From: Lysobacterales bacterium
GTDB taxonomy: Bacteria; Pseudomonadota; Gammaproteobacteria; Xanthomonadales; SZUA-36
Direction: 5' to 3'
Assembly (NCBI GenBank): GCA_041571375.1
Contig: JBFFUJ010000001.1
Coordinates: 1 to 41,145 of the forward strand
DNA: 41,145 nucleotides
Shown: positions 1 to 41,145 of the stretch, piece by piece
Layout of the letters: each line of letters opens with the position of its first letter
Position numbering within the stretch: position 1 is the stretch's first letter
Notes under the pieces: model-generated
Database searches by the model: none
Told to the model about the DNA's origin: nothing
Seen by the model: only the letters and a program-made list of their open reading frames with translations
Position numbers and translations under genes: made by a program

Positions 1-783
1 ATGCGCGTGCTGGCCGAACGCGGCGCCCACATCATCGCCACGGCGCGCAGCCGCCGCAAGGCCGAAGACGCGGCCAGGCGGGTCGCGGCCGAGGCCACGC
101 CCGTGGCCTGCGAACTCAGCGATTTCGATTCCGTCGCCAGGTGCGCCGAGGAGATCCGGCGACAGCACCGGTCCATCGATGTGCTGCTGTGCAATGCCGG
201 CGTGATGGGATTGCCGGAACCCGACCGGAAGTACGGTGTGGAAATGCAGTTCCTCACCAACCACCTGGGGCATTTCGTGCTGGTCAATCGCCTGCTGGAC
301 CTGGTGCTGGAGGCGCCCGCCGGGCGAGTCGTCCTGGTCTCGAGCATGGCGCACTTCCTGTCGGTCCCGGGCGGCATCAACTTCGATAACCTGTCCGGCG
401 AGAAGCACTACCATCCCTGGACATTCTACGGCCAGTCCAAGCTCGCCAACCTGCTCATGTCGAACGAGCTGGCCCGGCGCCTGAAGGGCCGCACAGCGAG
501 TTCCAATGCCCTGCACCCGGGCATCATCCAAACGCCGCTCATGCGCCACCTGTCCACGGCGCTGTTCGGCCTGTCCAGCGCACTGAGCTGGCCGTTCGCC
601 CGCAGCGTCGAGCAGGGCGCCGCCACCCAGTGTTATGTCGCCGCGGCCGCCGAACTCAACGCCGTCAACGGCCAATACTTTGCCGACTGCAACCCGGCTC
701 ACACCAGCATCCACGCCCGCGATCGCGACTTGGCCACCCGGTTGTGGGAGTTCTCGGAAGAGGTCGCCACGGACTACCTGTAG
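1..783 (+). CDS. Short-chain dehydrogenase/reductase (retinol-dehydrogenase-like SDR), probably 5'-truncated by the window edge
   Basis: SDR core motifs are present: NAGV, SSMAH, catalytic YxxSK (YGQSKLAN), HPGIIQTPL. The N-terminal TGxxxGxG Rossmann motif is missing, so the gene most likely starts upstream of position 1. Confidence 0.8.
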   Translation: MRVLAERGAHIIATARSRRKAEDAARRVAAEATPVACELSDFDSVARCAEEIRRQHRSIDVLLCNAGVMGLPEPDRKYGVEMQFLTNHLGHFVLVNRLLDLVLEAPAGRVVLVSSMAHFLSVPGGINFDNLSGEKHYHPWTFYGQSKLANLLMSNELARRLKGRTASSNALHPGIIQTPLMRHLSTALFGLSSALSWPFARSVEQGAATQCYVAAAAELNAVNGQYFADCNPAHTSIHARDRDLATRLWEFSEEVATDYL

Positions 784-870
784 CGGCGAACTTGCCCGGG
801 GCCGGAGGCTCTTCTACCATCGGCAGGAAGCATCCCGCGAACGTACACGCTTCCCCAGGTTGAAACGCGC

Positions 871-2520
871 ATGGCACTGCACCCCCTGGCCGGCAAGCCG
901 GCGCCCCAATCGATTCTGACCAACGTCGCCCGACTGGTCGCCAATTACTACAGCCTGCGGCCGGATGCATCGCTGCCCGCGCAACGCGTGGCTTTCGGCA
1001 CCTCCGGACATCGGGGTTCGGCCGATACCTGCAGCTTCAACGAAGCCCACATTCTGGCCATCAGACAGGCGGTGTCCGAATTCCGCGGCAGCCGCGGGAT
1101 CGACGGGCCGATCTTCGTCGGCATGGACACCCATGCGCTGTCCGAACCCGCCCTGATCACCGCCGTCGAGGTGCTGGCGGCAAATGGCGCCGAGGTCATG
1201 CTCGACGAAACGCTCGGCTACACACCGACGCCGGTGGTTTCTCACGCGATCCTCACCCATAACCGCAACGGAGGTGGTGGACTTGCCGACGGCATCGTCA
1301 TCACACCCTCCCACAACCCCCCATCCGATGGCGGGTTCAAGTACAACCCGCCGAGCGGCGGTCCGGCCGACACGGAAACCACGACCTGGATCGAGCGACG
1401 CGCCAACGAACTGCTGGCCGGCGCCGAAACGGTTCGCCGCTGGCCGTGGGAGCGGGCCAGTCGGGCGGAGAACGTACGCCGGCACGACTACCTCGGGGCT
1501 TATATCGCGGAACTCGGCAGCGTAATCGACATGGATGCTGTCCGCGATTCCGGTATCCGTATCGGCGCCGATCCCATGGGCGGCGCCGGCGTGGCCTACT
1601 GGGAGCCGATTGCGGAGCGCTACGGCCTGAACCTGGAGCGGGTCCGTGAGACCGTGGACCCGTCCTTCCGCTTCATGCCCGTGGACAAGGACGGCAAGAT
1701 CCGCATGGATTGCTCGTCACCCGCGGCCATGGCGGGGCTGATCGAACTCAAGGACCGCTTCGACATCGCCTTTGGCAACGACACTGATTTCGATCGCCAC
1801 GGCATCGTCACGCCCAGCGTCGGTCTGATGAATCCGAATCACTACCTGGCCGTCGCCATTGCCTGGCTGTTCAGCAACCGCCCGGACTGGCCGTCGACGG
1901 CCGCGATCGGCAAGACCCTGGTCAGCAGCAGCATGATCGACCGGATCGCAGCCAGCCTCGGAAGGACGCTGTGCGAGGTACCGGTAGGCTTCAAGTGGTT
2001 CGTGGACGGTCTGCTGGACGGCTCCCTGGGTTTCGGTGGTGAAGAAAGCGCCGGCGCCGCCTTTCTGAGGCGCAACGGGGACACCTGGGTCACCGACAAG
2101 GACGGCATCATCCTGAACCTGTTGGCCGCTGAAATCACCGCCCGCAGCGGGCGCGACCCCGGAGAGCACTACCGGGACCTCGAACAGCGCTTCGGTGCAC
2201 CCACGTACGAGCGGATCGATGCGCCGGCGACCCGCGAGCAGAAGGCGGTACTGTCGAACCTGTCACCCGACCAGGTCACCGCCACCGAACTGGCCGGCGA
2301 ACCCATCACTGCGCGGCTGACCCGGGCGCCGGGCAACGGCGCGGCCATCGGCGGCCTCAAGGTCGTCACGGCGAGCGGCTGGTTCGCCGCGCGGCCTTCC
2401 GGCACCGAAGACATTTACAAGATCTACGCCGAGAGTTTCCTCGGTCCGGATCACCTGCAGCGGATTCAGGAGGAGGCGCGCCGCATCGTCTCAACCGCTC
2501 TCGAAGGCGTGGCGCAATAA
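871..2520 (+). CDS. pgm: Phosphoglucomutase, alpha-D-glucose-phosphate specific
   Basis: 549 aa with ATG start at 871. Phosphoserine loop [15 protein letters not shown], sugar-binding GEESAG, and C-terminal [14 protein letters not shown] are typical of Pgm. Confidence 0.95.
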
Positions 2521-2566
2521 TACCTTTCCGATGCGCTGCAGCGAGCTGTAGCAGCAGGCCCGCTGC

Positions 2567-3061
2567 TCAGCGGCCATGACGCTCCCTGGCCGCCTTCAGC
2601 CGCTGGATGCTCTCGGGCGGCCAGTGATCCCTCTGAGCGTAATACTCCGGGACCGCAGCCACGTCCGCCGGCAGCGCGACCCAGGGAACCTTCGAACCCG
2701 TGTAGATGTGGATGTCCGGCATGACCTCGTGGGGCGTATCCAGCGTGCCGACACGGATGAAACTGACGGCTTCGCCGGCTCCGGCATAGTGGCTCCAGAG
2801 GGCCACCTGGCAGCGTGGGCAGCGAATGATCTTCTGGCTCTTGCCGCTGTTCGAGGGCGTGTCGATCGACGCCGGCGAGCCCGACAGGATGGCGACGTGA
2901 TCGCTCTCGATCAGGGCGTTCAGGGCAAACGCACTGCCGGTCTCGCGCTGGCACCAGCGACAGTGGCAGCAGTGCACGAACAAAGGTCGCGCGTGAAGGC
3001 GATAACGCACGCTGCCGCATGTGCAGCGACCCTGCAGATTCCGGTCTGATTTCTGACCCAT
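2567..3061 (-). CDS. GFA (glutathione-dependent formaldehyde-activating / CENP-V-like) family protein
   Basis: 164 aa with ATG at 3059..3061. Zinc-cysteine pattern CTCGSVRY ... CHCRWCQRETGSAF ... CPRC is characteristic of the GFA domain. Confidence 0.85.
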   Translation of the reverse strand: MGQKSDRNLQGRCTCGSVRYRLHARPLFVHCCHCRWCQRETGSAFALNALIESDHVAILSGSPASIDTPSNSGKSQKIIRCPRCQVALWSHYAGAGEAVSFIRVGTLDTPHEVMPDIHIYTGSKVPWVALPADVAAVPEYYAQRDHWPPESIQRLKAARERHGR

Positions 3062-3072
3062 TGACGGCTCCT

Positions 3073-3849
3073 TCAGGTTTCACCCCGCCCGTCGAGCGTG
3101 AATCGGCTGATGCCGCTCTCCTCTCCATCCGCCGTAAAACGACGTTCGACAAACTCCACCCGCCCGTCGTAGTCCATCAGTATGACCGAGGAGGAGCGGG
3201 TTCCGTAGCTCGGGGAAACGATGAACTGGTGGTTCATCAGGTGCCGGCGGATCGCGCCATCGCCCTGGTCCAGGGGCATGTCACCGGCCGCCAGGCTGCG
3301 GTCCGCCAGCAGCTGCAGCAGGTCGTCGGCGGCCACGGAGTCCCGCTGCAACAGTTGCTGCAACTGCTCGCGCCCGGCCCGCACCTTGGGCCAGTCCGTA
3401 TCCAGCAAATGATTGCTGAGGCCGTGGATTCCGGGCTCAATTTCGATCACGTCCGGGTGCCTGTTCGAGGCATAGACCAGGCTGTCCCTCCACCCGAGCA
3501 GCAACGAGAAGCCCCGGTACGCGGAACCATCGTCCAACAGGCCCGCGGCATGCGCCAGCGGCAACCGTTCGCCGGCCAGGAAATCGGTGACCAGTTCGCC
3601 GCGGGAGCGTTCCAGCGGAACCTCAGGCTCCAGCGGTTCACGGTAGTTGGTCACGGCCGCCACCCGACCGGGCCGGGTGATGCCGAGCCACGTGCCCCCG
3701 GCCTGCAGATCGCGCCCCGCCAGCAGTCCGGGCCGGTCGGCCCAGAATCCGGCGGCTGCCGTCGGCCGATCGTGGAACTCATCCCGGTTGGCAGCCAGCA
3801 CCAGGCGGTGACGGGGGTGGGCCCGCCAGGCAAAGAGGATCAGGCACAT
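3073..3849 (-). CDS. NRDE family protein (DUF833 / TANGO2-like)
   Basis: The family-typical N-terminus MCLILFAW...LVLAANRDEF begins at the ATG at 3847..3849. The longer ORF reaching 3981 starts with TTG and adds 44 atypical residues. Confidence 0.85.
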   Translation of the reverse strand: MCLILFAWRAHPRHRLVLAANRDEFHDRPTAAAGFWADRPGLLAGRDLQAGGTWLGITRPGRVAAVTNYREPLEPEVPLERSRGELVTDFLAGERLPLAHAAGLLDDGSAYRGFSLLLGWRDSLVYASNRHPDVIEIEPGIHGLSNHLLDTDWPKVRAGREQLQQLLQRDSVAADDLLQLLADRSLAAGDMPLDQGDGAIRRHLMNHQFIVSPSYGTRSSSVILMDYDGRVEFVERRFTADGEESGISRFTLDGRGET

Positions 3850-3980
3850 GGCAGCAACATCGCGGGCCGCGCATGGAACCGTTTTGTTTCCTGCGCTGCG
3901 GTATGGGAGAATCCCGTCAATTGAACCACCGTTTGCGATCTGAAAATCATCGTAAGCAGTACGAAAATCGAGGCCTGCCA

Positions 3981-4691
3981 ATGAGCCTTACCCGGGCGCT
4001 CTTCAAGCACAGTGTTTTCTTTCTTCTGCTCATTCCGCTCTTCGCGATCTGGGGATTCTGGGTCACTTACTTCGCCCGGCCGTCGGGCACCGTGCATTTC
4101 CTCGAGCACCTGCATGGCTTCGCGATGTTTGGCTGGTGCCTGCTGCTCGTGCTCCAGTCCTGGCTGATGCGCAACAACCGCCGCACGGCCCACCGGAAGC
4201 TCGGAACGCTGTCCTATGCCCTGGTCCCGCTGATCGTGGTTTCAACCGTCATGCTGGCCAATTACCAGCTCAACCGGCGCGGCCTGAGCCCCGAAGGCCT
4301 TTACATCTTCTCACTGCAGACCTTCATTCTCATCCAGTTTCTGTTCTGTTACGCCCAGGCGATCCGCCACCGCAAGACCGCGGACCTGCACGCACGTTAC
4401 ATGGTCTGCACGGCACTGCCGCTGCTGGACCCGATCTTTGCCCGCATCCTGGCCATCCATTTCATTCCCGTCGAGTTTACCAGCGGGATCATCCAGTACA
4501 TCACCTACGGTTTCACGGACCTGATCCTGCTTGGGCTGGCGCTCTGGGACTGGCGGGCGCACCGTCGGCGGGACGTTTTCCTGGCCGTGCTGGTGGTGCT
4601 TGTCGCAACTCAGATACCGACTTTTTTCGTGCTGCGCTGGCCGGCCTGGGAAGCTTACGCAAGCTGGTTCATGCATTTGCCGCTATCCTGA
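3981..4691 (+). CDS. Integral membrane protein, unknown function
   Basis: About 6-7 hydrophobic segments start immediately after the ATG at 3981 (MSLTRALFKHSVFFLLLIPLFAIWGFW). I recognise no catalytic motif. Confidence 0.6.
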   Translation: MSLTRALFKHSVFFLLLIPLFAIWGFWVTYFARPSGTVHFLEHLHGFAMFGWCLLLVLQSWLMRNNRRTAHRKLGTLSYALVPLIVVSTVMLANYQLNRRGLSPEGLYIFSLQTFILIQFLFCYAQAIRHRKTADLHARYMVCTALPLLDPIFARILAIHFIPVEFTSGIIQYITYGFTDLILLGLALWDWRAHRRRDVFLAVLVVLVATQIPTFFVLRWPAWEAYASWFMHLPLS

Positions 4692-5936
4692 CGGTTTCTG
4701 CCCCTGGTCGACGATTTCGTCCTCGTAGATCCGCGAGGCCGTTTGCGTGGCGGCCAGCGCATCGACAAACTTGCGATGTTCCTCGTCCGGCTCCGGCACC
4801 CGCCTGAAGAACCGGAAGGTAATGTAGCTCATCAGCAGCAGGTGGATGATCGCGCTGTACAGGAAGAGGCCGCCAGGGCCGGTCACCTGCATGCCGAGGG
4901 AGGCAAGGAAAGGGCCGACGATCGCTCCCACCCCGTACATGAGCAAGAGACCGCTGGAGATCATCACGTAATCCCCCGGCCGGGCATGATCGTTGCTGTG
5001 CGCCACCGAGACCGCATACAGCGGAAAGGCGACGGCGCCCCAGGCAGCGCCCAGCGACATCAGCAATACGGGGCTCATGCGGGTGAAGAAAGACCAGATC
5101 AGCAGGCCGACCACCAGGCCGGCGAGCGAGGCGAACGCGATCACCCAGCGCCGATCGACGCGGTCTGACCAGAGCCCCAGCGGCCACTGCCCCAAGGCGC
5201 CACCCAGTACAGCCGCGGTCATGAACCAGGCGGCCAACGAAACGTCCTGGGAGTAGCCGGCCACGAACACCGGGGCCAGTGCCCAGAACGGCCCGTTGGC
5301 CAGGCCGGACGCCAGGCAGCCCAGCGCGCCCGCCGGTGAGATGCGGAACAGTCGGCGCAGGTCCAGTCGGACGCGGTGCTCGGCATGCTCGGGGGTCGGA
5401 GCGGCCGACAGCACCACGGGAATGGCGGCCATCGAGACGATGGCCGAAGCGATGGCGAACAGCGACATCTGCTGGGGATCGTAGAGCAGCAGCATCTGGC
5501 CCACGGCGAGCACCGTCAGCGTGATCAGGGTATAGGCGGAAAACACCGCGCCCCGGGTCTCGTTGGTTGACTGCTCGTTCAGCCAACTCTCGATCACCAC
5601 GTACAGCACGGCGAAGCAATAGCCCGTGATGAACCGCAACAGCCACCAGAGCCAGGTTTCCACCCACAGCCCGTGCAGCAGGGGCACCGCGGAGGCAGTG
5701 GCGGTCATGGCTGCGAACACGCGTATATGCCCGACGCGCCGCAGTAATCTCGAACCCCGCAGGCAACCGAGCGTAAACCCGAAGAAGTACGCACCGCCCA
5801 TCAGCCCGATGGACAGCGTCGGGAAACCCTCGAGATTGGCGCGCACCGGCAGCAGCGTGCCCTGAAGCCCCTGCCCGGTCAGCAGAATGGCCACTCCGAG
5901 CAGCAGCGGCGCCACGGTTGAGAGCGTTCGGATCAT
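4683..5936 (-). CDS. MFS transporter
   Basis: 12-TM-like hydrophobic profile. The start MIRTLSTVAPLLLGVAILLTGQGLQGTLL is typical of the YcaD-like MFS subgroup. The ATG at 5934..5936 is preferred over the TTG at 6023. Confidence 0.85.
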   Translation of the reverse strand: MIRTLSTVAPLLLGVAILLTGQGLQGTLLPVRANLEGFPTLSIGLMGGAYFFGFTLGCLRGSRLLRRVGHIRVFAAMTATASAVPLLHGLWVETWLWWLLRFITGYCFAVLYVVIESWLNEQSTNETRGAVFSAYTLITLTVLAVGQMLLLYDPQQMSLFAIASAIVSMAAIPVVLSAAPTPEHAEHRVRLDLRRLFRISPAGALGCLASGLANGPFWALAPVFVAGYSQDVSLAAWFMTAAVLGGALGQWPLGLWSDRVDRRWVIAFASLAGLVVGLLIWSFFTRMSPVLLMSLGAAWGAVAFPLYAVSVAHSNDHARPGDYVMISSGLLLMYGVGAIVGPFLASLGMQVTGPGGLFLYSAIIHLLLMSYITFRFFRRVPEPDEEHRKFVDALAATQTASRIYEDEIVDQGQKPSG

Positions 5937-6040
5937 GTTTATCGCCGTCGGTTGTAGGCTGCTCGCCGGGGCCTCTTCGGCACGGCTCCAGATATGTACA
6001 ATAGGCCGTCCATTTTCCCACAAGCGAGGGGAGAAAAAGA

Positions 6041-7354
6041 ATGCCGCAGTTCGCCGAAGACAGCGGGTCGCGCATCGGTTGGTTCCTATCGACCAGCGCC
6101 CGCGTACGCTACTCCACCGGCGCCCTCGCCTATTTCGCTCAGGGCATTCCGATGGGCCTGCTGCATATCGCCCTGCCCGCCTGGCTCGCCACCGAGGGCG
6201 TTTCCGCTTCCGAGATCGCCGCCTACCTCGGCATCATCATGCTGCCCTGGGCTTTCAAACTGCTGGTCGGTCCGCTGATGGACCATTTCGAGTACCTACC
6301 CATGGGCAAGCGCCGGCCCTGGGTGCTCGGCGCGCAACTGGGCATGGTGGCCAGCCTGCTGGCACTGGCCTGGGTGGATGACCCGGTCTCACAGATCGGG
6401 CTGCTGACTGCCATCGGTTTCGTCATCAATACCTTTACCGCCAGCCAGGATGTGGCGGTCGACGGCATGTCCATCGACCTGGTGCCCCTCGAGCAGGAAG
6501 GCCGCCTCAACGCGTTCAGGAGTTTCGGCAAGTCGGTGGGCTGGGCCGTCACCTCGGCGGTGACCGGCACGATGCTGGTGATGTTCGGCATGAAGGCCAC
6601 CGCACTGGTTTGCGGCCTGGGTGCCGCCGCCGTGTTCCTGTACCTGGTCCTGGTGCGGGAACGCCACAGCGAGCGCCTGCTCCCATGGAGCGCGGGCGAA
6701 GCTTCACCCAAGAACGAACCGCCACCGTCCTTCCGCAAGGTGTTTTCGGACCTCAATCATGTCCTCTGGACCCGCGCCAGCCTCGTGATCATGGGCATCA
6801 TGTTCATCGACGGTCTGGTCAGCGGCTACGGCCGCGCCCTGATGCCGATCGCGGCCGTGGAGCTGTTCGGCTTCACCACGCCGCAATGGTCCGATCTGAA
6901 TGCGGTAATGGGCTTTGCCGGCGCGGTCATCGCTTTGGGCCTCGGCCCCCTGATCGATCGCTTTGGCGCCAAGGCCATGATGGGGCTCACCATCCTGCTG
7001 ACCGGCGTCCATGCCTTCGCACTGGCGGGGACGCAGGAGATGTGGTCCAACGACACCTACGTGCTGTTCATGATGTCGGCCTGGATCCTGCTGTTGCCGG
7101 TGATCATGGTCTGCGCACTGGCGCTGGCGATGAGTATCTGCTCGCATGGGGAATCGGCGACCCAGTTCGCCATTTACATGTCCGTCTCGAACCTCGGCGC
7201 CTCGGCGGGCTCGATGTTCTACGGCATGGTGGCGGACGTGACCAGTTGGGCCCAGAATTACGCGCTGAAGGGTCTACTGGTGTTTCTGCTGCTGCTCGTG
7301 ATCCTGATGTTCCGCACACACGGGCATCCCGAGGACGAATTGCTACGGGAGTAG
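6041..7354 (+). CDS. MFS transporter (AmpG/PAT-like)
   Basis: 437 aa with ATG at 6041, preceded by GAGGGGAG. It has the LPWAFKLLVGPLMD loop motif and about 12 TM segments. It is divergent from the MFS gene at 4683..5936. Confidence 0.8.
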   Translation: MPQFAEDSGSRIGWFLSTSARVRYSTGALAYFAQGIPMGLLHIALPAWLATEGVSASEIAAYLGIIMLPWAFKLLVGPLMDHFEYLPMGKRRPWVLGAQLGMVASLLALAWVDDPVSQIGLLTAIGFVINTFTASQDVAVDGMSIDLVPLEQEGRLNAFRSFGKSVGWAVTSAVTGTMLVMFGMKATALVCGLGAAAVFLYLVLVRERHSERLLPWSAGEASPKNEPPPSFRKVFSDLNHVLWTRASLVIMGIMFIDGLVSGYGRALMPIAAVELFGFTTPQWSDLNAVMGFAGAVIALGLGPLIDRFGAKAMMGLTILLTGVHAFALAGTQEMWSNDTYVLFMMSAWILLLPVIMVCALALAMSICSHGESATQFAIYMSVSNLGASAGSMFYGMVADVTSWAQNYALKGLLVFLLLLVILMFRTHGHPEDELLRE

Positions 7355-7359
7355 TCCGG

Positions 7360-7375
7360 GCTTCCGCGCGGAAGC
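7360..7375. terminator. Perfect GC-rich palindrome between convergent genes (weak bidirectional terminator candidate)
   Basis: gcttccgcgcggaagc is self-complementary. It lies 6 nt after the stop of the 6041..7354 gene and 34 nt beyond the stop of the cytochrome c gene. No U-run follows on either strand. Confidence 0.3.
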
Positions 7376-7408
7376 GTGTCCGATCCGGGCCGCAGCGACA
7401 CCCCGCTC

Positions 7409-7744
7409 CTACTGGCGGGCAAAGTACTCCGCTACCGCCTGCTTGTCCTCTTCGCTGAGGCTGTTGGCCACGTTGCACATGCTCGTCGGGGTTTTCGGTC
7501 GGTCGCTGTGTCGATAGGTGGTGGTCGAGCAGTGCCGCTCGTAGTTGTGGAACTGGTCCAGCTTTTCGCGGATGTAGGTTGTGCCCCTGCCGGCCAGCGA
7601 GGGCACGTCCGCCTCGGTGGAGACGCCGCCGGGGCCGTGACAGGCCTCGCACTCACTGACCAGCCCGGCCACCTCCTGCCCCTGGACGGGGCCAACCATG
7701 AAAAACGCAATCACCAGCGCCCAGCCATATCGCTCTCCACGCAT
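7409..7744 (-). CDS. Monoheme class I c-type cytochrome, secreted
   Basis: Haem-binding CEACH motif. There is a signal-peptide-like N-terminus from the ATG at 7742..7744 (MRGERYGWALVIAFFMVGPVQG). The upstream in-frame extension to 7855 is Arg/Ser-rich and unlikely to be coding. Confidence 0.8.
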   Translation of the reverse strand: MRGERYGWALVIAFFMVGPVQGQEVAGLVSECEACHGPGGVSTEADVPSLAGRGTTYIREKLDQFHNYERHCSTTTYRHSDRPKTPTSMCNVANSLSEEDKQAVAEYFARQ

Positions 7745-7870
7745 GGTTCGCCCCCGTCGTGCAACTGACACAGAACTGAATATAAACCGGGATCGCCTTG
7801 ATCCCAAGGACGCACGTCGCCGAAGCCGACGACAGGTCATCCCGGGAGCCGGCATGATTCGCAGGCCGGG

Positions 7871-8731
7871 CTATGCCAGATAGTTGGCGAAGAAGGCCAG
7901 GGTGCGCTGCCAGGCCAGCATGGCGGCCTCCGGTGCGTAACGGGCCTCGCTGGAGTCGTTATGGAAGCCGTGGCCGGTGCCGGGGTACATGTGCAGGCTG
8001 TAAGCCACCTGGTGCTCGTCGAGTGACGTCCGGAATGCGGCGATGGTCCGGTTGATGCGCTCGTCGTTACCGGCGTAGTGCATCATCAGCGGCACCCGCA
8101 CCCGGGCCACGTCCTCCGCGCTCAGGGGGCTGCCGTAAAAGCAGACCGAGGCCGCCGTCGCGGGCTCGCGGGCGGCGCACAGCAGGGACACCCCACCGCC
8201 GTAGCAGAACCCGACCGTGCCGATACGGCCGCTGCAATCCTCACGCGCCGCCAGGTAGGGAACACCGGCGACGACGTCCGCCGTGATCCGGGCGCGGTCG
8301 GACCGCGCGAACAGGTCACGCGCCGCCTCCTGGTCGGCTGGCGCGCCGCCTGCGTGAGTCAGGCCATCAGGCGCCAGCGCGACGTAACCCGCCAGAGCGG
8401 CACGCCGGGCGACGTCCTCGATGTGGGCGTTCAGCCCGCGGTTTTCGTGTATCACCAGCACCCCGGGCAGCGGGCCGGCCGCGTCAGCGGGACGGGCGAG
8501 GTAGGCACGCACCGGCCCGGCACCGGCCGCGTACTCGACATGGCCCGAATTCAGGCGCCCGTCGTCCTCCGCGACCTGGCGCCCCCAGGCGTAATTCGGC
8601 TCCAGCAGCGGCAGCACGGCGCTGGCTGCGGCCGCGCTGCCCGCGATGCCGGCCAGCCGCCGCAAAAAGGTGCGGCGCGGCATGTTTCCGTGAATGTATT
8701 CGTTGTAGAGGTCAAGGGCCCTGCGGTCCAT
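7871..8731 (-). CDS. Dienelactone hydrolase family protein with twin-arginine signal
   Basis: ATG at 8729..8731. Tat motif RRTFLRRLAGIAGSAAAA and DLH-type core (VIHENRGLN, GFCYGG nucleophile elbow, GTGHGF). The ORF-track extension to 9307 overlaps the next gene in another frame and is rejected. Confidence 0.9.
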   Translation of the reverse strand: MDRRALDLYNEYIHGNMPRRTFLRRLAGIAGSAAAASAVLPLLEPNYAWGRQVAEDDGRLNSGHVEYAAGAGPVRAYLARPADAAGPLPGVLVIHENRGLNAHIEDVARRAALAGYVALAPDGLTHAGGAPADQEAARDLFARSDRARITADVVAGVPYLAAREDCSGRIGTVGFCYGGGVSLLCAAREPATAASVCFYGSPLSAEDVARVRVPLMMHYAGNDERINRTIAAFRTSLDEHQVAYSLHMYPGTGHGFHNDSSEARYAPEAAMLAWQRTLAFFANYLA

Positions 8732-8742
8732 GTTCCGTTTCC

Positions 8743-9633
8743 TCAGCCGGTTTGCTCGGCTTCTGATGCTTGCCCAAACCACCTGTCGAGTGCCTCCGCG
8801 AACCGCGCCGGCGCCTCGGGTTCCGTGCGCAGGTAGAGTGACGGTTCGATCAGCTCGAGCTCCATCAGGTCGAAACCGCCGCTGCCATTCCGCACGAAGT
8901 CGATGCGGGCATACAGCGACCTGGACCTGACTGCGGCCATGGCCCGCTCCCCGGATCGCAGCAACCCCGGTTCGGCACTGACTGCCAGGATCTGCGCACC
9001 GCGCTCCTCCTGGGAGCGGAATTCGTCGGGGGCCGGGACCTTCAGTATCGCGTGGCTGAAATGCCCGTTGAAAAAGAACAGCGAGTACTCGCCCTCGGTC
9101 TGCACCCGGTGCATGAACGGCTGGACCATGCACGCCCGTCCGCGGAAGCACTCGGTGATTTCGGCCCAGCGCCGCGGCTCCTCGTCCCGGGAAAAGCGAA
9201 AAGCATCCTCGCCGTTGGCGCCGACCACCGGCTTCACCACCAGTTCCCGGCTCTGCAAATGATCCGAGCATTCTTCCGCGGTCCGGTCCGTCAGGCCATT
9301 CAGCCACCAGGTGGGCACGACGTCCACGCCGCGGCCCGCCAGGTCACGCAGGTAGGACTTGGCCAGGTTCCAGTGCACGAGGTCGAGCGGATTGGCCAGG
9401 CGGGTCTCGCGATGGATCCGCGACAGGACCTCGAGGAAGGCCGGCACGTCGTTCCAGTAGTCCCAGGTGGAGCGGATGACCACCGCCTCGAAGCAGCTCC
9501 AGGGGATGTCCGTCTGCCGCCATGACAGGGTGGTGACGTTCCAGCCACGCTCCGCCAATGGCCCAACCGCGCACTCGTCGTCGATGACGAAATCGCCACG
9601 CTGATCCAGGGTGAGGAAGGCACACTCTCTCAT
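8743..9633 (-). CDS. ATP-grasp domain protein (RimK / glutathione-synthetase-like fold)
   Basis: 296 aa with ATG at 9631..9633. It shows the pattern LVVKPVVGANGED ... VQPF ... GEYSLFFF ... ARIDFV...LMELELIEPSL, typical of small ATP-grasp ligases. The substrate is unknown. Confidence 0.7.
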   Translation of the reverse strand: MRECAFLTLDQRGDFVIDDECAVGPLAERGWNVTTLSWRQTDIPWSCFEAVVIRSTWDYWNDVPAFLEVLSRIHRETRLANPLDLVHWNLAKSYLRDLAGRGVDVVPTWWLNGLTDRTAEECSDHLQSRELVVKPVVGANGEDAFRFSRDEEPRRWAEITECFRGRACMVQPFMHRVQTEGEYSLFFFNGHFSHAILKVPAPDEFRSQEERGAQILAVSAEPGLLRSGERAMAAVRSRSLYARIDFVRNGSGGFDLMELELIEPSLYLRTEPEAPARFAEALDRWFGQASEAEQTG

Positions 9634-9686
9634 CGCGGCACTGGGCGATATCCATCAGGACTCGGATGCGGGACGGCCCGGTCCCG

Positions 9687-10070
9687 TCATGCAAGCCTCA
9701 GCACCCAACCGACCGCGGCCCCGACGATCAGGCCGGCATTGGCCAGAAAGGTCAGCCCCATGCCCGGCCCGCGGCTGCTCGGGTCATTGACGTATTCCCA
9801 GGCATAGAGCTGGCGTCCGAGGAGGAACAGCGCTCCAGGGGCGAGCGCCCAGACATCACTCAGGTACATGCTGAACAGGGCCAGGGCAGGAATGAAGACA
9901 ATGAGCTGCTCCAGGGTGTTCTGCTGCACCCGGAACAACCGCTCCCACGCCTCGTTACCGCTCGTATCGGGCGCCTGGACGCCGTATTTCGCCCGGCCCG
10001 CGCCGACGCGGAGGGTGAAGTACAGATATTGCAGCAGGGCGACCAGGATCACGATGGCGGCGAATTTCAT
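9687..10070 (-). CDS. MAPEG family membrane protein (microsomal glutathione-S-transferase-like)
   Basis: 127 aa from the ATG at 10068..10070; the ORF-track start at 10079 is GTG. About 4 TM segments, and the VQQNTLEQLIVFIPALALFSMY region matches the MAPEG pattern. Confidence 0.8.
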   Translation of the reverse strand: MKFAAIVILVALLQYLYFTLRVGAGRAKYGVQAPDTSGNEAWERLFRVQQNTLEQLIVFIPALALFSMYLSDVWALAPGALFLLGRQLYAWEYVNDPSSRGPGMGLTFLANAGLIVGAAVGWVLRLA

Positions 10071-10215
10071 GCAGCGCACTCCCCACGGGGTTCATCTGGA
10101 CAGCCAACATACCCCAAGGCCTCGGAAAAGTCTGCCTCAAAGGTATAGAATGAGTGCCACTGAAGCGCGGGAGCATCGTTAAGCGCCGGCTTTTGCTCCC
10201 CGGCGGAGAGAGAAC

Positions 10216-10875
10216 ATGAGCAATCTTCCCAGCGAAATCGAAAAACAGGTCCAGGAAACGACACAGGCTCTGCAAGCGGCCATCGAGGCCGAGAAGAAAT
10301 CGGCCGAGGACGGCAAGGCCCCGGTCAAGAAGCCCGGCACCGCGCGCGGCATCGAAACCATGTTCCGCGCCAGTTACCGCGTGCAGATGGACCTGACCGG
10401 CCTGGCGGACAACAAGGCCAACATGATGATCAGCATCAACGGCATCATCATCTCGATCATCATTGCCGCGGTGGCCCCGAAACTGGACGCCAACCCCTGG
10501 CTGCTTCTGCCGACGGTTCTGCTGCTGGTGGGCGCCATGGTTTCCATGGTCTACGCCATCATCGCCGCACGCCCGAGGGTCAGCCACGACTACATCAGCC
10601 TCGCCGACCTGCGGCACAGCAAGGGAAATATCCTGTTCTTCGGGAACTTCGCCAACATGCCCGAGGACGAGTTCGTCACGGGCATGGAAGAGTTGATGGA
10701 GGAGAAGACCGTCCTCTACGAGACCATGATTCGCAACCTGCACGGGATCGGCAGCGTGCTGAACCGCAAGTTCGCCCTGCTGCAGATCGCTTACACCAGC
10801 TTCATGGTGGCGTTGGTGCTGGGCGTGCTGTCATTCATCGGGGTTTTCGTCTGGATTCTGGCCAAGGCTCCGTAG
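10216..10875 (+). CDS. DUF5706 / Pycsar-effector-like (PycTM-type) membrane protein, stand-alone
   Basis: ATG at 10216 after GGAGAGAGAAC. The motif string ETMFRASYRVQMDL..LADNKANMMISINGIII ... ARPR ... NILFFGNFANMPEDEF ... LYETMIRNLHGIGSVLNRKFALLQIAYTSFM matches the domain I know from the C-termini of HD-domain proteins and Pycsar TM effectors. Confidence 0.7.
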   Translation: MSNLPSEIEKQVQETTQALQAAIEAEKKSAEDGKAPVKKPGTARGIETMFRASYRVQMDLTGLADNKANMMISINGIIISIIIAAVAPKLDANPWLLLPTVLLLVGAMVSMVYAIIAARPRVSHDYISLADLRHSKGNILFFGNFANMPEDEFVTGMEELMEEKTVLYETMIRNLHGIGSVLNRKFALLQIAYTSFMVALVLGVLSFIGVFVWILAKAP

Positions 10876-11142
10876 CCCAGCCGAGACAGACCGAGCCTTT
10901 CCGCGGCGTCCGGCGGTGATCCGGGCGGCGGCTTCAGAATCGTTCGACAGCCCGGCATCGAGGGCCTTTCCCCGCCAGAAAAATCTTCAATAAGCGGACT
11001 TCTGACGGTCACTCTGGCTGCGGCCTCCGCTGTTTCAGATGATTTTCCGCGCCAACGCGACGCGGTGCTGCCGCAGGTCAATTGCCCCCGGTAAAGCGTG
11101 ACTTAACATGTGAACGATGACCCAGCGGTCAAGAGGTAAGTC

Positions 11143-12705
11143 ATGTCGATCATCCCCAGCAGTATTCTCAGCAAACTCTACAACCGTACCAGCCTGCGCA
11201 ACGTTGAAGACAGCGTGCGCTTCTCCGTCAAGAACCGCCTCAGCCCGGCGACCCTGCGGAAGATTACCCGGGTGGAACTGGACAACAACCTAATCGAATC
11301 CGAACAGATTAGCGTGGCCATCGACGGCGGCAGCGCCTTCCCGGTGGCTCAACTCACCCCCAAGCAGCCCGTCGATTTCCCGCTGGGCACCGAGGTGACT
11401 TTTGTCCTGAACATCCCCCCGATCGAAGAGGGCAAGCATCAGCTGTCGGTGGTCTTCGACAGTCAGCCCTTCGGCGAATTGAAACTGTCCGTTCACGATG
11501 CGTTGAACTCCGGCGTCCGGGCCCCGGGCACACTGCCGCGCGATACGGCCGACGACTACAGCCGAAAGATCGTGCGGGCGCGGCAACAGTTCATTCTCGA
11601 TCAAACCGGCGCAAAGCTCGATCATGTAGGCCGCTACTCCATCGAACCGGGTGTGACCCGCGGCAACATCGAGCACTTTACCGGCGTTGCCCAGGTACCG
11701 CTCGGATTCGCCGGACCCTTGCTGGTCAACGGCCAGCAGGCCCAGGGCGAATTCTATGTTCCGCTTGCGACCAGCGAGGGGACCCTGGTGGCCTCCTACA
11801 ACCGGGGCATGAAGGTCCTGCACCGCAGTGGCGGCGTCAAGTGCGCGGTCGTCGGCGACAACATGCAGCGGGCTCCCGTGTTCATTTTTGATGACGCAGC
11901 CGCGGCCGCCCGCTTCGTCGACTGGGTACGCGACCACCTGACAGGCATCAGAGCGGCAGCCGAGGCAACCGATCCGTTCGTGAAGCTCGACTACATCGAC
12001 CCGTATCTTTCCAATTCCTTTGCCTTCCTGCGTTTCAACTTCAAAACCGGCGACGCCGCCGGGATGAACATGGTGGGCAAGGCCACCTTCGCTGCCTGTA
12101 ACTGGATCCTCCAGCGGTGCGCGGAAATCGACATCAAACGGTTCTATCTCGAATCGAATTTCGCTACCGACAAAAAGGCATCGATGGTGAACATCATGCA
12201 CACCCGGGGCAAGCGGGTCACCGCCGAAGCGCTGATCAAGCGCGAGGCACTGCTCGACATCATGGACGCGGAGCCCGACTCGATATACGAGCACTACAAG
12301 GTATCGACCATCGGCAGCATGCTGTCCGGTGCCGTCAACAACGGCTGCCATTCCCCGAACGCGATCACCGCGATGTTCATCGCCACCGGCCAGGACGTGG
12401 CCAACGTCTCCGAATCTTCAGCGGCACTGCTGTTTGCAGACCTGACAGCGGAACGCGACCTGTACATGTCGGTCACGCTGCCTTCGCTGATCGTGGCAAC
12501 CTGCGGGGGCGGTACGGGGCTTCCGACGCAACGCGAGTGCCTGGAGGCATTGGGCTGCTACGGCGTCGGCAAGGTGCACAAGTTCGCCGAGATCGTCGCC
12601 GGCACCGTGCTGGCCGGGGAAATTTCCCTGGCCGCGGCCATCTCGTCGCTCGACTGGGTCTCGAGCCACGACCAGTTCGGGCGCAACGACCCGACGGCGG
12701 GGTGA
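11143..12705 (+). CDS. Hydroxymethylglutaryl-CoA reductase, class-I-like catalytic domain with about 135-aa N-terminal extension
   Basis: ATG at 11143 after AAGAGG. Catalytic-domain motifs TSEGTLVASYNRGMK, GDAAGMNMV, ATCGGGTGLPTQRECL and DWVSSHDQFGRN. Residues 1-135 (11143..11550) lie outside the catalytic core. Confidence 0.9.
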   Translation: MSIIPSSILSKLYNRTSLRNVEDSVRFSVKNRLSPATLRKITRVELDNNLIESEQISVAIDGGSAFPVAQLTPKQPVDFPLGTEVTFVLNIPPIEEGKHQLSVVFDSQPFGELKLSVHDALNSGVRAPGTLPRDTADDYSRKIVRARQQFILDQTGAKLDHVGRYSIEPGVTRGNIEHFTGVAQVPLGFAGPLLVNGQQAQGEFYVPLATSEGTLVASYNRGMKVLHRSGGVKCAVVGDNMQRAPVFIFDDAAAAARFVDWVRDHLTGIRAAAEATDPFVKLDYIDPYLSNSFAFLRFNFKTGDAAGMNMVGKATFAACNWILQRCAEIDIKRFYLESNFATDKKASMVNIMHTRGKRVTAEALIKREALLDIMDAEPDSIYEHYKVSTIGSMLSGAVNNGCHSPNAITAMFIATGQDVANVSESSAALLFADLTAERDLYMSVTLPSLIVATCGGGTGLPTQRECLEALGCYGVGKVHKFAEIVAGTVLAGEISLAAAISSLDWVSSHDQFGRNDPTAG

Positions 12706-12753
12706 CCGGGCGGCATCAGCCGTAATAGCCACCCGTCGCAGGCCGGAACGAGC

Positions 12754-13128
12754 TTAGAGTTCGGGCCGGCTCAGGCGCAGTTGTTCGCGCTCGTTGCGGC
12801 CTTCGACGAACTCCACGAGATTGTGGATCGAGATATCGTTCTTCAGGAACAGCCCGCTGAACGCGTTGATGCAGGCTGCCGGGGACGCCGCGGGGAAACG
12901 CTCCCCGAATTCTCTCCGAAACACGCAGAACTCGGCGTAGGCGTAGAGTTTGCCGTGATTGAATGATCCGGTAGCGCCGAGGTCGGATTGGTAGCGCGCG
13001 GATTCGAGCAGCCGGCGGTACTCGGCGGGCGCCTGCTGCATGACCAGTTCCACGAACTCCGCGGCATGATCCAGCAGCGTCGCCTCCAGGCCCTCGACTT
13101 CCACCGGCAGATTGCTGCCCTCTTCCAT
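12754..13128 (-). CDS. Hypothetical protein (124 aa), no recognised domain
   Basis: ATG at 13126..13128 preceded by AGGAG. The composition is acidic and helical and unlike the overlapping Arg/Pro-rich alternative frames. Confidence 0.5.
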   Translation of the reverse strand: MEEGSNLPVEVEGLEATLLDHAAEFVELVMQQAPAEYRRLLESARYQSDLGATGSFNHGKLYAYAEFCVFRREFGERFPAASPAACINAFSGLFLKNDISIHNLVEFVEGRNEREQLRLSRPEL

Positions 13129-13169
13129 ACGCTCCTGCTACTCTGCTGCCCGCACGGGTCACCGCCCCC

Positions 13170-13199
13170 GGCCGCCCGTCGCTCTCAGGGAGGGCGGCC
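13170..13199 (-). terminator. GC hairpin downstream of the MFS gene (weak terminator candidate)
   Basis: ggccgccc (13170..13177) and gggcggcc (13192..13199) form an 8-bp perfect inverted repeat with a 14-nt loop. No U-tract follows. Confidence 0.25.
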
Positions 13200-13248
13200 A
13201 TCAGCGGTGCGCCCCATTGTAACCTGCTGACCGGGTGCCGGCCCCGCT

Positions 13249-14520
13249 TCAGTCTTCCCAGTCCGACTCGATCCAGCGCGAGGCAAGGGCAAAAAGAATG
13301 GCCGCCACCACATACAGCACCGAGCCGGCCAGGATGGAATAGCGCAGGGAGTCATCGCCATAGTGCACCGCCAGCGAATCCGAGAGCGCCCCCAGCACCC
13401 AGGTGCCCAGACCGAGACCGATCAGGTTGTTGATGAAAAGAAACACGGCCGAGGCGGTCGCGCGCATGTCCGGCGGCACCAGGTGCTGGATGCTCGAAAC
13501 AACCGGCCCCAGCCAGGTCAGGCCGAGCGCCGTCGGCACCAGCAACACCACGAAAGTCAGCGCCAGACTCGGTGAAAACAGCGCCATCAGGTAAAACGGG
13601 ACGATCGCGAACAGCGCGACCGCGGGAATCATCGGGTAACGGCGGCGGCGCACCTGGCCCAGTCGGTCGCCGAACCAGCCGCCGGCCCAGATCCCGACCA
13701 GACCGCCCAGCAGGACAATCGCGCCGAAAAAGAGTGATGCCTCCAGCAATTCCAGGCCATAGCTGCGCACGAAGAAGGAAGGCAGCCAGAAGAACAGGCC
13801 ATAGCCCATCATCGAGGAACAGGCTGCAGCCAGGGACATCAGCCAGAAACTGGGTTTGCCCGTGAGCGTGTGAAAGACCTCGGTGATGCCGGGCGCCGGT
13901 CTGTCCTCCCTGGGCGGGTCGTAGCGTCCCCGCGGTGGCTCGCGGATTGCCAGCCGGAAAATCGGGGCCAGTGCCAGGCCGGCCAGGCCGACGGCGAAAA
14001 AGGCGAAACGCCAATCGACCTTGCTGGCGATCAACCCTCCAAAGAAAATGCCCAGCGCGCTCCCGATCGGGATACCGAAGGAATAGATTCCCAGCGCCCG
14101 CGCGCGTTGATGCTGCGGGAAGTAGTCCGAGATCAGCGACCAGGCGGGTGCGACCCCACCCGCCTCGCCGACACCGACACCCAGCCGCGCCAGGAACAGC
14201 TGGAAGAAGTTCTGAGCCAGTCCACAGGCAGCCGTCATCGCGCTCCACACGGCCAACGCGATGGTCATGATCCAGGTGCGGCTGAAACGGTCCGCCAGCA
14301 TGGCAACCGGGATGCCGAGCCCGGTGTAGAAAAGGGCGAAAGCCAGCCCGCCCATCAGGCCAAGCTGGGCATCGGTCAGCTGGAGTTCTTCCTTGATCGG
14401 CACCGCCAGAATGCCCACGATTTGCCGGTCAATGAAATTGAAGGTGTACACCACGACCAGCAGAAACAGCACGAAACCGCGGCCCTGGCCCAGTAGCCGC
14501 TCTTCACCGCGGGACTTCAT
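13249..14520 (-). CDS. MFS transporter (spinster-like subgroup)
   Basis: 423 aa with ATG at 14518..14520. N-terminal FIDRQIVGILAVPIKEELQLTDAQLGLMGG motif, DRFSR loop, and 12 hydrophobic segments. Confidence 0.9.
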   Translation of the reverse strand: MKSRGEERLLGQGRGFVLFLLVVVYTFNFIDRQIVGILAVPIKEELQLTDAQLGLMGGLAFALFYTGLGIPVAMLADRFSRTWIMTIALAVWSAMTAACGLAQNFFQLFLARLGVGVGEAGGVAPAWSLISDYFPQHQRARALGIYSFGIPIGSALGIFFGGLIASKVDWRFAFFAVGLAGLALAPIFRLAIREPPRGRYDPPREDRPAPGITEVFHTLTGKPSFWLMSLAAACSSMMGYGLFFWLPSFFVRSYGLELLEASLFFGAIVLLGGLVGIWAGGWFGDRLGQVRRRRYPMIPAVALFAIVPFYLMALFSPSLALTFVVLLVPTALGLTWLGPVVSSIQHLVPPDMRATASAVFLFINNLIGLGLGTWVLGALSDSLAVHYGDDSLRYSILAGSVLYVVAAILFALASRWIESDWED

Positions 14521-14620
14521 CCGGAGATTCCGGTCTGCCGGTCGGCTTTCGCCATCTGCGCCTCGCGCTCCGGCTCACCTGGGAGGCGAGCATCACTCGG
14601 GATGCTAAACAGTAGCAGAA

Positions 14621-17119
14621 TCAGGTGGCAGGAGCAGCCCGGGGTTGCGCCTTCGCCCGAAACAGGGCGGTGGCGATAAGGTACAGCACCAGGGAAGCCA
14701 GCAGAACGGCAGTGAATCCGAACTGAATGGCCAGCAGCGCAGCCAACGCCGCACTGATCACCGAGGCAAAGCCGTTGATGCCCCAGGCCCAGGGGATGAA
14801 TTCGGGGTCTTCTTCCGCGAGACGACGCAATCCCAGCGGAAATGGCAGTCCCATGCAGAAGGCGAGCGGCGCGATCAGCAGCAGGGTGATAAGCACCCGG
14901 CTGGGGTCCGCGAGGCCAATCGTACGCTCGAACAGCACCGGCAGCAGCATCAGGTACAGCAGGACGATCACCGCAATGCCGGCGACCGCCAGGACCACCA
15001 GACCGCGTCCGCCACGGCCGGTGCGCAGCGTGAGCCAATGCGAGCAGAGGCTGCCCGTGCCTGCCGAGATCAGGAACCCCGTCAGGACCACCGTCACCGA
15101 ATAAAGCGGGTGCGCCAGGTACAGGATGAATTTCTGCATGAACGCGATCTCGATGAACAGGAAGGCCAGGCCCAGCAGGAAAAAATAGCCGCCCAGGCGG
15201 GGGCGAACCGGTGCTCTGCCACTCTCAGCGCGAGCGCCTGCCGGTGCGCTCCGGCTGAGCGCCAGCGGCAGCAGGATCAGCACGCTGCCCGCGAACAGAG
15301 CCTGCAACAGCGTGGCGACCAGCACCAGGTAGCCCCACTCCATCAGACCGGCGCCCCCGCGTTCCCGCAACGCGTACAGCTCCGGCAGGGCACGCCATTT
15401 GAAGAAGTTGAAAAAGTAGGGTCGCTGGTCGGTCGCCGGCGCGATGTCGTACTTGTAATCCTCGATGAACGCTGCCGGCGATTCGCTGAGCAGCGCTCGA
15501 ATACCTTCGTAAAACCAGGGACGATCGAGACGGTTGAAGCGGTTGGCTTGGTTCCCGTCCATGCCAGGATACCAGGCCAGATCGAAGGAGCGCTGACGGG
15601 CGAATTCGCGAATGCGCGCGGTCTCCAGCTCGGTGAATTCGCCGGCTTTGGCCACCAGCGTGAACGTGTTCCAGCTGCGAACGGCCGCCAGGGCCAGCGC
15701 CGGGTCCGCGGCATCGCGTCTGCGCAGGGCCTCGATGGTCGTGGCCGCCAGCTTCAACCCATCGCGCGGTGGAACCTGCAGCCATCGCGTGATCGAGAGC
15801 AAACCGCCGGGCTCGAGCCGATCGAGATATTGCTGGATGGCCTCCACCGTGTACACGTAGCTCTCACTCAAGGCCTGCACACCGGATCCCGATACCGCCA
15901 TGGAATCGAGCATGGACAGCTGGATCAGATCAAATCGCTGCCTGCTGCGGGTCACGAAGCCGCGCGCCTCGCCGAGGTGCAGCGCGACCTGTTCGTTGGC
16001 ATACAGCTGCCCGGACCGCGCCGCCAACTCCCCCCGCATCAGTGCGGCCATCTGTGGATTGAGCTCGACCGCGTCGACCCGGCTGGCCCCGTTGTAAAGC
16101 GCCATCAGAACGTCATAGCCGCCACCGGCCCCCAGCACCGCGACCCGCGGAGCGTCCAGCAACGGGTAGGGCAACGCAGCGGTCACGTCCCGCATGAAGC
16201 TGGGGCGTTCCAGGTCGCCGTCGAATGTCGTGACCACGCTCATGCCGTCGCCATCGGTGAACACCGCAGTTTGCTCGGGCGGCAGTGCCCGCGCGTTGAA
16301 ACTCAGGCCCGGGGCATACCGAAACGGCACCTGCGGGCTTTCCACGGCAGTCAGCAGCCCCAGCGGCCCGGATCGCTCCGCCAACACCTGCGTACCGGTC
16401 ACCGACAGCGTCTGGCTCAGCCCCTTGAATTCGGATATCCGCAAACCGATCCGGTCGGCCGGCACCAGCCAGACCAGGACCAGCAGCCAGCCGATCTGCA
16501 GCGCCCGGAGGGTGCGGGGCGACCTCCCGGCCCGGCCCGCGTGGAGGGATGCCACCAGCGCCAGCGCCGCGAGACCGAGCACCGCGCGCTGCGGGGGCAG
16601 CAGGAACAACAGGGCGATCACGAGCCCGCCCCCCAGCCCGGCGCCGAGTAGGTCGAAGAAATAGATGCGATGCGCACGCTTGCCGCCGAAAGTGAAAGCC
16701 ATGCCGATGCAGGCGGCAGCGAAGAAGAACGGCAGGATGAACAGCAGATACAGCTCGGCCAGGTAGAGAAACTGGTGCGGGTTCCAGATGACCTCGAGCG
16801 CGTTGAACGGCAGGCGCTGGCCCAGCACCAGGCAGCCCACCATCGAGACACTGAACAGCAGCGCACTGGCGGCGAAGCAGCGTTCGAAGCGGGGCTGCAG
16901 CCACGCCCTCGCCAGCGCGATCGCGCTGCCGCTGGCCCCATAGCCAAGCAGCGCCAGGCTGATGATCATCCAGGCGAAGTGATGCCAGTGGACAATCGAC
17001 AGAACCCGGATCAGCAGAATCTCATAGGCGATGGCTGCAGCGGAAATCAGCAGGATAGCGAACAGCGGCCCGCCCCGGTCCGGGCCCGGCTTTTCCAGCG
17101 CGGCCCGGTCAGCGCTCAC
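14621..17119 (-). CDS. Polytopic membrane protein with embedded spermidine-synthase-like SAM-dependent transferase domain
   Basis: 832 aa, apparent GTG start at 17117..17119. About 7 N-terminal TM segments, a central Rossmann motif VAVLGAGGGYDVLMAL...VDAVELNP with DLIQLSMLD, then about 6 C-terminal TM segments. It overlaps the pcm stop by 11 nt. Confidence 0.75.
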   Translation of the reverse strand: MSADRAALEKPGPDRGGPLFAILLISAAAIAYEILLIRVLSIVHWHHFAWMIISLALLGYGASGSAIALARAWLQPRFERCFAASALLFSVSMVGCLVLGQRLPFNALEVIWNPHQFLYLAELYLLFILPFFFAAACIGMAFTFGGKRAHRIYFFDLLGAGLGGGLVIALLFLLPPQRAVLGLAALALVASLHAGRAGRSPRTLRALQIGWLLVLVWLVPADRIGLRISEFKGLSQTLSVTGTQVLAERSGPLGLLTAVESPQVPFRYAPGLSFNARALPPEQTAVFTDGDGMSVVTTFDGDLERPSFMRDVTAALPYPLLDAPRVAVLGAGGGYDVLMALYNGASRVDAVELNPQMAALMRGELAARSGQLYANEQVALHLGEARGFVTRSRQRFDLIQLSMLDSMAVSGSGVQALSESYVYTVEAIQQYLDRLEPGGLLSITRWLQVPPRDGLKLAATTIEALRRRDAADPALALAAVRSWNTFTLVAKAGEFTELETARIREFARQRSFDLAWYPGMDGNQANRFNRLDRPWFYEGIRALLSESPAAFIEDYKYDIAPATDQRPYFFNFFKWRALPELYALRERGGAGLMEWGYLVLVATLLQALFAGSVLILLPLALSRSAPAGARAESGRAPVRPRLGGYFFLLGLAFLFIEIAFMQKFILYLAHPLYSVTVVLTGFLISAGTGSLCSHWLTLRTGRGGRGLVVLAVAGIAVIVLLYLMLLPVLFERTIGLADPSRVLITLLLIAPLAFCMGLPFPLGLRRLAEEDPEFIPWAWGINGFASVISAALAALLAIQFGFTAVLLASLVLYLIATALFRAKAQPRAAPAT

Positions 17120-17873
17120 CGGTCAGCGGAACGAAGCGCACGGCGGTGATTTGTCGCGTAACGATCTCTCCGGTCGTTTTTTTTGTGACCAGCAGCAGAT
17201 ACTGGACCGTGAAGCGTCCGCCGACCGGGATCACCATCCGGCCACCCGGCTTCAGCTGCTCGATCAGCGGCGGCGGCACATGGCTGGCGGCTGCCGTCAC
17301 GACGATCGCGTCGAACGGGCCCTTGTCAGCCCAACCGAAGTAGCCGTCGCCCAGCCGCGTGGCGACATTGTCGTAACCGAGCCGTTCCAGCCGCGCGGTC
17401 GCCTCGAGGTGCAGCGGTTCGATGATCTCGATGCTGTAAACCTGACCCACCAGTTTGGCCAGCACCGCCGCCTGGTAGCCCGAACCGGTTCCGATTTCCA
17501 GTACCGTGTCTTGGCGGCCGGGCTCCGCCAGTTCGGTCATCAGCGCGACGATGTAGGGCTGCGAAATGGTCTGCCCGTGGCCGATCGGCAAGGGGTGATT
17601 GTCATAGGCCTCGGACCACAGTTTCTTCGGGACGAATTCATGCCGCGGCACGGCGCCCATCACGTCGAGGATCTGATCGCTGAAGCCCCTGCGGCCGGGG
17701 GGTGGATCCATTCGGCCATAGGCCTTTATTTCGTTCACCAGCGCCATGTGTGCGGCTTCGAAGCCGGAATCCTGGCCGAGTGCGGCTCCGGCCACCCACG
17801 ACGCTCCGGCCAACCCGGCAGCCAGCAGAAGCACACAGGTTCTCAGCCGGCGTGCTGCGTGGAACCGGAACAT
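17109..17873 (-). CDS. pcm: Protein-L-isoaspartate O-methyltransferase with N-terminal signal peptide
   Basis: Motifs PRHEFVP, GHGQTISQPYIVALMTE, VLEIGTGSGYQAAVLA, DAIVVTAAA and RFVPLTG. The hydrophobic leader is RTCVLLLAAGLAGASWVAGAALG. The ATG at 17871..17873 forms a TGATG junction with the stop of the upstream gene; an alternative ATG lies at 17891. Confidence 0.9.
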   Translation of the reverse strand: MFRFHAARRLRTCVLLLAAGLAGASWVAGAALGQDSGFEAAHMALVNEIKAYGRMDPPPGRRGFSDQILDVMGAVPRHEFVPKKLWSEAYDNHPLPIGHGQTISQPYIVALMTELAEPGRQDTVLEIGTGSGYQAAVLAKLVGQVYSIEIIEPLHLEATARLERLGYDNVATRLGDGYFGWADKGPFDAIVVTAAASHVPPPLIEQLKPGGRMVIPVGGRFTVQYLLLVTKKTTGEIVTRQITAVRFVPLTGER

Positions 17874-18685
17874 CAGGCAGCGTTTTGGCATGGCAGCTCC
17901 TCCACTATGGACCAGGCGCCATAGCCGACCACCCGGTCGTGGTTGCCGGCGGTGTCGCCCGAATTGCGAAGATCCAGTGTTTCGGCCCGCAAGCCGCGTT
18001 GCCGGGCTACCCGCAGCAGGCCGCGCAGCGGTGCCGCTCCGCAGGCGTCGCCGTGACCGATCCGTGGTCCGTCAAGCTGCTCGACCGCCCGGCAGGTCAG
18101 GGCGTCCCGCGACCTCGCAGCACGATACGGCAGGTAGTGGCTCAGGTCCGAGCTGACCACGACCAGCGTATCGGCGCCGACCCAGAGCGCATCGATGACC
18201 TCGGCCACGTCGCGGTCCCGCGCTTCGCCCACAAGCAGCGGCACGATGCAAAAGGCCTCGAGCGTCACCTGCAGGAACGGCAACTGGACTTCCAGGCTGT
18301 GTTCGTCCTGGTGGGCCGCGTCGTTCACCTGCAACGCCGCGTGGCCCAGTCTGTCCAGTGGGTCGGGATCAAGCGCGACGTCACCGAGCGGTGTGCGGAA
18401 AACCAGGGCGCTGCTGCGGGCCAGGCCGCGAAAAGCGCTGAAGTGGCTGGGTCCGACCAGCACCACACGGTGGTAACGGTGGCGGTGCGCGCGAAGGCGG
18501 GCATAGGCCGTGGCCGCCACCGGTCCCGAGTACATGTAGCCTGCGTGAGGGACGATCAGCCCCGCCGGCGCGGCCTCCGGGGCGACCTGGACGGCGTCGA
18601 GCATACCCTCCAGCGCGCCTCGCAGGGCACCGGGATCGGCCGGGTAAAAGGACCCGGCAACCGCTGCTTCCCTGATCCGGGTCAT
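17873..18685 (-). CDS. AmmeMemoRadiSam system protein B (Memo-like)
   Basis: The N-terminus REAAVAGSFYPADPGALR and IVPHAGYMYSGPVAA, plus the later His/Asp/Cys-containing segments, are typical of the Memo family. ATG at 18683..18685; position 18688 is GTG. Confidence 0.9.
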   Translation of the reverse strand: MTRIREAAVAGSFYPADPGALRGALEGMLDAVQVAPEAAPAGLIVPHAGYMYSGPVAATAYARLRAHRHRYHRVVLVGPSHFSAFRGLARSSALVFRTPLGDVALDPDPLDRLGHAALQVNDAAHQDEHSLEVQLPFLQVTLEAFCIVPLLVGEARDRDVAEVIDALWVGADTLVVVSSDLSHYLPYRAARSRDALTCRAVEQLDGPRIGHGDACGAAPLRGLLRVARQRGLRAETLDLRNSGDTAGNHDRVVGYGAWSIVEELPCQNAA

Positions 18686-18709
18686 CACGTTCAGTATAGT
18701 CCGGGCGCT

Positions 18710-19864
18710 ATGATGGGATCAGGCGCTCTGGCTTCGGGTATTGATATGGCTCAATCCAAGGCAAGCAACGAACAGGGCGACCGAATAGAGGGGCTTCCGG
18801 TGCACTATTGGCACCGGATGGATGACGGCCGTCTGCAATGTGATCTCTGCCCGCGGTTCTGCCGGCTGCGCGACGGGCAGCGCGGTCTGTGCTTCGTGCG
18901 CGCCCGTGCCGGCGAGCATATGGTGCTCACGACCTATGGCCGCTCCAGCGGGTTCTGCATCGACCCCATCGAGAAGAAACCGCTGAACCACTTCCTGCCG
19001 GGAACTCCGGTGCTCTCGTTTGGCACTGCGGGCTGCAATCTGGCCTGCAAATTCTGCCAGAACTGGGACATGACCAAGTCGCGGGAGTTCGATCGCCTGC
19101 AGGCCGAGGCCACGCCGCGGGAGATCGCACGGGCTGCGGTCACCAGCGGCAGCCGCAGCGTGGCCTTCACCTACAACGACCCGGTGATCTTCATGGAGTA
19201 CGCCGCGGATACGGCGGAAGCCTGCCACGAGCTGGGAATCCGAACGGTCGCCGTCTCGGCCGGCTACATCACCGAGGAACCGCGCCGCGCTTTTTTCCGC
19301 AGCATGGACGCGGCGAATATCGACTTGAAGGCCTTCACCGAGCGCTTCTACTGGAAGCTTTGCGGTGCCCATCTGCAAGCGGTGCTGGAGACGCTGCAGT
19401 ACCTGCGTCACGAGACGCGGATCTGGCTGGAGCTGACGACCCTGCTGATCCCGGGCGAAAATGACTCCGAGGCGGAAATCGATGAGATGACGCAGTGGAT
19501 CGTGGAGCATCTGGGCCCGGATACACCGCTGCACTTAACGCGTTTTCATCCGGACTGGAAGATGGCGGACCGCTCGGTCACGCCCACGGCCACGCTGACG
19601 CGCTCCCGGCGCATCGCGCTGCGCAACGGCATGCGTTACGTTTTTACGGGCAACGTGCACGATCCCGAAGGGTCCAGCACCTATTGCCCGCAGTGCGGCC
19701 AGCGGCTGATCGGACGCGATTGGTACGAACTCTCGGACTGGCAGCTGGATGTGGACGGAACAGGGGCCGTCTGCCGCAGCTGCAGGACGCCGGTGGCCGG
19801 AGTATTCGAGGCCCGTCCGGGCACCTGGGGCTCCCGCAGGCAACCGATCCATGTTCACCACTGA
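18710..19864 (+). CDS. AmmeMemoRadiSam system radical SAM enzyme
   Basis: N-terminal CDLCPRFCRL...GLCFVR zinc/auxiliary motif. IDPIEKKPLNHF, the radical SAM cluster motif GCNLACKFCQNWD, and the C-terminal CPQCG...CRSC ribbon. The start is ATG 18710 or ATG 18746. The ORF-track N-terminus (17702..18709) is antisense to the Memo-like gene and rejected. Confidence 0.9.
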   Translation: MMGSGALASGIDMAQSKASNEQGDRIEGLPVHYWHRMDDGRLQCDLCPRFCRLRDGQRGLCFVRARAGEHMVLTTYGRSSGFCIDPIEKKPLNHFLPGTPVLSFGTAGCNLACKFCQNWDMTKSREFDRLQAEATPREIARAAVTSGSRSVAFTYNDPVIFMEYAADTAEACHELGIRTVAVSAGYITEEPRRAFFRSMDAANIDLKAFTERFYWKLCGAHLQAVLETLQYLRHETRIWLELTTLLIPGENDSEAEIDEMTQWIVEHLGPDTPLHLTRFHPDWKMADRSVTPTATLTRSRRIALRNGMRYVFTGNVHDPEGSSTYCPQCGQRLIGRDWYELSDWQLDVDGTGAVCRSCRTPVAGVFEARPGTWGSRRQPIHVHH

Positions 19865-20630
19865 CTTCGCACTGTTCGACGCCCATTTCCACGTCATCGA
19901 CCCGCGCTTTCCGCTGGTCCCGAACCGCGGCTACCTGCCGGATCGCTACACGGTGAGCGATTACCGCGAGCGAATGGCAGGCTACGATCTGTGGGGCGGA
20001 GCGGTGATCTCGGCCTCCTTTCAGGCCTTCGACCAGGATTACCTGGTGGATGCATTGCACCGCCTGGGCGGCTCCTTCGTCGGCGTGACGCAGCTGCCGG
20101 CCAGCGTGACGGACGAGGAATTGCTCGAACTGCATGGATACGGGGTGCGCGCCATCCGCTTCAATGTGCAGCGCGGCGGTTCGGAGGACATCAGCCGGCT
20201 CGACACGGTGGCCCGCCGCATTCACGAATTGTTCGGCTGGCATGTCGAATTGTACGTCGACGCCCGCGAACTGGAGCCCCTGTACGACACCCTGGTCGCG
20301 CTGCCCGCCGTGGCCATCGACCACCTCGGCTTGTCCGCCGAGGGTCTGCCGCTGCTCTTGCGGCTGGCCGAGCACGGGGTACGGGTCAAGGCCACCGGCT
20401 TCGGGCGGGTGGATTTCGACGTCCGCAGTGCCGTCACCTCGCTGTTCGCCGCCAACCCGGACGCTTTGATGTTCGGCACCGACCTGCCGTCGACCCGTGC
20501 GGCACGCCCTTACAGCGACCGGGATTTCAAGCTGGTCGTCGAGACGCTGGGCGAGGCCGCTGCCCGCAAGGTGTTTTTCGAGAACGCCTGGTCGTTCTAC
20601 CGGATGGGCCGGGGACAGGACCGCGGCTAA
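19851..20630 (+). CDS. Amidohydrolase-2 family metal-dependent hydrolase (LigI-lactonase-like)
   Basis: The N-terminal DAHFHVIDP metal motif begins right after the ATG at 19851. There is a later IDHLG and a FGTDLP motif. It overlaps the radical SAM gene stop by 14 nt. Confidence 0.85.
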   Translation: MFTTDFALFDAHFHVIDPRFPLVPNRGYLPDRYTVSDYRERMAGYDLWGGAVISASFQAFDQDYLVDALHRLGGSFVGVTQLPASVTDEELLELHGYGVRAIRFNVQRGGSEDISRLDTVARRIHELFGWHVELYVDARELEPLYDTLVALPAVAIDHLGLSAEGLPLLLRLAEHGVRVKATGFGRVDFDVRSAVTSLFAANPDALMFGTDLPSTRAARPYSDRDFKLVVETLGEAAARKVFFENAWSFYRMGRGQDRG

Positions 20631-20676
20631 ACCGCTACAATCCCGCTGATACCAGGCTTCTGATGGATCCGGCGCG

Positions 20677-21690
20677 ATGAGCATCTGCGACACCCTGACC
20701 GACGCGATCGGCAACACCCCGCTGATCCGGCTGCATCGCGCGTCCGAGTCGACCGGCTGCGAGATCCTCGGAAAAGCCGAGTTCATGAATCCCGGCGGCT
20801 CGGTCAAGGACCGCGCCGCCAAGTACATCATTCTGGATGCCGAGGCCCGCGGTGATCTGCAGCCGGGCGGCATCATCGTCGAGGGCACTGCCGGCAATAC
20901 CGGCATCGGCCTGGCCCTGGTCGGCAACTCGCGAGGCTATCGCACCGTCATCGCCATGCCCGATACCCAATCGGCAGAAAAGAAGGAAGCGTTGCGCCTG
21001 CTGGGTGCGGAACTGCACGAGGTTCCCGCAGTACCGTTCAAGGACCCCGGTAATTATGTCCACGTCGCAGCCCGCCTGGCGGAAGAGCTCGCTGCCGCCG
21101 AACCGTGCGGCGTGCTGTACGCGAACCAGTGGGAGAACCTGTCGAACGCGGAAGGGCATTACCGTTCGACCGGCCCGGAAATCTGGCAGCAAACCGGCGG
21201 CCGGGTCGATGCGTTCTGCTGCGCCATCGGCACGGGCGGCACGATTGCCGGCGTCGGCCGTTACCTGAAGGGTCAGAATCCCGAAGTCGTCATTGCCGTC
21301 ACCGACCCCCTCGGCTCCTGCATGTACCACTATTTCCGGGACGGCGAGTTGCGCGCCGAGGGCAACTCCATCACCGAGGGTATCGGACAGGGCCGGGTCA
21401 CGGCGAACATCGGCAGCGCTCCGGTCGATCAGGCGTATCAGGTACCGGACGAGGAGGCGTTGCCGGTGCTGTTCGACCTGCTGACGGAAGAGGGCCTGTG
21501 CCTGGGCGGTTCCAGCGCGATCAACGTCGCGGGGGCCATTCAGCTCGCCCGCGAGCTCGGGCGCGGCCACACGATAGTGACCGTCCTGTGCGACTCGGGT
21601 GCCCGTTACCAGTCCAAGCTCTACAATCCGGAATTCCTGCGCAGCAAGGGCCTGCCCGTTCCGGCCTGGCTCGACGACGACCGTGTCTGA
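20677..21690 (+). CDS. PLP-dependent cysteine synthase family protein (CysK/CysM/CBS-like)
   Basis: PLP-lysine motif MNPGGSVKDRAA, GTAGNTGIGLA and the GTGGTIAGV glycine loop. 337 aa. Confidence 0.9.
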   Translation: MSICDTLTDAIGNTPLIRLHRASESTGCEILGKAEFMNPGGSVKDRAAKYIILDAEARGDLQPGGIIVEGTAGNTGIGLALVGNSRGYRTVIAMPDTQSAEKKEALRLLGAELHEVPAVPFKDPGNYVHVAARLAEELAAAEPCGVLYANQWENLSNAEGHYRSTGPEIWQQTGGRVDAFCCAIGTGGTIAGVGRYLKGQNPEVVIAVTDPLGSCMYHYFRDGELRAEGNSITEGIGQGRVTANIGSAPVDQAYQVPDEEALPVLFDLLTEEGLCLGGSSAINVAGAIQLARELGRGHTIVTVLCDSGARYQSKLYNPEFLRSKGLPVPAWLDDDRV

Positions 21691-23218
21691 GCGGGATACC
21701 TCGCCCGGCGGCCCGTCCGAGGAGCTTCACCGGCGGCTCGAGGACACCCTGGACCAAGGGCGGACCGATGCCGTAGCCCGCCGCCAGGAACAGGGTTTCC
21801 GTACGGCCCGCGAGAACCTGCAGGATCTCTGCGATCCGGCCTCATTCGTCGAGTACGGCCAGCTCGCCGTCGCAGCCCAGCGGCAGCGACGCAGCCTGGA
21901 AGACCTGCGCCGCAGCACGGCCGCCGATGGGGTCATCACCGGGCTCGCCACGATCAATGCGGATCGCTTTGGGTCCTCAGCCGGCCAGGTTGCGGTGATC
22001 ATCTACGATTACACCGTGCTGGCGGGCACCCAGGGCTACTTCCACCACAGGAAACTGGACCGCATCCTGCACCTGGCTCAGCGTGAGCGGCTGCCCGTGG
22101 TGATCTACACCGAGGGTGGGGGCGGACGCCCCGGTGACACCGACGTCACCACGCAGATCGCCGGCCTGAACCTTTCCACCTTCGCCCGCTGGGCCGGGCT
22201 GTCCGGCCGGGTACCGCGGATCGCCGTCAACAACGGCTACTGCTTCGCGGGCAACGGCGCGCTGTTCGGCTGCGCCGATTTGCGGATTGCCACGCGCGAA
22301 TCCTGGATCGGCATGGCCGGTCCGGCCATGATCGAGGGCGGCGGCCTCGGCCGATTCGATCCGACGGACATCGGTCCGGTCGAGACGCAATCGCGCAACG
22401 GTGTCGTCGACTGTGTGTGTGACGACGAGGCAGCGGCCACCGCGCTCTGCCGACAGCTGCTGGGCTATTTCCAGGGCTCCCTGGCGGATTATGCGTTTGC
22501 TGATCAGTCGACGCTGGCAGCGTTGCTGCCCGCCGACCGGCGCTACAGCTACCACGTTCGACGCATCATAGAGACCCTGGCGGACGAGGGTACCTTCGTT
22601 GAGATCACGCCGGATTTCGGATCCGCGATCGTGACCGGTTTCATCCGCATCGAGGGTCATCCGCTGGGGCTGATCGCCAACGACTGCAGGGTGCTCGGCG
22701 GAGCCATCGACGCCGACGCAGCGGAGAAAACGGCCCGTTTCCTGCGCCTGTGCAGCAGTCACGGCCTGCCGGTATTTTCGCTGTGCGATACGCCGGGCTT
22801 CATGGTTGGCCCGGCCAGCGAAGAGCAGGCCGCCGTTCGTCACATGTCGGACCTGTTCACAGCCGGCGCGCAGTTCACGGCTCCGCTCGTTGCCGTGTTC
22901 CTCCGCAAAGGCTACGGGCTGGGCGCCATGGCCATGGCCGGCGGCGGTTTTGCCGAACCGCTCTGCGCGGTCTCCTGGCCGACCGGCGAATTCGGAGGGA
23001 TGGGCCTGGAGGGAGCCGTACGCCTTGGCTTCCGCAAGGAGCTTGAAGCGGAAACCGATGATGAAAAGAGGGCCGCGCTGTTTGACCGACTGCTGTCCGA
23101 CCTCTATGAGCGCGGCCGGGCCATTGAAGCGGCCAGCCACCTCGAGATCGACGCTGTGATCGACCCGGCGGACACGCGTCGCGTGGTCAGTCGGGCGCTG
23201 CAGGCGGCAGCCGGCTGA
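21683..23218 (+). CDS. Acyl-CoA carboxylase carboxyltransferase (beta-subunit family) protein
   Basis: Two carboxyltransferase halves: DPASFVEYG...DYTVLAGTQG...GGRPG, then CDTPGFMVGP...VFLRKGYGLGAMAM. There is no ATG near the 5' end. The GTG at 21683 (8-nt overlap with the upstream stop) is preferred over the GTG at 21599; the start is uncertain. Confidence 0.8.
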   Translation: MSERDTSPGGPSEELHRRLEDTLDQGRTDAVARRQEQGFRTARENLQDLCDPASFVEYGQLAVAAQRQRRSLEDLRRSTAADGVITGLATINADRFGSSAGQVAVIIYDYTVLAGTQGYFHHRKLDRILHLAQRERLPVVIYTEGGGGRPGDTDVTTQIAGLNLSTFARWAGLSGRVPRIAVNNGYCFAGNGALFGCADLRIATRESWIGMAGPAMIEGGGLGRFDPTDIGPVETQSRNGVVDCVCDDEAAATALCRQLLGYFQGSLADYAFADQSTLAALLPADRRYSYHVRRIIETLADEGTFVEITPDFGSAIVTGFIRIEGHPLGLIANDCRVLGGAIDADAAEKTARFLRLCSSHGLPVFSLCDTPGFMVGPASEEQAAVRHMSDLFTAGAQFTAPLVAVFLRKGYGLGAMAMAGGGFAEPLCAVSWPTGEFGGMGLEGAVRLGFRKELEAETDDEKRAALFDRLLSDLYERGRAIEAASHLEIDAVIDPADTRRVVSRALQAAAG

Positions 23219-23237
23219 GTCACCCGACCGACGTCCG

Positions 23238-25310
23238 TTATTTTTCGCCCGGGGTGCTCAAAAGCACCAGTGAACGCGCCGGCAACCTCAAGTGCCCCCC
23301 TTGCTGAACCCTGGGTGCCGGATCGGCACTGCTGAAGCGCAACCGCCAATCCGGTATGCCGGCCGCAGGCATCGTGAACAGGACTTCGGCGGGCGCGGCA
23401 TTGAACAGGATCGCGACGGCTTCGCCAATTGCACTGTCGCCTTTCTGATCGGCACGGCAGGCATACAGCAGCGCCAGGCATTGCTGGCCTTCCCAATCCG
23501 TGTCCTGCATGGCCCGGCCATCGGGGTGCAGCCAGCTGATGTCGCACCAGCCCCGGTCGCTGGGCAAGCGGCTGTGGAGATAACGGGATTGCCGCAACAG
23601 CGGCAGTTTTCTGCGCCATTCGATCAGTCGCCTCACCTGATCCGTGAACTCCCGATCCTCCAGGAACCCGGACCAGTCCAGCCAGCCGGTCTCGTTGTCC
23701 TGTGCATAGGCATTGTTGTTTCCTCCCTGCCCGTTGCCGAATTCGTCACCGGCCAGCAGCATCGGCGTGCCCTGTGCAAACAGCAGGGTGGCGAGCAGGT
23801 TCAGGCGCTGCTGCCGGCGGGCCGCCCCGATCGCGGGATCGTCGGTATCGCCCTCCACACCGTGGTTGCTGCTGAAATTGTGTGAGTGCCCGTCGCGATT
23901 CTGTTCGCCATTGGCCTGATTGTGCTTGCGACGGTAGCTGACCAGGTCCCGCAGGGTGAAGCCGTCGTGGCAGGTCACGAAATTGACGCTGGCCGTGGGG
24001 CTGCGCCGAGTCGGCTCGAACAGGTCTGCCGAACCGTGAATGCGCCGCGCGAGGTCGGCCGCCTGCTGCTCATCACCCCGCCAGAAACGCCGGACGGTGT
24101 CCCGGAATCGGTCATTCCACTCCGCCCATTCCGCCGGGAAACGGCCCAGTTGATAACCCCCAGCTCCGGGATCCCATGGTTCGGCGATCAACTTCGCGCC
24201 ATCGAGCACCGGATCGCTGCCGATGCGGGCCAGCAGGGGGTGACTCCCTGAAAAGCCCTCCGCCGAGCGCCCCAGCACGGTTGCCAGGTCGAAGCGGAAA
24301 CCATCGACACCCATGTCCCGGTGCCAGTAGCGGAGGCTGTCGAGGATCAACCTCTGCACCACCGGGCTGTCGGCGTTCAGGGTATTGCCGCAGCCCGTGT
24401 CGTTGACATAGTCGCCCGGTGACCCCGGCTCCGTGCGGTAATAGGCGAGGTTGTCGATGCCCCGGAAACTCAGACTGGGTCCGCGCGCGTCGCCCTCCGC
24501 CGTGTGGTTGTACGCCACATCCAGAAGCACCTCGATGCCCGCGTCGTGGATGGCATGCACCATCTCGCGGAATTCGGCGGTCGCATCGGGTCCGGCAAAT
24601 CGCCCGTCGGGCACGAAAAACTGGATGCTGTTGTAGCCCCAGAGGTTGCTTAGTCCGCGCCGGACCAGGAACTCCTCGTCCAACATGGCAAACACCGGCA
24701 TCAATTCCAGCGACGTGATGCCGAGCGACTTCAGATAGGCCAGTATCCTACCGTTGCTGAGTCCGGCCAGGCGACCGCGTTCGGGTTCCGACAGATCCGG
24801 GTGGCGCATCGTGTAGCCCCGCACATTGGCCTCGTAGATCACCATCTCGGACCACGCAACTCCCGGCCTCTGAAAGGCCTCGCGGCCGTCCGCCGCAACG
24901 ACGACCGACAGCGGCACGAACGCAGCGCTGTCCGAGCCGCTCTTGCGCCACCTGTCCCGCCCGGCCGTCCGGTCGTAATCGAACAGTTCGGACGACCATT
25001 TCGGCCCGCCGTCCAGGCGGCGGGCCCAAGGATCGATCAGCAGCTTGGCCGGGTTGTGCCGCAGCCCTTCCTCCGGTGACCAGCGACCGTGCACCCGGTA
25101 GCCATAGCGCTGCCCGGCGCGGCAGCCCGGCAGATAGCCAGACCACTCGGCACCTTCACATTCGGGCAGAAAATGAGATTCCGACGCGTTGCGGTTCTCG
25201 TCGAACAAGCACAGCTCGACCGCCTCAGCGCTGCCGGAGTGAAGGGCGAAGGTGACGCCTTCGTTGTCGCAGGTCGCGCCCAGCGGGCCTGAACTCTCTG
25301 GCCGTATCAT
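23238..25310 (-). CDS. glgX: Glycogen debranching enzyme GlgX
   Basis: 690 aa. GH13 motifs VLLDVAYNHTAEG, GFRFDLA, LIAEPWD and FVTCHDGFTLRD. ATG at 25308..25310 forms an ATGA overlap with the malQ stop. Confidence 0.95.
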   Translation of the reverse strand: MIRPESSGPLGATCDNEGVTFALHSGSAEAVELCLFDENRNASESHFLPECEGAEWSGYLPGCRAGQRYGYRVHGRWSPEEGLRHNPAKLLIDPWARRLDGGPKWSSELFDYDRTAGRDRWRKSGSDSAAFVPLSVVVAADGREAFQRPGVAWSEMVIYEANVRGYTMRHPDLSEPERGRLAGLSNGRILAYLKSLGITSLELMPVFAMLDEEFLVRRGLSNLWGYNSIQFFVPDGRFAGPDATAEFREMVHAIHDAGIEVLLDVAYNHTAEGDARGPSLSFRGIDNLAYYRTEPGSPGDYVNDTGCGNTLNADSPVVQRLILDSLRYWHRDMGVDGFRFDLATVLGRSAEGFSGSHPLLARIGSDPVLDGAKLIAEPWDPGAGGYQLGRFPAEWAEWNDRFRDTVRRFWRGDEQQAADLARRIHGSADLFEPTRRSPTASVNFVTCHDGFTLRDLVSYRRKHNQANGEQNRDGHSHNFSSNHGVEGDTDDPAIGAARRQQRLNLLATLLFAQGTPMLLAGDEFGNGQGGNNNAYAQDNETGWLDWSGFLEDREFTDQVRRLIEWRRKLPLLRQSRYLHSRLPSDRGWCDISWLHPDGRAMQDTDWEGQQCLALLYACRADQKGDSAIGEAVAILFNAAPAEVLFTMPAAGIPDWRLRFSSADPAPRVQQGGHLRLPARSLVLLSTPGEK

Positions 25311-26881
25311 GCAGCAGAGTCTAAGCTCTTGCCGCGAAGCCTTGAAGCGGTCTGCACCATATCGGCAACCGTTTCGGTCAGGGCCCCGGACAGCTCTCCG
25401 GACTCCATTCGCCAGCGCCAGTTGTTGACCGTAGTGCCCGGTGTATTGAAACGCGCCGCCGACCCAAGCCCCAGGAAGTCCTGCATGGGCGCCACCGCAA
25501 GGGCCGATTTCGCCGAGAAAGCCAGGCGGATCAGATCGTGGTGAATGGTCGCCGCCGTGCCCCCGGTCAGTTTCAGTGCCCGTTCGCGCGTTTCCTCGAT
25601 CTGCTCCGCCGTCCGGGTGTCGTCCCCGTTGCCGCGGAACCAGCCCCGGGTGGTGTCATTGTCGTGCGTTCCGGTGTAGCACACGCTGTTTTCTTCGATC
25701 GAGTCCATGTCGAAATCCGGCTCGCCGACCTCGAACTGGAGCACCACCATGCCCGGAATCCCGTGTTCCTTGCGCAGGGATTCCACTGCGGGGGTGATCA
25801 CGCCGAGGTTCTCCGCCACGATCGGAAGCTGACCCAGCGACCCCTCCAGCGCCCCGAACAGGCTATCCCCCGGGCCCCGTACCCAGCTGCCCTGCTTTGC
25901 CGTTGTTGCACCGTAAGGCACCGACCAGAACGACTCGAAACCCCTGAAGTGATCGATACGCACCAGGTGTGCCTGCTCGATGGCGAAACGCATGCGCTCA
26001 ACCCACCAGCCGAAATCGGTCGCCTCGTGGTGGCCCCAGTCATAGAGCGGATTACCCCAGAGCTGACCGTCCTCGCTGAAGTAATCCGGCGGCACGCCGG
26101 CCACGTGGGAGGGGCGCCCGTCGCTGTCGATGAGCAGCATTTCGCGATTGGCCCAGGCGTCGGCGCTGTCGAGCGCAATGTAAATCGGCATATCGCCGAA
26201 CAGGCAGATACCACGCTGCGTGGCATAGTCCTTCAGCTGGCGCCACTGTCGTTCGAACAGGAACTGTTTGACCCGCGTCTGCTCGATCTCGATCGAATGT
26301 CGTTCCCGGGTCTGCCGCAGGGCAGCCGGCTCACGGCGCACATGTTGCTTATCCCACTGCGGCCAGGCGCGTTCGCTATGAGCTGTTTTCAGCACCCTGA
26401 ACAGCGCGTAGTCGTCCAGCCATCGGTCCGCGTTGCGATGCAGAAAATCTTCGTACTCGGCCAGCAGCCCGTTACCTCGCCGCTCACTGAAGCGCTGGGC
26501 CGCCTGCGCCAGAACCTGCCGCTTGAGCGGGATGAGTCGGCCGTAGTCCGTATGATCCCTCGGCAGCGCCCGGAGTGAGTCGATCTCACCCTGCTGCAGC
26601 AGTCCGAGCCGGACCAGCGGCTCCAGCCCGATCAGGTTGGCATTGCCGGCAAAGGCGGACAGGGGCTGGTAGGGCGAGTCTCCGTAAGCTGTCGGGCCCA
26701 GGGGCAGAAACTGCCAGACCCCCAGTTTCATTTCGACCAACCGGTCGATGAAAGCCATCGCACTGTCCGCAATGTCGCCGATGCCGTAAGGGCCCGGCAG
26801 GGACGTGAAATGCAGCCCGACGCCGGCCTGGCGGCCCATGCCGAGAATGCAGGAATCAGATTTGCTGTTGCTCTGAATCAT
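25307..26881 (-). CDS. malQ: 4-alpha-glucanotransferase (amylomaltase)
   Basis: GH77 motifs GIGDI, PLGPTAYGDSPYQ, DMPIYIALDSADAW, VRIDHFRGF, VAENLG and YTGTHDNDT. ATG at 26879..26881 (or 26839). The TTG-initiated extension to 27046 is unlikely. Confidence 0.93.
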   Translation of the reverse strand: MIQSNSKSDSCILGMGRQAGVGLHFTSLPGPYGIGDIADSAMAFIDRLVEMKLGVWQFLPLGPTAYGDSPYQPLSAFAGNANLIGLEPLVRLGLLQQGEIDSLRALPRDHTDYGRLIPLKRQVLAQAAQRFSERRGNGLLAEYEDFLHRNADRWLDDYALFRVLKTAHSERAWPQWDKQHVRREPAALRQTRERHSIEIEQTRVKQFLFERQWRQLKDYATQRGICLFGDMPIYIALDSADAWANREMLLIDSDGRPSHVAGVPPDYFSEDGQLWGNPLYDWGHHEATDFGWWVERMRFAIEQAHLVRIDHFRGFESFWSVPYGATTAKQGSWVRGPGDSLFGALEGSLGQLPIVAENLGVITPAVESLRKEHGIPGMVVLQFEVGEPDFDMDSIEENSVCYTGTHDNDTTRGWFRGNGDDTRTAEQIEETRERALKLTGGTAATIHHDLIRLAFSAKSALAVAPMQDFLGLGSAARFNTPGTTVNNWRWRMESGELSGALTETVADMVQTASRLRGKSLDSAA

Positions 26882-27078
26882 GGATCCATTACTGGCTCGA
26901 TGGCGACCGGAGGAGTGTTCGCAGCCAGGGGTATTATCGGCGGCAAATCGCTTCTCGGCCACGTTTTCCGACCCGGAGTTGCCTGCTCGCGACCCGCGAG
27001 GGAGTCGCACCGTGGTTTCTTTGGCGTGAGTGCCTTCGTGGACCAATGCCCCATCTGGATCATGCTAATCTCTGCAGG

Positions 27079-27468
27079 ATGAGCCTGCTCCCTTCACTTC
27101 TCCTGGTAGCGCTCGGCAGCATGGTCGGCGGCGTCAGTCGCTACGGCCTGACCTTGGCCACGCAGAACGTCTCGGCCTTCAGCCTGCCCTATGGCACGCT
27201 GGCCTCGAACGTGGCGGGGTGCCTGCTGATCGGCGTCATTGCCGGCTTCGGCGGCAAAACCGAGTTGCTGTCCCCGGAAATGCGGCTGCTGCTGGCGACC
27301 GGGTTTTGCGGCGGCTTCACGACCATGTCGTCCTTCATCTACGAGTTGGGCCAGTTCGTTCAGGACAAGGAATACTTTTTCGCTTCGACCTATTTCATGG
27401 CCACGCTGGCGGGTGCCGGTCTGGCCTTCGCGCTCGGGCTGCTGCTGAGCGCCGCAATCATGAGGTAA
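27079..27468 (+). CDS. crcB: Fluoride ion channel CrcB
   Basis: 129 aa with 4 TM segments. Motifs LGSMVGGVSRY and GFCGGFTTMSSF are typical of CrcB/Fluc. An alternative ATG lies at 27046. Confidence 0.9.
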   Translation: MSLLPSLLLVALGSMVGGVSRYGLTLATQNVSAFSLPYGTLASNVAGCLLIGVIAGFGGKTELLSPEMRLLLATGFCGGFTTMSSFIYELGQFVQDKEYFFASTYFMATLAGAGLAFALGLLLSAAIMR

Positions 27469-27471
27469 GCC

Positions 27472-27825
27472 ATGGAGATTTCCGGACAGGCGGTTCTATT
27501 GCGCATATTCGTCGGCGAAAGCGACAAGCTCGGGCATCTGCCGCTGTACGAGGCGATCGTCAAGGAAGCGCGCGAGGCCGGGCTGGCGGGCGCGACCGTG
27601 CTGAAAGGCGTGCTGGGATATGGCGCAAGCGCTCGTATTCGCACGGCCAAGATCCTGGATCTCTCGGCCGACCTGTCGATGGTCGTCGAGATCGTCGACG
27701 GGGAGGCCAAGGTGGACGCTTTCCGGCCGCGGCTGTCGGAACTGTTCGAGGCCGCCAACTGCGGCGGCCTGGTGACCCTGGAGAATATCCGGGTGGTGCG
27801 CTATCTGACAGAAGGATCGGGATAG
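27472..27825 (+). CDS. DUF190 domain protein (PII-like, commonly paired with crcB)
   Basis: 117 aa starting 3 nt after the crcB stop, with GAGG upstream. The LLRIFVGESDK...PLYEAIV...AGLAGATVLKGVLGYG pattern is typical of DUF190. Confidence 0.85.
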   Translation: MEISGQAVLLRIFVGESDKLGHLPLYEAIVKEAREAGLAGATVLKGVLGYGASARIRTAKILDLSADLSMVVEIVDGEAKVDAFRPRLSELFEAANCGGLVTLENIRVVRYLTEGSG

Positions 27826-27826
27826 C

Positions 27827-36600: not shown

Positions 36601-39600
36601 TGGTGACCTCAGGCATCAGGTTTTTCGCCCCGGCAATGCCTCGGTAGCTCGTGCTGCAGAAGCGCGCCACCAGAAAGCGCAGCAGATACACTGCCTCGTG
36701 TCGGCTGCCGCAGGCATTCAGACGCCTCAGCACCACGGCCAGGTCGCGCAGCCGCGAGACCTGGATGGCGGGCATCTCGCCCACGTCGAGGTGGTAGATT
36801 TCCTGCTCGAGGTCGATGGCCTCGCCGAGTTTCCCGACCAACCCCGCAATCATCGGGTCGGTAATGATCGTGCCCTGCGGCAGGCGCTGCTCCGCGAGCA
36901 AACGGTCCTCCTCGGCCGCGAGGGAATGGACCGCCAGCCGCCCCTGAGCATCGAAGGGGACCAGCAGGGCATCGTCCTGGCGGAAGATCCGGTGATTGGC
37001 GATTTCGAACAACGGATACCGCTGCCCGATGCGGGCCATGGTCTCGAGGTAGCAGCGCAGCGCCGCACTGTGGGCCTGTTCCGGCGAGTCGGGGGTTGAA
37101 TAAGCAGCAATCAGGGCGCGGTTCAGGGCGGCGAGTTGGTCGCGTTCGCCCGCATCGAAAGCAGCAGGTTCGCCGGCCGCCGCGCGTTTCACCGGCGTCG
37201 GCGGCAGCGCCCCCGCCAGGTCCTTTTCCGGCCATTCATACAGGGCCGTGACTTCACGCAATGCCTCGTGCAGGGGGCGGTTCCGCGCCTCCAGCCTGGC
37301 GTTCACCTCGCGCAAGGCCTGCAGATAGTCGTCGAAGCGGCTGCCGTGGATGACCACACCGTGAAAAGCGGCCAGGCGCTCGATAATGACCAGCATCTCC
37401 TCCCGCAGAAACTCATACAGCTCCTGCCCACGGACACTGGCGACGCCCCGCGCCAGGGCCAGCGAGGTGGACAGGATCGCGTTCATGCCGACGTTCTGCT
37501 TGCGTTGCATTACCTGGACCTGCGCGTCCCGCGGCGCTTCAACGTCCAGCTTCCCCCGGCGCTCGGCCGTGGACAGCTCCAGCCCCAGCAACGCCCGGTC
37601 GATGTCCAGCAGGCTCCAGTCCGCGATATTCCGGGCCTCGAACAGGGGCGCGATGAACTCGTGCACGTGATCGACCGCGAACAGGCAACCCTTGCCGTTG
37701 TACCGTCCCGCTCGCCGCGCCAGCTCGAGCAGCACCTCGTCTGCACAATCCGCGGGAACGGCTTCCGTCCGAATGGCATAGACACCGGGTTCGACTTCTT
37801 TCAGCAGTTGGCCGTGGCGCTCGACGATTTCCGTGTACTCGGCCCCTTCGAATACCGCATCCACAACGTGGACCGCCTCGCCGGTGCCGGCAGAAGTGCC
37901 CAGCGGGGTCGCCCCATGGAAACTCATCCGGACCCCGCCATCGGCGCCGGTTCCCGGCAGCGCCAGGTCGACGTCCACGCCGACAGTTGGAATGCCGGCG
38001 TTGGTGGGCTCTTCCTGGGCCCGCACGCGGGCTACGGTCGCCCGCTCCGGCGGCACCGGCTCCCGCACGTCCCCCTCCGCAATGCGGTCCATCTGCTTGG
38101 CAATGGCCTGATACTTGATCAGCCGCTCGGTATTGGCCCCGCCTCCGGCTTTCAGGCCCAAGGCATTACCCGCCAGCGCGATGTGGGCCTCCATGTCGTC
38201 GTTCGGACTCTTCGACCGGTGCGACACGACGATTTCCAGTCCCTTGCCCAAAGCCACCAGCATGGCCAGCAGGGTCTCATAAAGCGTCCCGATCTGGTTG
38301 GCCTTGACCAGCACGGTGTTGATCAGCCCATGCTCGGCAGCCATTTCGATCGTTCGGTCATTGGTGGTCACCAGATCATCGCCGATCACCAGGATGCGGT
38401 CGCCCAGACGCTCGAGCAGCAGCCGCCAGCCTGCGTGGTCGTTTTCGGAGAATCCGTCTTCGATGGACAGGATCGGGATATCGAGGTCACGGACCGCCCG
38501 CTCGTAGACGGCCAGAACGCCGTCACGGTCCAGCACCTTCTTGGCATGATCGCGCCAGAACAGGTACATGCCGACAGCGTCCGGAACATCGAATTCCTCG
38601 CGGTAGGCGATTTCCAGTTCCGACAGGGCCGGATCGAGGGCCAGCGCTACATCGATACCGGGACGGTAACCGCATTCCTCGATAGCCCTTTTCATCAGGT
38701 CCCACAGGCGCAGTTCCGGCAGCTCGTATTCGGCCCGGTCGACGTAGGGGGCCAGGCCGCCCTCCAGGCCGATGCCCATCACACGGCAGCCCTCCGCCGA
38801 CTCGAGTATTTCCTTGAGCCGATTCTGCAGCCGCACGGTCATTTCCTGGGCCTCCTGGGAATCCTCCGCACCGAGGATCAGGAACATGGCTTCCTGCATG
38901 CTGACGTTCGACTCGGGATATTCCTTTTCTGTATGGCGGCCGCCCATGCCGCAGTTGCGGAATTGCCAGGGTGCGCGTACCACGCCAAGCCGCGGGTGGG
39001 TGGCGTCCTGCATGCTGCGCTGGCTGAGGCGGCGGCGCGCATCCGGGGCCAGCCCCAGCCAGCCCGACGACTTGGGCAGGGCCGCGGCCGTCTCGCTGGC
39101 GAGGCGTTCGCGGCGCTGGAACTCGCGGTATTTGCCGGGATCCGCAAGCAGAAAGTCGAGTCCCGTCACCAGGCCCAGGCCCAGCAGCAGTCGCCCGCCA
39201 TAGAGTGCGCCGTCGAACTCCCCGAGCAGACCGATCGCCAGCAGCACCGCGGCCAAGGGCAGCGCCACCCGCGCGACCGCCAGGCTGGCCCGTGGACCCG
39301 CGGCAGCGACCGCCAGATTGTAGGGGGCGTCAGGATAGTAATTGAGGCCCTCGCGCTTCACCCCTACGGCACGTCCAAAGGGGATGCGCAGGAACATGCC
39401 GGCCAGATACCGCGCCCGGGCGAGCCACGGCTGGGCCAACCGACGGGCGACCTCATCCTGGATGGACTCGTTGAGCGCCCGCAGGCGGGCGGCTTCGAGA
39501 ACGTGCCCCAGTTCATGCAGCGACACGGCCGAGTGGAACACCAGGTAGGTGAAGGCGGCGGAGATCAGGGTCTCCGGGCTTACAAAAATGAATCGGAGAA

Positions 39601-39763
39601 CCTCCGCCCGCGATGCTGCGTCAGCCGGGATCGCGAGCACAGAGGAGATGAAGGCGGCGTGAAAGGAAACCAGAATATGGTTGGCGATCACCCAGCCTTC
39701 CTGCAGCATAGACCGCTCAGAAGACAGCGAAGTCGCACGCTTGTCCGGGACGATTGAACCCAT
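33656..39763 (-). CDS. Giant multidomain protein: M50-like membrane domain + permuted enolase + unknown ~730-aa region + PPDK/PEPS-type ATP-grasp and phosphohistidine swivel domains
   Basis: The frame is uninterrupted from 39910 (GTG) to the TGA at 33656..33658. The ATG at 39761..39763 (GGAG 11 nt upstream) is preferred, giving 2035 aa; the ATG at 39709 is also possible. Domain motifs are listed in the sub-features below. Residue numbers used in this answer follow the ORF-track protein (residue 1 at 39910). Confidence 0.85.
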   Translation of the reverse strand: MGSIVPDKRATSLSSERSMLQEGWVIANHILVSFHAAFISSVLAIPADAASRAEVLRFIFVSPETLISAAFTYLVFHSAVSLHELGHVLEAARLRALNESIQDEVARRLAQPWLARARYLAGMFLRIPFGRAVGVKREGLNYYPDAPYNLAVAAAGPRASLAVARVALPLAAVLLAIGLLGEFDGALYGGRLLLGLGLVTGLDFLLADPGKYREFQRRERLASETAAALPKSSGWLGLAPDARRRLSQRSMQDATHPRLGVVRAPWQFRNCGMGGRHTEKEYPESNVSMQEAMFLILGAEDSQEAQEMTVRLQNRLKEILESAEGCRVMGIGLEGGLAPYVDRAEYELPELRLWDLMKRAIEECGYRPGIDVALALDPALSELEIAYREEFDVPDAVGMYLFWRDHAKKVLDRDGVLAVYERAVRDLDIPILSIEDGFSENDHAGWRLLLERLGDRILVIGDDLVTTNDRTIEMAAEHGLINTVLVKANQIGTLYETLLAMLVALGKGLEIVVSHRSKSPNDDMEAHIALAGNALGLKAGGGANTERLIKYQAIAKQMDRIAEGDVREPVPPERATVARVRAQEEPTNAGIPTVGVDVDLALPGTGADGGVRMSFHGATPLGTSAGTGEAVHVVDAVFEGAEYTEIVERHGQLLKEVEPGVYAIRTEAVPADCADEVLLELARRAGRYNGKGCLFAVDHVHEFIAPLFEARNIADWSLLDIDRALLGLELSTAERRGKLDVEAPRDAQVQVMQRKQNVGMNAILSTSLALARGVASVRGQELYEFLREEMLVIIERLAAFHGVVIHGSRFDDYLQALREVNARLEARNRPLHEALREVTALYEWPEKDLAGALPPTPVKRAAAGEPAAFDAGERDQLAALNRALIAAYSTPDSPEQAHSAALRCYLETMARIGQRYPLFEIANHRIFRQDDALLVPFDAQGRLAVHSLAAEEDRLLAEQRLPQGTIITDPMIAGLVGKLGEAIDLEQEIYHLDVGEMPAIQVSRLRDLAVVLRRLNACGSRHEAVYLLRFLVARFCSTSYRGIAGAKNLMPEVTRVRAELVEFMNGPFASRLRLPTRILVRSISGMVSRPKLIDEVWQDTIDLAEVQVRGSAIANEIRRSTHHAMGKQTLALARAYQRWLDTGQAAFPDPEREIPTAADEAARADPRAVNLVGRIVGNLEQLLGTSQVATRIAEWQEGYAAELTRCESTNTLSEELESLVVNGIRADNRWVYQHRLRSLANKARGGDWADEARQAFEAGLALLREMEPGEDGFDAVRAEDLARKTVADFVRRLRADHQDALFAELEALVACYQNGNQFRAFEQCCALRRHTENLCGRGVFASQRYLLHQLDCVLEELGYFALRHLASDYQEHGLDLAQCLRVVFLCAGNLELDGLFSRELWDLSAMLVHPARSPSELLDVLEQVQRNYHRLVHRVSEAYDVMAGHLGYSEIEMRAVLGNFQRTMHDLNSLVHFSDLARAHIAERRANLPQLGSGSMGENPWDFIHLSHRDDVVRRVEDSESVSLQARYGGKGSGLIYIAYLGVPTRDAFIIPTVLPRMNLHRREPEKLERELLRHVEILEQDIARESGSPVRLGDPSAPLLLAIRGGSVFSMPGQLSTVVFAGITDAVAEELAREDEWFAWDAYRRFLASYSAAVWHLDLEELNLVEEAKRRHGVALKIDLPGHAMREIVEASKAAIHEAGHGEELDAVLQDVELQLVRSMRAVFDSWNGPRAERYRSIKHLSDGWHTAVIVQQMAAGNRSNEEPLKPGMDETRISLTGVIPHTRMTGAGFRVFTGDVKFSACGDDLVGGLTAAKSFEPVAELHAQAPMLERKLNHISARLRRFLGSDAEIEFTVERGVLSVLQTRSAQLELQHEAQTFREPGAPAGRGIGIAGGAFRGLVAFDDEDVQLLKQEYATLPDEVDGILLVLENPIPDEIPLILSVDGLLAARGGSTSHAAVAVHGIDDRPYAAVLGVAELRVYRDEAVLVDEAGKPMHCLQRGDILSIHGQTGEVYFGFRPVFAIDPEVAGAAESSH
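33716..34108 (-). other. Domain: PEP-utilising-enzyme mobile (phosphohistidine swivel) domain
   Basis: GIGIAGGAFRGLVAF...ILLVLENPIPDEIPLILSVDGLLAARGGSTSHAAVAVHG...LSIHGQTGEVYFG. The TSH histidine codon is at 33896..33898. Confidence 0.8.
34136..35200 (-). other. Domain: PPDK/PEP-synthase N-terminal nucleotide-binding (ATP-grasp) domain
   Basis: YGGKGSGLIYIAYLGVP, PLLLAIRGGSVFSMPGQLSTVVFAGI, WDAYRRFLASY, AVFDSWNGPRAERYRSI, TAVIVQQMAAGN and AEIEFTVERGVLSVLQTRSA. These are collinear with the PPDK motifs GGKGANL, LLVSVRSGAxxSMPGMMDTxLNLG, YDSYRRF, AVFxSWxxxRAxxYR, TAVNVQxMVFGN and DIEFTIExGxLxxLQTR. Confidence 0.8.
37397..38038 (-). other. Domain: enolase N-terminal domain, located after the barrel
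   Basis: GIPTVGVDVDL, GATPLGTSAGTGEAVHVVD, YNGKGCLFAVDHVHEFIAPLF, LLDIDRALL, and NVGMNAILSTSLALARGVA...ELYEFL. These are collinear with the canonical GNPTVEVEV, PSGASTGxxEAxElrD, GKGVxxAVxNVN, iDxxm and LGANAILxVSLAxAkAaA...PLYxYl. Confidence 0.75.
38075..38977 (-). other. Domain: enolase C-terminal TIM-barrel
   Basis: SMQEAMFLI, GLEGGLAP, ALALDPALSE, LSIEDGF (38453..38467 encodes SIEDG), VIGDDLVTTN, VLVKANQIGTLYE, VVSHRSKSPND and LKAGGGANTERLIKYQ. These are collinear with the canonical enolase motifs QEFMI, DEGGFAP, ALDxAASE, SIEDG, VGDDLxVTN, KxNQIGTLTE, SHRSGETED and IKTG...R..KYNQ. Confidence 0.8.
39143..39703 (-). other. Domain: M50/site-2-protease-like polytopic membrane region
   Basis: HELGH (39503..39517) sits in a hydrophobic segment. 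It is followed by VAAAGP and a hydrophobic LLGEFDGALYGG segment, the order seen in SpoIVFB/RseP-type peptidases (HExxH ... AGP ... xDG). Confidence 0.55.
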
Positions 39764-40011
39764 CTCACCCGCGCTCCGTGAGGTTGCAGGCAGGTTACAT
39801 GCTACGCCCGGCCGGACACCATGATTTGCATCACTGCGAGGCCATCCTCCGGCTGCGGCCAGCCTGAGCGCTGCTGGTAAAAATGACCCATCCGGAGTGG
39901 TTTCCGCCACCCCGGCAGGCCTTCAGGGCACTGGCCCCCGGTTTTTTGGGTCCGTCCCATGGCATGGAATGTGCATGACTTCCTTGTCGGAATCTGCAGA
40001 GGAGGTCGAGG

Positions 40012-40242
40012 ATGGGGCACGGTTCATGCGGTAACGTGATCGCGGCGTTGGCGAGTTTTTTCATTCCCGGCCTGGGACAGCTGCTGCAGGGCCGCTGGCT
40101 GCTGGCAGGGATCATGTTCGTTCTGACGGCGCTGCTCTGGCTGATCCTGCTCGGTTGGATCATTCACCTGTGGTCGATCATCGACGCCGCTCTGTTCGAG
40201 CCCCCCGACCCGTGGCAACGCTATGAATACCGGCGCGGCTGA
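40012..40242 (+). CDS. Small two-TM membrane protein (PGLGQ motif)
   Basis: ATG at 40012 after GGAGG. 76 aa with FFIPGLGQLLQGRW followed by a second hydrophobic helix. It is divergent from the giant gene. Confidence 0.55.
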   Translation: MGHGSCGNVIAALASFFIPGLGQLLQGRWLLAGIMFVLTALLWLILLGWIIHLWSIIDAALFEPPDPWQRYEYRRG

Positions 40243-40264
40243 GGCTGCGGAAGGGTCGGATGTT

Positions 40265-40705
40265 TCAGGCCGCCAGCTGCTGGTCGATCCAGGCCTCGAT
40301 GTCGCCCGCCGACATGACACCGGAGTGCCTCGCGATCTCTTCGCCAGCGCGAAACAGTATCATCGTGGGAATGCTGCGGATGTTGTGCTGCTGGGCGATC
40401 AGCTGCTCCTCGTCAGTGTTCAGCTTGGTAAATTTGACGCGTGATTCAAGGGCGCGGGCTGCCTGCTCGAAGGCCGGCGCCATCGCCTTGCAGGGACCGC
40501 ACCACGCAGCCCAGAAATCCACCAATATCGGGATTTCACTGTCCGCAAGGGTTTCGCTGAAGGTTGCCGACGTCAGGTCGGCGGGTTTCGCAGCAAACAT
40601 GTGACGGCCGCAGGAACCGCACAGCAGCTGGTCATTGAACTGCTCGGCAGGGATGCGTTCGACGGCAGCGCAATACGGGCAGGTCACTTTCCTGGAAAAA
40701 GTCAT
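40265..40705 (-). CDS. trxC: Thioredoxin 2 (zinc-finger N-terminal extension)
   Basis: ATG at 40703..40705 after GGAGGAA. 146 aa with an N-terminal CPYC...CGSC zinc ribbon and the WCGPC active site. The ORF-track extension to 40978 is rejected. Confidence 0.9.
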   Translation of the reverse strand: MTFSRKVTCPYCAAVERIPAEQFNDQLLCGSCGRHMFAAKPADLTSATFSETLADSEIPILVDFWAAWCGPCKAMAPAFEQAARALESRVKFTKLNTDEEQLIAQQHNIRSIPTMILFRAGEEIARHSGVMSAGDIEAWIDQQLAA

Positions 40706-40826
40706 CGAGCATTCCTCCGCCAGCCCTGGTGCCGACATTTTATGAACTATGTCTAAGCCAAGTGCGGGCCGTCGAATCCGGTTACAAGGGCCCTGCGCTG
40801 CCGATTGAGGCCCGCCCGGCGGAGGC

Positions 40827-41145
40827 TCAGAACGACAACTCGCGCCATCCGCCAGGCACCAGGGGATAGTACAGCGCTGCACGTACTGGCCGCTCTTCCA
40901 GCGCCCGGTAAGCGGCGACGTATCGCGACAGCTGCGCCCGGTAGCGCTGCGCCTCCTCATCCAGAAAGGCCGACGCATCCGCCCCCTCGTGGATGCCGGT
41001 CTTGTAGTCGATGACCCAGCGGGCGCCCTCCCGGTCGATGAAACTGCGGTCTACGACGACATGATGCAGTCGACCCTCGATCAGTGCGCTGAGGGGCACT
41101 TCGCACCGTGCATCCCGATGCGCGGAGGAAAGAATCCACTGACCG
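40827..41145 (-). CDS. C-terminal part of a PD-(D/E)XK (RecB/AddB-type) nuclease-domain protein; 5' end lies outside the window
   Basis: Motif GRLHHVVVDR...WVIDYKTG, typical of RecB-family nuclease domains. The frame stays open from 41099 (GTG) to the window end, so the gene continues beyond 41145. Confidence 0.6.
   Translation of the reverse strand, partial: GQWILSSAHRDARCEVPLSALIEGRLHHVVVDRSFIDREGARWVIDYKTGIHEGADASAFLDEEAQRYRAQLSRYVAAYRALEERPVRAALYYPLVPGGWRELSF

What the first reader, a model, noticed from the sequence alone, without database searches (positions are those of the whole stretch)
37397..38977. Enolase module appears circularly permuted (barrel first, N-terminal domain second) while keeping catalytic motifs
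Seen: the barrel motifs (QEAMF, LEGGLAP, ALDPALSE, SIEDG, GDDLVTTN, KANQIGTL, SHRS, KAGG..R..KYQ) occupy about 38075..38977. The N-domain motifs (IPTVGVDV, PLGTSAGTGEAV, NGKGCLFAVDHV, GMNAILSTSLALA) follow at about 37397..38038. Only about 12 residues link the two parts. Established: canonical enolases have the N-terminal alpha/beta domain before the barrel. The metal-binding D/E/D triad lies in the ALD, SIEDG and GDDL motifs, the catalytic Lys in KxNQIG, and the catalytic Glu in (D)EGG; all of these positions are retained here. Some substrate-loop residues differ (PLGTSAG vs PSGASTG; SHRSKSPND vs SHRSGETED). Inference: a probably active, permuted enolase-like enzyme, possibly with altered substrate or loop dynamics.
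Basis: partly seen in the sequence, partly recalled or inferred. Interest (0 to 1): 0.78.

Follow-up and report, generated by a model that had tools for sequence, protein, structure and literature searches.

The report
Domain-swapped enolase in giant membrane protein
The enolase here really has its two domains in reversed order with every catalytic residue kept, and it is one part of an unstudied 2,000-residue membrane protein, found in hundreds of uncultured bacteria, that also carries part of a pyruvate phosphate dikinase.

Summary
Confirmed. The region lies in one minus-strand ORF (33656..39910, 2084 aa; the database call is 2017 aa). Profile HMMs place the enolase barrel at residues 322-612. 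The enolase N-domain follows at about 626-845, after a 13-residue linker. No N-domain precedes the barrel.

Re-joined in canonical order, the sequence aligns end to end with ordinary enolases. All 13 catalytic and ligand residues are present. They are invariant in 31 of 32 copies compared, down to about 50% identity. AlphaFold gives a confident model (pLDDT 83, pTM 0.85), and its barrel matches solved enolases.

The permuted enolase always follows a four-helix membrane domain resembling M50 peptidases, with an invariant HExxH. This membrane-plus-enolase cassette occurs in at least 373 species-level genomes; the best 80 are all MAGs from many phyla.

In this window's family the cassette is followed by three further parts:
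- a 720-residue helical region with no known fold;
- a pyruvate phosphate dikinase nucleotide-binding domain;
- a phosphohistidine domain.

The dikinase's PEP/pyruvate barrel is absent. Other cassette proteins are fused to dikinase parts in other arrangements.

No paper describing this was found. It is most likely an active, membrane-tethered enolase linked to phosphoryl transfer. Activity is inferred, not shown.

The parts
33656..39910 (-). Whole ORF, 2084 aa from GTG with the stop included. Likely true start is ATG 39763 (M50) or ATG 39709 (M68, the database call of 2017 aa).
   Evidence: ORF. (P0001 is 100% identical and 2017 aa). (gene call on the JGI contig).
39110..39709 (-). Membrane domain resembling M50 peptidases, residues 68-267, about 4 helices. 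HELGH at 132-136 (nt 39503..39517), AAAGPRAS at 202-209, GLDFLLADPG at 250-259.
   Evidence: Hydropathy. Weak Peptidase_M50 hit, 17.5 bits against a cut-off of 27.2. 9 of 22 members hit weakly. H132/E133/H136, G205/P206, D252 and D257 are near-invariant.
38975..39109 (-). Linker from the last membrane helix to the barrel, residues 268-312. Rich in Arg and Lys, so probably cytoplasmic.
   Evidence: two short helices, lower pLDDT. (sequence).
38075..38974 (-). Enolase TIM-barrel domain, residues 313-612. It corresponds to canonical enolase residues about 140-430. It carries H326, Q339, E340, E383, D426, E484, D511, K536, H564, R565, S566 and K587.
38036..38074 (-). Permutation linker, residues 613-625 (GDVREPVPPERAT). 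It joins the canonical C-terminus to the canonical N-terminus.
   Evidence: alignment. (coil between helix 592-611 and strand 625-634).
37376..38035 (-). Enolase N-terminal domain, residues 626-845: three strands then helices. The Ser loop TPLGTSAGTGEA is at 668-679, with Ser673 at nt 37892..37894. There are three insertions, at 656-664, 685-731 and 783-803.
35201..37375 (-). Helical region of unknown fold, residues 846-1570. It holds an invariant polar cluster at 1141-1176 (nt 36383..36490). Found only in this window's family.
   Evidence: No Pfam or PDB sequence hit. AlphaFold pLDDT 84, mostly helices. Best Foldseek E-value 0.09. Absent from the other cassette proteins compared.
34151..35200 (-). 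Pyruvate phosphate dikinase nucleotide-binding (ATP-grasp) domain, residues 1571-1920.
   Evidence: Aligns to C. symbiosum PPDK 1kbl residues 14-339 (whole-protein E 6.9e-47). PPDK_N in Pfam. TIGR01828 at 216.7 bits.
33713..34135 (-). Phosphohistidine swivel domain, residues 1926-2066. GGSTSHAAV is at 2000-2008, and the catalytic His2005 is at nt 33896..33898. The protein ends 18 residues later, so there is no PEP/pyruvate barrel.
   Evidence: Aligns to 1kbl residues 378-508. PEP-utilizers at 24.6 bits against a cut-off of 23.1. The motif is at least 90% conserved.

Best explanation
This is a genuine enolase whose two domains were swapped in order by an ancient circular permutation cut at the inter-domain linker. 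The barrel comes first, then 13 residues, then the N-terminal capping domain.

The fold and the whole two-metal acid/base active site are kept. The module therefore most likely still interconverts 2-phosphoglycerate and phosphoenolpyruvate, or a very close analogue.

The module is not free-standing. It forms a fixed cassette with a preceding four-helix membrane domain that resembles M50 peptidases and keeps its zinc-type HExxH and Asp motifs. The likely topology puts that site and the enolase together at the cytoplasmic face of the membrane.

In this window's family the cassette is joined, through a new helical region, to the ATP/phosphate-handling half of a pyruvate phosphate dikinase (nucleotide-binding domain plus phosphohistidine carrier). 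The protein probably couples PEP formation or use at the membrane to a phosphohistidine relay.

What is shown: the domain order, the homology, residue conservation, the cassette, and the domain inventory.
What is inferred: enolase activity, the topology, and any coupling to the dikinase half. The partner site for the phosphohistidine is not identified.
For: Domain order and homology:
- Pfam and PDB alignments.
- End-to-end alignment of the re-joined module with 7 canonical enolases.

Active site:
- 13 of 13 catalytic and ligand residues are present.
- They are invariant in 31 of 32 cassette copies, down to about 50% identity.
- They are also invariant columns across the 84 aligned sequences (the window segment plus 83 family members).

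Structure:
- AlphaFold model with pLDDT 82.7 and pTM 0.85. Strand and helix order fits three strands plus helices for the N-domain and a barrel.
- Foldseek top hits are all enolases, E 4e-18.

Conservation pattern:
- The enolase module is the best-conserved part of the protein: 64-83% identity, against 40-75% for the middle region.

Cassette:
- Residues 69-842 align as one block in 16 distant proteins of different overall architecture.
- Membrane-domain-only gene calls are followed directly by the enolase piece.

Link to dikinase chemistry, seen in three different arrangements:
- C-terminal half here.
- Complete PPDK downstream in P0156, and PPDK_N upstream in P0159.

Dikinase half:
- It keeps the GGKG motif, the Arg, the EFT..LQTR motif and the catalytic His.

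Neighbourhood:
- No neighbouring gene is conserved, so the function is carried within the protein.
Against: - No activity data exist.
- The TIGR01060 equivalog cut-off for enolase is not reached (203 bits against 300).
- Two active-site loops differ from all canonical enolases in a family-invariant way: PLGTSAG and SHRSKSPND.
- The N-domain carries 9-, 47- and 21-residue insertions.
- I could not obtain model coordinates, so normal packing of the N-domain on the barrel rests on pTM and on conservation of the Ser loop. It does not rest on a superposition.
- The dikinase half lacks its PEP/pyruvate barrel, and the middle region is not a barrel. How the phosphohistidine would meet PEP is unexplained.
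- It is unknown whether these genomes also carry a canonical enolase.
Confidence: 0.62

Rival explanations
1. The chemistry is the same but the substrate differs. The permuted module would perform enolase-type proton abstraction and beta-elimination on a 2-phospho- (or phosphodiester-linked) carboxylate other than free 2-phosphoglycerate. That substrate might be delivered by, or tethered near, the membrane domain.
For: Family-invariant changes occur exactly in the two loops that contact the phosphate and close the site: SHRSKSPNDDMEA in place of SHRSGETED, and PLGTSAGTGEA in place of PSGASTG..EA. The N-domain carries three insertions. The module is obligatorily fused to a membrane domain. The score is below the enolase equivalog cut-off.
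Against: Every residue that binds the carboxylate, the phosphate (R565, S566, K587) and both metals is unchanged. Repeated fusion to PPDK parts points to PEP itself.
Confidence: 0.18
2. The module is a sensor rather than an enzyme. It would bind 2-PG or PEP, and the dikinase half would bind ATP, to report metabolic state. That signal would gate an intramembrane protease activity of the M50-like domain, much as CBS domains gate some site-2 proteases.
For: The HExxH and Asp motifs of the membrane domain are nearly invariant. The fusion is obligatory. Site-2 proteases with cytoplasmic nucleotide-binding regulatory domains are known (own knowledge).
Against: A binding-only module would not need the acid/base pair K536/E383 or all three metal ligands, yet all are invariant at about 50% identity. 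The M50 assignment is itself below Pfam's cut-off, and a profile search of PDB sequences found no site-2 protease.
Confidence: 0.12
3. The order is an artefact: a mis-assembly, a frameshift join, or a chance resemblance that creates an apparent reversed order.
For: None found. Some long-read assemblies split the gene into pieces.
Against: The same order occurs in more than 300 proteins and 373 genomes from independent projects. E-values reach 1e-47. The ORF is uninterrupted for 2084 codons.
Confidence: 0.01

Closest known systems
Canonical enolase (phosphopyruvate hydratase; Pfam PF03952 + PF00113; e.g. B. subtilis 4A3R, yeast enolase 1)
   Same: Both domains are homologous: 33-35% identity over the barrel. 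All catalytic and metal-binding residues are kept. The predicted barrel and the three-strand-plus-helices N-domain topology match.
   Different: The domain order is reversed, with a 13-residue join of the old termini. The N-domain has three insertions. Two active-site loops are altered. The module is never free-standing: it is fused to a membrane domain and buried in proteins of 900 to over 2,600 residues (up to 3,697 and 6,041 in single cases). It scores below the TIGR01060 cut-off.
Pyruvate phosphate dikinase (PPDK; TIGR01828; C. symbiosum 1KBL)
   Same: The C-terminal 500 residues align to the PPDK nucleotide-binding domain (14-339) and the phosphohistidine domain (378-508), with the catalytic His motif kept.
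   Different: The PEP/pyruvate-binding barrel (PF02896) is absent, because the protein ends after the swivel domain. An enolase barrel and a new helical region lie upstream instead. A distant cassette protein, P0156, does carry a complete PPDK.
ATP-grasp plus swivel-His phosphotransferases with a non-PEP third domain (e.g. rifampin phosphotransferase; own knowledge, not tested here)
   Same: The same logic: a nucleotide-binding domain and a mobile phosphohistidine domain serve a different substrate-binding domain in the same chain.
   Different: The module here is of PPDK lineage by score. The candidate acceptor domains are an enolase and an unknown helical region. No similarity to the rifampin-binding domain was seen.
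Site-2 protease / Peptidase M50 (PF02163)
   Same: HExxH lies in a membrane helix, followed by an AGP motif and a later LD..AD motif in the last helix. There are weak Pfam hits in 9 of 22 members.
   Different: The scores are below Pfam's cut-off. A profile search of PDB sequences did not find solved site-2 proteases. There is no PDZ or CBS domain. The domain is fused to an enolase.

Membership tests
Enolase (phosphopyruvate hydratase) | C-terminal TIM-barrel domain matching PF00113 above its cut-off | tested here: met
   161.1 bits against 21.5, residues 322-612. Foldseek matches to enolase structures at E 4e-18.
Enolase (phosphopyruvate hydratase) | N-terminal capping domain matching PF03952 above its cut-off | tested here: met
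   39.6 bits against 35, in two stretches. The relative P0159 scores 76.8 bits. The full domain aligns after re-joining in canonical order.
Enolase (phosphopyruvate hydratase) | Metal ligands Asp246/Glu295/Asp320 and Ser39 (yeast numbering, own knowledge) | tested here: met
   D426, E484, D511 and S673. Invariant in 31 of 32 copies.
Enolase (phosphopyruvate hydratase) | Catalytic Lys345 and Glu211, plus Glu168, His159, Gln167, His373, Arg374, Ser375 and Lys396 | tested here: met
   K536, E383, E340, H326, Q339, H564, R565, S566 and K587.
Enolase (phosphopyruvate hydratase) | Domain order: N-domain before the barrel | tested here: not met
   The barrel (313-612) precedes the N-domain (626-845). 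This is the permutation itself.
Enolase (phosphopyruvate hydratase) | NCBIfam equivalog score (TIGR01060, 300 bits) | tested here: not met
   203.4 bits. A linear model is penalised by the permutation.
Enolase (phosphopyruvate hydratase) | Catalyses 2-PG to PEP | not testable with these tools
   Needs an enzyme assay.
Pyruvate phosphate dikinase | Nucleotide-binding (ATP-grasp) domain | tested here: met
   Aligns to 1kbl 14-339 (domain i-Evalue 2.8e-36, whole-protein E 6.9e-47). PPDK_N at 47 bits against 27.
Pyruvate phosphate dikinase | Phosphohistidine swivel domain with the catalytic His | tested here: met
   GGSTSHAAV aligns to GGMTSHAAV. PF00391 at 24.6 bits against 23.1.
Pyruvate phosphate dikinase | PEP/pyruvate-binding TIM barrel (PF02896) | tested here: not met
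   No hit. The protein ends 18 residues after the swivel domain. The middle region is helical with no structural match.
Pyruvate phosphate dikinase | NCBIfam equivalog score (TIGR01828, 843 bits) | tested here: not met
   216.7 bits.
Peptidase M50 (site-2 protease) | HExxH within a membrane helix | tested here: met
   H132-E133-L-G-H136 lies in the second hydrophobic segment.
Peptidase M50 (site-2 protease) | Third zinc ligand Asp in a later membrane helix (LDG-type motif) | tested here: inconclusive
   D252 and D257 in GLDFLLADPG are near-invariant. No structure or alignment to a solved site-2 protease was obtained.
Peptidase M50 (site-2 protease) | PF02163 match above its cut-off | tested here: not met
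   17.5 bits against 27.2. 9 of 22 members hit weakly, best E 7e-5.

The most novel reading that the evidence does not exclude
The enolase barrel has taken the place of the missing PEP/pyruvate barrel of the dikinase. On this reading the membrane-domain-plus-permuted-enolase cassette and the PPDK half form one machine. The swivelling phosphohistidine would exchange phosphate directly with PEP held in, or handed over from, the enolase site. That would link 2-phosphoglycerate to ATP/PPi at the membrane without a pyruvate-kinase-type or PPDK-type barrel. The permutation and the N-domain insertions would be what opens the enolase site to the swivel domain.
Probability: 0.12. Interest if true: 0.9.

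Novelty: new variant of a known kind. Interest (0 to 1): 0.72.

Why it matters
Enolase is among the most conserved enzymes known. As far as I know its domain order is the same in every described enolase, and seven full-text searches found no report of a natural permuted one.

This case shows that the fold tolerates a swap of its two domains while keeping the entire active site. It also shows that this form has persisted across many bacterial phyla, so far seen only in uncultured lineages.

The permuted form is always welded to a zinc-motif membrane domain and is repeatedly joined to dikinase parts. That pattern points to an undescribed membrane-associated process built around PEP. Automatic pipelines currently label these proteins 'enolase', 'PEP/pyruvate-binding domain-containing protein' or 'hypothetical'. 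That could inflate or confuse glycolysis calls in metagenome-assembled genomes.

Tried and rejected
- **Second N-domain before the barrel.** Looked for and not found.
- **Middle 720 residues as a divergent PEP/pyruvate barrel or other known enzyme.** There is no Pfam or PDB sequence hit. The confident model is helical and has no Foldseek match. Rejected.
- **Conserved partner genes.** Four loci were inspected by Pfam. ORFs from all 84 loci then held (the 80 genome loci plus those four) were clustered. The best cluster is present in only 9 loci, all from one lineage. No operon partner.
- **Free-standing permuted enolase.** Hits that lack the membrane domain start at internal Met residues of the barrel or sit at contig ends. 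Membrane-domain-only calls are followed by the enolase piece. No convincing stand-alone form.
- **Profile of the membrane domain against PDB sequences.** Only chance hits.
- **Single-sequence search with the first 96 residues of the N-domain.** Only chance hits. Homology for that stretch rests on the global alignment.
- **Superposition of the N-domain on a solved enolase.** Foldseek aligns sequentially, so it covered only the barrel. Model coordinates are not exposed, so this could not be done.
- **Rfam and tRNA scans of the window.** Nothing found.
- **Literature.** Seven searches and three papers checked. None describes a permuted enolase or this architecture.
Full report
**Observation.**
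The coordinates fall inside a single minus-strand ORF, 33656..39910, of 2084 codons counted from a GTG. An identical database protein is called from M68 and is 2017 aa. M50 (ATG 39763) is another possible start.

Pfam places Enolase_C at residues 322-612 (E 4.8e-47). Enolase_N lies after it, with its best stretch at 802-835 and 39.6 bits, above the cut-off of 35. phmmer against PDB aligns residues 330-612 to B. subtilis enolase 154-415. It aligns residues 733-835 to enolase 55-134.

The reversed order is therefore real. No N-domain precedes the barrel. Only a 45-residue linker separates the barrel from the last membrane helix.

**Is it a complete enolase?**
I cut the module at the linker and re-joined it in canonical order (residues 626-850 followed by 305-625). 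It then aligns end to end with seven ordinary enolases. The only differences are three N-domain insertions, at 656-664, 685-731 and 783-803.

The residues known to build the enolase active site (yeast numbering, from my own knowledge of the enzyme) map as follows:

| Yeast enolase | This protein |
|---|---|
| His159 | H326 |
| Gln167 | Q339 |
| Glu168 | E340 |
| Glu211 | E383 |
| Asp246 | D426 |
| Glu295 | E484 |
| Asp320 | D511 |
| Lys345 | K536 |
| His373 | H564 |
| Arg374 | R565 |
| Ser375 | S566 |
| Lys396 | K587 |
| Ser39 | S673 |

All are invariant columns across the 84 aligned sequences, which are the window segment plus 83 family members. They are also invariant in 31 of 32 cassette copies, including relatives at about 50% identity. 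The one exception is the first, clearly degenerate copy in a protein that carries the cassette twice (P0170).

Two loops differ from canonical enolases in a family-invariant way: PLGTSAGTGEA and SHRSKSPNDDMEA.

**Structure.**
AlphaFold2 on residues 268-880, with an 84-sequence alignment, gives pLDDT 82.7 and pTM 0.85. The order of strands and helices fits a barrel followed by three strands and then helices.

The lowest-confidence stretches are three active-site segments: the Ser loop, the SHRS loop and the stretch just after Lys587. In solved enolases the active-site loops are mobile (own knowledge).

Foldseek against PDB returns only enolases at the top (E 4e-18). It is a sequential aligner, so it covers only the barrel, about 300 columns. 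I could not superpose the N-domain because coordinates are not exposed. Normal packing is therefore inferred from the high pTM and from the invariance of the N-domain Ser loop, which must reach the barrel's second metal site.

**Context within the protein.**
- *Residues 68-267.* About four membrane helices, with HELGH, AAAGPRAS and GLDFLLADPG motifs. There is weak similarity to Peptidase_M50, below the cut-off. A profile search of PDB sequences found nothing.
- *Residues 846-1570.* No Pfam or PDB sequence match. The confident model (pLDDT 84) is helical and has no Foldseek match. It is not a hidden TIM barrel.
- *Residues 1571-2066.* These align to the nucleotide-binding domain and the phosphohistidine domain of C. 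symbiosum pyruvate phosphate dikinase. The whole-protein E-value is 6.9e-47, and the catalytic His motif is kept.
- *C-terminus.* The protein ends 18 residues after that, so the dikinase's PEP/pyruvate barrel is missing.

**Distribution.**
A word-indexed search gave 318 homologues. Most of those listed are about 2,000-2,100 residues with the same Pfam set. They carry the names 'enolase', 'PEP/pyruvate-binding domain-containing protein' or 'hypothetical'.

An exhaustive HMMER search with the enolase module found further giant proteins at 50-58% identity, some from Omnitrophota. Reading and aligning them shows that residues 69-842 of the window protein align as one uninterrupted block. That block is the membrane domain plus the permuted enolase. 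The regions before and after it differ completely between proteins.

The smallest complete-looking members are about 870-950 residues: membrane domain, permuted enolase and a short tail (P0134, P0148, P0139).

The helical middle region is restricted to this window's family.

Dikinase parts recur in three arrangements:
- the C-terminal half here;
- a complete PPDK including PF02896 downstream in P0156;
- PPDK_N upstream in P0159.

A scan of one genome per species found 373 genomes with a relative. The best 80 are all metagenome-assembled genomes. They are labelled Lysobacterales, Planctomycetota, Acidobacteriota and Aminicenantes, Myxococcota, Gemmatimonadota, Desulfobacterota-type, Dehalococcoidia and others.

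No neighbouring gene is conserved. Short proteins with only the membrane domain are split gene calls followed by the enolase piece. Proteins with only the enolase are truncated calls.

**How it most likely works.**
*Shown:*
- a bona fide enolase with swapped domain order and a fully conserved active site;
- its fusion to a membrane domain with zinc-type motifs;
- in this family, its fusion to the ATP/Pi half of a dikinase.

*Inferred:*
- The module still performs 2-PG/PEP interconversion or very similar chemistry. Acid/base and metal residues would not stay invariant in a binding-only module.
- The Arg/Lys-rich segment after the last helix places the enolase, and the HExxH/Asp site at the helix ends, on the cytoplasmic side.
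- The repeated association with dikinase parts ties the cassette to PEP-linked phosphoryl transfer.

The unexplained step is where the phosphohistidine gives or takes its phosphate, since no PEP/pyruvate barrel is present.

*Rivals:*
- an altered substrate, supported by the loop changes;
- a metabolite sensor gating an intramembrane protease;
- as the most novel reading, the enolase barrel itself serving as the PEP site for the swivel domain.

**Novelty.**
Seven full-text searches and three papers checked gave no description of a natural permuted enolase or of this architecture. No curated NCBIfam model covers it.

The parts are known families, so I rate it a new variant of a known kind. It is a surprising one, given how invariant enolase architecture is.

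Noticed in passing
window 39110..39709 (-): The membrane domain directly upstream of the barrel has an invariant HExxH, an AGP motif and LD..ADPG motifs, and weakly resembles Peptidase_M50. It is always fused to the permuted enolase, as one cassette.
   Followed up: yes
window 36383..36490 (-), residues 1141-1176: There is an invariant polar cluster (LIDEVWQDTIDLAEV ... RGSAIANEIRRSTHHAMGK) inside the otherwise fast-evolving helical region of unknown fold. It could be a binding or catalytic site.
   Followed up: no
window 33713..35200 (-): The dikinase half is truncated. The nucleotide-binding and phosphohistidine domains are intact, including catalytic His2005, but the PEP/pyruvate barrel is absent.
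   Followed up: yes
P0170 (2099 aa): One relative carries the membrane-plus-enolase cassette twice in tandem. The first enolase copy has lost nearly all catalytic residues, while the second keeps them all.
   Followed up: partly
L003 14496..20592, L004 1..7895, L086 13434..14786: Alpha-2-macroglobulin-type genes lie next to the giant gene in three loci, two of them from one lineage. This may be lineage synteny or chance.
   Followed up: no
window 37136..39757 (+): An 873-codon ORF runs antisense to the giant gene. It is probably a shadow ORF of the kind common in 65% G+C DNA. It was not tested.
   Followed up: no
window 39707..39910 (-): The start codon is ambiguous: GTG 39910 (longest ORF), ATG 39763 (M50, which fits the length of homologues' N-termini) or ATG 39709 (M68, the database call).
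   Followed up: partly
L005-L084: All 80 best genome hits are metagenome-assembled genomes, with no cultured isolate among them. That may explain why the family is unstudied. Two are complete chromosomes (CP070750.1, OY969586.1).
   Followed up: partly
window, flanks of the gene (L001 gene table): The neighbours are unrelated in function. Upstream lie an AddAB-type helicase-nuclease pair and a thioredoxin. Downstream lie a glyoxalase-like protein, a Rieske oxygenase, a short-chain dehydrogenase, crcB, and glycogen enzymes (GH77, branching enzyme).
   Followed up: no
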